A stretch of 63,324 nucleotides of DNA, filler included, from Chrysochromulina tobinii (lineage: Eukaryota): assembly GCA_001275005.1 (NCBI GenBank). It is 5 parts of 5 records of this genome, joined end to end, with 100 filler letters (N's around TTAATTAATTAA, not from the genome) between each part and the next. Parts side by side here need not be neighbours in the genome. Positions count along the whole stretch, not along the records: positions 46,214 to 59,176 come from JWZX01001045.1; 4 more parts are not named here. One strand, written 5' to 3'. Positions 1 through 63,324 of this stretch are shown in pieces (within the stretch, counting starts at the first letter, position 1; each line of letters begins with the position of its first letter). The position numbers and the translations under genes were made by a program. The notes under the pieces were generated by a model, which was not told the DNA's origin, made no database searches, and saw only the letters and a list, made by a program, of their open reading frames with translations.

Positions 1-218
1 GTAAGGTGAAAGCGGTTTGTACCTTGTACAGGAACCCTTCATGTGTCTAAAGTAAGAAACGAGAAACTGAGTCTAGAGAACTAAAGTGTCTAAAGTACCG
101 GGTAAGAAACGAGAAACGACAAAAGGGGGTGGGGAAGCCAGCGGTAGCACTCTCATTTTTGTGGGGTTCGTTGGGTTTTGAAGGGGTTCATAGGTCCACG
201 TCGTAGAAGCCCTCCAAG

Positions 219-1037
219 ATGGTGAGAGCTGCGACGACGCGCCATGCCTCTCGTGCTGCCTGACAGCGCGCCACGCCGTGGCCGCCCTCGACGCTGAAGG
301 CCCGCCATCTCTCTGCGTGCCTTGCAGGCTGACGACGAAATCGATGAGGCTGCGGCCATGGAGCTTAAGAAGAAGCGCACCTTCCGCAAGTTCACCTACC
401 GTGGCATTGACCTCGACAACCTGCTGGATCTGACGCCTGAGCAGCTGATTGATCTTGTGCACGCGCGCGCTCGCCGGAGGCTGCACCGTGGCCTCAAGAA
501 GAAGGGCATGGCGCTTCTCAAAAAGGTGCGCAGCAGCACCAGCACTTGAGAGCCAGCTCTGCGCTTCCGATGGCGGCGGCGGCGCTGCTGGCGATGGGGG
601 CGCAGCCTCCCGCATAGTGCCGCGGAGGAGGCGGCCGCATGGTGTCGCGGCGAAGGCGGCTGCTCGTCCTCCGGGCCGCCTTCGGTCTTCAAGCCTCGGC
701 ACCGTCACACTTCCACCCGCGCTCGCCGTGGCCACATCGACGCTCACGTGCGCCCTGTCCTCCTGTCTGTGAGCAGCTGCGCAAGGCCAAGAAGGACTGC
801 GGCCCGTACGACAAGCCGGACACGGTGAAGACGCACCTGCGCGACATGCTGATCATGCCCGAGATGATCGGCTCGGTCATTGGTGTGCACAACGGCAAGC
901 TCTTCACCTCGGTCGAGGTCAAGGCTGACATGGTGGGCATGTACCTTGCCGAGTTCTCCATCTCGTACAAGCCTGTGCGTCACGGCCGCCCCGGTATCGG
1001 TGCGACCTCGTCGTCCAAGTTCGTGCCTCTCAAGTAA
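219..1037 (+). CDS. RPS15: 40S ribosomal protein S15 (uS19); join(219..221,328..525,777..1037), 153 aa
   Basis: [16 protein letters not shown] and VKTHLRDM...HGRPGIGAT motifs; two GT-AG introns (222-327, 526-776) join the pieces in frame; first coding exon is the ATG only. Confidence 0.97.
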
Positions 1038-1304
1038 ATGGGCGCCTCCCTCGTTTACGCATGTCGGGAAGGCGTGGTGGGCTGCGCAAAGTCCGTGCGC
1101 TTCATTGTCATACGTCCTGAATGCGTGTTTGCTACGAGCTTATCACTTAGAGTTCATTGTACACGGGTGACACTTCGGCCCGAGTGCGGGCTTGTTTCTT
1201 GGCATTTTTCTCCCGTTCTCCTGCATCGTGCCCTTCCAGGCCCTTCACGTGAACGAGTTCGTGAACGCGCGCGGCTTCAAAAGGTGGCGCGGTCCTTCCG
1301 ATCG

Positions 1305-3593
1305 ATGGCAGAGCTCTTGCGCGTCGCCATCGAGCAATGCCTCAAATGCCTTGATGCGGCCGGCCCCTACTCCGCCTCGGCGGCGCAAGCCTGCCTTGGG
1401 TTCAGCTCGGGCGCGCTTGAAGGCTGCAAGTTGTGCGCCGAGGGCTGCCTCGGCGTGGATGCGATCAAGGCGGACGCAGTGCGATTTCGACACGAGGTGG
1501 ACGCGATGCGATTGCGCGCTGAAGCGGACGCGCTCGACGCTGAGGCCGCTCGTCGTCAATTGCGGCGCATGCAGGTCTTGTGCGCGAACAGCCTGTACGA
1601 CGTGCGCCAGCGCTCGATGATGCGCCTTTGCTTCCAGGCGCTGCAGCACCACGCGCCCGCTGGCCGTGGCCACGGCGCGGGGAGCAGCTCCACGATGCGA
1701 GGCTGGCCCGGCGGATTGGCGCCGCGCCGCAAGCTGCCGGGCGAAGCGTCACGGCCCAGCAGCGTCAGCAGCAGCCTGCGCAACAGCCCAGTGCGGACGG
1801 CCATGTCGCCGACGAGGGCGGCGGACAGCCGCCGCGCCAGCCGCGCGCCCGCCGCCGCTGAGCGGCTCTCGCTGCCGGAGAGCATCGGCGGCAGCCTGGC
1901 GCATAACCTGGCCTCCGCCTCGCACGGGGGCGGCAGCAGCGACGCCTTGGCGTCAGCCGCCACAGCCGCAAGCGCCAGTCTCGGCACGTTTGGCGACTTT
2001 GGCGACTTTGGCGCCACACCTTCCCACGCTGCCGGCTTGGGCGACTATGGCACCTTTGGCGACCCGCCCGGCCCCGCTGCCTCCGCCGCCGGCACCACCG
2101 CCGCCGGCACCGGCACCGCCCGAAGAGGCCTGCCGTCCGACGAGGAAGCGTTTGCTGCGTACGCGGCGAGCCGGCGAGCAGTGGCGGCCTACGAGGCTGA
2201 GGAGGTTCATCAAGAGAAGATTGCAAGGTTGCTCTCCCAGCTCTCGTCGCGCCGCGCACGCGTGCTCTCCCTCACCCTCCGGGTGCGCAAGCACGCGCTG
2301 CTCCGCCAGTGCGTGCACGCGTGGCGCGGCGTGGCAGCCGAAAGCATCGCGTGGCGCGGCGTGCGCGCAGGTGTGATGCTCGCTGCGCGGGCTGCCACGC
2401 GCCACGTGGCGCGCGCCGCCTTCGTCGCTTGGAAACTGATCGCGACACGTAGCGTCGAGGAGCGCGAGCGCACGGCGGCCATCTCGGCGGTCGTCACGGA
2501 GCGCCTGGCGGCGGCCGAGGGCCACTTCGCCTCACTGCTCGCCAAGCAACTCTCAACGGCGGCGGCGCTCAAGGCGCGTTTGGCCGGCCAGGTCGTGCGC
2601 CGCAGCGAGCTCCGGATGCTCGCCCTCTGCTGGCATGGGCTTCGGCTCTGGGCGGCGCACCATCGGCTCCTGGGCGAGCGGCAGGCGTGGCGCGACCTGC
2701 TATTGGAACTCCAGACCGACCCGAACCGCGCGCAGATGCTAGGCCCGCATGCAGTACAAGAGCAGGTGCAGCGCGGCCAGGCGGCCCTCCGAAAGTTGCT
2801 CCAGGCGACGGAGAAGGAGACTCACTCCCCTCCTCCTGCGCCCTCGCACCGGTTGGAGCCGCCGCCGCCGCCGCTCCCGCTCCCGCAGCCGGAACCGTAT
2901 CGTGCCCTGGCACACAATCGGAGGATCCCGCCTTTGTTGGTGCCGGAGCCGCCGCCAGGCCTGGCCGTTGGCGGCGAGGAGCAGGAGCTCGAGCGAGTAG
3001 CTGTCATCGACGCCATGGGCGGCGGCGGCGCGGTGGCCAATGGCATCGGACCTCCTGCGCGAGGCAAGCATGCGCCTGACGTTGACGCCGATGGTGAGGG
3101 CATGCACGTGCCGCTTGTGAGCAGGGTCGTGGTCTCCGCGGCCGTGCCTACCGGCGGAGACCCGTACGTGCTGCAGCAGCTGCCATCCGAGTCTCTCCCG
3201 GCCGTGGGCATGGAGGCTGCTGCACCGGCGGAGGCGAGTCTGCCGCGGGCGAGGCAGCTGCCGCCCGTGACGACGCGTCCTGATGAGACGTTGCTGTCGA
3301 TCATCCGAACGAGCGCTCGTGTGCGCGCTGCAGCCCTGTCCTCGCCGTTGTACACGGCACCGACACCGTACACGCCCATGGGCGCGTTTACGTGCGGCGC
3401 GCCCCTCGGCGCGCTATCGTCGCGCGCGTCGGAGGCGGCGTGGCCATCGCAGCAGCCGCTCGGCGATCGGCAGCCGCCGCAGCGCGCGCAGCCGCTGCCG
3501 AGCCGTCCGCGGACGGCGCGCGCTCCGCCGGCGCCGCCCGCTGAAGGCATCCGGGCGGGGCCGCCCGCCCAGGGCATCCGGGCGGACTCGTGA
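1305..3593 (+). CDS. Hypothetical helical protein with possible Sfi1-like (centrin-binding) repeats and Pro-rich C-terminus
   Basis: Long ORF from ATG 1305; LLRQCVHAWR, RAAFVAWK and MLALCWHGLRLW resemble Sfi1-type repeats; 3' end uncertain. Confidence 0.55.
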   Translation: MAELLRVAIEQCLKCLDAAGPYSASAAQACLGFSSGALEGCKLCAEGCLGVDAIKADAVRFRHEVDAMRLRAEADALDAEAARRQLRRMQVLCANSLYDVRQRSMMRLCFQALQHHAPAGRGHGAGSSSTMRGWPGGLAPRRKLPGEASRPSSVSSSLRNSPVRTAMSPTRAADSRRASRAPAAAERLSLPESIGGSLAHNLASASHGGGSSDALASAATAASASLGTFGDFGDFGATPSHAAGLGDYGTFGDPPGPAASAAGTTAAGTGTARRGLPSDEEAFAAYAASRRAVAAYEAEEVHQEKIARLLSQLSSRRARVLSLTLRVRKHALLRQCVHAWRGVAAESIAWRGVRAGVMLAARAATRHVARAAFVAWKLIATRSVEERERTAAISAVVTERLAAAEGHFASLLAKQLSTAAALKARLAGQVVRRSELRMLALCWHGLRLWAAHHRLLGERQAWRDLLLELQTDPNRAQMLGPHAVQEQVQRGQAALRKLLQATEKETHSPPPAPSHRLEPPPPPLPLPQPEPYRALAHNRRIPPLLVPEPPPGLAVGGEEQELERVAVIDAMGGGGAVANGIGPPARGKHAPDVDADGEGMHVPLVSRVVVSAAVPTGGDPYVLQQLPSESLPAVGMEAAAPAEASLPRARQLPPVTTRPDETLLSIIRTSARVRAAALSSPLYTAPTPYTPMGAFTCGAPLGALSSRASEAAWPSQQPLGDRQPPQRAQPLPSRPRTARAPPAPPAEGIRAGPPAQGIRADS

Positions 3594-4312
3594 CGACCTT
3601 ACGGCGACGGCTGAACGGCTCGTGGAGCTGCGAGAGGCCAGAGAGGCGGCACGTATGCAGACCCGTCCCCAGAGACACAGACGAGCCCAATTGCAATCGT
3701 CTGTCACACGCGAGTTTAGGGATCAACACGAAACATGCTGTAGATAATCTACGTGGCGGCTAACCGCGCTAACTGTACCTAGAGTGTCTCATGATCCCCT
3801 GGGGCCTGAAGACCGGGCGCAAGCTCTGTTCGTCGGCGCGCTGCACGTCCCACGTGCATCTTGGAGCGCGCTCTCTTTGGCCAAAGGAGGTGGCGAGGCG
3901 CCGCGCACGGCGGAGCTGGCGATGGAGCGGTCAGACGGATGCGAAAGACACCTTGAGTTACAACCAGCCACGCGCACCGAGGACCGCGAGGTGGCGAGCC
4001 GAGCCAATTGAACTGTCGGTCTCGGAGAACTGCGCACGGGAGCATGGAAGGCCAGCGGTCGGGCCGGGTGGCAGTCGCAGCAGCGCGAGAGGCAGCGCGG
4101 CGCTGCGCGAGGGGCGATCTCTCGTGCAGGGGCCGCACCTCTCGCTCGCCTAGGGTCGGCAGCGTCAAAGCCCCATCGAACATGGGGGCAACAAAAGACG
4201 AGGGAGGCTCGCCGAGCCAGCGTTCGGAGTGCGTTTTGCGGAGTTGAGGAGGGGGTGGGCGCAGGTTTGGTGGAGAGGTGCGAGGTCGTTAGAACCATAT
4301 TCAAACATCTAA

Positions 4313-4729
<417 letters not shown>

Positions 4730-4766
4730 ACATGCCCTCAATCTCGTTGGCATCAACAACCACCCC

Positions 4767-4786
4767 GGTGTTTTTTAACACCACCC
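4767..4786 (+). promoter_or_regulatory. Histone mRNA 3' stem-loop
   Basis: GGTGTT-TTTT-AACACC (6-bp stem, 4-nt U loop) followed by ACCC, with an A/C-rich 5' flank, 37 nt after the H3 stop. Confidence 0.85.
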
Positions 4787-4996
4787 TTCTCGAGTAACAC
4801 CGATCCTCATGGATGACCGACACACAGTCATTGGATTCACTTTAGGACAGGATCATCGTAGAGAGTTAGATTAGGTTAGGTAACCCCGTCACGGATGCCC
4901 AGGGCAACAGATACACCTCAGCTACCGGAAACTCTGCAGAATTGGCGTCGCGTTCTTTCCTCGTGTCGAAGTCTATCGCCGTCTTGCCGCGGTGAC

Positions 4997-7900
4997 ATGC
5001 ACGAGGAGGAGGATGCTCAGACGCACTTCACGCTGCACCGGCCACGCACACTGCACCTCGACGTCGTGCCTTTTGCGATCGCGTACGCCGTCGGCTTCGG
5101 ACTCTACCTCTTCTCGCCGTCGCACGAGTTTGCCGCCAATGTCGGCACGCCTCTGGTTGCTGTGGCGCACTTCCTCACGTTCCTCGCGTGCCACTGGTCG
5201 CTCACGGTGCGCTGCGCGCTCAAGCTGCGCACGGTCAAGCGCGCCGCCGATGCGACGCTCGTACGCGCGTGGCCAGCTGCCGGCCGCTCGGAGCTCGTAC
5301 GACTCGGCCGCAAGGCAGCGGCCAGCGCCGACAGCGCCGACGAGTACCACTTCGAGTTCCGCAAGCGCACGTACCTGCTGCCGGCGCCGTCGACCCGAAC
5401 TGCTGAACCAGCGGCGGACGACGCCGCGGCCTTCACCGAGCTTGCGATGCCCGTGAGTGAGCCGATCAGCCACTACATCAGGAACGATCGCGGGCTCAAG
5501 CCAGAGGCGGCCGAGGAGGCCCGGCGCAAGTACGGCCCGAACTCGTTCGAGATCCCGGCGCGCAGGTTCGGCGAGCTGCTAATGGAGCACGCGCTCGCAC
5601 CCTTCTTCGTCTTCCAGGTCTTTTGCGTGCTCCTCTGGTCGCTCGACGACTATTGGTACTATTCGCTGTTCACGCTGCTGATGCTCATCGTCTTCGAATC
5701 CACCGTCGTCACCTCGCGCCTCCGCAACCTCGAGGAGATGCGCGAGTTCGCGACGCCGCCGTCGGCCGCGCTCGCGTTCCGCGGCGGCAAGTGGACAGCG
5801 CTCTCTTCCGTCGACCTGCTGCCCGGCGATGTGATCGCGCTTCAGCGCGCACCCGCCACCTCCATGACGGCATACAGCTACGGCGGCTCGGGCATCGAGC
5901 TCGAGGCTGTGTGCCCTGCGGACGTGGTGCTGCTACATGGGAGCGTGACGGTCAACGAGAGCGCTCTCACGGGAGAGTCAACTCCCATGCTCAAGGAGCC
6001 CATTGGCGCGGTCGAGGCCTCGGAGGACCTCGAGCGCACACTCCTCGACCTAACGACCCACCGAGCGGCCGTCGTGCTCGGAGGCACGAAGCTGCTGCAG
6101 CACGCGCCTGGCGCGCAGCCTGCGAGCCTGCAGCCGCCGGGCGGCGGCGCGGTGGGATACGTGCTGCGGACGGGCTTCTACTCGTCGCAGGGCAAGCTCA
6201 TCCGAACCATCCTCTTCGCGTCCGAGCGCGCCTCAGAGAACTCGACGGAGACTCTCCTCTTCATCCTCTTCCTCCTCTCCTTCGCCGTAGCCGCCGCGGG
6301 CTACGTGCTGCACGAGGGGCTGCAGGACCCGACGCGCTCGCGTTGGCGGCTGCTGCTGCACTGCACGATGATCCTCACCTCGGTGGTGCCGCCTGAGTTG
6401 CCGATGGAGCTCTCGCTCGCAGTCAATAACTCGCTGCTCGCGCTCCATCGCATGGGTGTCTACTGCACCGAGCCCTTCCGCATCCCGTACGCGGGCAAGC
6501 TACAATACTGCTGCTTCGACAAGACCGGCACGCTCACTTCCAATGACCTGCTCGTCGAAGGCGTCGTCGTGCCTCAGCCTGCTGGCGCTGCTGGCAGTGG
6601 CGGCGGCAGCGGCGGCGGCAGCGGCGGCGGCGGCAGCAGCAACGAGGGCAAGGGGAGCGGCGGCGGCAGTAGCGATGGTAGCGGCGGCGGCGACAGCAGC
6701 AGCAGCAGCAGCAGCAGCAGCGGTGGCGGTGGCGGCGGCGGCGGCGGCGAGTACACGCTGATGAGCGGCGAGGCGGTGCCCCTCGAAGCTTCTCTGGTGC
6801 TCGCGGGCTGCCATCAGCTCATCTACAGCGATGGCACGGTGCTCGGCGATCCCATGGAAAAGGCAGCCTTGTCATCGATTGGCTGGACCTACCATTCCGA
6901 TCAGACGTGCGTACGCAGGCAGCCGCTAGGGGCTCCCTCCCTGACCTCCATGCTGCCTCCGTCGGTGCAGGCTCGCGTGGGGCTGCGGATCCTCAAGCGC
7001 TTCCCCTTCTCGTCGGATCTCAAGCGTTCCTCAACCGTGGTCGACGTGGCGCCGCGCTTCTCTCCCTCGCTGCCCGTAGACTCGGGCAGCGCGCTGCGCA
7101 TTGCGGCGGCGTGCGACTACATCGGGTGCCGCGGCCTCTTTGTGCTCACCAAGGGCTCGCCCGAGACGATCAAGGAGCTGCTTGCGACAGTGCCGCCGGG
7201 GTATGACGAGTGCTATCAGGCGCACACGCGGCTGGGCAAGCGCGTGCTCGCTCTCGCGTCCAAGAGACTGCACGCCGAGATGGGCACCGCAGACGCGCCC
7301 GGTGCGGACGTCACCAAGCTCGCACGCGATGCGGTCGAGTCGGGCCTCACCTTCCGTGGGCTGCTGGTGCTGCACTGCCCGAACAAGCCCGAGTCACAGG
7401 CCGTGCTTGAGCAGCTGCGCACCTCAGGCCATGAGCTCCAGATGCTCACTGGGGATGCGCTACTCACGGCAACGCATGCAGCCCACACGCTGGGCATCTC
7501 ATGCCTGCCACCCCTGCTGCTCGAGCTCGAAACTCTGGTGCCGAACGCTGCCGCCACGTCCACCGCCGCCGCTGCCAACGGCACCGTCAAGGCCGCCGCG
7601 CCGCCACCGCCGCGGTTGCGGTGGCGGCCGTGGTGCGCGTCCGCATCGGGAGCCGGCGCTGCCGATGGAGGAATTGAGCGCGCTCGCCTTCCGTGCGCTC
7701 GCTCTCAAGTACGATCTGTGTTTGGATGGGGCTGGCTTTGCGGCTCTGCACGCGGCGGGTGCCCTGCCGGCGGCGCTGCCGCACCTGCGCGTGCTCGCGC
7801 GCATGAGCCCAGGACAAAAGGAGCTTGCCCTCGCGACACACCGTGACAATGGCGTCGTCGCCCTCATGTGCGGCGACGGCACCAACGACGTGGGCGCTCT

Positions 7901-8903
7901 CAAGCGCGCTGCCGTGAGCGTGGCGCTGGTCACCACCTCGCTCGTGCCACCGCCGCCCCCACCGCCGCCCGCGGCGCTGCTCGCCGAAGAGCCCGCGGGC
8001 GGCGGCTCGAGCCTTCTGCGTAGCCGCAAAAAAGGTGGCGGCGCCAACGGCGAGGCGGCTGGCACGGCCTCGGCGCGTGAGAAGCAGAAGCGGCTCGAGG
8101 AGCGCTTGCAGCGCGAGATGATGACGCTGCCTGCGGTCAAGCTGGGAGACGCCTCGATTGCGGCGGCGTTCACGTCCAAGTCGGCCAACGTGTCCTCGTG
8201 CATCGACATCATCACCCAGGGCCGCTGCACGCTCGTGACGACCACGCAGATGTTCAAGATCCTCGCACTCAACTGCCTCGTCTCCGCGTACGCCCTCTCG
8301 GTGGTGCACCTGCGCGGCGTGCGCATGTCGGACGTGCAGGCGACGACCTCTGGGCTGGGCACCGCAGCGCTCTTCCTCTTCGTCTCGTTTGCGCAGCCGT
8401 TGCCGAAGCTCGCTCCCCAACGCCCCCCAGCCTCGGTGCTTGCCCCGTCCGTGTTGATCTCCGTGTGCGGCCAGTTCTTCATCCACCTGCACTCGCTCCG
8501 GAGTGGTCTCGAGTTAGGCGAGACGGCCGCAGCCAGCGCGGGCCTCGTCGACACCATCGAGGCGGACTCGGGCTTTGAGCCCTCGATCACCAACACCGTC
8601 GTGTACCTCCTCTCCTCCTCTATGCTGCTCACCACCTTTGCCGTGAATTACACGGGCCGCCCGTTTATGCAGTCGCTCACCTCGAACACCGGGCTGATTG
8701 TGACGCTCATCGGCTCCGCACTGCTGCTCTCGGCTCTCTCGGGCGGCTCGCTCCCTGACGTTGCGAGCTACCTTGAGCTTGTGCCGCTGCCCGAAGCAGC
8801 CTCGACTGAGATGCTCGGGCTGATGGGCTTCGACTTTATGGCGTGCCTTGCCGTCGAGAAGCTCATCCAGCGCGCCACGCTCGCTCGGCTCAGGCTGCGG
8901 TGA
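4997..8903 (+). CDS. ATP13A1: P5A-type ATPase (ATP13A1/Spf1), with one frame discontinuity near 7634-7678
   Basis: YGPNSFEIP, APFFVFQ, LTGES, PPELPMELS, DKTGTLT and MLTGD in the first frame; YDLCLDG, GDGTNDVGALK, LGDASIAAAFTSK and QGRCTLVTT in the +1 frame. Confidence 0.93.
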
Positions 8904-9274
8904 CAAGGGATCTGCCGCAGGGGGCAGGGCCTTTGGGGGTCGAGACCTCGCGCTTGGTGAGAGCGACGAAGATCAGTGATCGCCACAGCGCCGCGTTGGT
9001 CGAGTTGCGCAGGGAGGAGCCGTCCTGACCGTAGGTGATGCGCGGCACGCGCGCGGCATGGGCAAGAACGTTACCACGCTGTTTCGTCGGTACACAGTAC
9101 TCGAGTTTATTCTTGTCTATTCTTCAAATGACTTTCAGCTGACGTCGCAAGCCGCTAGAGGCTGTGTCGTAACCGGTCGGGGTCGCCTCGCCGGACGCGC
9201 CTGCGGTCCGTGCGCACAGGCGCCGCGCGGTCCGATCTCGCCGGAAGCTCGCGCTCCTCAGACCGTCAACAAGT

Positions 9275-10660
9275 TCACCACATGAACCTCGCCACGGAGC
9301 CGTCACCCCACGTGTACGGGCGCAGCAGGAAGATCGCGAGCATGGCCGCGTTGAGCGCCGCAAAGACGAGCAGCGGTGGCAGCCAGCCGGTAGGGCCGAT
9401 CAGTGGCGGCGCATGCAGACGGAGCAGCAGCGCAGGCAGCGTGAGGTAGCGCGGCTCGAGCAGCGGAGACGGGACGAGCACCAGCATCGTGCAGACGAGC
9501 AGACCGAGGGTGAGCAGTGAGCCCTGCGCCGCATGCACGCGCGGCCAGAGCAGACTGCCCAGCAGGAGGTGGAGCGGCGTGAGCATGTAGGGCACTATCC
9601 AATGGCGGCCGAGCACGTGGCGCCATAAGTAGAAGGTGACGTGCCGATTGTCGGCCAAAAGGAACGGGTGGCTGAGCGTGCAGTGCGCCGCCGCCAGCAC
9701 GGCGGCGAGCGAGGCGGCAGCGGCGAGCGGTGCGGCGACCGCCGCCGCCATTGCCGCACGGAGCGCGGCTGGTAGCCGGTAGCTCAGTTGCGGCAGGTGG
9801 AAGGGTGCACTCGCGAGGCCAGTGGCATAGAGCACTTGGGCTAGGTGGAAGGCCATCGCGTGGTTCGACTTGTCGCCGACCACCACCCCACCGTTGAGCA
9901 CCACGAAGGCGGCAAAGGCCGCTAATAGCGCGAGCTGCACCGGGTCGCGACGCGCCGCCGTGCCAATGATCTTAGCCAGCGCCGGCGCTGTGCCCTCCTC
10001 GGACCGGAGCGTCGGCGGCCGCCCTAGCAGCACCTCTGCAATTGCTGCCGGCAGCGCAGCGTGCTTCGTCAGCACGCCGCGGGCCTGGAGCTCGCCGAGG
10101 GCGCCAGCAGCGACGGCGAACGCGACCCACACGGCATTCGTCTGACGAAAGCCGATCGCAAGTGCGGCCGCGACCGCACGGCCAAGCTGCTGCGCTCGGC
10201 TGTCCGATGTTGACAGCGCGCTTTGATAAGAGAGCAGCACCAGGAGCAGCACGCTGCACGTGGCCAGCGAGTCTGTGTAGTACAAAAAGTGGAAGAAGAA
10301 GTGGGTCGGCAGCAGGCTGAGCACTGCCGCATTCCATGCGAGGTCCGCCTCCGAGGTGGTCGGGTGCAGCACGGCTAGCAGCGAACGCAACAGCCACGGC
10401 GTCGCGAGTGCTGGAAGCATGTTGACGGCGCGAAGCGTTGGCAATCCGCAATCTCCGACCTTGGCGGCCATCACTCCGAATATGTACAGCCCAGGGAACG
10501 TCGTGATCTTCGAGTCCCACTCGTTCCAACGCCCTTGACAGTAGAGCTGCGTCTGGCCCGAGTGAAATGGCTCGTCCATGTACGGCTCGGGCAACGTGCG
10601 ATTGAACGAAGCGTACAGGACGGCCAGCACGAGGGCGTTTGCGGCGAAGAGCGCCAACAT
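9275..10660 (-). CDS. ALG10: Dol-P-Glc alpha-1,2-glucosyltransferase ALG10/DIE2
   Basis: PEPYMDEPFH, WDSKITTFPGLY, FRQTN, NGGVVVGDKSNH, HPFLLADNRH, EPRY and C-terminal RFMW. Confidence 0.96.
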   Translation of the reverse strand: MLALFAANALVLAVLYASFNRTLPEPYMDEPFHSGQTQLYCQGRWNEWDSKITTFPGLYIFGVMAAKVGDCGLPTLRAVNMLPALATPWLLRSLLAVLHPTTSEADLAWNAAVLSLLPTHFFFHFLYYTDSLATCSVLLLVLLSYQSALSTSDSRAQQLGRAVAAALAIGFRQTNAVWVAFAVAAGALGELQARGVLTKHAALPAAIAEVLLGRPPTLRSEEGTAPALAKIIGTAARRDPVQLALLAAFAAFVVLNGGVVVGDKSNHAMAFHLAQVLYATGLASAPFHLPQLSYRLPAALRAAMAAAVAAPLAAAASLAAVLAAAHCTLSHPFLLADNRHVTFYLWRHVLGRHWIVPYMLTPLHLLLGSLLWPRVHAAQGSLLTLGLLVCTMLVLVPSPLLEPRYLTLPALLLRLHAPPLIGPTGWLPPLLVFAALNAAMLAIFLLRPYTWGDGSVARFMW

Positions 10661-10838
10661 CTCGCTTCTCGATGAAGCATCCGATTCACGTGAACACAAA
10701 TTTCACACATGGGGAAAGTTGCCCCAGCAAAATCTCTCTGCTTCTGAAGAGGCGCTCCGACGTTCGCGGCGAAGCCTGCTGTGAATAATCTGCCAGGTCC
10801 GCAATCTCCGACTCCTCATCGTCCGTGCAGCGAGGCCC

Positions 10839-12980
10839 ATGGCGGCATCTAGGCGCACCGCAGCGCTGTGTCTATTGCCCTGCTGCGCTGCGGCCTTCCA
10901 GGGCTCGCCGGCCGCGGCCGTCGGCTCGACGCGTCGGCCCGCCGTGCGCCATCTGGGCGCTGGCGTCATCGGGCCGGCCACGCCGCTGCCCGCGATCGCC
11001 GCCATTGCCACCGCGACCGGCGAATCCGCCGCCTGCGTGCAGCGTTCGCACTCGGCGCGCATGTTCTCGGAGCCACCTCCGACGGCGGCGGACGACGAGG
11101 ACGACGTGTTCGCGCAGATCAGCGCGCAGCTCACGCCCATGCAGAAGCGCCTGCGCGGCATCGGTCCGTTTGCGATGGGTGTGACCACGAACGGCGTCAC
11201 GGTGCTCTCGGCGCTGATCGCGTGGTTCCTCACCCCACCGGCGGGGCGCATCGCGTCGCTGGGCAGCTTGCTCGGCGGCGGCGTAGCCGGCAGCCTCGTC
11301 AGCAAGTCGCTGACCAAGCAGCGCAAGGCCGTCGTGCCCGCGGTGATCGCCGACATGGTGCGCGAGGTCGGCCTCCAAGGCCTCAAGCCGGCGGACGTGG
11401 CGAAGCTGCAGGAACGGTACGACGTGAACCCGGCAGAGTTCGAGGCGCAGCTCTCAGAGGTCTACAGGAAGTACCTGCGTATGCTCCTCGACTCGGAGGA
11501 GAACACGCCTGCCCAGATCTCACAGCTCGGCCAGCTGCGCCGCGGCATCGGGCTGCGCTGGAACGCGACGGAGGCGGTCCACGAGCAAACGGTGCAGGCA
11601 TTCTTGAAGGAGTCGGAGCTGACCCTGGAGGCCCACGCGCCCGATTCGCTGCCCGCGGAGCTCTCGGCGCTGCTCTGGCTCTCGTCCGGCCTCTTTAGCA
11701 CGAGCAAGGGGCAAGCGTCGACGGAGGCGGTGCAGCAAGCGTTGCAGCTGGATGGGCGCGAGGCCGCGCGCCTTGTGGCGAGCGTGTCGACGCCCTTTTA
11801 CCGGCAGGCGGTGACGCGGGCGGTGGGCAAGTACAACCGCACCGAGGCGCCCGAGAAGCTGCGCACCGCGCGCGGCGCCCTCTGCCTGAGCGAGCAGGCG
11901 GCCGCCGCCGTGCATGCGGAGATTTATGACGCGCAGCTGCGGGTGCTCCTGCCCGATGGGAGTGCACGGCTGGACGAGGCGGCGATGGAGCTGCTCGGCG
12001 AGCTCGAGGGCATCCTGCAGGTGCGCTCGGCCAGCACGCGGCTGCAGGCGGTCACGCAGCCGCTGTTCGTCGAGGCGCTCAAGACGACGCTCGAGCAGGC
12101 GTACGACTCGATGGCCACGAAACCGTCAGCCGTGCGCGTGTGGGGAACGCTCGCGCTTCGTCAGGCCGAGCTCGCTCTGCCGACCGAGGTGGCGCAGGCG
12201 AGCGTGACCGAGGAGGCCCGCAGGCTCCTCACACGCCGGCTCGCGAACGCGGCCGAGCTGCATGCCAAGGGCCTCTCGGCCACCGGCCAGGCGGAGTTGG
12301 TCAAGCTCGTGCAGTACGCCCAGTTCTTGGGCGAGATGATGACCGTCTCGGGCGGCTTTGGGACCACTCCTGCAGCCGATCTCGCGAGCCGGTACCTCGG
12401 CGCCCTCCCACTGCCCGCCGAGGCGGAGGCGAGCGCGGCGGCGCTCCAAGAGGCTGCAAGGGGCGTGCCCGAACTCGAAGCCCTCCAGTCGCTTCTCACG
12501 TCGATGCTCTGCCTGAGCGACCCCGCCTACGCGAGCGCGCGCCAGCAGTACTCGGCCCAGCTCGACGCCACCCTCGACGGCGGCCGGTTTGACGAGGCGG
12601 CGGGCTCGCGGCTCGATGCACTCGCCGCACAGCTCGGCCTCCCGCCCGCCCTCGCGCAGAAGCTCGGCGTCGACGCCTACTACGGATGGCTCGTCGATAC
12701 GACCGAGACGTGCGACACGAGCGGGAGCTGTACCGCGCGGCTCGAGGCCTGTGCCGCCGTGCGCTCGACGCTCCGCGTCGGCCTCGCAGCGCTCGGCGAG
12801 CTCCATGCCAACACGGGAGTCGACGAGATGCTCCTGAGCACGGTCGTCGGGCAGCTGCTCGAGGAGGAGGCTCCTCTGACCGCCGCCGCCGAGCAGACGA
12901 TTGCGTACCTGGAGCGCCAGCTCGGCGCGCGCCCCGGCGTAGTCGCGGCCATCCTCGCCGGCGCCGCCGACGCGGACTGA
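10839..12980 (+). CDS. TIC110: Tic110-like plastid inner-envelope translocon component with bipartite targeting peptide
   Basis: Signal peptide ending AAA-F, transit-like region, two N-terminal hydrophobic helices, then DVAKLQERYDV...FEAQLSEVYRKYL and L-x-L-x6-A-x2-VH helical repeats resembling plant Tic110. Confidence 0.7.
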   Translation: MAASRRTAALCLLPCCAAAFQGSPAAAVGSTRRPAVRHLGAGVIGPATPLPAIAAIATATGESAACVQRSHSARMFSEPPPTAADDEDDVFAQISAQLTPMQKRLRGIGPFAMGVTTNGVTVLSALIAWFLTPPAGRIASLGSLLGGGVAGSLVSKSLTKQRKAVVPAVIADMVREVGLQGLKPADVAKLQERYDVNPAEFEAQLSEVYRKYLRMLLDSEENTPAQISQLGQLRRGIGLRWNATEAVHEQTVQAFLKESELTLEAHAPDSLPAELSALLWLSSGLFSTSKGQASTEAVQQALQLDGREAARLVASVSTPFYRQAVTRAVGKYNRTEAPEKLRTARGALCLSEQAAAAVHAEIYDAQLRVLLPDGSARLDEAAMELLGELEGILQVRSASTRLQAVTQPLFVEALKTTLEQAYDSMATKPSAVRVWGTLALRQAELALPTEVAQASVTEEARRLLTRRLANAAELHAKGLSATGQAELVKLVQYAQFLGEMMTVSGGFGTTPAADLASRYLGALPLPAEAEASAAALQEAARGVPELEALQSLLTSMLCLSDPAYASARQQYSAQLDATLDGGRFDEAAGSRLDALAAQLGLPPALAQKLGVDAYYGWLVDTTETCDTSGSCTARLEACAAVRSTLRVGLAALGELHANTGVDEMLLSTVVGQLLEEEAPLTAAAEQTIAYLERQLGARPGVVAAILAGAADAD

Positions 12981-13016
12981 GCGCGAGCGCGTCGCCACGC
13001 CAGCGGCCCGCGAGTC

Positions 13017-13095
13017 GAGCGCCATGACGAGCGCCCCCGCCCCCTCAGCGCGGCCCCGAGCGCCATGACGAGCGCCCCGCCCCCTCAGCGCGGCC
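13017..13095. repeat. Two-copy ~41-nt tandem duplication
   Basis: GAGCGCCATGACGAGCGCCCC(C)GCCCCCTCAGCGCGGCC twice, just after the Tic110-like stop. Confidence 0.8.
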
Positions 13096-13467
13096 GTGTC
13101 GCGCGTGGCGTCTGACGCCGTGACGCGCACAGCCTGGAAGCCATCGAATTATGAGAGAAGGCATGCAAGCGAGGCGGCGCGCTTGAGAGGCAAGGTACAG
13201 AGGGCGCAGGTATTCATGTGGGAGCCGAGCATAGAGAGAACTGCGTGTGGGCGAACGCGTGTGCGAGATAAGTGCGAGATGGATCTGCGAAAACGTCGGT
13301 GCACAGCCACTGTACCGTCCACCTCGCACCTGCCCATACGGATGCGGATGCGGATGCGTACATACGGATGCGGTTACCATTCACACTTCTACCGAGTGTT
13401 AGACAAACTGTACCGGTAACACACGAGGCTCGGCGCTCACCTCTCCGACCGACCTCCGACCCCGCCG

Positions 13468-15675
13468 ATGTCAAGGAGCGGGCTCTTCTCGACCGAGTCG
13501 GACCTCGATACCAGCCCTCCGGCCGCTGCGGCTCCGTCGCCCGACCTGTCGAATACGCCTCCGTTGCCTGCATTCTCTCTCTCGGACAAGGAGAAGGACA
13601 ACCAGCTTTCGATCTTGCTCCGCCTCCTGCAGCGCGCATCGCGCAGCCCGGAGGAGATGATCGAGGGCGCGCTCGAGCTCTCTCTCGTCGGCTTACTCTC
13701 TCGCGGCGTTCTCGAGGGCCTTTGCAAGTCGGTTGGCCTCGGCGATGCGCAGAGCGCCTCGGTGCTCGGCCTGCAGAGTCAGCATGCGCTGGCTCTCACG
13801 CAGATGCAGCGCGTGGCCGCCGGCGCACCGGCGCCCGCGCCGATGGCGCCGGTGTCGATTCGTACGCTGCTCGAGGCGCCGATCGACCTGCCGCAGCTGG
13901 GCGGTGGCGCCTCGTCATCGACGGCGCTCTCGCTGCGCGGCGCTCCCGCGGCGCTCCCGTCGACGTGCGGCCCGTCGTCGGGCCCGGGCGGGTCGCCGTG
14001 GGATAGCCTGCTGAGTCCGACGGCCGCGAGCTCGTTCGGGCTGGGCTCATTTGCGGTCGCGTCACGGTTCACGTCCGAGTTCACGCTGCTCGAGCGCCTC
14101 GGCCAGGGCGGCGGCGGCGCCGTCTTCCGCGCGCGCAACATCCTCGATGGCACCGAGTATGCGATCAAGCGCGTGTTCTTTTGGAGTCGGCCCGGCTCGT
14201 CGGCGCAGTCCGAGGTGGCGGCACAGCGCGTGCTGCGCGAGGTGCGCGCGCTCGCACGCCTCAACCATCCCAACGTCTGCCGGTACCACTCGGCATGGAT
14301 CGAGACGGATTGGCCTTCATTCTTCGACAACGTCGTCGCTGGCGCCACCTCGGTCTCCGCCGCCGGGCGCCAACAGCCCGGGACGCCTCTCAAGCGCACG
14401 GGCAGCTTGAAGCTGCTCAAGGCGTCGGGTGCCGCCACAGACCTCCCCTTGAGCGAGAGCGGCGCGAGTGGCACGAGCGGACCCGAGCTGACGAATCCCA
14501 ACTTGACGAATTCGTACTTGACGAATCCGAACCAGTCGCTCGGCTCGATGGAGGACTTGTTGCTTGCGCGCCAGGACGCGTTGCTTGGGCTGGGGGCGCT
14601 CAATACAGCGCGCATTGGGCTCAGCCCCCGCGCGCCGCCGCGCCGGTCGGAGCGCGCCGGCGTCGCGGGCGGCGAGCACGACGAGTCCAGCGAAGAGTTT
14701 AGCCGCTCGGGTGGCAGCTGGTCCGAGTCGACAGATCCTGCGGACGATTGGAGTGGTGGAGGCGGTGGCCCCCCGGCGGCGGCGCCCCGGGCGCAGCCCT
14801 CGATGCGGCCGAAGCCGCCGTCGACGACGGCGCCCTCCTTGTTGCACCAGTGGGCGTATCGCAAGTCCCTCTTCATCCAGATGGAGCTGTGCGACGCGCG
14901 CTCGCTCAAGGATTATCTCGAGGAGCGCGACTGCGCTCTCAGCCGCCAACGGAGCGGCTCGTCGACGAGCAGCCGGGCGACAACGATGACGAGCGGCGGC
15001 GGCGGCGGCGGCGTGAGTCGGCTCGACGAGGCGAGATCGCTCGCGGTGCTTGTGCAGATCGTCCAGGGGCTCGAGCACGTCCACGCATGCGGCATCGTGC
15101 ACCGCGACCTCAAGCCATCCAACTGCTGCTTCGACCAAGGGGGCACACTCAAGCTGATGGACTTTGGACTCTCAAAGCAGCGCGCGGACCGAGAGCAGTT
15201 CCAGCAGGCGAGCCAGGACGACAGCGGCAGCTTCCACAACGGCGCGAGGACGGCCAGCTATCCGATTGTCGACCTGTTGGGCATCGGCAGCGCGGGCTTC
15301 AACACAGCAGGCACGGGCACTCCGTCGTACGCCGCGCCGGAGCAGATGCAAGGCGGCGCGGTGCTGCCCGCGTGCGACATGTTCCCGCTCGGGCTCATCG
15401 CCTTTGAACTCTTCCATGCCTTTGGCTCGGCCATGGAGCGCGCCAAGACGTTTGCAGAGCTGCGCGCGCACCGGCTGCCGCCGAGCTTCGTGCAGGCGCA
15501 GCCGACGCTCGCGTCGCTCATAGGTCGGCTGCTCTCGGAGGCGCCCTCCGAGCGACCCAACTGCTCCGATGTGCTCAATGTCATCCAACCTACGCCTGGA
15601 CCTTCATTCGGTCCGGGCATGTCGACCGCGTCGGGTGGCGGCGGCGGCGGCGGTGGCGGTGGCGGCGGTGGCGGC

Positions 15676-15713
<38 letters not shown>

Positions 15714-16266
15714 CGGTGGTGGCTTTGGCGGCAGTGGTGGCGGTGGCGGCAGCAGCCGCGCCGCCTCGCCGTCACCGCTCTTTGGAGGAGACTCAAGCCA
15801 CATCTCTGAGATTGGCTCTCAAGATACCACCGCCTCACAGCTCGCGTCGATGCTCGGCTCGCGTCTCGCGTCGGAGCGCGCGTCGCAGCGAGGCTCAAGG
15901 CATGGATCACTGCACACGTCGCCGGTGATGCAACCACCGGAGCCGCCACCGCTGCCTCACGGCTGCACGACGCCCCTCGGCTCGCCGCTCGTGATGCCGC
16001 TGCGCGTGAGCGTGTCCGCCGTGCCGCCGCCGACGACGCTGCTCCCGGGACCGCCTCCCTGCCCACCCACGCCACCGCCCTCGTTTGCGCCACTCGAGAT
16101 ATCCGGCGTCCTCTTTGACAGCCTCTCCGGAGTGTCGGAGACCGACTCGCCCAACCCGGCGCGCAGGGCGAGCGCCGTCGCGGCACTCCGACGCCGGCAC
16201 ACGATTGAGCTCGAACTGCTCGCCGCGGAGCTTCGCGCGGACGAGGAGCACGAGGGCCGTCGTTGA
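13468..16266 (+). CDS. eIF2-alpha kinase (HRI/GCN2/PERK family), no signal peptide
   Basis: SRF..EF..LERLGQGGGG, DGTEYAIKR, LARLNHPNVCRYHSAWIE, large kinase insert, LFIQMELC, HRDLKPSN, DFG, GTPSYAAPEQ and FGSAMER. Confidence 0.9.
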
Positions 16267-16386
16267 CGCGATGGTCGCGTTGACGCGTTCTCGCCCTTGG
16301 TGCACACCTCAGGGCGCGTTCGCGGTGACGGTGTGAACGCCTGCAGGCACAACAACGATTACAAGCTCGCAACTGTACAATCACAT

Positions 16387-16430
16387 CCTAGACTCGCGTG
16401 GCCTAGACTCGCATGGCCTAGATTCGCCTA
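16387..16430. repeat. 15-nt tandem repeat, about 3 copies
   Basis: CCTAGACTCGCGTGG CCTAGACTCGCATGG CCTAGATTCGCC. Confidence 0.75.
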
Positions 16431-16512
16431 CCCCTTTTAATAGAAAGAACCTCGAATACACGCACAAAGCACGTTCAAAAGCGCCGCCTTCGCGATCCCT
16501 TTTGTTCACACG

Positions 16513-17883
16513 ATGGCGAAGCTCTCCCTCGCCGACCTTACCGCGACGCCGGTCACATGCTCGCCACCCGTGAGCGTCGACGGGAGCAGAACGCGACGTC
16601 GCGTGTACAATATCACCTCGGACCCCGATTTGAGCGTCATCTGGAGCCAGAGCTTTCGCGCCTTTGCCGAGGAGGAGCCACTCTCGGTCATGCCTCCTGC
16701 CATACTGTGCCGCTGGCTATCGCCTCAGCAATTTCCCTTTTGCCGCAGCCACCGCCTGGAGCACATCGATCGACAGCGTCAATGGCGCTCTGCAATCGTG
16801 CATCCGTCGGATGCTGCTTCTTCGGCAGCAGTTGAGGCGGCGGAGAGCCGAGCATCACGGCTGAGTGCAGGTCCTCGAAACACGCTAATGCTAGTGAGCA
16901 TGCCGTGCGCATTCGTCGACAGCGGCGCAAACTATGCTGGCGCGCTCTATGACGCAACTCGCATCCTCAATGCGCAGCACCGTGGTGCGACGCCTCGGTA
17001 CGCGCGTGGGCCCGTCCGCCGTTACGAGATCGCGGCCGTCGGCCTCACTCCATATGGCCACCTGCCCGATGCGCATTTCTATGCGAGCACAGCTCCGTGG
17101 GTGCTGCAGCTCGTGCACCTTCTCCCGCCCAACGTGCCCATCCTCGTCGCACTCAGCAGCCGCCTGCGCGAGCTCTATGCGCATTTGGGCGTCGACGCGG
17201 AGCGGCTGCACGAACTGCCGCCGAATGGCGCCGCCTACGCGGACCGACTGCTCTCGCTCGTAACGACCCCATTTGGCGCGCTCGAGCCGCTCGGCGCGGC
17301 GGCGCTGCGCCGCGTACGCACGCGCTTCGTACCAGTCCCCGCGCCGCCTGAGCAGCGCACGCGTCTCATCTATTTGAGTCGCCGCTCACTCTCGCCGCGC
17401 AGAAATCTGCGCAACGAGATCGAGTTGCTCGCCGCGCTGCGCCACACGCTGCAGCTACAACCGGCGCCGGCCGTGCACACGCTCGAGGTCTTCGATGGCG
17501 CGAGCGGGCAGCGGCTGGTGGACGTTGCGAGGCGCTTCTCGCAGGCGGCGTTGCTCACCGGTCCGCACGGTGGCGCCTTCCTGAACGCAATCTATTGCTC
17601 GCCGGGCACGCCCATCGTCGAGATTGGGTACAAAAGCGCGTCGCCTATGGCGTACCCGAGCTACTACCACACGATGGCGCGCCGGCTGGGCCTCGCCTTT
17701 TGGGTCGTGCTGGGCGAGGGCGCCTATGATCGGCCCATTACGGCGCCCGTGAGCGAGGTCGCCGCCTTGGTAGGGGCCTTGCTTGCGAGGGGGCGCCGCC
17801 CCGCCGGCTCTGATCACAAGGCCGTCTACGCGCCATTGGAGAAGACAACGGTGGGCATCGACGAGGACAATTTTGCGCCTTGA
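16513..17883 (+). CDS. Glycosyltransferase family 61 (DUF563) protein
   Basis: IYLSRR...RNLRNEIEL, FSQAALLTGPHGGAFLNAIYC..GTPIVEI and YYHTMARRLGL. Confidence 0.85.
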   Translation: MAKLSLADLTATPVTCSPPVSVDGSRTRRRVYNITSDPDLSVIWSQSFRAFAEEEPLSVMPPAILCRWLSPQQFPFCRSHRLEHIDRQRQWRSAIVHPSDAASSAAVEAAESRASRLSAGPRNTLMLVSMPCAFVDSGANYAGALYDATRILNAQHRGATPRYARGPVRRYEIAAVGLTPYGHLPDAHFYASTAPWVLQLVHLLPPNVPILVALSSRLRELYAHLGVDAERLHELPPNGAAYADRLLSLVTTPFGALEPLGAAALRRVRTRFVPVPAPPEQRTRLIYLSRRSLSPRRNLRNEIELLAALRHTLQLQPAPAVHTLEVFDGASGQRLVDVARRFSQAALLTGPHGGAFLNAIYCSPGTPIVEIGYKSASPMAYPSYYHTMARRLGLAFWVVLGEGAYDRPITAPVSEVAALVGALLARGRRPAGSDHKAVYAPLEKTTVGIDEDNFAP

Positions 17884-18152
17884 CTTAACGTGACCGCGTT
17901 TAGATAAACCTTAATAACCTGGTTTTAAACCACAATCTCCCGTCCACGTGTTAGAAATCACACAGACACACTTAAACATTCAAAACTACACATAAGCACC
18001 ATGGCGGGTACCGCACGGGGGCGGTGTGCTCGTCAGGTCGCCACAACAGCTCATGAGTCCCTTTCACACCTTCGAACTTTCTTCGCCATGTGGAGTGCTG
18101 CGCGCGCAGAAACCGCCTCCGTCTCCTCCCCCTCCGCCTGACCCCTCCGACG

Positions 18153-19325
18153 ATGGCAGACAACTTTGTGCGCCGACTCTCGGCCTCGCTGCCCTCGACG
18201 CCGCTACGATGTGCTTCGTCGAAGTGGGAGTCCGTCCCGTCGACCGACCCAATCCGCTCGCCGCCGAGTCCGGATCAACGCGTGCCCTCCAGGTCCGTCG
18301 CGAGCAGCCCTCTCTCCAAGGGAGTGTTAGATTGGGTCGAGAAGGTGGTCACCGGCGTGCCGGACGAGTATGCATCAGCGCCAGTCGCCAAGGGAGTGTA
18401 TACGTGGGTCGAGAAGGTGGCTGGTGAATTCGAGGAGGAGGACAGCGACGACGGCGACGACGACGATGCTCGCCAGGGTGATGGCGACAATGAGCCCTTG
18501 GCAAACGGTGCGGATGATATGGATGCGTCCGAGAGGCTACAAGAACTGCTCATGCTCTTGTCACTCGAGGACGCGAGTGTGGTGGACGTCCTCGAATCCA
18601 CGGCACGGTGCTACTCGGCATGCGTCCTCGAGCAGGCCAAGGATGGCGGCGAGTCGACGTTGCTGGCCGCGCAGCTTCCGCGAGTGGCCACGGAGAGGCT
18701 GACCCGGTTCCTCCAGACGCCGCACGTGCTCCAAGAGCTCGCCTCGGCGCGTCTCGATCCGGCCCACACGGCGATCCTCGAGATGCTCAAGAAGGAGCAC
18801 ATGGCCACGCAGCTCGCTGCGCAGCTCGACGAGTTGGCTGGCGACCCAAATTTGGGTGTGAGGGACAGAGGCGCGCCGAGCAGCAGCAGTGGCGACGCTT
18901 TGAGCGATGGGTTGGCAGGGGCCAAGGGCGCGCTGGAGGGCATCCTGATCGAGGGCCTCGAGGCCGTCGAGAATGGCAGTGCAGTCGAGAATCGCATCGC
19001 CGGAGCTGACTCGGGCTCCGACGGCGACGACGACGTCGGCCTCGATCGCCTGGGCAGCGACAACGACCAGCAAGCTGAGGACGGCGATGACCCTGCATGG
19101 AGCCGGCCGGCCCACACGCGACGGGCTATCCAGGCGGCGCATCCCTCGCCACCGTTACTGCCTCCGCACGAGCTTGGATGGCCCTCTGAGGAAGGGGAAG
19201 GGGATGGCCCTCTGGATCGTGATGATGAGCTCGCTCAGGGTCGAGCAGCCTCGAGCAGCAGCAGCAGCGGCAGCGCTCCGAGCGGCATCGGCGCCCAGAG
19301 CAGCGGCGGCGGCGGCGGTGGGGGA

Positions 19326-19365
<40 letters not shown>

Positions 19366-19664
19366 TGGGCGGCGTGGGCGGCGTGGGCGCGATGCTCGAG
19401 CCGATCTGGGCGCAGGGTGCCACGCCGCTGCCTGATGCCGCGAGCTCGTCGACCTCGCTGCTGATACAGTCGCCAAGTCCCGTCGTTCTTACTCAGGCGC
19501 TGTGGGAAGAAGAGGACGAGGAGGGCAGCCAGTATCGCGCTGATACCGACTTTCGCATGGAGGGTCGTCCAGCGCCAGCAGCAGACGGGCTCGGAGCGTC
19601 AGAAGACGAGGAGGTCGAGGAGGAGGACGAGGACCTGCCGCCCTGGTTAAGGTTCACCAAATGA
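18153..19664 (+). CDS. Hypothetical acidic, low-complexity protein
   Basis: ~500-codon ORF with coding-like codon use, D/E-rich tracts and poly-Gly; no recognised domain. Confidence 0.6.
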
Positions 19665-19771
19665 TCGCTGTGTCTGTGTGAGTTTTTCTTGAAGGTGTGC
19701 CTACTGCGCACCGCCAGATAAAGTGAAGACGATCTCGAACGCGAGCTCGGTGCGGCATTCACACGGAACAA

Positions 19772-21445
19772 ATGAGGTCGAGGTTGCTTCGCCTCTCGGC
19801 ATTAGGTGCCTTCCTAGCATCAGGAGCAGCTGCAGATGATTCACTAAGCTCTGTCGGCTCGGCAGATCCGCTTGTGCAATCTGTCAAACTCGCCCTCTGG
19901 CAGCGTGGCGTTCAGCAGCCATGTGGGCACGAGGGTTGTCTGCAGGACTCGACTGCAGATTTGGCGCGAGCGTGGGCCGACCACCGCCACGAGCCGGTGC
20001 TGCAGCTTCGCGGCGGAGCTGATGGCTGCAGTGCAATGGCTGGGAGCTGCGAGCCCAAAGAGGCTGACATCGAGGCACTCCGTGCGGAGCTTGGGCCCGA
20101 CTTTTCGGCCGCCATCGATGCCAACATCGCGGAGCACGAGGCCGATCTGGCGACGTCGTGCGCCTCCTTCTACTGCGGCGACCCGAATAGCGAGCCGCCG
20201 CCGCCGTCCCGCACCTTTCCAGTTGCATCGCACCCGATGGGCAGCGTGCCACCCGAGGATTTTGCCTCGATGTTCAAGTTCCCTCTGGATCTGATCAAGG
20301 TGACTGTCGAGCCGCTGATCCCCGCCCAGGAGGCCGATCGGGTGATCGCCGTCGCCAACGCGGAGGGCATCGCAGGCAACGAGTACACTTCAGGCAAGTA
20401 CAAGCTCGGCGGCGATTGGGTCAAAAAGATGCCAGAGACGCTCGCATGGTTCAACCAGCGCTTAGAGGATACTATCTTCCCGGCGGCGGCGGCGCTCTTC
20501 CCGATGGTCGTGCGCGGCCCACAGGTGCTCCGGGCACACTCAGTCGCCATCCTGAAATACAACGCCTCGCACCCTCGCACGGACGTTCATGTGGACGATG
20601 GTATACTCGCCATCACGCTCGCCCTCTCCCCGAAGACGAATTACACCGGTGGCGGCACCTTTTTCGAGCACCTTGGTGAGGAGAGCATTGTGGAGATGGA
20701 GCAGGGCCACTGCACCATCCGACCTGGCTCCGTTCGCCACGGCGGCCATCCCGTGCGCTCGGGCGAGCGCTACATCCTAGGCGCCTTCTTGCTCATCGCT
20801 GACCGCGTAGAGCATGTGCGCCGACTACAGAACCAAGGGCGTGCTGCGCGCGGCCGGATGGAGCTTCGCAAGGCGCGCATGTTCTTCAAGTGGGCACTCC
20901 GGATCAACCCCAAGTGCGCCACGTGTCTCAAGAATTGGGCCGAGGCGCTCATGACGACGCCCGAGGGGGGCACGTTGGAACCCAAACTTGCGGCGGCGGC
21001 CGAGGAGAAGCTGCGCAAGGCGCTCGAGCTGCTGCCAAGGGACTCGGATGCTCTTTTCTCGTTGGGCGCGCTGCTCTCGAGCCAGGGGCGGAAGGACGAG
21101 GCGCTCGAGGCGTACCAGGCAAGCCTGCGCATCAACGCGGACGACCACGAGCTGTGCTACAATCTCGGCGTGCAGCTCGGAGATCGCGCCAGGTACGAGG
21201 AGGAGATTGCCATGTACCTGCGCGCGCTCAGGATCAAGGGCGACTTTGGGAAGGCCTGGTCCAACCTGGGCGTTGCGTACGCATCCACCGGCAAGCTCGA
21301 CCTTGCCGAGGAACCCTTTGCAAAGGCATGCCAATACGAGCCCGAGAATCGGAAGAATTGGGTCAACCTCGCGAGGTTGCACCAGGCCAAGGGCCGCGGC
21401 GAGGCGGCCGCGGCGGCGATGGCGCGGGCAAAAGGTTTGGCGTGA
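19772..21445 (+). CDS. Secretory-pathway 2OG-Fe(II) oxygenase (PLOD/P4H-like) with C-terminal TPR repeats
   Basis: Signal peptide; ILKY...HVDD, GGGTFF, HGGHPVRSGERYIL (HxD...H...R); TPR motifs ALFSLGALL, YNLGVQL and WSNLGVAY. Confidence 0.9.
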   Translation: MRSRLLRLSALGAFLASGAAADDSLSSVGSADPLVQSVKLALWQRGVQQPCGHEGCLQDSTADLARAWADHRHEPVLQLRGGADGCSAMAGSCEPKEADIEALRAELGPDFSAAIDANIAEHEADLATSCASFYCGDPNSEPPPPSRTFPVASHPMGSVPPEDFASMFKFPLDLIKVTVEPLIPAQEADRVIAVANAEGIAGNEYTSGKYKLGGDWVKKMPETLAWFNQRLEDTIFPAAAALFPMVVRGPQVLRAHSVAILKYNASHPRTDVHVDDGILAITLALSPKTNYTGGGTFFEHLGEESIVEMEQGHCTIRPGSVRHGGHPVRSGERYILGAFLLIADRVEHVRRLQNQGRAARGRMELRKARMFFKWALRINPKCATCLKNWAEALMTTPEGGTLEPKLAAAAEEKLRKALELLPRDSDALFSLGALLSSQGRKDEALEAYQASLRINADDHELCYNLGVQLGDRARYEEEIAMYLRALRIKGDFGKAWSNLGVAYASTGKLDLAEEPFAKACQYEPENRKNWVNLARLHQAKGRGEAAAAAMARAKGLA

Positions 21446-21573
21446 GGGCGGGCCAGTCGCGCTGACGTTTCGTGTTAACGTTAACACACACCGAAGACTA
21501 TTTTCGCGCCATCCCGTCCACTCTCTGCAACCGGACACACGCGCCGGGGCACTCACAATTCTCGATCCTTGCA

Positions 21574-22530
21574 ATGGATCCCTTGCGCATGGATCCCGGG
21601 TTTCATGGATCTCTCAAAACAGCACGCCCATACACCCCGCTCAGCGACGCGGAGCGCTTCGAAGCGCTGACGGCCGGCCTTGAGGCCGCATCGCTGCACC
21701 ATGTTGCACGGCATGTGCGGGAGCAGAGGGCTGAGCTTTCCATCCCGTCGCACGCCATGTACACTCAGCGGCTCCTTGCTGGTCGCGGAGACGCCTTTGC
21801 ACCCATCTACGTGACGTCGCCGAGCATGAATGGCGCTCGCCGCTCCACACTGAACTCGGTGCACGCGATGCCAAGCGTGAAGAAGTCGCCGGCCACCTAC
21901 TCGTCCCCGAACCTCCTCCGCCAGTTCGCCGAACCCACCCAGGCACCGACTCGCCCTGCCACCGCGTCGCGCGAGGCCACAGCTGGTGCGTGGCGCGCTC
22001 CCTTTGATGCGAGCGCCAACCAGCGCTCGTATGAGCATCATCGCGCGGCGGGTCGCGGTTGGCCGGTGGCTCCGCCCAAAGCGCCTGAGGGTGCGGAGAT
22101 GCTCGATGTGGCCGCCGAGCAGGCTGCCGCTGCCACCGCCGCCGCCGCTGCGGACATGGCGTCGTCGGGGGGCACATATGGCCAGATGCCGCCTCCGACC
22201 TCGCCGCCGATGCCAAATGCAGGCCAGGCTCGCGGCACGCCGGAGCCAGAGACGACGCCTCCGGCCGCCCCAGCGCTGCCCAAGCCTGCCCCAAGTTTGG
22301 GCGGTCGGAGCAGCCGGCGTGCCCTGGACATGGCGGATGCTGCACACTACTACACCTCCAGAAGCCACGCGGCGGCGTTGCTTGGTGCGCCTCCCACGCC
22401 GCCACCGCCGGTGCAGATGTCGATCGCGCGGGCGCGGGCGCGGCAGGCCAACCAGTCCGACATCTTTGGGCACCAGACCGATGGTCGTGGTCACGCCGAC
22501 CTGCTGCCCGGCTTCTCGCCGCGCCGGTAA
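21574..22530 (+). CDS. Hypothetical Pro/Ala-rich protein
   Basis: ~318-codon ORF from ATG 21574; no recognised domain. Confidence 0.5.
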   Translation: MDPLRMDPGFHGSLKTARPYTPLSDAERFEALTAGLEAASLHHVARHVREQRAELSIPSHAMYTQRLLAGRGDAFAPIYVTSPSMNGARRSTLNSVHAMPSVKKSPATYSSPNLLRQFAEPTQAPTRPATASREATAGAWRAPFDASANQRSYEHHRAAGRGWPVAPPKAPEGAEMLDVAAEQAAAATAAAAADMASSGGTYGQMPPPTSPPMPNAGQARGTPEPETTPPAAPALPKPAPSLGGRSSRRALDMADAAHYYTSRSHAAALLGAPPTPPPPVQMSIARARARQANQSDIFGHQTDGRGHADLLPGFSPRR

Positions 22531-23176
22531 GGACGTGATCTCAATCGATCTCAATCATAGCGCGCTCAGCGTGGCTCAGACGAATGGCCGACTAGGCCCT
22601 CTTCTAAGACGGGGCCACAGGTTGGTGCCAGCTCCAGTGCCAGCGCATTGTGCAAGTGGAGTGTGAGTGGGCTACCTATGTCGAGGATGGACCCACAGCG
22701 TCCCACACGTCCCATTCCCAGGTCCCAGCGGGGCGATGTCACGTTAGCATTGTAGTGTGGAGCCGTTCGAGAACGGCGGTCGGTGAGCGCGGGTCCTCTA
22801 CTCAAGAGGGGAAGGGGAATAACGAGAGTGTGCTACATGTCAGGACAGTCCTTCTCACACAACAATTCTTCCCCACCCCCGTTGGAACACCGGGAGGGAA
22901 GCCTCTGAGATTAACCGCCCGCGTGAAAATAGCGCGTGCGCGACCCGATAGGTTTTGGCCGGCGGTCCCATTTTTTTGCGTGTCCGTCTGTGTGTGTGTC
23001 CGTGGATCCAGTCTGTCGTCCCAAATTTGGAGTCAACAAAAAGCCCCGGATCCGCGTTCGCTTTTCAAAGCGCGATTTTCGACGAGATAGCATGGCGCTT
23101 CCAGACGAGAGCATGGCTGGCGCGGCGGCGCGGCCGCCGCTCGGCGAGCCGCCGCTCGGCGAGCTGAGTTTGAACG

Positions 23177-23276
23177 NNNNNNNNNNNNNNNNNNNNNNNN
23201 NNNNNNNNNNNNNNNNNNNNTTAATTAATTAANNNNNNNNNNNNNNNNNNNNNNNNNNNNNNNNNNNNNNNNNNNN
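23177..23276. other. Artificial contig-joining spacer
   Basis: N44-TTAATTAATTAA-N44, stops in all six frames. Confidence 0.99.

Positions 23277-23309
<33 letters not shown>
23277..23309. repeat. (GA)n microsatellite at contig end, probably intronic in the LHC gene
   Basis: About 16 GA units. Confidence 0.95.
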
Positions 23310-23311
<2 letters not shown>

Positions 23312-23370
23312 ATGGAGCGACACCCGAGAACCTCCGCAGCAGGCTGGGTTCGACCTTCATGGACCTCACG

Positions 23371-23718
23371 GGAAGCGGGACCGCCAGCAGCAGCAATGTC
23401 AGCGTAGGTGGTGCCAGACAGCGTCATGGCCCAGGGCCAGTGGAAATTCGACTGCACGACAAAGCCAACGAAGGCAGCCATCGCGACACGGCCGTGCTTG
23501 ATCTCTGCCTGACGCAGAAATCCAATCGAAGACTCCTGCGACTTGCCCCAGAACTCCATCTGGGCGAGCGGCGTCGGGTTGTAATAGCCCAAAGACGGGT
23601 TGAGCTTCTTTGCCAGCACCATCAGGTCAGCCTCCGTTTCCATGCGAATCGTTGCGCGAACATTCGTGGAAACGGCGGAGCCGGCGAAGCTTGTGGGCAG
23701 GGACACGAGAGCGAGCAT
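23371..23718 (-). CDS. Fucoxanthin-chlorophyll a/c light-harvesting protein, 5' part only (runs into a probable intron and the contig end)
   Basis: Bipartite leader, LAKKLNPSLGYYNP and FLRQAEIKHGRVAMAAFVGF; similarity to the neighbouring paralog stops after AAGGPA, at GTGAGG. Confidence 0.92.
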
Positions 23719-24112
23719 AATGGACTGAAGAATGCGCGAGATGGGTTCCGGAGAAATGTGGAAGCTTTCCCACATGATTTAATTAGGGTGGCACATAGAT
23801 TTACACGCGTTCACGACATGTTGGAAGATCTCTCGCGGTTGTCAGTGCTCTCAAGTCACAACAGGAACTCATAGGCATGGAAAAACTGCTGCGCCGTGTA
23901 CAGGGCACTCGGCGGTCAAGGCATGGATACCGCAAAAACACAGGCTGCAGCATGTACACAGTTGTATCCGGCTAGTTATACATAGTAGGCGATACACGGC
24001 TTCCATCGCGTGCGGCTGCGCACGCGCGCGCGCGCCCACACATCCCAATCGTTTGCACATCTCGTTCCAGATCTCGTTGCTGCACCGCGCGAGACGCGCC
24101 GAACTACACGGC

Positions 24113-25080
24113 TTAGGGCCAGCCGAGGGTGCCGACCTTCGCGAGCATGTCGGACACAAAAGGCAGCGAAATGTCGCCCTTGGCGAAGGGCGCCATGACC
24201 TCGCCGGCATACGGCTTGATGCCGGGGATCGAGTCGAGGCCGGGCACCTGCAGGCCCTTGGAGGCCGAGAGCATTCCGATGATGCCGATCTGAGCGAGGC
24301 GGCCGTTGTTGATCTCGGCGAGGAGTGCCTTCTCTTTGCGCTCCTTGGACATGTTCTTGGTGAAGCCGAACGGATCCCACAGGTTCAGCGGAACCGGGTG
24401 CGGGAACGCGAATTCGTCTGAGCGCGACAGCTTGGGGAAGTAGCCCGGCTTGCCGCCGCGCACGTAGTGCTCAGTGCCGTCGGCCTTGAGAAGGGTCGAT
24501 GTCTCCGAGATCAGCTCGAGGAAGCCGATCGCGCCCATGATCTGCAGCTTGGCCGCCGTGGGCAGGGCGTCCCATTGGTCAGCTGGGCCGCCCGCGGCCG
24601 AGATCTCAGCGTGCGTGATGCCGCTCGTGGTGAGCGCCCAAGGGAAATAGATGCCGTTCGACTGCACGCAGAAGCCGACGAAGGCCGCCATCGCCACACG
24701 GCCGTGCTTGATCTCTGCATGGCGGAACCAGCCGATCGTTTCGGGCGAGGCGGCGCCAATGCCGAGCGGGTCGAAGTAGCCAACGGTCGGGTTGAGCTTC
24801 TTGGCGAGCGCCTCGAGGCCGGCCTTGGTCGAAATCTCTGCAAATTTAGAAACGATGGACGAGTTGTCAGCGCATGCACGGCGACTCGGGAAGGCAGGTG
24901 CACACGTGCACACGTCGCGCGCCGCGCGCGCCGCGCATCAAGCTGCCGCGCACCGCCCGAGGTCCACGGCTTCGAGGCGGTGGAGAATTCATCGGTGAAG
25001 CTCATCGTGGCACGGGTGGTGGCCGCGGGCACGGTCATGGGCGCGAAGCCGAGCACGGGGGTAGCGAGCATGAGAGCCAT
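24113..25080 (-). CDS. Fucoxanthin-chlorophyll a/c light-harvesting protein (possibly Lhcq-type); join(25080..24954,24837..24113), 283 aa
   Basis: GF-AP targeting junction, GYFDPLG, EIKHGRVAMAA, WDPFGF and EINNGRLAQIG; GT-AG intron 24953-24838 restores frame. Confidence 0.96.
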
Positions 25081-25510
25081 TTGGATGAGCAAAGAGCGAC
25101 GACTGAGGGGTGTTGTGTCAATGAAGTGCGCGCTTCTCCAATTCGAGAAACACAATTAAAAATATTGTGCCCGAGACAACGTCAATTCCGGTTTCGTCGC
25201 GGTTTCCCGCACACACCACACCGTCTCAAGGGACGGCTCCGCTCCCCTCGGTCAACACAAGTACTGAGTACTCGCTCGCTCGGGCTACTCAATTTCTCGC
25301 TAGTGAGGTCGGTCTCTCGGCTCTCTCCCAGCACACCACACAGTGTGATCTCTGCTCGCTGCCCTATACTACCGGGCGGGATTGTGATAGGCAATCAGGT
25401 GGAGGGTGGGAGGAGGTAGGGAGGAGGGGGACACAACGGATCGCCATCACTAAGCAAGCAACCACCGACACAGAGGAGTCTCGGTGTCGCCAGGAGCCTC
25501 ACAAACGCCG

Positions 25511-27676
25511 TCAGTCCATCATGAGTAGAGTCCGCTCCATGGTCCGCTCGTCCATCGCGGAAGAGTCCGGCGGCTCGGGCGGCGGCGGCCCGGGCGGCGG
25601 CCCGGGCGGCGGCTGCTGCGGCTGCGGATACGGCGGCGATGCGAGCATCGTCGTCGTACCGGTAATGCCGTTGGAGTTCGCGGACGGTGGCAGCGGCAGT
25701 GGCCACTCGGCAGCGATTCGTTGGACGAGCAAGTGGAGGGCGGGCAAGATGTTGCGCGGTGGTTGCGGCGGCAGCTCGCCGAGCGCGAGCAGCAGCTGCT
25801 GCACGTTGCGCCCGAGAAGCAGTACCGCGTGCTGCAGCTTCATGGGGTCAGCACCCTTGGGGTACAGAGGGTACGTGGCGATCTGCTGTGCCTTGAGCGC
25901 CGTGGCCGTGGCCGTGGCGCCGTTGCCGTTGCGCCCGCCATGGCCGGCTGCGGCCGCGCTGGGGGGGTCGTCAATGGAGCACCGGGAGGCGCCGAGCCGG
26001 ACCGGGTAGCGCAAGGTCACCGAGAGCAGCCGTGCCACGTGAACCACGAGCATGGCGGCGTCGCCGAGCACGGCGGCCACGTCCTCCTCGTCGGCGCTCG
26101 CGTTTTGAGCGGCGGTCACGGCCGAATGAGCAGGCCCCATCGGGCTTCCCATAGTAGGGTGTCCCATCGTGCTCGCCGGCGTGGGCGAAATGCTACCCGT
26201 CGCGTCTGACTGGGGAACCAAGGGCTTACCCCCACTACCACCGCCGAGGAGTTCTAGAGGTATGGCTTCACAGAGGTCGAGCAGTAGCTGTTTGCGCCTT
26301 ACCTGCTCGCGCCGCTTGCGCTCGTCGAGGAGCACCGCGCCGCCCTTGGTCGCGCCGCATGCCACCTCGCATCGCTTCTTGAGCGCGACAAGTGCGCGCG
26401 CAGCCGCATCGATCCGGCCGTTGGTCTCACTAATTAGGGTGTGCACCTGCGCGATGAGATGGCGCTCCTTGGCAAGCGCCGCCTGTGCGGAACGCTTCTC
26501 CTCGCGCAGGGCCGCGAGCGTCGCCTGCTGCGCGCGCCGCGTCTGCGACCGGCGCTGCCGCTCTGCCCGCCGCTCGAGCAGCGCGTCGGCGCGCGCGCGC
26601 AGCGCTTCGTTCTGAGCGGTCACCTGCGCATGCTGCACGGCGAGCGCCTCGACCTTGGCAACCCACGCCTCCTGCTGTGCCACCGAGGTGGGCTGGGGCG
26701 CGACCACGGGCAGAGCCGGCGGCTCGTCCGCGTCGAGGCCGGTGATCATTGAGGCCGGAATCGCTGAAACCGACCCCGAGACGCCCACCAACGGATACTG
26801 CCGAGCGAGCGCTTCGAAATCGGCGCGCTCGAAGCATGTGGACGTGCTCACCCCGGCACGCTGAAGCGCCTCCTTGATCTCCTTCGTAGAGAGCGACTCG
26901 TACCACGCGGTCCTGGGAGACGGGCTCACGGGCTGGCCGGCCACGGCGGGCTCGTCCTCCTTCTCCTCCTCCTCCGGCTGCTCCTTGCGGCCGACAATCC
27001 CCGCCGCCTCGAGGGACAGCACATCCTCGAGTGGTAGGCAGGGGCCGTCCACGAAGCGCAGCAGCAGCACGCCTGGAGGCAGCAATGGCAGGAGCGCCGA
27101 CGGATCGGCGTCGAGATGCGCGAGCGCGTCGAAGTGGACGGTGCGCTCCCACAACAAAGGCGCGTCAGCCGCCACTGCGCCGCCCGCCGCAACACGGCGC
27201 AGCACCAAGCGCACGGCGCCCGCCCAGCCCGCGCCCGTCGCCATTGCCGCGGGATCGACGTCCCACTGCGGCGCCAGCGAGCAGGGCGCCACGGCCGTGC
27301 GGAGGAGCGGCGCGCCGCTGCTCGCGGGCGCGTCGCACGGCGAGAGCGAGGTGCGCACAGCGCCTTCCGCGACCGCGCGCAGCGCCGCGGCCGTGGGCGC
27401 CGGGAGGTCGAGGTTCGCCAGCCATGCGGGCACAGCCTTGCTCGTATCTAGACCGGCACTGCGGGCATCCACGAGGACGCCAGCAGCCCTCTGCTCAGGC
27501 GTGCTCGCCGAAGCCACGGCCACGGCCGCGGGCGGCGGCAGCAGCGGCCACAGCTCGACGAGCAGGCCGCTCGAGCGCGTGCCCGTGTCGAAGCTCACAC
27601 GGTGGAGCGTGATGCTTCGTAGGTGTCGTAGGCGTCGCTGCCAGGGTGGTAAGGTGGGTCCATTGAAGGTGTACAT
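25511..27676 (-). CDS. UVRAG: UVRAG/Vps38, class III PI3K complex II subunit
   Basis: N-terminal QRRLRHLRSI, C2-like region, long coiled coil, C-terminal LRYPVRLGASRCSIDD...YPLY...AVLLLGRNVQQL. Confidence 0.85.
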   Translation of the reverse strand: MYTFNGPTLPPWQRRLRHLRSITLHRVSFDTGTRSSGLLVELWPLLPPPAAVAVASASTPEQRAAGVLVDARSAGLDTSKAVPAWLANLDLPAPTAAALRAVAEGAVRTSLSPCDAPASSGAPLLRTAVAPCSLAPQWDVDPAAMATGAGWAGAVRLVLRRVAAGGAVAADAPLLWERTVHFDALAHLDADPSALLPLLPPGVLLLRFVDGPCLPLEDVLSLEAAGIVGRKEQPEEEEKEDEPAVAGQPVSPSPRTAWYESLSTKEIKEALQRAGVSTSTCFERADFEALARQYPLVGVSGSVSAIPASMITGLDADEPPALPVVAPQPTSVAQQEAWVAKVEALAVQHAQVTAQNEALRARADALLERRAERQRRSQTRRAQQATLAALREEKRSAQAALAKERHLIAQVHTLISETNGRIDAAARALVALKKRCEVACGATKGGAVLLDERKRREQVRRKQLLLDLCEAIPLELLGGGSGGKPLVPQSDATGSISPTPASTMGHPTMGSPMGPAHSAVTAAQNASADEEDVAAVLGDAAMLVVHVARLLSVTLRYPVRLGASRCSIDDPPSAAAAGHGGRNGNGATATATALKAQQIATYPLYPKGADPMKLQHAVLLLGRNVQQLLLALGELPPQPPRNILPALHLLVQRIAAEWPLPLPPSANSNGITGTTTMLASPPYPQPQQPPPGPPPGPPPPEPPDSSAMDERTMERTLLMMD

Positions 27677-27866
27677 GCTGAGCAAAACTCGCGACTGAAG
27701 TGATGCCGGGGTCCTCTGTGGAAAACATGTTTGCTGCAGGTGAAAACATGTCCGTGCGAGACGGCTCGCCAAAATCGCGTAACCCAGACTCGAAACTTGG
27801 CAAGTCGCTGACGGAACTCAAGCGACCGCAGACGTAACTGCCATCCGCTTTTCCGAACTCTTCTAG

Positions 27867-28529
<663 letters not shown>

Positions 28530-28829
28530 GGGCGTTCCACGGGCTGGCCCCCGCCACACGCGTGAAGTCTGCTGTATGTTAATCAACAGCCTCGTCTAAT
28601 GACGTCCTGATGAGAGCGAGGATTGCGGGTGCCAGTGAGATAGCTGTGACGAGCTCCTTTGCCGTAAAGCGCACTGAAACACTCAGCATAAACGGGGATA
28701 AATTTTAAATATATTGCAATATCGCGGCTGGATACGCAGGAGGATACGTTGCCGACTCAACGCTCACGTGTCGCGCACCGGTACGGTAGTAGCAGACCGC
28801 GCTAACCGCGCATTATACAAATACATCGT

Positions 28830-30455
28830 TCAAGCTGCGTCCAAATCCTCGGCCAGCCGCCTGAGCAGCCGCTTCTCACTCTCCACCTTGACGAGTGGGG
28901 TGAACTGTTTTCGCCCCTCCGTCTTGGAGCGTCGCCACACCGGTTCCATCTCGGCACGCACGATACGTACGCGACCCTTCTCCACGAGTAGATCGAGGGC
29001 GCCGTCGAAGTCACCCTTCATCCGCTCATCACCGTCGTCATCGACGTACTCGGCGCCCGACGCCAAGAAACGGATGCGCGCACCTGTCGGCAGCGCATCC
29101 ACCAACTCCAGCCGCTTCGCAGCGGCCGCTGCTGCCCTCGTGGGCAGATCGAGCACCGTGAACGGCGAGCGCAGCAGGGGCTCCTCGTCCTCTCCAGTCG
29201 CGCTGCTCAGCTCGCGCGCCCAGCCGCGCACCCACGCAACCATCTCCTCACGCGTCACGTGTGAAGGCGTGCGCAACCTTGCGATCTCCGGCCCGAGCAG
29301 CTTGAGGAATTCGTCAGCCCAGTCGCCGCTGCTGCCCGCGCCAAGGGAGAATCGGCAGTCCTCCGCCTCGGGCCTCCGCAACGCCTCACGCACGGCCCGT
29401 GTGGCCAACGAGGGCGACACAGCTCCCTCGAGCACGTCACCAGCCGCGATCTGGATGCCACGAGGCGCCCGTGACGGCGCCTCGCTTGGGAGGTCACGCA
29501 CCTCGAACCGCATCACGGAGCTCACTGCGCCGACTGCCGCCGCCGCAGAGCAGATGGCCTGCTCTGCGGCTCGCTGTCGGTCGAGCCCGAGTCCGCTGAA
29601 CACGTTCCGGAGTGCAAACGCCGGATCGAAGGTGCGATCGACGCCGCGCGGCGCCAGCAGCAGCACTCGGCGCAGCGTCGGCGGCAACACCCGAGCTGCG
29701 GCCGCAACGAATGTCGGGCTGACACCGCCGTTAGATACAGCGCCGCTGCATACGAGGACGAGCCCTTCGCACTTGGACAAGGCGCGGCGGAGCGACCCAG
29801 AGGCAGGCAGGGTCGGGTCAGCGCACCCCGGTGGCACGTTCAAGGAGCAGACGGTCGCATTGTACCCGCACGACGCCAGACCGTCGACTAGCGCCGCGCC
29901 AAATGGGGAGGCGACGCCGGCCACGATGATCGAGGCACCTCGAGGCAGGAAAGAACTTTTGAGCGGCGGTACTGTGCTAACGTTGCGGCTTTTGAACGAA
30001 GGAGGCGCGGCCGCCTCGAGCTCATCGAGCAGGACCCGCGCTCGCTCGGCCAACGCGTCTCGCTTCTCGGCCGCCATGGCCTCTGCCTGCTCCTCCAGAA
30101 ACTGCTCCACCAGCTCAAAGTCACCTTTAACCTGCGCGCCGACAGCGGCCACCTCGTCCTGCAGCTCGCTGATGAATGCATCGAGATCGCGCTTTTCTCG
30201 TGCCGCCGCAAGAGCTGCTGTCGCAACATCAGCTGAAACCCAATCTCTCAAGCCCTCAAGCTCGAGGAGAAGCACGTCCAGGCTGTCGCGGTCGAAGCCA
30301 GGGTCCAATTCGGCATCTAAGCGCGTTGGCCGTGAGCGCGTGCGTCTGTGTGCATCCGTGTGGAGTCGACCATCATCCGTGTGCAGCCGAAGATGAACGG
30401 GCGGCGATGTAAACGCTGCCGCAGCCATCAGCACGGTCGCGGTCGCGATGAGCAT
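28830..30455 (-). CDS. Probable plastid-targeted NAD(P)-binding Rossmann-fold (atypical SDR) protein with N-terminal coiled coil
   Basis: Signal peptide ending AAAA-F; IIVAGVASPFGAALVDGL; RRVLLLAPRGVDR; RAAEQAI. Confidence 0.7.
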   Translation of the reverse strand: MLIATATVLMAAAAFTSPPVHLRLHTDDGRLHTDAHRRTRSRPTRLDAELDPGFDRDSLDVLLLELEGLRDWVSADVATAALAAAREKRDLDAFISELQDEVAAVGAQVKGDFELVEQFLEEQAEAMAAEKRDALAERARVLLDELEAAAPPSFKSRNVSTVPPLKSSFLPRGASIIVAGVASPFGAALVDGLASCGYNATVCSLNVPPGCADPTLPASGSLRRALSKCEGLVLVCSGAVSNGGVSPTFVAAAARVLPPTLRRVLLLAPRGVDRTFDPAFALRNVFSGLGLDRQRAAEQAICSAAAAVGAVSSVMRFEVRDLPSEAPSRAPRGIQIAAGDVLEGAVSPSLATRAVREALRRPEAEDCRFSLGAGSSGDWADEFLKLLGPEIARLRTPSHVTREEMVAWVRGWARELSSATGEDEEPLLRSPFTVLDLPTRAAAAAAKRLELVDALPTGARIRFLASGAEYVDDDGDERMKGDFDGALDLLVEKGRVRIVRAEMEPVWRRSKTEGRKQFTPLVKVESEKRLLRRLAEDLDAA

Positions 30456-30602
30456 CGCGTCAGAGGAGAGCCCAATAATGGAGAAGTGGAAAGGAACTTT
30501 CAAGTTTCGTCGTACGATCAGGAGAACGCCTCGTTCCCCTTTTCTCGAACACAACTCTGTGTGTACCGGAGCCAGCGCCGCGCCGCGGCGCAGCGCGCTG
30601 CT

Positions 30603-30757
30603 CTACCCAGCCACCAAGCAAGCTAGTTAGTCGAAACAACACAAGTACCTAAACAAGCGCAACCGAATACTCCTGTAGTCAGCGGAGTAGGAAAGAGTGG
30701 GCGGAGAGGATGGACCCACTCTTGCTTGCTTGCTTGCTTGCTTGCTACCCAGCCACC
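30603..30757 (+). mobile_element. Short retroposon-like insertion (30616-30744) with (CTTG)6 tail and 13-bp target-site duplication
   Basis: CTACCCAGCCACC at 30603-30615 and 30745-30757 flanks 129 nt with two hairpins and a microsatellite tail. Confidence 0.65.
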
Positions 30758-32457
30758 GCAACCGCGATGGAATCCGTGGCCTCCTTGAGCAGGGCGGCTA
30801 CATCGGGTGCGGGCCCACCCGACGGCCGCGCCGCCCTCATCGCGCTCTTGGTGCGTATGAGATCGATCGCTGCGGCGCAAACGTCCCGCGCCCCAACAGC
30901 GCCGAGCAGCTGCAGCACCGCCATGCTCTCCTCCACCAGCGGACTGCTCTTTGCCATGCTCTTTGCGCCCGGCACGGCGTGCAAAACCTGGTGCACGGCG
31001 ACGGCGGCGCGCAGATGCGCTGCGATGGTATGCCTGGCCACGAGAGAGGCGTGCGCGGCGGCGCGAGGCCATGCGTGGGAGAGCAGGCAGTGGATGAGCT
31101 TGAGCGCGTCGCGCGCCCCTTGGAAACGAGCGCTCGCTGCCGCGGCAGCAGCGGCAGCAGCCACAGCAGCAGCAGCGTCATCCGCCTCGGACGCCGTGAT
31201 GACCTTGAAGACCTGTGGTCGGATGGCAGCGCTTGCAGTCTCCACCTCTGCGTCCAGGAGATGCACGGTGGACTTGAGCATGGGTGCGAGCTGGCAGCAG
31301 ATACGCAGCCCAAACTGCGCGATGAGCGTGGGCAGGTGCGCCAGGTAGAGCCGACGGGCCGCCGGGTACGGAGCCACGTACAGCAGCTCCGTCGCCATCG
31401 CCTCAAGCAACGAGAGATGCTGCGCCTCCCGAGCTCCGGCGTCGGCGAGCGCATGCTCGGAGGTCGCATGCGGCCACGCCGCAAAGAGCGCAGGCAGCAG
31501 CCAGCGCAGCACGACGCCCTCACGGAACACGAGTAGCCTCCGAAGCTGATGCACCACGAGTGCACCTTGCCAACGCACGTCAACGGTAGGTAGTTCGTCG
31601 ATGCAGTGCGCGATCGCCCGCAACACGGAGGCACGCGCAGGCGCGTCGAGGACGTCCGACCAGCGCACTAGTAACGGCAGCAGCTTGTGCGCGTCACTCG
31701 CGCTCGCCAGGTACGGCCGACGTAGCGATCGAACGCAGTGGCTTAGAGCGGCGGCCCAGCGCCGCGTGCGGTGGGTGCTGCGCTGCGCCTGTGCGCACTC
31801 GAGCTCCGCGTGGAGCAGCCGGCAGATGGGGCCGTGCAGCACGGCCTGCAGCCTGACGAGCGGCATGCCCGCGGCCAGCGCGACCATCGTCGCTGCCTCC
31901 GACGCTTGAGCTGCGAGCGAAGGTAAGTGGCACGGCTCAAGCCATGATGGCTCGATACCTCTGGCATCGTCAGCCACGCTCGGGCTCTCCACGCCCCCCT
32001 CAGCTGCGACCTCGTAGATCCCAACCAGCAGCCGCACTGGCAACGGACACTGCGAGCGCACAGTGCGCCGAGCAGCGTCCGCATCCGCCACCTCCTGTTC
32101 CATCGTGGCTCGGCGGCGCTCAGTGGCGCTATTGTTGCGCGGCGGTGAGGCGCTGGTGCTAGCGTCCGCCGAGATGGTGAACGAGGCGCTGCCCTTGGTC
32201 ATCTCCAATAGCTTCAGCAGCAGTTGCAGCGCGGCCGCGGTTCGGGTGGGCCAAGAACCGAGGGCAGGCGACGAGGACGCTGAAGTGCCATCAGCCCAGC
32301 CGTCGAGCGCCGCCTGCACTTCCTTGGTTGGTAGCAGCCAATCCGGCACACGAACCATCAGGGCTTCTGCCATGGCGCTGCAATCACTATCATTCATGTC
32401 TTCAAGCACGCGGCTGGCATCATGACGGAGCGCGTCGTCGGAAATGAAGGCGAGCAT
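30745..32457 (-). CDS. TTI2: TELO2-interacting protein 2 (TTT complex), HEAT repeats
   Basis: LLPLLVRWSD..., ARRLYLAHLPTLIAQFGL and ALKLIHCLLSHAWPR follow the Tti2 C-terminal pattern. Confidence 0.75.
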   Translation of the reverse strand: MLAFISDDALRHDASRVLEDMNDSDCSAMAEALMVRVPDWLLPTKEVQAALDGWADGTSASSSPALGSWPTRTAAALQLLLKLLEMTKGSASFTISADASTSASPPRNNSATERRRATMEQEVADADAARRTVRSQCPLPVRLLVGIYEVAAEGGVESPSVADDARGIEPSWLEPCHLPSLAAQASEAATMVALAAGMPLVRLQAVLHGPICRLLHAELECAQAQRSTHRTRRWAAALSHCVRSLRRPYLASASDAHKLLPLLVRWSDVLDAPARASVLRAIAHCIDELPTVDVRWQGALVVHQLRRLLVFREGVVLRWLLPALFAAWPHATSEHALADAGAREAQHLSLLEAMATELLYVAPYPAARRLYLAHLPTLIAQFGLRICCQLAPMLKSTVHLLDAEVETASAAIRPQVFKVITASEADDAAAAVAAAAAAAAASARFQGARDALKLIHCLLSHAWPRAAAHASLVARHTIAAHLRAAVAVHQVLHAVPGAKSMAKSSPLVEESMAVLQLLGAVGARDVCAAAIDLIRTKSAMRAARPSGGPAPDVAALLKEATDSIAVAVAG

Positions 32458-32941
32458 TAAGAACGGGTCTGGACGTTCATGTTAATACACACAACACGTA
32501 CAAAGCCCAGAAGAGAAGACAAAACAAACCCCCCAAAACAAGGCCCCGAAGGAAGACACATGCAGGCAGAGAGCCGAGAAACAGCCTATGAGAGAAGATC
32601 GGCGAGACCCAAATATGAACTCGGGAGGGAGCGCGCCCGTGGACGTTCACACCGCAACTTGGCCCTCGCGGCGTTCACACGATGCGACGGCTCCTAAGTG
32701 AACCAGACCGATTTGACCAGGTAACGCCAGTATGTAGTACATGCCAAATGCACTCGGAGGGTGCAGGAAATTCCTCGCCGGCCTCGTTTTTCTCAATTCC
32801 TTCTTGTCGTACGACGGTCGGGCCTGGTGGACATGTGTGTGGACACGCGCACGCCAGAGGGCTTTCTCATACGTGCATGTGTGATGTGAGTCGCTCTCTG
32901 ACTCCATGACATATGTCTCTCGCGTTCGCTCCAACATCTCT

Positions 32942-33787
32942 TCAACAAGACCCGCTCATGTACGCCCGTGCCTCATGCGCGAGCTCGGAGCAGCGCCTTG
33001 CGACCGCACGGAAGCGGCCATCCGTCTTCTCGGGCCAACGGTGCGCATAGGCAAACGAGCATGCGCCGCTCAGGGCAAGAAACTTGGGATCACCTATCAA
33101 GCACTTGCCGGTACCAAAGCCGACCATTGCCCCGGCTACGGCCGCATCGACCACGGTAGCGTCCCCTCGCTCGGGTTTGATGGCCTTGCGCAGGGCGGAC
33201 GCCCCCTGCTCCACGCGCGAGAGCCACGATTCGAGAGAGCGCCGCGCGCCCTCGTCGAGCGATGAAGTGAGCGGGATGACGCTGCCTCGCCCAGCACCAC
33301 CTCCACGCAATCGCATCATCTCACCCAGCTCGCCTAGGCCCGCGTCTTCTGTTGACGGAATCGCAGCGCCAAGCTCTGCCAGCACATAGTCGCGCATGCG
33401 CTCGAGCGCCACTGCCTGCGGCTCTCCGCCACCCTTCCTCGCTCGCGCAATCCTGTCTGCCATCGCCTCGCGATACGCGGCGAGCTTCTCATCGAGGCTG
33501 TTCGCACAGCCGTACACTGTTGCGCCGGGCTCGGGATTTTGGACGAACGGTTGCAGCAAGAGTGTTCTTGCCTCTCGCAAGGCGGCCTGCGCCGTCTGGG
33601 GTTGATCAATCAGGGATCCAAGCAACTGGGCCATCTTGACGTTCCGCGATTGTGGATCGCGCGGCTGCGGTAGATCAACCGAGGGAAAGATGTTCATCCG
33701 CGCCACGCCCGAGCGGGTGAAAATATGAGCCGAGCGGAGAACAGGAGCCGAGGGGAGGAAGAGGAAGCCCCACACGAGTCGCTGCAT
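32942..33787 (-). CDS. Hypothetical protein, possibly organelle-targeted, with internal RLRGG motif
   Basis: ~281-codon ORF; hydrophobic N-terminus, basic transit-like segment, hydrophobic C-terminal hairpin. Confidence 0.6.
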   Translation of the reverse strand: MQRLVWGFLFLPSAPVLRSAHIFTRSGVARMNIFPSVDLPQPRDPQSRNVKMAQLLGSLIDQPQTAQAALREARTLLLQPFVQNPEPGATVYGCANSLDEKLAAYREAMADRIARARKGGGEPQAVALERMRDYVLAELGAAIPSTEDAGLGELGEMMRLRGGGAGRGSVIPLTSSLDEGARRSLESWLSRVEQGASALRKAIKPERGDATVVDAAVAGAMVGFGTGKCLIGDPKFLALSGACSFAYAHRWPEKTDGRFRAVARRCSELAHEARAYMSGSC

Positions 33788-33992
33788 TGTTTCCGAAAGA
33801 ACGCCCAATACGACGCTCCACCGGCTCGTGTGGAGCTCGCCAAATGGGTGGTTGTGGCACACCAGAGAATCCAGAGAGAAGTACACTGTAGCATTTGTCT
33901 CGCCGGCTTTGCACCTATGCTCGGTTTTCACTTTTGTGAATTCTTTTGTGTCTCGGCCGATTTTTTTGGTCCCCCCCGACGCTCCGCGATCG

Positions 33993-35690
33993 ATGGGTGC
34001 TGCTGCACAGCCGCATCAGACGCCTCTCACTCCAGGCGTGTGGGCCTTTTTAGACTCGCCCGGATCCTATACGCCAGTGGCACTCTCGTCTACCAAGCTC
34101 GAGCGGCTCCGGGGACGCTTTGGGGATTTCCCCGAGGATACAATCCCGCCTGCAGTGATGGCGCCAAGCCATGCAGCTCCCGCACTACATGAGCGCAGTT
34201 CTCCTATCTGGGGGCCGCCAGATTCATCGCCGCCGCCAGCTGGAGCCGAGCCCCCAGCTGCAGAAGCTCAGCCCGTGATCACCCCGCTGAATCTGGCGCG
34301 CAGTTTGGCTCACCATGCGGCGACCGCTGCAGCACCTGTGGCTGCGCCTGCGGCGGCAGCACCAGCGAGCGGGAGCACCTGTAGCAGCAACAGCACCAGC
34401 ATCAGCAGCACCACCACCACCAGCAGCAGCAGCGTGAGCAACAGCAAAGCCGTGCTGCCCAAGGGCGCGTTCCCGACGATCTCGCCAGTGCCAGGCGCGT
34501 CGAAGCCGCTTGCGGACGCCGCGCTGCATCCGACGCTTCTCAAGCGCTGGGAGCCGCAGCACCGGCTGGGCGCGGGCGGGTATGGCGTCGTGGTGAGCGT
34601 GTGCGACAAGGCGTCCGGCGCGATGCTCGTCGTCAAGAAGATCTCGGACGCCTTCATCTGCGCAGCCGACGCGCAGCGCTGCTTTCGCGAGGTTGCGTTC
34701 CAGAAAGCGGCGAACCATCCAAACCTACTGCCGCTTCTCGCCGTGTCGGTCTCGGCAACGGACCTGTACCTGTTGTGCCCGCCGATGGCGATGGACCTGC
34801 AGGGCGCCTTGCGACACAACCTGCTGCCTCACGCGCGTCAGAAGCGCTGCGTACTCTATCAGCTCTCGTGCGCGCTCGCATACATGCATGCGAGCGGCGC
34901 GCTGCATCGTGACCTGAAGCCAGCGAATGTGCTGCTCGATCTTGACGGCCACCTGCGCCTGTGCGATTTTGGGCTGTGCCGGAGCACGCCGACCCCCGAC
35001 GAGGCCGCCCTCGCCACACCTCGCGCGCCGCTCGATGCGAGCAACGCGGCGGAGGTCGATGGCAGCCAGAGCGTGTCTGTAGGCTCGCGCTGGTACCGCG
35101 CGCCAGAGGTGCTGCTGGGCGCGAGCGTGTACGGCGCCTCGGCCGACATGTGGTCCTTCGGATGCATCGTCGCTGAGGTGCTCTCGGGGAAGACACTCCT
35201 CCTCGGCTCCTCCAGCCTTGGACAGCTGGCCAAGATCCTTGAGGTGACCGGTGGCCGGCCGGAAGCTGCTGAGCTCGCCGCGGATCTGAACTTGCCCGAG
35301 GAGCGCGCGCGCGCGGCGCTCGCGGCGCTGCCGATCACCCTTGCCCCGACGCGCCTGAGCAAGCTCTTGCCTCGTGTGCCTGCGGATGGCATCGATCTGG
35401 TGAACTCGTTGCTTCGGCGCCGCCCGACGGAGAGGGCGTCCTTCGACGCTGTGATTCGCCATTCGTATCTCGTGCCCTTCATCACAGAAGACGAGGGGCC
35501 TCGGCGCGCGTACGCGGCTGCGTCAGTGGGCACGGCCGATCGTTTCATCGCGCCGCTCGACGACCGCCGCCAGTTTGCTCCTCGCACATACCGCGAGTAT
35601 TTCGAGCAGCACCTCGCCGAGACACTCGAGGCGTACCATGAGGCGCCGCCGCCCGCAGCTGCCCCGTCGGAGGCGGACATGGGCTGCTGA
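33993..35690 (+). CDS. ERK7/MAPK15-like MAP kinase lacking the TxY motif
   Basis: GAGGYGVV, KKISDAF...DAQRCFRE, HRDLKPANVLL, CDFGL, RWYRAPEVLLG and C-terminal PLDD...YRE. Confidence 0.85.
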   Translation: MGAAAQPHQTPLTPGVWAFLDSPGSYTPVALSSTKLERLRGRFGDFPEDTIPPAVMAPSHAAPALHERSSPIWGPPDSSPPPAGAEPPAAEAQPVITPLNLARSLAHHAATAAAPVAAPAAAAPASGSTCSSNSTSISSTTTTSSSSVSNSKAVLPKGAFPTISPVPGASKPLADAALHPTLLKRWEPQHRLGAGGYGVVVSVCDKASGAMLVVKKISDAFICAADAQRCFREVAFQKAANHPNLLPLLAVSVSATDLYLLCPPMAMDLQGALRHNLLPHARQKRCVLYQLSCALAYMHASGALHRDLKPANVLLDLDGHLRLCDFGLCRSTPTPDEAALATPRAPLDASNAAEVDGSQSVSVGSRWYRAPEVLLGASVYGASADMWSFGCIVAEVLSGKTLLLGSSSLGQLAKILEVTGGRPEAAELAADLNLPEERARAALAALPITLAPTRLSKLLPRVPADGIDLVNSLLRRRPTERASFDAVIRHSYLVPFITEDEGPRRAYAAASVGTADRFIAPLDDRRQFAPRTYREYFEQHLAETLEAYHEAPPPAAAPSEADMGC

Positions 35691-36594
35691 GGCGCGGATG
35701 CGGCGCCGTGGTGAGCGACTCGTGGGTGGCGCCGTGGTGGGCGCGCTGTCGCCTCCTTGGGCGGGCGAGGGGCTACGGGCGAAGGAACGGAGAGTACAGA
35801 GTACGGGACTCGAGGACGGCTCTCGAGGGTACGTGGGGGCGGACCCCCTGTGGCGCGCCCGTTTCGCCCTGACCCAGCTCCCCAGGACGTGGGCGACGTG
35901 CTTCCTGAGGGAGTGAGTGCGGTCCAGAGTGAAGACGGTCCACATCGTGTGGCAGATGGGCGGGCGGCCTGTCTGGATCATGGATCTTGGATCTAAGCCA
36001 AGGGCGAACTGGGGAAGGCGAGGGCGCATTAAAAGGTACCAGTTGAGAGTTGTTTCAGAACCCCACTCCCCAGACGTCCACGAAGCCACGAAGCACGATA
36101 CGCCGCGCGACACGATGCCCGTGACGCGCGCAACCCACACCCGCGTGACCCGAGCGAGACGCACGACCGGCGGGCGGCGGGGCGGACGGATACAGTTACC
36201 GTACCGTCTACGGGTAGGGTACGTGATACATTACAGGTCGGGTCCGGTTCCGTCCACGTCTGCTCTCTCCGTTAGTCACGCGTCCTGAGGGAATGCCCTC
36301 TGCCGCTCGCAGAGACTGTTCGCGCGAAGCGCACTCAAATACACCCGATTGAAGGTGCGGGCCGCGAAGCCAGCGGCGACCAGCTCCGCAGCTGGTTCAT
36401 GAGGTCCTTGGGCCTCGTTAGGCCTTGGCGCACGGCTGGACTCGAACGCACAGTGCACGATCGTTCGCACACCCGCACCGCAGCACCCCCGCGGGGCGTC
36501 CAAAGCCAAATAGCCCCGCGCCTCCCGTCGCCGCCGCCCTCGGCGCTCCTCTCCCCGCCGCCAAGGCTTGCCTGACGTGCCCATCTCGGCGCCT

Positions 36595-38436
36595 TCACCA
36601 CGTGGGCTGTGCCATCAGGTCGGTCACCTGGCGCAGGTTGCCCGTGCGCTGGAGCCAGTCGCGGAAGCCTGCGTGCAGCGTCGCCTGCACCTCGGAGCGC
36701 ACGGCCTCCGAGCAGCGCAGTGCGGCGATTTCGTCACGGAAACGGAGCATCCGCGTCACGTGGCCGACGAGCGCGTCCGCATACTCTGTGGGCAATTCGC
36801 ACACGGGTGCCGCGCCTTCGCCCTGCGCCGCCGTGTGGGGAATGTCCATCGGCACGTGAAATGGCAGGAAGCGCGCGGGCGGCAGCAAGGCGCACGCTGG
36901 CTCCGCCATGCTTTCGCCATGCTTCTCGCCATGCTTCTCGCCATGCTCGGCGGCGGCGGTACCGAGGGCGAGTGGACCAGTCGACGAGACAGGCGTGTCC
37001 CAAAAATTGGCATGCAGCTGGGGAAGGACGCGGGCGGCAGCCATGTGGCGCGGCAACCCGTCGTAGATGGTGCCGAACGGCGCGAGGTGCACGCGGTGGT
37101 TCTCACCCATGAGCAGGGGCGGGCTATTGACGCACAGCTGGAAGGTGCAGTTCGTGCAGCTGGAGAGGCGCAGCGCTTGGCATGTCGCCACGAGCTTCAT
37201 GTTCGCGCAGTGCGACACGGTGACCACGCGGCTCGCGGCGCCCACCACGACGGTGCAGCCGGTACAGCCGAGCAGCTCCACGCCACGCACGGGCGCGAGC
37301 GCGTAGACGTAGCAGCTGTGGCAGTCGATCAGCTGTAGCGCCCCGCCCCCTAACTCAGCTTCACGCAGCACGAGGGTCCGCCGTTTGGAGGCGTGAAGGC
37401 GAAGCACGCTGCCCGCCGGGCCCGCCTCGGCCGCCTCGGGCGCCGCGCCGAGAGTGCCGCTCACGGCGGGCTGCTCGTGCTCGTTGTCGTCCGGGGTGAG
37501 GACGGCCGGGCGCGCCGGGAGCACCGCGGGGGTGCACGCAGGTTGCCCGAGAAAGTCCATATTTGAAAGGCTGCCCGCCACCGCCGACGCACTGACGGAA
37601 GGGGTGAGCGGCGTGGGCGGCGGCGGCGCGAGCGGCGAGCGCGAGGGCGGCGCGGCCGCCGCCTCGGCTGCCGGCGAGGCGGGGCGCACCTCGACGAGGG
37701 CGCCTCGCATTGCGGGCAGCACCGTGCCCATTGTCGGCAGCGCCGCGCTTGGGTGCGTCGACCATATGCCAAGCGCCCCGGAGACTGAGTCCGCGCGCTG
37801 GCCCCGCGAGGCGAGGCGCGCGGCGGCGGTGCGATCGGGGCGCATCAACAGGCCCAGACGGTCGAGCTCGCTCGCGTAGACCCGCTCAGCTCCCGCGGCC
37901 ACAAGCTGCAGCAGGGTCGGCAAGCTCCCTTGAAGCATCTTGCGCCGTCGCCGCATCGCCTGCATCGACTGCAGGCGCGACTGCACGGCGAGCGCGCGCG
38001 CGTTCGGGTGCGCGCCACCGTCGGCGGATCCATTCGGCTGCTGCAGCTTCGACGGCCATACCTCGCCGCTCGCGGCCTGCGACCGTGACAGATTGGTCGC
38101 GTTCTCACCCAGCTCGTGCTGTGCCCACTGAACCCAAAGCAGCAGCAGCATCGAGCCGAGCGGCACGCGAAGGGCCTCATCGGTCGGCATGTCGCGCTCG
38201 TCGCCGCGCGGCTGCGACAGCACGTGCGCGAAGCGCATGCATGCCGCCGCCTGCGACCGGCTCATGCTGAGGCCAGTCTCGGCGAGCACTGCCCAGGTGT
38301 CGAGATTGATGGGGAGGTCGGTCGACGCGGCCCGTGGCAGCTTCAGCACGTTCAGCAGCGAGCTCTCCGTAATCTTCGCGCCAGAGAAGTGCAGCAGGCC
38401 GTGCACCCACACCTCTGGCGAAGGCTCCAGCGCCAT
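36595..38436 (-). CDS. TBCCD1: TBCC domain-containing protein 1
   Basis: CARP/TBCC beta-helix (DCHSCYVYALAP...LAPFGTIY...NFWDTP), LLPPARFLPFHVP and FRDWLQRTGNLRQV. Confidence 0.9.
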   Translation of the reverse strand: MALEPSPEVWVHGLLHFSGAKITESSLLNVLKLPRAASTDLPINLDTWAVLAETGLSMSRSQAAACMRFAHVLSQPRGDERDMPTDEALRVPLGSMLLLLWVQWAQHELGENATNLSRSQAASGEVWPSKLQQPNGSADGGAHPNARALAVQSRLQSMQAMRRRRKMLQGSLPTLLQLVAAGAERVYASELDRLGLLMRPDRTAAARLASRGQRADSVSGALGIWSTHPSAALPTMGTVLPAMRGALVEVRPASPAAEAAAAPPSRSPLAPPPPTPLTPSVSASAVAGSLSNMDFLGQPACTPAVLPARPAVLTPDDNEHEQPAVSGTLGAAPEAAEAGPAGSVLRLHASKRRTLVLREAELGGGALQLIDCHSCYVYALAPVRGVELLGCTGCTVVVGAASRVVTVSHCANMKLVATCQALRLSSCTNCTFQLCVNSPPLLMGENHRVHLAPFGTIYDGLPRHMAAARVLPQLHANFWDTPVSSTGPLALGTAAAEHGEKHGEKHGESMAEPACALLPPARFLPFHVPMDIPHTAAQGEGAAPVCELPTEYADALVGHVTRMLRFRDEIAALRCSEAVRSEVQATLHAGFRDWLQRTGNLRQVTDLMAQPTW

Positions 38437-39143
38437 TGTGCGAAAATCCCGCGCTTCACGGATTGCGCCGCCTGCCGGTAAAAACCATCGAAGCCACAGC
38501 GGGCCGCGGGTAATTGCACAATTCGGGGAACTGGGGCAATGAGCTGGGGGTACCCCTGGGGTGGTAGGCCTTCATTTTCGATTTGAGGCTGAGGGGAAGC
38601 TCACACCCGACCGTCACGCGACGCACTGACAGTCGCGCTCACCGCTCTCGTCTGACGTCTCAGGCCCGGTCACCGTCGCGCTCGCTCGCCGGCAGTCGCA
38701 ATGGGCAGTCGCTCCACGACCTCCGTCCCGGCCGCCGTCCGTGCACCGCTGCACCCCGGACCCCCGGGCGCCCGGGGGCGCCGGCCGACAGACTCCATAC
38801 AGCACAGAGCATCACACACGCTACCCTGCATCTCACGTTGACTGATATAGTATATTACAGCGCGGCTGTTCATCTACTGTTCTTCTGCCACGCGGGCACG
38901 CATGTTCGTTGCGGAACGACACCTCTCGTAGACCAGGTACGGTATCCGAATAGGACGATTTGATTTGGCCATGCGGCTCTGAGGCTTGCGCTCTTCGCCC
39001 TCTCTCGGGAGCGCGCGGTCGACCAGCGGCCATTCTCGCTCGCGCCCTCGCCTATGCACATGCGCGGGCTGAGGCCGCTTCTCGCGGCCTCCGCCCGCGT
39101 AGGCTCGCCGTCGCACATGCTCAACAAGCCGCCCTGCTGTGTC

Positions 39144-40097
39144 TCACGTAGGCACCTGGCCGCAAGCAGGGATCGCGGGCGGCGGCGGCGGCATGAGCTC
39201 GGCCGGACTGCTGTTGCAACACTGTGCGGACTGCTGTTGCTGCTGCGAGTCGAGCGCCGAAGAGGCTGCCCAACACTCGGGCGCACCTACAGCCTTCGCC
39301 GCCTCGCCGCCTCGCTGCTGCAGCAAGTTGAACTGACGCTCCGTCTCCTCGACGAGCTCTCCGAGGGTCTCACAGCGGTAAAACGGCAACTCGACGAGCG
39401 CGCCAATGTACTCGTTTCGCAGCTGTACGCCCAGCTTTTTCTCGAACTTTTTGAGTATTTTGCTCACGGCCGTGAAGTTGAGCGCTACGAAGTGTTGGAG
39501 GAGCAGCAGCTGGAAGTTGAGCGTAACCAGCGAGTGCTGGCATGCGCAGCGAAACTGCGGCTGCGGCTTGCCCACGCACTGCGCGCACGACAAACGGGCA
39601 GGGTTAGGATGGCCGAGGAGCCGTGCGGCACGTGAGACAGTTGGCCAAGATACTGACTGCGGCACTCGCTGTACTGGCCGACGTCGCAGTGCAGGTTGGG
39701 GCGGCATCTAGAATCAGGTTGGGGGGTGGCGAGGCCATTCGGCGGTGGCAGCGGCGCACCAGCTGGTCGGTGTACTGGCCCAGCGCGTGCAGCAGGATCA
39801 CGGCGTCCTCGACGCGATCCATGTAGAAGGTATTGGCCTTCTCGACATAGGGGTCCAGCAGTGCGGTGAAGCCGGCAGCCACCTCCTCCGGCGGCCGTGA
39901 ACCTGCGTACGTGTGCGACGGCGATGCCGGTCAGTCGAGGCCTACCGCCGAAGTGAGTTGATTTTGATCACGCGCGCACCCTGGGCCTCCGCCTCTCGAT
40001 TGATCGCCTGCTTGAGCAGCTTGTAATCGACCATGTATTCGCTCCATTGAGGCAATCGGGCATCGACCGTGGCGCGTAGGATCTTGCCAAACTTCAT
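39144..40097 (-). CDS. SPX-domain protein (phosphate/inositol pyrophosphate sensor); join(40097..39980,39902..39760,39578..39144)
   Basis: MKFGK, YMVDYKLLKQAI, VEKANTFY and LNFTAVSKILKKFEKK; two GT-AG introns restore frame; exact C-terminus uncertain. Confidence 0.9.
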
Positions 40098-40428
40098 TTT
40101 GCTCCCGGTGGATGCTCTTCGTGGCGCACGTGCGGCGCGGTCTCCGCTCTGAGGACGCCCTCCGCTCAGGATTCGGGAAGATCCAGTTGGGCCGGATGAC
40201 TCTCCTCGTCGAAGCGACGAAATGCAATCTCCCCCGTTTTGACGTACAAATGACGAAAATGTTTTTCGATCAATCGGCAACAGGACACTGATTGCTTGAG
40301 TGTTCTGTTACATGTATCCGGATTCCGTGCCAACTCTCAGAACGCGCGAGCTGTTTCAACAATGACCAATGTTAGCTTGTTTCTAGTAATGCTTTCGTAT
40401 GGGGTGCCGGGCGGCCCGAAACAATGAG

Positions 40429-40546
40429 CAACATTCACGCCAAAAAAATGAATGTTGAATGGTGAATGCTGCATTCAACATTCACCATTCAACATTCAAC
40501 ATTCGATTCCCCCCCCCCGAATGTTCTTGTATGTTGAATGTTGAAT
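40429..40546. repeat. GAATGTT/AACATTC heptamer array with a perfect 20-bp inverted repeat
   Basis: TGAATGTTGAATGGTGAATG (40449-40468) and CATTCACCATTCAACATTCA (40479-40498) in AT-rich ORF-free DNA. Confidence 0.85.
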
Positions 40547-40787
40547 TTCGTTACATGTGAACATATGTGTCTTGTCTTGCAAGTTGTCTTGCACCGAGTG
40601 TAAATTGGTTGTCTTTTGTTTCAATTGTTTTGTTTCTTTGAGAGACGACTCGCACGTGGATCATGGTGCCAAGTAACAAGAAAAAACCAGATCCTACTCG
40701 TCATTCAGTTCCCAAACAGGTGTGGGGTTAGGGCCTTATAAACATGAAAAATAGTAGACCACTCCCCCTTGGGTCAACCATTCAGTT

Positions 40788-40887
40788 NNNNNNNNNNNNN
40801 NNNNNNNNNNNNNNNNNNNNNNNNNNNNNNNTTAATTAATTAANNNNNNNNNNNNNNNNNNNNNNNNNNNNNNNNNNNNNNNNNNNN
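40788..40887. other. Artificial contig-joining spacer
   Basis: N44-TTAATTAATTAA-N44. Confidence 0.99.
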
Positions 40888-42514
40888 GCCCGATGAGCAC
40901 ATTCTCCGGCTTCAGGTCGAGGTGGATGATCTTGTGCGCATGCACCGCCTCCATGCCGCGCGCGATGCCCGCGAGAAGCCGCACCATGGCCAAGGGCGTC
41001 TGGAACTGGTGGTTGTCGAGCGCGTCCTGCAGCGTGCCGTTTGGTGCATAGCTCATCAGGACCATCGGTGCCGGCTCGAAGCATGCGCCGTGCAGCTTGA
41101 TGACATTCGGATGGCGCACGCGCGACAGCGCGCGCACCTCTCGCCGGAGTGCCTGGTTGAACGAATCATGCAGGGACGTTGGGCTGAAGGCGTCCGGCGA
41201 AATCGGCTTGCCGCGGCTCCACTTGAGCGGCCGCGGCTGCTTGATGGCGACCTCCATCCCATGCCACCAGCCGCGCACCACGACCCCCTGCCCGCCCTCG
41301 CCAAGCTTCTCGAGGATCTTGATCTCGCTCGCGTCGAGCTCCCACGCCTTGAGGAGCTCCTGCGCCCGGGTCATGCGGTCCTTGGCACTGGAAGAATGAT
41401 CGAAGTGACCGCTCATCTTGATGCCAACGCCACCACTGCTACCTCCGCCGCCGCCGCTGCCGCTGCCGCTCGGGATGGAGGCTGCGCCTCCGCCCTCGGG
41501 TGGCTCTTGTTGAAGATGGTCGTCTGCGGTGACCGTGCTCACGGACACATTGCGGAGCCAGTGGTTGACATCTTTGCGCCGCCGCAGCTTGACTTGTCTG
41601 CGCCTCGTCCACCAGCCAACCATCGCCAGGCAGCACAGCACAACAATCGCCGCGGGCACGGCGATTGCAAGGATGCTGATGCCACCGCCACCGTCCAGCG
41701 CACCCGGCGGCCGTTGCGGGGGCGGCGAGGGCGAGGGCGAGGAAGGCGGCGGCAGAGGTGCGACGTTCGCAAGGATGGGCGGCGTGACGACCGCGAGCAC
41801 GGCGATCGAGACGCCGGTGACGCTCGCGAGCATGGCGGTCGCGCTGCTCGGGCTGCTCGTCGCGCTGGCCATCGCCGACTGCACCGAGGTCGCCATCGCC
41901 GGGGGCGTGAGGATGCGCACGCCGACGATGACGCTGCCTGATATGACCGTCACCATCACCGCCGATGGGTCGACGCCCGCCTGGGCCGCTATCGCACCCT
42001 TCATCTCGGTCCGCACGCTCGCGGTGAAGGAGGAGACGTCACCGGCGAGCCGGAGGGCGAAGTCGACGACGCGCATCGCTGGCGGCGAGGGCGGCGGAGA
42101 AGGCGGCGGTGAGGGCCGTGGCGAGGGCGGCGGCGGTGAGGGCGGCGGCGGCGAGGGCGAGGGCGGTGGGGGCGAGGGCGAGGGCGGCGAGGGCGGCGAT
42201 GGCAGAGGCAAAGGAGGCGGCGGCCGCGATGCCCCGCCGCCGAAGGGTGGCGGCGGTGACGGCGGCGGTGGGGAGGGCGATGGCGGAGGCGGTGAGGGCG
42301 GCGGCGGCGGTGAGGGCGATGGGGAGGGCGGTGGAGAGGGCGATGGCGGAGGCGGTGAGGGCGGCGGCGGTGAGGGCGGTGGCGGCGGTGAGGGCGATGG
42401 CGGTGGCGGCGACGGCGACAGGGGTGGAGGCGACGGGGACGGTGGCGGCGGCGAGGGTGAAGGTGGCGCACTGGGCGGCTGACAGAAGGACTGTCGCGCC
42501 ACCGCCTGGCACAT
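40888..42514 (-). CDS. Receptor-like TKL kinase: Ser-Pro-rich stalk, SEA-like domain, TM helix, non-RD kinase; 3'-truncated, 5' end uncertain
   Basis: SPPPP repeats; ILAIAVPAAIVVLCCLAMVGWW-RRR; WELDASEI, LGEGGQGVV, VAIK, REVRALSRVRHPNVI and IIHLDLKPENVL. Confidence 0.88.
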
Positions 42515-42627
42515 GCTCAGGCCGCTCTCAAGGCGGCGGAAATTAGAATGCAGCTCGCGTGCAGGCGACGATGCTGCCCAGGAAGGTGCAGGGATAGGCA
42601 AAGGAAACACGCCGACACTCGATTGCC

Positions 42628-44319
42628 CTATGCGAGTGCCGGCTGCCCAAAAAGCTGCTTGAGTTGTGAGCGGAGCGTTTCATCCTTGAGGCTTGCGGTG
42701 ACCTCTGCGTGCTTCTTGAGGTAGCTGCTCACCAGGTCGAGCACTTGGTCGGCAAGGAGCCGGGCGTCATCGGCAGAGTCGGCGATCTCGAGTGGCACCT
42801 CGGTGGCCATGCGCCGGCCGTTGCTTGGGCTGCACGCAATCTCACACTGATTGGCGACGGAGTTGAGGAAGGTGCCAGGGCCGAATGCCAGGGCAGTCTC
42901 GCACTGGTTGGTGATGGAGTTGTAAAAGGTGCCAGGGCCGCACGTCATGGGCGGCGGCGGCGGCGGCGGCGGCTGCCGCGGCGGCGAGGGCGGACGTGGT
43001 GGCGGCGAGGGCGACGGCGGCGGTGGGGAGGGCGAGGGCGGAGGCGGCGATGGCGATAGTCGTAAAGGTGGGACACCAAATGGCACTGGGGAACGCGGGG
43101 GCGGCGGAGGGGAGGGCGACGGCGGCGGCGGCGGGCACGGCTCAGGCGATGGCGGCGGCGATGAGGGCGGCGGTGGCGAGGGCGAGGGCGGCGGCGGTGA
43201 GGGCGAGGGTGGCGGCGGGCTGGGCGGCGGTGGTGAGGGAGGGCGCGACGGGGGGCGCGACGGTGGAGACGGAGGCCGAGGAGGAGCAGGTGGAGGTGAG
43301 GGCTCGGGTGGCAAGGGGGAGGGCGGAGGCGGAAGTTGCGGTGGGGGTGCCGGGCAAGCTGAGACTACGCCAATGAGGCCGGTGAGGATCATGTCGAAGG
43401 AGCATGCGGTGGCTCCTTCTCCGATCCAGACATTGTTGTTCCCATTGTTGTATATTTTGGATCTGATGAATGCGACTGTGCCTGAATTGACAGAGACGCC
43501 ATCGCCTCTGCTGAGGGCTGTGTTGGAGTAGATCTGGGAGTTCACGATTGACACTGTGCCTCCCACGACTGTGACACCACCGCCCGCCCATTGCCCCCCC
43601 CAATAATAATTATCTCCATAATAAGATGCTGCGTTCCCACTGATGGTGCACGAATCAATGGTCACTGAGCCACCCTGGACGAAGACACCGCCGCCAAATG
43701 CTCCATACCAATATCCGTTATATCCAGAAGAAGCTGTGTTGCCGGTGATCGAGGAAGACGTAATCGAGACTGTGCCGGAAGAGACGTAGACACCGCCGCC
43801 ATCTCCACATCCTTCAGAAGCGCAACATCTTCCACCGCAGGCTTGCCCCGGACTTTTACCTCCCGTGATGTTGAGCCCGATGAGTTGCACGACGCCGGAC
43901 GATCCCGGGTTGACGTTCAGCACACGGAAGAAGTTGCCACCTTTCAGCACAACTGAGGCTGCCACCATCGCCTCAATGACGACGCTCCTGGTGACTCTGA
44001 GCTCGCCACTGAGGAAGTAGGTGCCGGGAGCAAGGACCATGTGGCCAACGGCTGTGTTGGCGAGAGCACTGGTCAGGCCGGCGACGGTGCCCACGAACGT
44101 GGCCCCCATCGCTACCGGTGGAAACGGCGGCGACGGCGGAGGAGAAGGCGGCGGAGGAGAAGGAGAAGGTGGTGGTGGCGAGGGCGGTGGCTGGGCATGC
44201 TGCAGCTCACGGCGGTGGCTGGGCACGAGGGGCATTGGGGATGGCATCCGAACGGGTGGAGGCGGCGGAATCGGCGGTAGAGCAAGCGACATGAGTGGGA
44301 GCGTCATCGTCAGCGTCAT
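42628..44319 (-). CDS. Extracellular Pmp-like/pectin-lyase-fold beta-helix protein with extensin-like Pro tracts and Cys-rich CGPGT repeats
   Basis: GGGVYVSSGTVSITSSSITGNTA-type repeats, LAPGTY, RRELQ processing-like motif, TCGPGTFYNSITNQCE duplicated. Confidence 0.8.
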   Translation of the reverse strand: MTLTMTLPLMSLALPPIPPPPPVRMPSPMPLVPSHRRELQHAQPPPSPPPPSPSPPPPSPPPSPPFPPVAMGATFVGTVAGLTSALANTAVGHMVLAPGTYFLSGELRVTRSVVIEAMVAASVVLKGGNFFRVLNVNPGSSGVVQLIGLNITGGKSPGQACGGRCCASEGCGDGGGVYVSSGTVSITSSSITGNTASSGYNGYWYGAFGGGVFVQGGSVTIDSCTISGNAASYYGDNYYWGGQWAGGGVTVVGGTVSIVNSQIYSNTALSRGDGVSVNSGTVAFIRSKIYNNGNNNVWIGEGATACSFDMILTGLIGVVSACPAPPPQLPPPPSPLPPEPSPPPAPPRPPSPPSRPPSRPPSPPPPSPPPPSPSPPPPSPSPPPPSSPPPSPEPCPPPPPSPSPPPPPRSPVPFGVPPLRLSPSPPPPSPSPPPPSPSPPPRPPSPPRQPPPPPPPPMTCGPGTFYNSITNQCETALAFGPGTFLNSVANQCEIACSPSNGRRMATEVPLEIADSADDARLLADQVLDLVSSYLKKHAEVTASLKDETLRSQLKQLFGQPALA

Positions 44320-44716
44320 CGTGCGATTGGAAGTCGTCGCGGCTTCGCTCACGGGGGCCTCGACCAAGAACGGGGCGGGCGTCGCGGCGCGACGCACAAA
44401 AAACTCGTCTCCGACCAGCTCCGACAAAGGCCGGGAAACCCAGCCCCACCTTTCTAGGTGTGAATGGGGGCTCCCCTCCCCTGGGAAACGGAGAGGACGG
44501 GAGGGCCATGTCGTAGGCGTCATGCGTAGCGGCGAACTGGGCCGTAGCCGCTAGCCCGGCCGAGCGACGTCGTGTTATTTAGGCTGAATAGGCAAGCACA
44601 GACACAGATCACAGTGTCTTTGACGTGAAGGCACCACCAGAAAAATGGCATGCCCTGCCTAGCTGTATAGCCATTCACATGGAGAACGCCCCCAAACGAA
44701 ACGCGCACGGACCCCT

Positions 44717-44838
44717 GCGATCCCCATTCCGGGAGAACAACCCCTAAACACCCGTGCTGTACACACGAGTGTTCAGAGTACATACACGACGCTCAACAGC
44801 CCCGCACGCCTCCGACGCGATCCCCATTCCGGGAGAAC
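44717..44838. repeat. 22-bp direct repeat at 100-bp spacing
   Basis: GCGATCCCCATTCCGGGAGAAC at 44717-44738 and 44817-44838. Confidence 0.85.
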
Positions 44839-44989
44839 CCCAAACGCTCGGGAGCTCACGCATCCCACATGTGTGGCGACCAGAATCCACGTTCACACTC
44901 ACTTGGGCATTCCTTCTTGCCACTTACTCAGATCATAGTACGGCAGCAGATCAGTAGCGGACCCCCCTTGGCAGAGGGCGGTTCGTTGA

Positions 44990-45650
44990 CCACCTTCGCC
45001 GCCTCCACCCTCGCCTCCGCCATCCCCACCTCCGCCGTCGCCACCACCTCCCTTACCGCCACCGCCGTCACCGCCACCCTCACCGCCTCCTCCCTCTCCG
45101 CCACCTTCGCCGCCTCCTCCCTCGCCTCCGCCCTCGCCGCCAACCCCGAGTCCTCCACCCTCGCCGCCACCGCCATCACCTTCGCCGTCGCCGCCGCCAC
45201 GTCCGCCCTCGCCGCCGCCACCTTCGCCGCCGCCACCTTCGAGGCCGCCGCCTGCACCCTCGCCGCCTCCGCCTTCACCAGGCACAGTCTCACTCATCAA
45301 CTGCCAAGTGAATTCGAACTACGCTGGTGGACCTCATCCAAAGGGCGCTGGTGTCTTCGTACAGTCAGGCACAGTCTCACTCATCAACTGCCAAGTGTCT
45401 TCCAACTCAGTTGGAGGCTGGGACTCAGCTCCTGGTTCTGGCGGTGGCGTCTTCGTCAATTCAGGCACAGCCGCATTCATCAGATCCCAAATCTACAACA
45501 ATTATGACAACAATCCGAACAACAATGTCTACGTCGCACAAGGAGCCACCGCCTGCTCCTTCGACATGATCCTCACCGGCCTCGTTGGCGTAGTCTCAGC
45601 TTGCCCGGCACCCCCACCGCCGTTGCCCCCGCCGTCCTCGCCGCCCCCCC
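44990..45650 (+). pseudogene. Inverted, internally deleted paralog fragment of the Pmp-like gene
   Basis: No ATG after TGA 44987-44989; Pro tract joined directly to GTVSLINCQV repeats; GATACSFDMILTGL-GVVSACPAPP block almost identical to the 43340-43417 region; interrupted at 45651. Confidence 0.7.
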
Positions 45651-46022
45651 CTACGAGCGGCCCCCACAAGTATAACGGCCTATACGGCCCGGGGTTCATC
45701 AGTGTGATGACACCCGGTGACTCCTTACCCCCCCCCTCCCGACACATCGAACCCCCCTTTTCCGTAGGGGAAGTTCGGGAGGTTGTGGAAAAATCCTCCC
45801 CAGTGGGGAGGATTTTCCGATGCGTTTCACGGCCCGAAGGCCCGCCCCCGGATGGGGGGGCGTCGCGCCGTAGGGCGACGGTGTCGTGGTGGTTCTCGTC
45901 GTGACCGACTCCTTATGGGGAGCCGGCCGCGCCCACCCCCTGGGCGGTGACGATATTGGGTTCCTGCGCGGATATCGGTTGCAGGGTGTCAGTTAATAAG
46001 TCAATGGATTCCGGGTGTCAAT
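45651..46022 (-). other. Hairpin-dense non-coding insertion (structured RNA or mobile-element end)
   Basis: Many adjacent stems, UUCG/UACG loops on the minus strand, 10-bp long-range inverted repeat TGACACCCGG/CCGGGTGTCA. Confidence 0.55.
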
Positions 46023-46113
46023 CAGGGGGTGACGGGGGGTTTGTTATCGAATTTGGGGGGGTTTGTTATCAGGATACGTATCCCATGTATCTAACATGTA
46101 TCGTGCATGTATC
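46023..46113 (+). mobile_element. Terminus of a repeated element (CAGGGG start, hAT-like), truncated by contig end
   Basis: Near-identical to the reverse complement of 59277-59367 with unrelated flanks; subterminal TTTGTTATC x2 and CATGTATC x3. Confidence 0.75.
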
Positions 46114-46213
46114 NNNNNNNNNNNNNNNNNNNNNNNNNNNNNNNNNNNNNNNNNNNNTTAATTAATTAANNNNNNNNNNNNNNNNNNNNNNNNNNNNNNN
46201 NNNNNNNNNNNNN
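46114..46213. other. Artificial contig-joining spacer
   Basis: N44-TTAATTAATTAA-N44. Confidence 0.99.
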
Positions 46214-49200
46214 GTGCCGAGCGGTGGTAGCGCCGTACCGAGCGGCGCCGACCCGAGGCCGAACTGGCTCGGTACGGCGCCCGCCTCCGCGCTCGGTACG
46301 GCGCTCGAGGACTCGCCGCCGCTCGGCACGGCGCTGCTGGCCGCGGCGCCGCTGCATCTGCCGCTGCTGCTTGTCGCATCGGCGATGGCGAGAGCGGCGG
46401 CGGGCAGCGGCGGCGCGGTCGGCGCTTGCGTCCGTCGCTGTGAAGCTACCGACGCGGACGCGGCCCTCCCTGCCGGGCGTCGTCGTGGCAGCCCCGGCAG
46501 CTTGGAGGGCCTCGATCCACTCGCGCATCTTCTCGCGACTCTCCGCGCAGAGCCGATGGCGGCGGGCGCCTACCGCCGAGGTGAGCGTGAAGACAAATTT
46601 GGAAGGCGCGCCCACATTGTCCGACGACGGCTGGATCGGCACGTCCGAGGGCCAGAGGACGAGTGCTGGGCGCTCGAGGTCGATGCCGTCGGGTACGAGG
46701 GGGCCCACGACGACGCTCGGCTCCTCTGTGAACGTCTCCGCGTAGCACAGCAGCGTACGCCCCTGCATCGTGCACCAGAGCCGGCGCCACTGCGACGACT
46801 GCTCGAAGTACCGGTACAGCCAGTCGCCCGCGACCGTGGGTGCGGGCGGCGGCTTGGGCTGGGCGCCCACGGCGGCGCTGAGGGCGGCGGCGGCCTCCGC
46901 GGCGAGAGAACTGGAGAGCACTCGGCGAACGCGCACGCCGCCGGCTCCACTCTCGTACATGCGTAAGAACATGTCGCCATCCTCTTGCCAGCCGCCCTTC
47001 ATGCTCGTGCGCGCGCGCTGGGCGGGCGAGCTCACGAGCTCCAGGTGCTCGCGTTGCTTCCTCCCGACCTGCTGGAGCAGCCCATCGGCGTTCCGAGTGT
47101 TGAGCATGTGGACGCGCTTGATGTGATGGCGCCCCTCCTCCTTGGGCACCGCCAGATTCGCCCGCTGCAGCGCGGCGATCCACTCGGCGAGGTCCTTGCC
47201 GTAGCTGCCCGCCGACTCGCCTTCGAGCGCGGAGCCTGCGAGGGTCGCACCGCCGATGCTACCGCCGCCGCCGCCGAAGCTACCGCCGCCGCCGCCGCCG
47301 CCCACGACGGCCACCGTATCGGCGCCCGATACGGCGCCCCCTAGGCTCGCCGCCGCACGCGCGATCGCCTCCACGCCGCTCGATGAGTAGATGACCCCCC
47401 CGATGCGCGGCGACGCCTCGGCGCCGCCGGCTGCCCCCCGGCCGGCAAGGCCGTTTGCGCCGGCGCCGGCGCCGCTGGCCACGCCCTCGGCCACGTCGGG
47501 CACAGCCAGCGAGCTCTCGCGAGATCGTAGCAGATCGCCTCCGAGATGCGGCGCCGTGGCGGGCGCCACGCCGCCGCGTGCCTGTGCATCGTACGCGCGC
47601 CGCTGCTCGGCGTTGTGGTACTCGCGGTCGACCCGGAAGAGGTACGTGCGCCGCGCGGTCGTGACTTCGAAATGGAAGTCCGTCTGGAGCACTCGTACCG
47701 AAGCACCTAAGATCGGAATGAGCCCCCGGGCAGGCTCGTCCTCATTCGGGATCTGGTCTTCATTTCGGCCCTCGGCCCGGAAGTAGTACATGCCCTCGGG
47801 CTGCAGCACGCACCAGCGGCGCTTCCACTGCGTTCGGAGCACGCCCCCCTCCTTGAGCAGCCAGCCATGGTGCAGCCGCCTCGACCTATCGAGCATGCGG
47901 AGCGTTGGCAGCTGGCGCGCCATCCCCACCGTCTTCGGCTGGAGCACGCGCAGCTGCCCGACGAGGGCGTCGTCGTCCTGCATGCATTTAGGGAGGCCAT
48001 CAGTATGCAATCAGAGGCAATCAGAGGGAGTCGTCGTCCTGCATGCAACGAGGGAGGCCATCAGTATGCAATCAGAGGCAATCAGAGGGAGTCGTCGTCA
48101 TGCATGCATTTAGGGAGGCCATCAGAGGCAATCAGAGGCAATCAGAGGGAGGGTTCGTCCCCCTTGTGCACCTGCAGCTCCTGCAGCGTCGGGCGCGAGC
48201 CTCCCGCGAGGAGCGTGCCGTTGAGGAAGACGATGGGGAGCATGCGCGAGGACGACTTGTCGCTGACGCCATTGGAGGCGAGCAGCAGCCGGAGGGTGGG
48301 CACCTCTGCCGGCTCGGTCGCCAAGTCGACCTGCATGCAATGAGGGAGGCCATCAGTATGCAATCAGAGGCAATCAGAGGGAGGGTTCGGTCGCCAAGTC
48401 GACCTCGAGGAACGAGGTGCCGCCGCCCGCCTTGAGCAGCGCCGTGCGCAGCAGCTGGCGGCCGCGCCGGCACGCGCACTTGGTCTCGGGCAGCACGCCG
48501 CACGATGAGCTGAAGACGACGAGCCCGCCGGCGAGCACCTGTGGGGAAAAGGGAGCGCGCGCCATGGTGAGCACTCGCATGCAAGACGACGAGCCCGCCG
48601 GCGAGCACCTCCTCCGCCGCCTCGGCCGCAATGTGGAAGTCGGTCGCGGGGTTGCCCGGCCACGCCACGTCGCGCAGCACGCGCCCATACAGCCCAAGAC
48701 GGCGCGATAGCTTGTCGCGTCGGCGCGAGTGCGGGTCGGGTGAGGTGGACCACGGGATCCATCCGTGAAAGATGCGACGAAACTCATCGGGCTCTGCGCC
48801 CGCGAGCACGTGGCTCACCTGTGGGGAAGGCGGGGGGGGCGCCGTGGTGAGCACTTGCATGCAGGGCAGGGGTGCGCCCGAGGCAACGCGAGCACGTGGC
48901 TCACCTGCACGCCGCCGGCGCGGGCGGCCGCCTGCGTGTACTGCTGCGCGAGCTGCATCGCGAGCGTCTCGTCCGCCTCGGGCGCCTCCTCGCCCACCCA
49001 CACGAAGAGGCACACGGCGCTGTCGAGAAGCAGCACCGCCTCGGAACAGAGCGACGAGTAGAGAGGCACGCCGCCGCGGCTGCGCTCCATACGCACGCGG
49101 CTCACGCCATGGCCGAGCGCGCGCACGCGCCACATGAAGGTGCGCTGCGCGCCCGAGGCAACGCGCCAACCGGACGCCTGCTTCACCTCGAGTGCGAGCG

Positions 49201-52200
49201 CTGCCTCGAGCTGCGCACGCTCCTTGATGAGCTCGGTGGTGGGCTTCGTCACACTCGGCGGCGGCTCCTCGGCGGGGGCATCCGCCTCGAGGCCCGATCC
49301 CTGCAGCGCGTTCCCCGCCGCCGCGTCGGGGTTGGCCCCAGGTGCGGAGGCGTACCTGTGCGGAAGGGAAGAGGGCGCCGTGGTGAGCACATGCATGCTG
49401 AGTTGCCTCGGTGAGCGGGTGCGGAGGCGTACCTCCCAAAAGGCTTCCAGAAGGCGGCGGGCTCGCTCCCCTCGGTGAGTGAGGTGAAGCGAAGGTGCGG
49501 CTGCGCATCGAGCAGCCGCTGCGCGATGGCCTGCGTCGCCTTGAGGAGAGAGCGAGCCGCGTGCCGCCCCGCCCACAAGAAGAGTGTCGCGTCCTCAGCA
49601 TGGAGGAGCAGGAAGCAATCTCGCGAGTCGAGATAGTAGACGCGGCACGGCACCTGGGACGCGCGCGCACACGCACACGCCGAGCAGTCGTGATCAATGG
49701 TGATCAGTGGCCATCAGTGGTCATCAGTGGCCATCAGTGGGCATCACGCACCTGGCGCGCGCACACGCCGAGCGCCGTGGACGCGTACCGCTTCACCTGG
49801 AGGAGGACCACCCCCTTGAGGGAAGGCAGTGACTCGACAGGAATCGGGACCGGTGCCGGTGGGGGGGGCGCCTCGGCCTCGCCCGCCGCCGCCACGGCCG
49901 CGCCGCTGCCGCTGGCCGCGCCGCCGGCGCTCAAAGAAGTCTGCATGGCGTCGACGATGGCGACGGTCGCTGGCGAAGGCTCTGGAGCGAGCGGCCGCGG
50001 GCGCGTGAGCGGATGGCTGCCCGAGAGGATAATGGTCCCCTCCATCACGGCGAGGAAGCGTTCGGGCTCCTCGCCCTGCGTGATGGTGCGCGGCACCGGG
50101 TTCTCGGGCATCGACTGCAGCAGCTGTGAGAGCTGGAAGCGCCAGGTGAGGAAGTTGAGCGGCGTCACGTCGGCGCCCTTCCAAAACCAGAGCGACGAGC
50201 GCTGCCGCCCGTCGACGGCGTAAGAGTAGAGCACCATGTACGCGTTCGCCGACCAGAAGATGCCGGCCTCATCGATCGTGAGGAGCTCAAAGACGTCACC
50301 GCCGACCAGCCACACGTTCACCGCCTCCGTCTCCGGGTCGACGGCGCCGCTCGCCGCCCCCTCCGCGCCCGCCGCGCCGTCCACGCCCTCCGCGGCGACC
50401 ACCTCGCCCCATTCGTCGCCCATGGAGGAGGCGAGGCGCGCACGCACTGCGGGTGAGGAGCCCTCGCCTCCCGTGTCGAGTCCACCGGGAGTCATCGCCG
50501 GCAAGGGCGCGCCCTCGGGGGAGCGTGAGTGGAAAGGTGACTGCCACGCCTCGGCAGGACCCATGCTGCCCGCGAGGGGCGTGGGCGGCACCATCGTGGG
50601 CGGCGCCATCCCCGCTGCGTCCGCTGCGCCCGATGCGTCCGCAGGGGCCGCTTCGGCCTCCTCCCGCAGTCGCCAACGCGTGAGGATGGCGTCCCGCTGC
50701 CGGCGCATGCGCGTCACCTCCTCTTCGATCGTGAGCACCCGGGGCGCACGCTGACCAGCTGGCAACAGCGGTGTGCCGCCTGCGCCCGCAAACGCCGCCA
50801 GGCGCATGCCGGAAGGGTTCGCCTCGCGCAGCCAGTGCCACGTGGCGAACTTCGACCGGAAGCTCGCCGACTCGCATCCCTCGAACTCGCGCAGGGCGGG
50901 CACCTTGTCGTGCTTGCGCTCGCCGCTAGTTCGGAGTTTCTCGGCGAGCGTGCGCGCGGCCCATCGCAGGTAGCCTCCCGCATGGAGCCCGCTCCACACG
51001 TACATCTCGCCGCCGCAGTCGAGCACCACGGTGCGCGTCGTGTGCAGCCTCTCGTCCGAGTGGAGGATGCGCACCTGAGCGATGAGGTCATCAGTGGCCA
51101 TCAGTGGCCATCAGTGGTCATCAGTGGTCATCAGTGGCCATCAGTGGCCATCAGTGGCCATCAGCAGCCTCTCGCCCGAGCACGCGCGCGCACCTCGACG
51201 CGCTCGCGCCGCAGTACGATCGAGGGCGTCGGCTCGAAACCGCCCACGCTCGAGGCGCCGCCAGGGCTGCACTCCATATGCAGAGGGGCCTCCGAGCTCG
51301 GCTCGACTTCCATATTTGGGACGCTGTCGGCCGGCGTTGCGCCCGATACGGCGCCTTCGTCAACGGGTGGCGGCGCGTAATCTTCGATGATGTTCAGGTT
51401 TGAAGAGCACTCCTCCGATGGCCCACCTTCGCTCGCACTCGCCGGGGCGGCGGCCGGTGCCGAGGCGCTGGCGCTCGGCACGGCGCCCGAGCCATGCGCG
51501 GGCGACTGGTGCTTGAAGAGGTTCGAGAGCCAGCCGACGGGTCCACCCGTGAGCGACTGGCGCGGCGGGCGCTGCGGCGATCTGGGCGGCGGTGCGCCGA
51601 TGATTCCCCCCTTCCCCCCTTCCCCCGTTCCCTGCAGCGCGCCCGCGAGCCCGGCGCCGGCGAGTCCCCCCCCCGAGGGCTCGGACATGCGCGCCGCGAA
51701 GGCCTGCTTGGAGGCCAACGATGAGCGCTGTGTTGAGCGTTGCTGCGGCGACGAGGGGAGCGGCGGCGACGAGGGCGGCAAGGGCGCCGTGTTGGGCGGG
51801 GGAGCCTCGCCCTCAAGGCTCAGAGTGTAGAGAACGAGAGGTAGCGAGGGCAGGGGCGGCGGCATCGGCGGGCCGGCCTCGTTCGCCTTGAGCACCTGCC
51901 AAAAGTAGCGGCTGATCTCAAGCGCCGAGCGCGCCGAGGGCGACGGGCCGTGGTCAGAGGCTGCCGCGTCGGCGCTCGATGCAGCGCCATCCTGCGGCGC
52001 CTCGGCCGCGCCGAGGACGTGCACGTGTGAATTCACACCTCGGCGGTCGAGGCACCGGATAGTGTTGGCGAGCAGGAGCGCACTGGCCTTGGCACGCAGC
52101 GGCGCCTCGTACCCATGCCACTGGTACACGGCCGACGGGAGCGCGTTGCGTGAAGCCTCAAGCCGTTGCCAGCCGGGCACCGAGCTGTCCATCGGCGGCT

Positions 52201-53637
52201 GCGGCGAGGGGGCGTCGAGTACGAAGACGGCGCTATCGCTGAGCGAATGCGAGGTCGGTCGCACTCGGGTCACCTCGCCGAGGCAACCTGCGCCCACCGC
52301 GACCCGGAAGAGACGCGCGACGGGCGGCGCATCCGTGCGCGCACGCCAGCTGGGAGCGGAGCCACCGGGAACGGCCTGAAGCTGTGGGAAGGCGGCGCGC
52401 ATCTCGTCCGATTCATCTCCCTCAATCTCGCGGTGGTGGCTCACCTGATGAAGGAGGGGGCAATCAAAGGTCATCAGAGGTCACCATAGGCCATCAGAGG
52501 AAGGAGGGGGCGATCAAGGGCCATCAGAGGCCATCAGAGGCCATAAGTGGCCATAACAGGCCATAAGTGGCCATCAGAGGCCATCAGAGGCCATCCATCA
52601 GAGGCGATCTCGCGCTGAAGGCTCACCGCTCGGTCGTCGCACATGAGCAGCCCCGAGAGCTGGACGACGAGCGCGGCAGCGGCGCCCGACTTGTCCGCTG
52701 TACAGCTCGCCCCCAGCCAGTAGTAGGCGCGCCACGCCTTACTGGGCGCCTCGCCGCCGCCGCAGTCGGCCTGCGCGCTCGCGCCGGCCGGCTCATGCGC
52801 CGGCGCGGCGGCGGCAGCGGCGGCGCCGTCGGCGAGCTTGGGCGGCGGCGGCACGAGCAGGATGTACGCGTCGGTCGTGTGCAGCTTGAGCGGCGCCGTC
52901 GGGTCCTCGCACGGGACGCGGCGGACGGAGAAGCCGACGACACGCCACACGTGCGCCCGATCAGGAGCAAGGCTTGCATCCTCCTCGAACGGAGTCGTCT
53001 CGGCGACGCCCGTGCCGAGCTCGAGCAGCCGCTCGACATGCTCCTCGTACTCGCGCCAGCACAGCGCATCATGCAGCGCCGCGTCGTCCACCTCGGCCAG
53101 CGCCGAGGCGCCGTCCGCCGCTGAGAGTGCCGATGCGCCTGCGAGCACCGCCGAGAGCGAGCCCGGGCCGAGGGAGGCGAGCGGCGACTCGCCGTCGTCG
53201 ACCTTTTGCGGCGGCGGCGGCAGCTCGTCGTTGGTGCCAAGCGCATGCAGCAGCACGATGAAGCTGTCGAAGCCGCCGTACGCCTGGATCCAGAAGGCGA
53301 GCAGCCGCCGCAGGTAGCGGCGCAGCTCCTCGGCGAGTTTGTGCACATACTCGGGGTGGTGAGTATTGAGCCAGCGCGGGCGCGAGCGCGGCAGCTCCGG
53401 CAGCCGCAGCGTCGGGTGCGTCTCGCGCAGCTTTTGGTGCAGGTGCTGAAAGCGCGAGTAGCGCAGCTCAAACCACGTATCGGGGCTCGGGTACTTGCCG
53501 AGGTGGCTCTCGAGCCGGACGAGGTATACGGTGTGTGCCCGCAGCTCGCCCGGCGCGATGCGCTCCTCGGTGCGCGGCAGCTCCACGTGGCAGAAGGCCG
53601 CGCGTGCCATGCGCGTGCGACCTCGCGAGGCGATCAT
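46214..53637 (-). CDS. Giant PX + gelsolin/villin repeats + glutaredoxin-like + 2x PH protein, >2100 aa, 3'-truncated; exons 53637-52627, 52444-51194, 51074-49752, 49653-49433, 49355-48905, 48818-48609, 48538-48404, 48330-48172, 47977-46214
   Basis: PX: HTVYLV...LRYSRFQHLHQKL...LPELP; gelsolin: YYWLGASCTADKSGAAA, REIEGDES, VFVLD, MYVWSG, EGSEPAAFW; Grx-like: FLEVDL...LPIVFLNG; PH: GWLLKEG...WKRRW and QWRRLW...MREWIEAL; all eight GT-AG junctions preserve frame. Confidence 0.88.
47978..48171 (-). other. Intron H (194 nt): three tandem ~61-nt units of the TGATTGCCTC cassette
   Basis: GTGCAC...TGCATGCAG; internal units are separated by GACGACGAC, a copy of the downstream exon start. Confidence 0.9.
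48331..48403 (-). other. Intron G (73 nt): 17-nt exon duplication + TGATTGCCTC cassette
   Basis: GTCGACTTGGCGACCGA begins both the intron and the next exon; ends TGCATGCAG. Confidence 0.9.
48539..48608 (-). other. Intron F (70 nt): 26-nt exon duplication + GCATGC-GTGCTCACCA cassette
   Basis: GTGCTCGCCGGCGGGCTCGTCGTCTT begins both the intron and the next exon; ends TTTTCCCCACAG. Confidence 0.92.
48819..48904 (-). other. Intron E (86 nt): 18-nt exon duplication + GCATGCAAGTGCTCACCACGGCG cassette
   Basis: GTGAGCCACGTGCTCGCG begins both the intron and the next exon; ends CCTTCCCCACAG. Confidence 0.92.
49356..49432 (-). other. Intron D (77 nt): 15-nt exon duplication + GCATGCATGTGCTCACCACGGCG cassette
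   Basis: GTACGCCTCCGCACC begins both the intron and the next exon; ends CCTTCCGCACAG. Confidence 0.92.
49654..49751 (-). other. Intron C (98 nt): TGATGGCCAC tandem repeats + copy of the upstream exon end
   Basis: GTGCGT donor; 3' end GCTCGGCGTGTGCGTGTGCGCGCGCGTCCCAG mirrors the exon end GCTCGGCGTGTGCGCGCGCCAG. Confidence 0.9.
51075..51193 (-). other. Intron B (119 nt): degenerate ~30-nt exon duplication + TGATG(G/A)CCAC tandem repeats
   Basis: Intron start GTGCGC...CTCGGGCGAGAGGCTGC versus exon start GTGCGC...CTCGGACGAGAGGCTGC. Confidence 0.9.
52445..52626 (-). other. Intron A (182 nt): degenerate ~22-nt exon duplication + TGATGGCCTC tandem repeats
   Basis: Intron start GTGAGCCTTCAGCGCGAGATCG versus exon start GTGAGCCACCACCGCGAGATTG; ends CCTTCATCAG. 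Confidence 0.9.
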
Positions 53638-54213
53638 CGTACTTGCGTGCGTCTAGCGGGGACAGAACGTGAGGGATCCCCAGGATTTCGATGGAGCTGT
53701 GAAATTGCTCTGTGAAATAGTGATTTCACACGGTCCCTCCCTGACTCTCACCAGCGACCTCGCCTCGACGGTGGTCCTTGTCTTTGTGCGCAGTATTGCC
53801 AGTGCACGTCTCAGTGGAGACCAGTTATACGCCTCATTGGAGACTATACGATAGAACCCGACCCATAACCGTATGTCATCCGTAATGGCTCTCCAAATAT
53901 CACTGCACAAACGGTAACGTAACGACAACTTTCGGAACGCTCGAAACGCGCTCTTGTCAACGGGGCTGGGCCCGGAGGTTAGTGTAGGGGCGCCCACTGC
54001 GCCCTGGGCCAGCCGCCGAGCTCGCACGTCGCAGCTCTGGCAAGGTGCCCGTCCTCACCTCTGGACATCACCCGCACACCGCACAAGTCACTCAAGCAGT
54101 GAGCCCATAGCCACAGTAGCCGCAGGGCCCACACTCGACTGGCCACGGCCAGGGCCGCACATGCCGTCATCAAGATACAAAATCGGTTCGCAACAACATG
54201 CTCTCGCACAAAA

Positions 54214-55191
54214 TCAAGACTGTTTGCTGTGTGCACCCACCGTCAAGACCGTTCCCCATCTTTGCCCGCAGATTCGCCATCGTCCCTCCTCCCTGCATGC
54301 TGCAAGAATGGCCATCCCTCCCCGTGTGCTGCGCCCCTCCCCGTGTGCTGCGTCCCACCCACACACGTCACGCGGCCACGTCGCGCAGCCTTCGGTATAG
54401 TGTGGCATGTTCAGCTGGTGGCCTGAGGAAGGAGCATGGACACGCGTGGGGTGTGAGCGGCCGGGAGGGTGCAGGGAAGAAAGCACGCAGTGTGGCGGCG
54501 TACAATAGCCAGCTCCGCTGCCCAAGCCCAGCGGGCCGCACCGGAAGCGTACCATTGCCGCGCCGTGGCGCGGGTCGTTGCGCACGCCGAAGAGCAAGTG
54601 GCACAGGAGAGGGCCGTTGATGCCGTCATCCCACGCAGCGGGCGAGGGTGGCAGCGCCGCCTTCCACATGTCGCATGTGATCTGCAGGTCCTGCTCGTGG
54701 TCGAGGTGGAGGTGCGCGAGGCAGTTGGCCGCGTCGGGCGCAGCGAGGTCGACCGCGGCGTCGCGGGGGCACGGCGCGCCGCCCACCCTCCCGACGCACC
54801 GCAGAAGCGGGCCATTGAAGGCGGCCAGGAAGGTGGCGCGGTAGTGCGCGTTGGCGTGGGCCACAAAGGCAGCCCAGCACGCCTCGTCGAGCACGGGGCG
54901 CATGATGCGCGCGATGCGCGAGCTGGGCGCGGTCACGAGCGCACTCCAGCGCTGGCCGGCACGGCGGCGCGCAAGCGGACTATGGATGGACGAGGCACTC
55001 GCAAGCGGCTCGCACGCCTCGAACTCGTGCGCCTCGAACTCGTTCTCATCGAACTCGAGCACGGCCTCGCACAGGATGAGGTCTTGATGCTGAAGTGTGG
55101 ACACTGTATCAAGACGGCACACCACGCGCTCCTCATGCTTGTCGGGGTGCTTGCGCTTGAACTGCTTGCCCACCGGGTCGCAGAGCTCCAT
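54214..55191 (-). CDS. Cys/His-rich protein with possible HNH/His-Me finger motif; probable in-frame 81-nt intron 54503-54423
   Basis: RCVG...PCP, LHLDHEQDL and, after splicing, RFRCG...GYCHQLN; start and end uncertain. Confidence 0.5.
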   Translation of the reverse strand: MELCDPVGKQFKRKHPDKHEERVVCRLDTVSTLQHQDLILCEAVLEFDENEFEAHEFEACEPLASASSIHSPLARRRAGQRWSALVTAPSSRIARIMRPVLDEACWAAFVAHANAHYRATFLAAFNGPLLRCVGRVGGAPCPRDAAVDLAAPDAANCLAHLHLDHEQDLQITCDMWKAALPPSPAAWDDGINGPLLCHLLFGVRNDPRHGAAMVRFRCGPLGLGSGAGYCTPPHCVLSSLHPPGRSHPTRVHAPSSGHQLNMPHYTEGCATWPRDVCGWDAAHGEGRSTRGGMAILAACREEGRWRICGQRWGTVLTVGAHSKQS

Positions 55192-55243
55192 GTTCGTCGT
55201 TGGGTAGTCGGGTGGTGCGCAGCTTGGCGTGCGCTTGAGCCAC

Positions 55244-58200
55244 TCAGAGCTCCAAGTGGGAGGGGGCGCCTCGCCAAGCGTTTCGGAGGGCGCGCTTGGC
55301 TTGCTCATCTAGTTTATTGTGGCAGAGGCTGCGCACACAGAGAGAGGGAAGGGGCATCATCAGGTGGCAAGGAGCAATGCGGAGCGTCAGATGGCAGGAT
55401 ATGCAAGGAAGGAGCAAAGAGCAGTGGTGAGCATCCGATGGCAGGATGCAAGGAAGGAGTCGTCCTTTTGAACCACATGCAGCATGCGGGAACGCAGAGC
55501 AGAGGCGCAGGGCTGCATCACACAAGAGCGGCAGCGGCAGAGCACTGCTTTGGACAAGAGCGACGGAGCACGCGACGTGCACAAGTGTTGGCACGTCGCC
55601 AGGGATTTTGGTCCAGGGTTTTTGGCCCCTCAAGTCCCTCAAGTTTGAGGCGAAACGTACCTCATTTTGGTCAGCCCGCCGTTGACGCCAAGCATGTCTG
55701 CCACATGCTTGGCGCCTGCTGCCCCTCGTCCAATGTTGCCGTAACCAGACAGATCGAGCTCCTTGAGCGTCTTGTTCTGTTTGAGAGCCTCGCAGATGGC
55801 CTTGGTGCCCTCCTCCTTCAAATCGTTCGACGCCAGGGACAGCTTCGTCAGCGCGCCTGTGACATCGGCCTGTAACAGGTCCGACGCCAGCAGGATCGCA
55901 TCGGGCGGCTTGAGGTTCTGGTTGGAGAAGTCAGCGGTGGTCTGGTCACGCTGGATGCCGCAGAGCGAGATGCCCTTCTGCTTGGCGACCTCAGCGAGCA
56001 TCTTGGCGGACTCTGCATCAAGCTGATTGCCCAGGAGGTTGGTCACCGTCAGCGCGCCTGTGACAACAGCCTGTGACAGGTCCGACGCCAGCAGGATCGC
56101 ATCGGGCGGCTTGAGGCCCTGGTTGCGGAAGTCAGCGGTGGTCTGGTCGCGCCGGATGCCGCAGAGCGAGATCCCCTTCTGCTTGGCGACCTCAGCGAGC
56201 ATCTTGGCGGACTTCTCATCAAGCTTATTGCCCAGGAGGTTGGTCACCGTCAGCGCGCCTGTGACGGCCACCATGGCCGCCACAGACTTTGCTCCCACTG
56301 GACCAATGCCGTTGTCCTCGAAGTTGAGCGACGCGAGCTTGGTCTCCTTGTTGCTCTTGATGGCCTCGCAGACTGCGTTTACGCCCTCATCCTTGAGGCT
56401 GTTGAACGACAAATTCAGGGCCGTCAGCCCGCCTGTGACGGCCACCATGGCGGCCACAGACTTTGCTCCCACTGGACCGATGCTGTTGGCGCGCATGTTG
56501 AGCGATGAGAGCTTGGTCTCCTTGTTGCTCTGGATGGCCTCGCAGACTGCGCTTACGCCCTCATCCATGAGGTCGTTGGACGACAAATCCAGGGCCGTCA
56601 GCCCGCCTGTGACGCTCGTGCGGAGCGCCTCGGCGATCAGCTTGACACCAGCAGAGCCGATGTTCTCGCAGGACGCGTCCATAGACATGATCTTGCTGTC
56701 CTTGTTGCCGCAGATGGCGGCAAAGATGGCGCCCCAGCCCCAGCCCCCGAGCTTGTTGCCCCTGAGATTGATGGACGTCAATGCGCCATTAGCCGCGTGG
56801 CCGCTTTGCAGCAACCCGCAGAGCCGCTCAAGGGCCACTGTGTTGGCGCCATTTGCGGACAGCCGCGTACTCGCGAACGAGAGCGACGTGACGCTCGGAC
56901 AGAGCGCCCAGCACGCAACCGCGAGGGTTTCGGGGCCCGCCTGGACGCCCTCCAGGTTGATGCTCAAGGGCACCTTCTTAGCAGCGGCATTCCACGCGAG
57001 GCAGCAGAGCCCGTCGGCCTGGACACGCGACAGCGTCCCTTGCACGCGCACCTCTGTGGCGGCGGGGGTGATCGCTGGGATCGAAGGCTCGGCTTGCTGG
57101 GATCGAAGACTGGCGATGGCGTTGGCAGTGCCGCCGCCGAACTCGGCGCTCGTCTTAGCGACGACGGCGCCGAAAGGATTGCTCGTGCCCACGCTAGCGC
57201 CCAGCCCGCCTGCCGCCGCCGCCACCGCCGAGGCTGCTGGCGCGCCTATGCTGAAGGTGGTCACCGCACCTGCCGAGGCCGGGGCGCCACAGTCGGGTGT
57301 GGCCGTTGCCCCTGCGCTGCCCCCGAAGCCGCCCACGGCAGGCACGGCGGCCGCACCGAAGCCGCCAAACCCGCCCGTGGTCGCACCGCCCACACCACCA
57401 AACGCAGATGGGGCGGGAGCAGACGCACTGCCGCCAACAATCGCAGCGGGCACTTCATTGAGGTTCAAGGTGGGTGCGGGCGCGGCACCAAAGGCGGGTG
57501 CGTGCGTGCTTGCGGGGCCAAAGGCGGGCGCGCCGAACGCTGGCGTCTGGACAGCAGGCGCGACAACAAGGGGCGTGGCACAGAAGATGGTTGCGGGCGC
57601 AGGAGCGGCGCCAAAGGCTGGGACGGGCGCCTGGGCGCCTCCGAAAAATGCGTCGGCGGGCGCGGCGCTGAGGCCACCGACGCCACTCGCTGGCGAACGA
57701 GCGGGTAAGGGGGCGGCGGCTGGTGCTGTCGTGGAAGTGCTGGCGCCAATCGCAGGGGCGACGCCGAAGGCGAGCGCTTCCGGAGCAGCGGCGCCAAAGG
57801 CAGGTGCGGTTGCCGGCCCCGGCACTCCAAAGCTGAAGCTGCCGGCGGCAGCCGGCGCCGCCTGTGCATCGCGGAATGGCGAGGCAGCGGGAGGGCCCGC
57901 GTCTGCGCCAAAGGAGAAGCTGCCCACGGCGGGTGGTGGTGCGGCGGCGGCAAAGGCGGCGGCGTCGGGCAGAGTGGCAGCGGGCGCAGCAGGGGCCGTG
58001 CTCACCACACCGAAGGCGAACAGGTTGCCACACGAGGCGGTCGAAGCGGGCGCGCTCGCATCGGAGCCGACGCTCGGAGCTGGAGGCTCGGAAGCACTGT
58101 CCGCCGGTGGGTCGTTCTCGTCTATGTCCACGAGGTCGACCTCTCCAGGTTCAACTCCACTCTTCGTGGCAGAAGATGGCTCATCCTCGGGAATCCCTGT

Positions 58201-59176
58201 CGCGGCTGCCTGCGCGGTGCCCTTGGCGGACTGGGTCTTGTCGGGGAGCGTCGACGCGACTGTTTTGATGCCGAGTGATGTCATCGATGCTGGAGCTGTG
58301 GAAGTGGCGATCGTGGAGGTGGCAGCGGCGGGGGGGGGCGCGGCGGCGGGGGCCGCGGCGGCCGGTGCAGACACTGGAGGAGCCGCGGCTGGCGCAGGCA
58401 CCGGTGAGACCGCGGCCAGCGCGGGCAATATGATGGTGGGCTCCGATAAGGTGGGCGTCGAGGCTGCTGCTGACGCTGGCGCCACGCCAAAGGAAGAAAA
58501 GAAACCGCCGCCGAACGAGAAGTCGGGCGCCGATGCTGTTGGCGCTGGCGCTGCAGTAGAGGGGCTGCCGAACGAAAAGGCCGCCGCCGAGGCTGTTGAT
58601 GACGCTGGCGCCGCGCCAAAGGGAGCTGACACTGCAATAGAGGGGCTGCCGAACGATAGGCCTGCCGAGGCTGCTGCTGACGCTGGCGCCGCGCCAAAGG
58701 GAGAAGAGAAACCGCCGCCGAACGAGAAGGCGGGCGCCGATGCTGCTGGCGCTGGCGCTGCAGTAGAGGGGCTGCCGAACGATAGGCCTGCCGAGGCTGC
58801 TGATGACGCTGGCGCCGCGCCAAAGGGAGAAGAGGATCCGCTGAACGAGGAGGCGGGACTCAATGCTGCTGATCTTGCTTGCAATCGAGAGGCGCGGCGG
58901 GCTGGCTTGGGCGCAACAGATCCTGCAACGGCAAAGGATACCCCTTTCGTCATGGCCATAAGGGCTTCCATCTCTGCCTTTTTTGCTTTCGCCCTGGCTG
59001 CCTCGGCCTGAGCCTCGACTACTGCCGTGGCGATGGCGGAGCGGACGAGGCGAGTCGCATCCGAACCACGAGCCGCCTGCGCCCTGGTGGCTTCGACCTC
59101 AAGGCGAGTGACATCCGGCAGCATCGCCTCAGCCTCCGTGCCAAGCCCCCGCGCTACGAGCGCCTTCAGCCCCTCG
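55244..59176 (-). CDS. FG-repeat-like region fused to RNI-like (RanGAP/NLRC3-type) leucine-rich repeats; 5'-truncated; intron 55660-55329
   Basis: FSFG/LSFG/PAFG repeats then LTALDLSSNDL..EG and LTKLSLASNDL LRRs with duplicated 58-aa and 66-aa units; terminal exon SLCHNKLDEQAKRAL...LEL*; frame open to the contig end. Confidence 0.88.
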
Positions 59177-59276
59177 NNNNNNNNNNNNNNNNNNNNNNNN
59201 NNNNNNNNNNNNNNNNNNNNTTAATTAATTAANNNNNNNNNNNNNNNNNNNNNNNNNNNNNNNNNNNNNNNNNNNN
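59177..59276. other. Artificial contig-joining spacer
   Basis: N44-TTAATTAATTAA-N44. Confidence 0.99.
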
Positions 59277-59367
59277 ATACATGCACGATACATGCGCGAT
59301 ACATGGGATACGTATCCTGATAACAAACCCCCCCAAACTCGATAACAAACCCCACGTCACCCCCCTG
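59277..59367 (-). mobile_element. Second copy of the CAGGGG-starting element terminus
   Basis: Reverse complement reads CAGGGGGGTGACGTGGGGTTTGTTATCGAGTTTGGGGGGGTTTGTTATCAGGATACGTATCCCATGTATC, matching 46023-46113. Confidence 0.75.
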
Positions 59368-59750
59368 AGAAGAGCGAGGCCGCCGTACTGGGCCTGCTGG
59401 GGATCTCGTCGGCAGGGGCAGCCATGGCGTCGTCGAACGAGTCGTGCTCGAGGGGATCCGGAACGACCACTTGCAAGGCCCCGGGTGCGCGCAAGTAGGT
59501 GCGGCCAAGGCGGACCGCCGCGGCATGCTGGCGCCCGTGCGCCATCATGATTCCTTACGAGCCCGCGTCTTTTCCGACTTTGCTTCACCAACTAGAGTTC
59601 ACCAGGATTGCGTTTCGGTGCACAAGGTGAATGCATGCGCAGCCAATCAGAGGTGGACTCAAGCCAGCCGTTCACAGGTCAAGAGATCTGAGAATGGAAC
59701 TCCACACTCGATCGAACCGGCACACTTCCTAGTGCGCGATAAACGTAAAG

Positions 59751-60821
59751 ATGGCAGTGGCGCGGGACGACCTGTTCGACCTTCCTCCTGGCGTGGATCT
59801 CACGCCGCCCGTCGTTCGCTGCTGGCCCGACATCGATACGATCATTACCGACGGCGAGCGGCGCGGCGAGCATAACATTTGCATCTTGTGGGCGCGTGGC
59901 TCGTGCCCAGCCGGCATCCAGTGTGGCGCTTGCCACAGGTTACCGTCGCACGCGGACGAGATTCGGCTCTTGCACAGCGCCGATGGCTTGACCAAGGATA
60001 TTTTCGGCCGCGCTCGTGGCGAGCGCAGCGAGCGCAGCGTTGTGGACGCGTTGCAGTGCCAGACTGTGTGCGTCACAGGCCTGCCCGTGACCAGCAGCCA
60101 GCACGAGCGGCGGCAGTTGCTCGACGCGCTCGGCAGCGAGTGGGGCGCCGTCGTGCGCACGTGGGTGGATGCCGACCCCCGGGTGGGCTATGTCCGCTTC
60201 AAGTGGCGTAGCTCGGCCCAGCTCTTCGTCGAGGCCATGCACGGCAAGCCGGCGCGCCCGGACGAGCCCGACGCGCCTCTCGAGCTCGCATGGTGCTTCC
60301 ACGACCCGGCGGCTATACAGGCGACGCAGGGGCGCGATCTGGCGCTTGCCGCCGCCGCCGAGGCGCGCGCGCGCCGTGAGTCCGTCTTCGACCTCTACAC
60401 GCGACTCGAGGCAGAACGAAGCTGCGCACCGCCGCCTGCGGCGGGCGACACGATGTCCTCAGCGGCGCACGCGGCGCACAAACAGGGCAAGCGGCGGCGC
60501 GGAGATTATGAGCCGGCGGAGATGATGAGCCCAGCGGAGGGGCTATCAGCTGCGACAGTATGGGCAGATGCGCCCGAGGAGCGTATCTCAGACGTAACGG
60601 CCTCCTACCCAGGCGCAGATTGGGGAGTCGTGGGAGATGCAGGGGGGCCAACGGCGGCTGACGAGGCTGCGGCGGAGGCAAAATCGGCAGGCAGCGGCGA
60701 GGCGCCGCTGCCGGACGGGTGGATCCAGGGCATCGACCCCGCGAGCGGGTACACGTACTATTACAACGGGGACACCGGCGGCAGTCAGTGGCAACGACCA
60801 GGCATCGAGTCGTCGACGTGA
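59751..60821 (+). CDS. CWC2: Cwc2/RBM22-like splicing factor (CCCH zinc finger + RRM) with C-terminal WW domain
   Basis: ICILWARGSCPAGIQCGACHRLP, DIFGR, GYVRFKWRSSAQLFVEAM and LAWCFHDP; WW motif LPDGW...GYTYYYN...SQWQRP. Confidence 0.75.
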   Translation: MAVARDDLFDLPPGVDLTPPVVRCWPDIDTIITDGERRGEHNICILWARGSCPAGIQCGACHRLPSHADEIRLLHSADGLTKDIFGRARGERSERSVVDALQCQTVCVTGLPVTSSQHERRQLLDALGSEWGAVVRTWVDADPRVGYVRFKWRSSAQLFVEAMHGKPARPDEPDAPLELAWCFHDPAAIQATQGRDLALAAAAEARARRESVFDLYTRLEAERSCAPPPAAGDTMSSAAHAAHKQGKRRRGDYEPAEMMSPAEGLSAATVWADAPEERISDVTASYPGADWGVVGDAGGPTAADEAAAEAKSAGSGEAPLPDGWIQGIDPASGYTYYYNGDTGGSQWQRPGIESST

Positions 60822-60966
60822 GTCGTGTGCGGTCGGTGTGTGAAGACGGTAGACTTTACAGCTGTATTCCCAATAACTAAACCAACTTTAAAGCTGGGCA
60901 TTCGCTCTTGCTCACATGTGTGAATGTGAATGACAGTATCTCGAAGCTCTACAAATGGAAGTCACA

Positions 60967-62405
60967 CTAATGGTCCTTGTCCTTCTCAACCTTGAGCTTC
61001 TTGACGAACCCCTTCTTGCCGCCACGCTTCTCCAACTTCGCATACGCCATGCGAATCCGCAGGAGGAAAACGAGCGCCACGGCCAGCAGCAGCATCCCAA
61101 CATACCCCTTGGAGAGCGGAGTGCTATGTTTGAGGGCCTTCTGGAGCTGCTGGCCCTTGGCACTCGCCCGCCACTTGGCAGCCCTGTCGCTGCCGAGGTC
61201 CGCGGCGAGATTGAGCATCCGCTCGGCACGTACAGGGTCGGGGCGCAGGGCGGGCGAGATCCCATCCAGGTAGAGGTTCGCGAGCTGCATGGCCGCATTC
61301 GAATGGTTCTGCTCGAGTGCCGCCCGCTCGAGCATGCTGATGGCGGTCGCAATCTCCTCCTTGGCATGCGCTGTGGACGCGTCTTGGGCTCTCTCCGGCT
61401 TGAGGTACCTGCCATCCCGAGGGCACCGATTCATCAATGGTCAACAAGGATCATCAAGGATCATCAATGGCCATCAAGGGTCATCAAAGGTCATCAAAGG
61501 TCATCAAAGGTCATCAAAGGTCATCAAGGGTACCGAGTCGTGATGGTGACCGCCCACGCGTAGAGACCTTCAGCGACTCCCTTGGAAGCACTCTGGATGA
61601 GCATCTCTTCGGACGCGCGGCTGTCCACCCCATTCACGCATTGCGCGCGGTCCTCGTGGTACCAAACGATCAGTGAGAGACGCTCGCACTCCTCTGCACG
61701 TGCTCCACTCAATCGACGGTCGGCACATGCCAGGTAGACGCCGTGCAGCAGCTCGTGCCCGTGCGCAAAGGCGTCGCCCGCGGCAAGCGCAGGGAAGCTG
61801 CGGTTGGCCTCGGTGCCCTCCATGATGTACAGGCCGCCCGCCGCGCCGACTGGCCTCGCCGGCTGTAGCTCGAGCACCAGGGTCACTTTCGACTCGGCGT
61901 CGCGGTGTGCGAAGATTTGCTTGCGCTCCTTTGGACGGTAGCGGCGCACGAGGCTGGTGCACGGGACGCACGTGGCGCACGCAAACTTTTGGCGCACAAA
62001 GGGCGTCACGCAGCTCGCCAGCAACTCGCTCAGCTTCATCCAGATATGATTCTTCCACGGCGCGTCCTCGATGACAGCACCATGGGTGTAGATATAAGAA
62101 GCGAACTCGGGTTGCATGTCGGTAGAGCCCGGGTGCGTTGAAAAGGTCGCGTGCTCGCGGAGATAGGTCACTATCTCTGCGGTGTCCTCGGCGCTGAACA
62201 GCGAGAGTAGCCAATACACCGCCGATGGTATGCCCGGCTCGAGCTCGTTGGGAAGCGTCGCGTGCTGCCACTGCGTGCGCTCGGGACAGCCGGCCATATC
62301 GATGGCCGCCTTGGCGCGTCGTTCGACCTCTAATGCGTCAAAATCGGCGGTCACATCGGCTCGCGCCATGGACATCCAGAGTGAGAGCAACACGACGCGT
62401 CGCAT
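60967..62405 (-). CDS. ER-membrane 2OG-Fe(II) oxygenase + Sel1-like repeats; join(62405..61534,61408..60967)
   Basis: Signal peptide; VRRY...HRD, GGLY, LLHGV...RLSLI; AAMQLANLYLDG...LAADLG Sel1-like; C-terminal TM helix and KxKxx (KDKDH) tail. Confidence 0.85.
61409..61533 (-). other. Intron (125 nt) made of TGATGACCTT-type 10-nt tandem repeats
   Basis: GTACCC...TGGCAG; GGTACC at both junctions; removal joins the two ORFs in frame. Confidence 0.9.
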
Positions 62406-62440
62406 TCGCGATCCGAAAACCCTGAGCTGGGTCTACAGCT

Positions 62441-62470
62441 CAAGTCAAGTCAAGTCAAGTCAAGTCAAGT
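62441..62470. repeat. (CAAGT)6 / (ACTTG)6 microsatellite
   Basis: Six perfect pentamer units. Confidence 0.95.
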
Positions 62471-63324
62471 GATTCAAAATGGCGGTCGCCTTTCCGCCGC
62501 CTTTGGTGCCCATCGCTGGCGCGAGCGATCGGGAGGGCAGATCTCGACGCAACCGGCACCACTGGATAGCCCCGAGTCGGGGCATCATCCCCATCTTCTT
62601 GATCTTGATCATCGCGGCGCCCCAGGGCTTCAACATCGTGCCTTTTTCAGGAAGTCTACAGTACGGCAATGCAACACGGCTCCAGGCCGACGATGGGAGC
62701 GATCGGGGGCATGCGCGATGGCTGTTCCGACGGGCCAAGGTGTCGGTAGGGCCTGGCGACCGCCGGCGCCGCGCGTCGAGCACGCGCGGCCTTTCTTCGA
62801 CGAGTTTTTGGCGTTTTGGGCCTGACAAGGGCACGTCAATCGATTTTGGCCAGGCAACAAGGGCGGCTGGCGCGGGAGCGGCAAGAGTGGTCGAGGGCGT
62901 TTCCGCGGTGCGCGCCACACACCCCGTCCTCTATCTCACGCGCACGCGCGCGCGTTCGCGACATACAGGTGTGGCGTCGATGGCGGCGCGAGAGGCAGCA
63001 GCGGCAACGGCAGGCTCTGGCAACGGCTCTGTCGAGCACTGGCGGCGGTCGTAGCGAGCGGGAGTCAAGCTGAGCGGCGTGAGAGGAAGGGTTCCGATTT
63101 CTGTGTCGGCAACGACTGCGGGAAGGGCCCTCTCGCTCGCGTCGGTCATCTCGGCGAGCGCGACGCGGCACCGACCGGCCTCGAGTTCCTCGGTCGAGGC
63201 GCCTACGTCCCCCTCTTTCTCTCTCCCAATCCCCACTTTATGCTTGACGCCACGGTCGATCTCGAGCCGATTTCCTCTTCGGCGTAAGAGTGGCGCTCAT
63301 CGGCTCGAGATCGGCCCGTTACTT

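Follow-up and report, generated by a model that had tools for sequence, protein, structure and literature searches.

Where most new introns come from is still debated; for about 72% of introner families no mechanism has been assigned (PMC12130899). The introners of Symbiodinium and Polarella (classes 4/5, 6/8/10) recruit the 5' splice site that the TSD offers: the insert holds the 3' site, the duplicate gives the donor and no change reaches the mRNA; in the available part of that report, the TSDs are fixed at 4 or 8 nt, with inverted repeats in Symbiodinium (10.1101/2020.10.14.339549). The introns described here share this arrangement; they differ in having duplicates that vary from 10 to ~50 nt, a main family without terminal inverted repeats (TIRs) and no identical copies. 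In the same algal group, fam24 of Emiliania huxleyi (5 copies) is listed as co-opting the 5' site and carrying the 3' site, with '10bp terminal direct repeats'; the family is small, with an automated TSD call of 2 nt, and is compared here by its listing (PMC12130899). A Chrysochromulina sp. introner, as far as the available text describes it, is of reverse polarity, in that it brings its own 5' site, and its TSD measures 4 bp (10.1101/2022.06.06.494994), and the accessible portion of a published screen gives zero introner families for C. tobinii (PMC12130899).

Other routes to new introns share some of these features. Staggered-break intron gain in Daphnia pulex also involves variable direct repeats (4–17 nt) and population polymorphism, with secondary insertions at the same site and parallel gains, according to the part of the study available (PMC4202315). 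The repeats here are longer, at 10 to ~50 nt. The Daphnia inserts are reportedly not presented as copies that derive from other introns and form families. When an exon segment with AGGT is duplicated in tandem, a splice site likewise comes from host coding sequence and the gain is precise, as the available text has it (PMC3443670); in this kind of gain one duplicated AGGT gives both splice sites and the intron is entirely host-derived. Reverse-splicing transposition in Oikopleura and Mycosphaerella (PMC3443670) and fungal sister stwintrons (PMC8469720) likewise yield new introns that are homologous to existing ones and lack transposon hallmarks; as presented in the excerpts available, whole introns are copied without flanking duplication. 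A literature search found no description of an intron footprint made of an exon duplicate and a shared tail. We consider such a footprint in a 63,324-nt stretch of C. tobinii DNA, five joined parts of assembly GCA_001275005.1 (hereafter the window), and in related metagenome loci.

The host gene and its eight introns

The eight introns lie in a gene whose start ATG is at 53637 on the minus strand (Table 1). When all eight GT-AG segments are removed, one long PX/gelsolin/PH frame results, open to an assembly gap at 46213, which agrees with the original prediction of eight frame-restoring introns of 70–194 nt. None of the eight lengths is divisible by three and seven of the introns are in phase 0. 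Homologues of the gene (P0001–P0005) show 38–62% identity.

Table 1. Host gene, introns and repeated exon stretch, in window positions
Feature	Position	Length (nt)	Strand	Type	Exon copy	Evidence
Host gene, PX domain, gelsolin repeats and PH domains (villin/gelsolin-like)	46214..53637		-			Frame and homologues
Intron A	52445-52626	182	-	Decamer-repeat tail	First 20 nt match exon 52425-52444 (17/20)	RNA joint in 2/4 runs
Intron B	51075-51193	119	-	Decamer-repeat tail	Decayed, ~30 nt, of downstream exon	RNA joint in 2/4 runs
Intron C	49654-49751	98	-	Mirror type, decamer-repeat family	Decayed, of upstream exon end, at 3' end	RNA joint in 3/4 runs
Intron D (phase 2)	49356-49432	77	-	Family-1 tail	49418-49432, exact duplicate (15 nt) of exon 49341-49355	RNA joint in 4/4 runs
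Intron E	48819-48904	86	-	Family-1 tail	48887-48904, exact duplicate (18 nt) of exon 48801-48818	Splicing inferred from homologues
Intron F	48539-48608	70	-	Family-1 tail	48583-48608, exact duplicate (26 nt) of exon 48513-48538	Protein homology
Intron G	48331-48403	73	-	Family-2 tail	48387-48403, exact duplicate (17 nt) of exon 48314-48330	RNA joint in 3/4 runs
Intron H	47978-48171	194	-	Family-2 tail		RNA joint in 3/4 runs
Exon stretch repeated within intron E	49149..49165	17	-		Recurs at 48874-48890	

Six of the introns had been predicted to begin with a copy of the downstream exon, exact in D, E, F and G and degenerate in A and B. The exact copies have just the lengths foreseen, and the degenerate ones are a 17/20 match in A and, in B, an exact 6-nt start and a 16/17 block ending at nt 30. 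The reversed arrangement claimed for intron C was seen as well, and C and B have 29 nt in common. Intron H consists of a short GT stub and three tandem family-2 units of ~61 nt, each preceded by 5–9 nt of exon start, so that exon copies occur in H too. By chance, none of 38,226 GT-GT position pairs in the host-gene CDS has 15 nt or more in common. In intron E the duplicate is followed by a snippet that matches an upstream exon and overlaps the duplicate by 4 nt; this snippet is likely a local templated copy.

RNA contig joints from four runs skip introns A, B, C, D, G and H exactly. The RNA confirmation that had been proposed for the junctions thus succeeded for these six, whereas no joint for E or F is among the 15 listed of 20 RNA joints, and one RNA contig of depth 3 reads on without splicing into the 3' portion of E. 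Judging from homologous proteins, E and F are presumably spliced also.

The source data are a short-read metagenome assembly with gaps, in which no long reads were seen, and the pattern might be put down to misassembly or to chance resemblance. We give this a negligible probability: 0.89–0.93 of the sequence words of the window are present in 13 DNA runs, RNA joints with ambiguous overlaps of 17 and 19 nt span D and G, the same introns occur in separate assemblies, and the copies are mostly imperfect. The window and its paralogue L071 show no intron difference. Two freshwater runs (X20 and X21) contain next to none of the window's words.

Exon duplicates and tails at related loci

In 138 metagenome loci, a copy of the downstream exon stands before 116 of 157 related tails, compared with 2 of 299 shuffled-pair controls. 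The duplicates measure 10–58 nt (median 30 in 116 units), five of the longest values being inflated by tandem units; their length is thus as variable as originally proposed, and at 10 to about 50 nt they are longer than the 15–30 nt suggested. Perfect duplicates number 29 of the 116, which is consistent with the proposal of repeated events of different ages. The mirror type, in which the 3' end copies the upstream exon, accounts for 1–3 of the 157 tails, and phase estimates at the loci, which are noisy, are 26/16/25 for phases 0/1/2. Further tails occur near the seeds at 0.92 per kb, with 125 of 146 in the same orientation; the window outside the host gene has two weak tail matches in 55.6 kb.

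Within the host gene, GT begins seven of the eight downstream exons, as had been noted, and AG ends seven of the eight upstream exons, so that this gene alone cannot prove that the insert brings the AG. Across the loci, 96 of 104 primary units begin with GT or GC and an AG lies upstream in only 26 of the 104, in keeping with the original view that host duplication gives the donor and the insert gives the branch-like motif, the pyrimidine tract and the AG. This differs from tandem AGGT duplication, as far as that is described in the available text (PMC3443670), since only the donor side is host-derived and a foreign tail of ~48 nt follows.

The single shared cassette first envisaged did not hold up; there are three tail families, marked by a decamer repeat (A–C), a GTGCTCACC core (D–F) and a TGCATGCAG end (G–H). 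The non-host insert has a median of 48 nt and the duplicate makes up ~40% of the intron. Tails lack poly(A), their variable pyrimidine tract ends in CAG, and a search of Rfam gave no match at gathering level. A 24-nt core is kept across many tail copies; it is suggestive of a cis-acting signal, used either by an enzyme or in splicing, and tells against the template switching proposed below.

Discrete families could point to non-autonomous transposons, that is, true Introners with a master element, local hopping and a tail diversity produced by later decay. The family-1 core is found in an estimated ~3000 stored stretches, and its columns, with the exception of one variable position, are 87–100% conserved, a figure inflated because the loci were chosen by exact match. 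Co-option of the 5' site from the TSD is a known introner pattern in the parts of two reports available (10.1101/2020.10.14.339549; 10.1101/2022.06.06.494994), and precise splicing upon insertion, an introner trait, is found here in the RNA joints for six of eight introns and in the comparison of L127 with L017 below. The absence of TIRs that had been reported stands for two families and not strictly for the decamer family, whose ends show an inverted match of 5–7 nt that may only reflect the repeat unit. Against transposons of this kind, the inverted terminal match never exceeds 5 nt in any of 116 family-1 inserts, duplication length is not fixed, the 5' boundary of the tails is ragged, and no near-identical end-to-end copies occur: 145 of 157 tails are distinct, as are 25 of 26 among introns with a perfect duplicate. 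There is no master copy behind the tails, and we consider true Introners improbable.

The positions might instead be old, with introns renewed by slippage of tail and exon start in tandem, gene conversion and occasional precise loss, and no new positions arising. Units in tandem are indeed seen in H, L034 and L074 differ by two units versus one, and 12 of 116 units directly follow an intron-like AG, but the other 104 do not. Homologues that read through introns at other places are continuous across A–E, G and H. At intron F, P0003, P0004 and P0012 are continuous and P0002 (50% protein identity) derails exactly there; this protein appears to have an intron at the same position. The prediction that distant orthologs would not have these positions in common therefore holds at seven of the eight, F being the apparent exception, and old positions are in our judgement a distinctly improbable explanation.

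An empty and filled locus pair and the kinship of tails

One locus, L127, carries an 81-nt insertion that L017 and L058 are without, in flanks that are 96–97% identical, and deleting the insertion restores the L017 sequence. An intron-free allele with a single copy of the duplicated segment had been proposed as a check; such a form is present here at another locus, although L127 and L017 may be paralogues rather than alleles. The duplicate is perfect (33/33 nt), and the last 50 nt of the insertion equal those of the next intron in L017, 476 nt away, the next-best match anywhere being 14 nt. At the 5' junction there is a 2-nt overlap with the donor and at the 3' junction a shared G-GTG, in this single known-donor pair. 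L127 itself shows only one match to the pattern, so the donor intron is possibly altered or absent on its contig. L127 and L017 are the sole empty/filled pair and have no outgroup; a perfect duplicate joined to a neighbour's exact tail fits gain better than loss, which also weighs against old positions. With a 50-nt tail and a 33-nt duplicate, L127 departs from reverse splicing and stwintrons as the available excerpts describe them (PMC3443670, PMC8469720), in that its copy takes in no more than the 3' half and, as a rule among these introns, comes with a long duplication.

Local kinship extends beyond this pair. With L127 left out of the count, the best-matching tail lies on the same contig in 14.5 of 89 cases against 1.2 expected (~12x; 0/500 permutations), in 8 of 30 contigs. 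A test of high-similarity tails, in which L127 was counted together with L017 after manual merging, was also significant. Local kinship is a minority pattern: among tails that have a neighbour, about 5/6 are matched best by a tail on a different contig, and median tail similarity shows no clear excess in cis over trans (p=0.08). Introns G and H have 42 nt in common, compared with 27–30 nt for the best elsewhere, whereas D, E and F are not mutual closest relatives (18 nt in common versus 23–36 nt elsewhere). At L053 a 15-mer unit occurs at three sites (five matches) and at 0 other loci. Such kinship could also come from gene conversion after insertion. At least four exon-start bases are in common in 8 of 15 very similar tail pairs, compared with 18–19% of dissimilar pairs. 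Tail-start words are barely enriched in exons, the decamer junction test had n=4, and general local templating of non-tail spacers was unsupported (2 of 32 stood out).

A candidate mechanism

We propose, with an even chance of being right, that these introns, in each of which a copy of the first bases of the downstream exon precedes a shared tail, arise by template switching onto an intron that is already present, often one in the same gene. A repairing or replicating polymerase would make this switch, probably guided by microhomology, copy the final ~45–50 bases of the donor intron through its AG, and rejoin the target 10–50 bases behind, so that the target is duplicated and the duplicated host bases provide the GT donor. 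The template may be DNA or the gene's own pre-mRNA. Selection would then eliminate all but those events that fall at G|GT sites and give a total length near 63–99 nt. Every new intron would in turn serve as donor, and the GT at the start of its downstream exon would make the return junction favour more GT sites.

Target-primed reverse transcription (TPRT) leaves a fixed 3' end, a ragged 5' end and a duplication of variable length. A non-LTR retroelement enzyme could take intron RNA (excised or nascent pre-mRNA) as template, start at the 3' splice site and truncate after ~50 nt, leaving a long variable TSD; a template of nascent RNA from the same gene would account for local donors. The tails fit this geometry, with the AG end fixed beside the duplicate start, the other end ragged and the duplication variable, yet a fixed end is not diagnostic, since splicing requires one as well. 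The strong polarity (the rarity of the mirror type) and the strand bias of neighbouring tails accord with TPRT and are equally explained by selection for splicing. Introners of the non-LTR type are known (PMC12130899). Viral and prokaryote scans, with one uninformative match each, found no RT or endonuclease element carrying the tail. Tail copies reach at least 8 nt beyond the branch-like motif, where an RT would be expected to stall on a lariat. In L020 and L138 exon and tail sequence take turns (exon, tail, exon, tail), joined at short shared words, a structure that suits a switching polymerase. We regard TPRT as unlikely, while giving it real weight.

Two contigs were discounted as carriers of the tail: L139, the match from the viral scan, resembles phage sequence, bears the tail within its final 60 nt and is probably a chimera, and L140 is a chance match.

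Template switching would create introns with no need of a master transposon: a slip during copying likely inserts the tail of an intron already present, often a neighbouring one, into coding DNA. A wider reading, to which we give somewhat less than an even chance, is that intron writing is self-propagating and transposon-free: the 3' half of any intron could seed a nearby intron, the duplicate supplying the donor and the products becoming donors in turn, with a contagion-like local spread in genes that is ongoing in natural populations and missed by screens for whole-intron similarity. If a master element is unnecessary, intron gain could be sustained by host repair and selection for splicing. 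Once its duplicate has decayed, an intron of this kind would look ordinary, so the route has possibly been missed elsewhere. The system preserves a record of donor and target alike, so that source, junctions, age and direction become readable for many events, and these can be tested on population alleles and on a culture with RNA data. The mechanism, if true, would also explain intron-dense genes amid an otherwise intron-poor stretch; the window contains many uninterrupted ORFs of 500–980 aa.

Structure and splicing of the eight introns

The pattern of the eight-intron gene is real, spliced and widespread, and is probably ongoing. Excision of eight GT-AG segments of 70–194 nt (introns A–H, none with a length divisible by three) leaves, as predicted, a single frame that stays open up to the assembly gap. 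The exon copies of the original prediction were also recovered, in exact or decayed form, at the intron ends; by chance, at least 15 nt is shared by none of 38,226 GT position pairs in the host-gene CDS.

Coordinates of the introns, their host gene and other features (in the window unless a metagenome locus, L, is named)
Feature	Position	Strand	Description	RNA runs with exact skip (of four)
Host gene	start 53637, open to gap at 46213	minus	PX, gelsolin and PH domains	
A	52445–52626	minus	decamer repeat; 5' end, decayed next-exon copy	2
B	51075–51193	minus	decamer repeat; 5' end, decayed next-exon copy	2
C	49654–49751	minus	decamer repeat; 3' end, decayed previous-exon copy	3
D	49356–49432	minus	family 1; 5' end, exact next-exon copy, 15 nt	4
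E	48819–48904	minus	family 1; 5' end, exact next-exon copy, 18 nt	
F	48539–48608	minus	family 1; 5' end, exact next-exon copy, 26 nt	
G	48331–48403	minus	family 2; 5' end, exact next-exon copy, 17 nt	3
H	47978–48171	minus	family 2	3
Variant segment	53347–53408		six positions differ in one contig of RNA run X14; perhaps a second allele or paralogue	
Possible old intron	55330–55480	minus	pyrimidine-rich, internal repeats, GCTCACC core in decayed form; an ORF follows downstream	
Likely further decamer-family intron	61330–61620	minus	outside host gene; decamer-repeat run ending CAG/GT	
ORF-rich region	1–45000		mostly long uninterrupted ORFs, unlike the eight-intron gene	
Tandem array	L034 1450–1640		exon copy plus tail	
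Altered tail	L068 1260–1350		compared with L120	
Phage-like contig end	L139 4495–4554		family-1 tail from an alga; contig probably chimeric through assembly	

The predicted junctions were borne out in RNA contigs for six introns, while skips of E and F were absent among the 15 joints listed of 20; the four RNA runs may stem from one campaign. One RNA contig, at depth 3, enters intron E unspliced. Three protein homologues (P0003, P0004, P0012) align without insertion over all eight junctions. Thirteen DNA runs contain 0.89–0.93 of the words of the intron-bearing stretch, of which introns make up 14.5%, and this fits their presence in DNA. Elsewhere in the window, the ORF-rich region reads as P5-type ATPase-like, ALG10-like and kinase genes, with polyubiquitin found by a ubiquitin search, and another ORF has its best named match in Prymnesium parvum (61%), which makes a prymnesiophyte haptophyte the probable host.

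The duplicate and tail build in metagenomes

The shared 3' part of these introns (the tail) follows the duplicate of the next exon. The family-1 core occurs in about 3000 stretches by search estimate. A single scan with it gave 138 loci, which come from 3 of the 64 parts of the metagenome collection. We retained 157 cores that had no more than one mismatch, led to AG through a pyrimidine-rich run and were flanked by 150 nt of sequence upstream and 60 nt downstream; exact duplicates were dropped, a few orthologous and tandem copies remaining. In 116 of the 157, the downstream sequence recurs upstream as an anchored copy, compared with 2 of 299 shuffled pairs. Copies span 10–58 nt (median 30; tandem units inflate five of the longest, giving a real maximum of about 50 nt) with a mean identity of 94%, 29 being perfect. 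Introns are mostly 63–99 nt long, with a median insert of 48 nt.

An intron-like AG directly precedes 12 of the 116 units. Among the other 104, 96 start with GT or GC, 73 are preceded by G and 26 by AG; the acceptor therefore comes with the insert, as had been proposed. The same build was seen with the decamer and TGCATGCAG families, in a listing that includes some antisense false matches. The mirror build, in which the intron's 3' end copies the upstream exon, is rare (1–3 of 157). A second intron of mirror type lies near a decamer-like intron in L029/L080, two loci that differ greatly in repeat number.

Probable intron gain and its age

An empty site with one copy of the duplicated segment, as predicted for an intron-free allele, was found. 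Compared with L017/L058 (96–97% identical), L127 carries an 81-nt insertion consisting of a perfect 33-nt duplicate plus tail, and the empty site holds the single copy inside an open frame; the loci were compared with one another, not with an outgroup, and may be paralogues. This was the one clean empty/filled contrast in seven divergent pairs aligned; L034/L074 differ by one whole tandem unit, and the remaining pairs showed no clean empty site.

Apparent read-through introns occur in three homologues, either at F or elsewhere, suggesting that these homologues are ORFs from unspliced DNA. If so, relatives at 38–62% identity lack introns A–E, G and H. Homologue P0002 leaves the alignment exactly at F; this position may be older or parallel, with a renewed sequence.

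Origin of the tails

Over its final 50 nt, the L127 intron is identical to the end of the following intron of L017, which lies 476 nt downstream; elsewhere among the loci and in the window, the best match is 14 nt long. The L127 contig has a single pattern match, so the donor intron may be changed or missing there. With L127 left out and ties counted in part, 14.5 of 89 tails, from 8 of 30 contigs, had their best match on their own contig; 1.2 were expected, and none of 500 permutations gave as many. G and H have 42 nt in common. Against local donors, most tails match best on another contig, cis and trans median similarities show no clear difference, and the nearest kin of D, E and F are not among one another. 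There is no master copy: the 157 tails comprise 145 distinct ones, and the 26 in perfect-duplicate introns comprise 25, the sole repeat being the L017/L127 pair. Near seeds, further tail sites have a density of 0.92 per kb, with 146 counted over 159 kb in 65 loci. The window without the host gene (55.6 kb) gave 2 weak matches, a thin background of one window.

Mechanism and relation to known introns

We favour a switching polymerase as the source of new introns. It would leave the target, copy roughly 50 nt from the 3' end of an intron and rejoin the target 10–50 nt behind, and selection would retain G/GT sites and spliceable lengths. The main rival, target-primed reverse transcription on intron RNA, would give the same geometry. 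Microhomology at junctions has modest statistical support: at least four exon-start bases are in common in 8 of 15 very similar tail pairs, against 18–19%, and decamer junctions overlap by 2.25 versus 0.33 nt (n=4). Exon and tail alternate at short shared words in L020 and L138, and 17 nt within intron E match an exon that lies 260 nt upstream; templating of spacers was not general in the loci tested.

These introns act like an introner, yet have no target-site duplication (TSD) of fixed length, no master copy and, in the main family, no TIRs (terminal inverted repeats). Introners with a TSD-derived donor have TSDs fixed at 4 or 8 nt (10.1101/2020.10.14.339549), unlike the 10 to about 50 nt (median 30) here, and a Chrysochromulina example has a 4-bp TSD (10.1101/2022.06.06.494994) and the opposite polarity (see also PMC9860276). 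In PMC12130899, C. tobinii has zero families and E. huxleyi fam24 has 10-bp terminal direct repeats; Daphnia intron gains have repeats of 4–17 nt (PMC4202315), and the seven classic routes are set out in PMC3443670. No description of long variable duplications with half-intron copies was found in searches of literature outside subscription journals and bioRxiv supplements, which also covered PMC11282704, PMC4580454, PMC8469720 and PMC12403724, and there is a fair chance that duplicate and tail introns are a new category.

Tandem arrays of exon copy plus tail (L034, L083, L096, L028, L003, L010, L072) create back-to-back AG/GT points and could permit recursive splicing. Introns D–H and many loci, among them tails of families 1 and 2 and part of the decamer tails, contain the palindrome TGCATGCA or its core, and the 5' junctions of family-1 copies cluster just upstream of this palindrome, which might act as a signal for splicing or as a hotspot for switching. 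Lastly, an orthologous intron of L068 and L120 lies in flanks 99.2% identical and has an unchanged duplicate, with 3 differences in ~45 nt of tail, which may reflect fast tail turnover or gene conversion.
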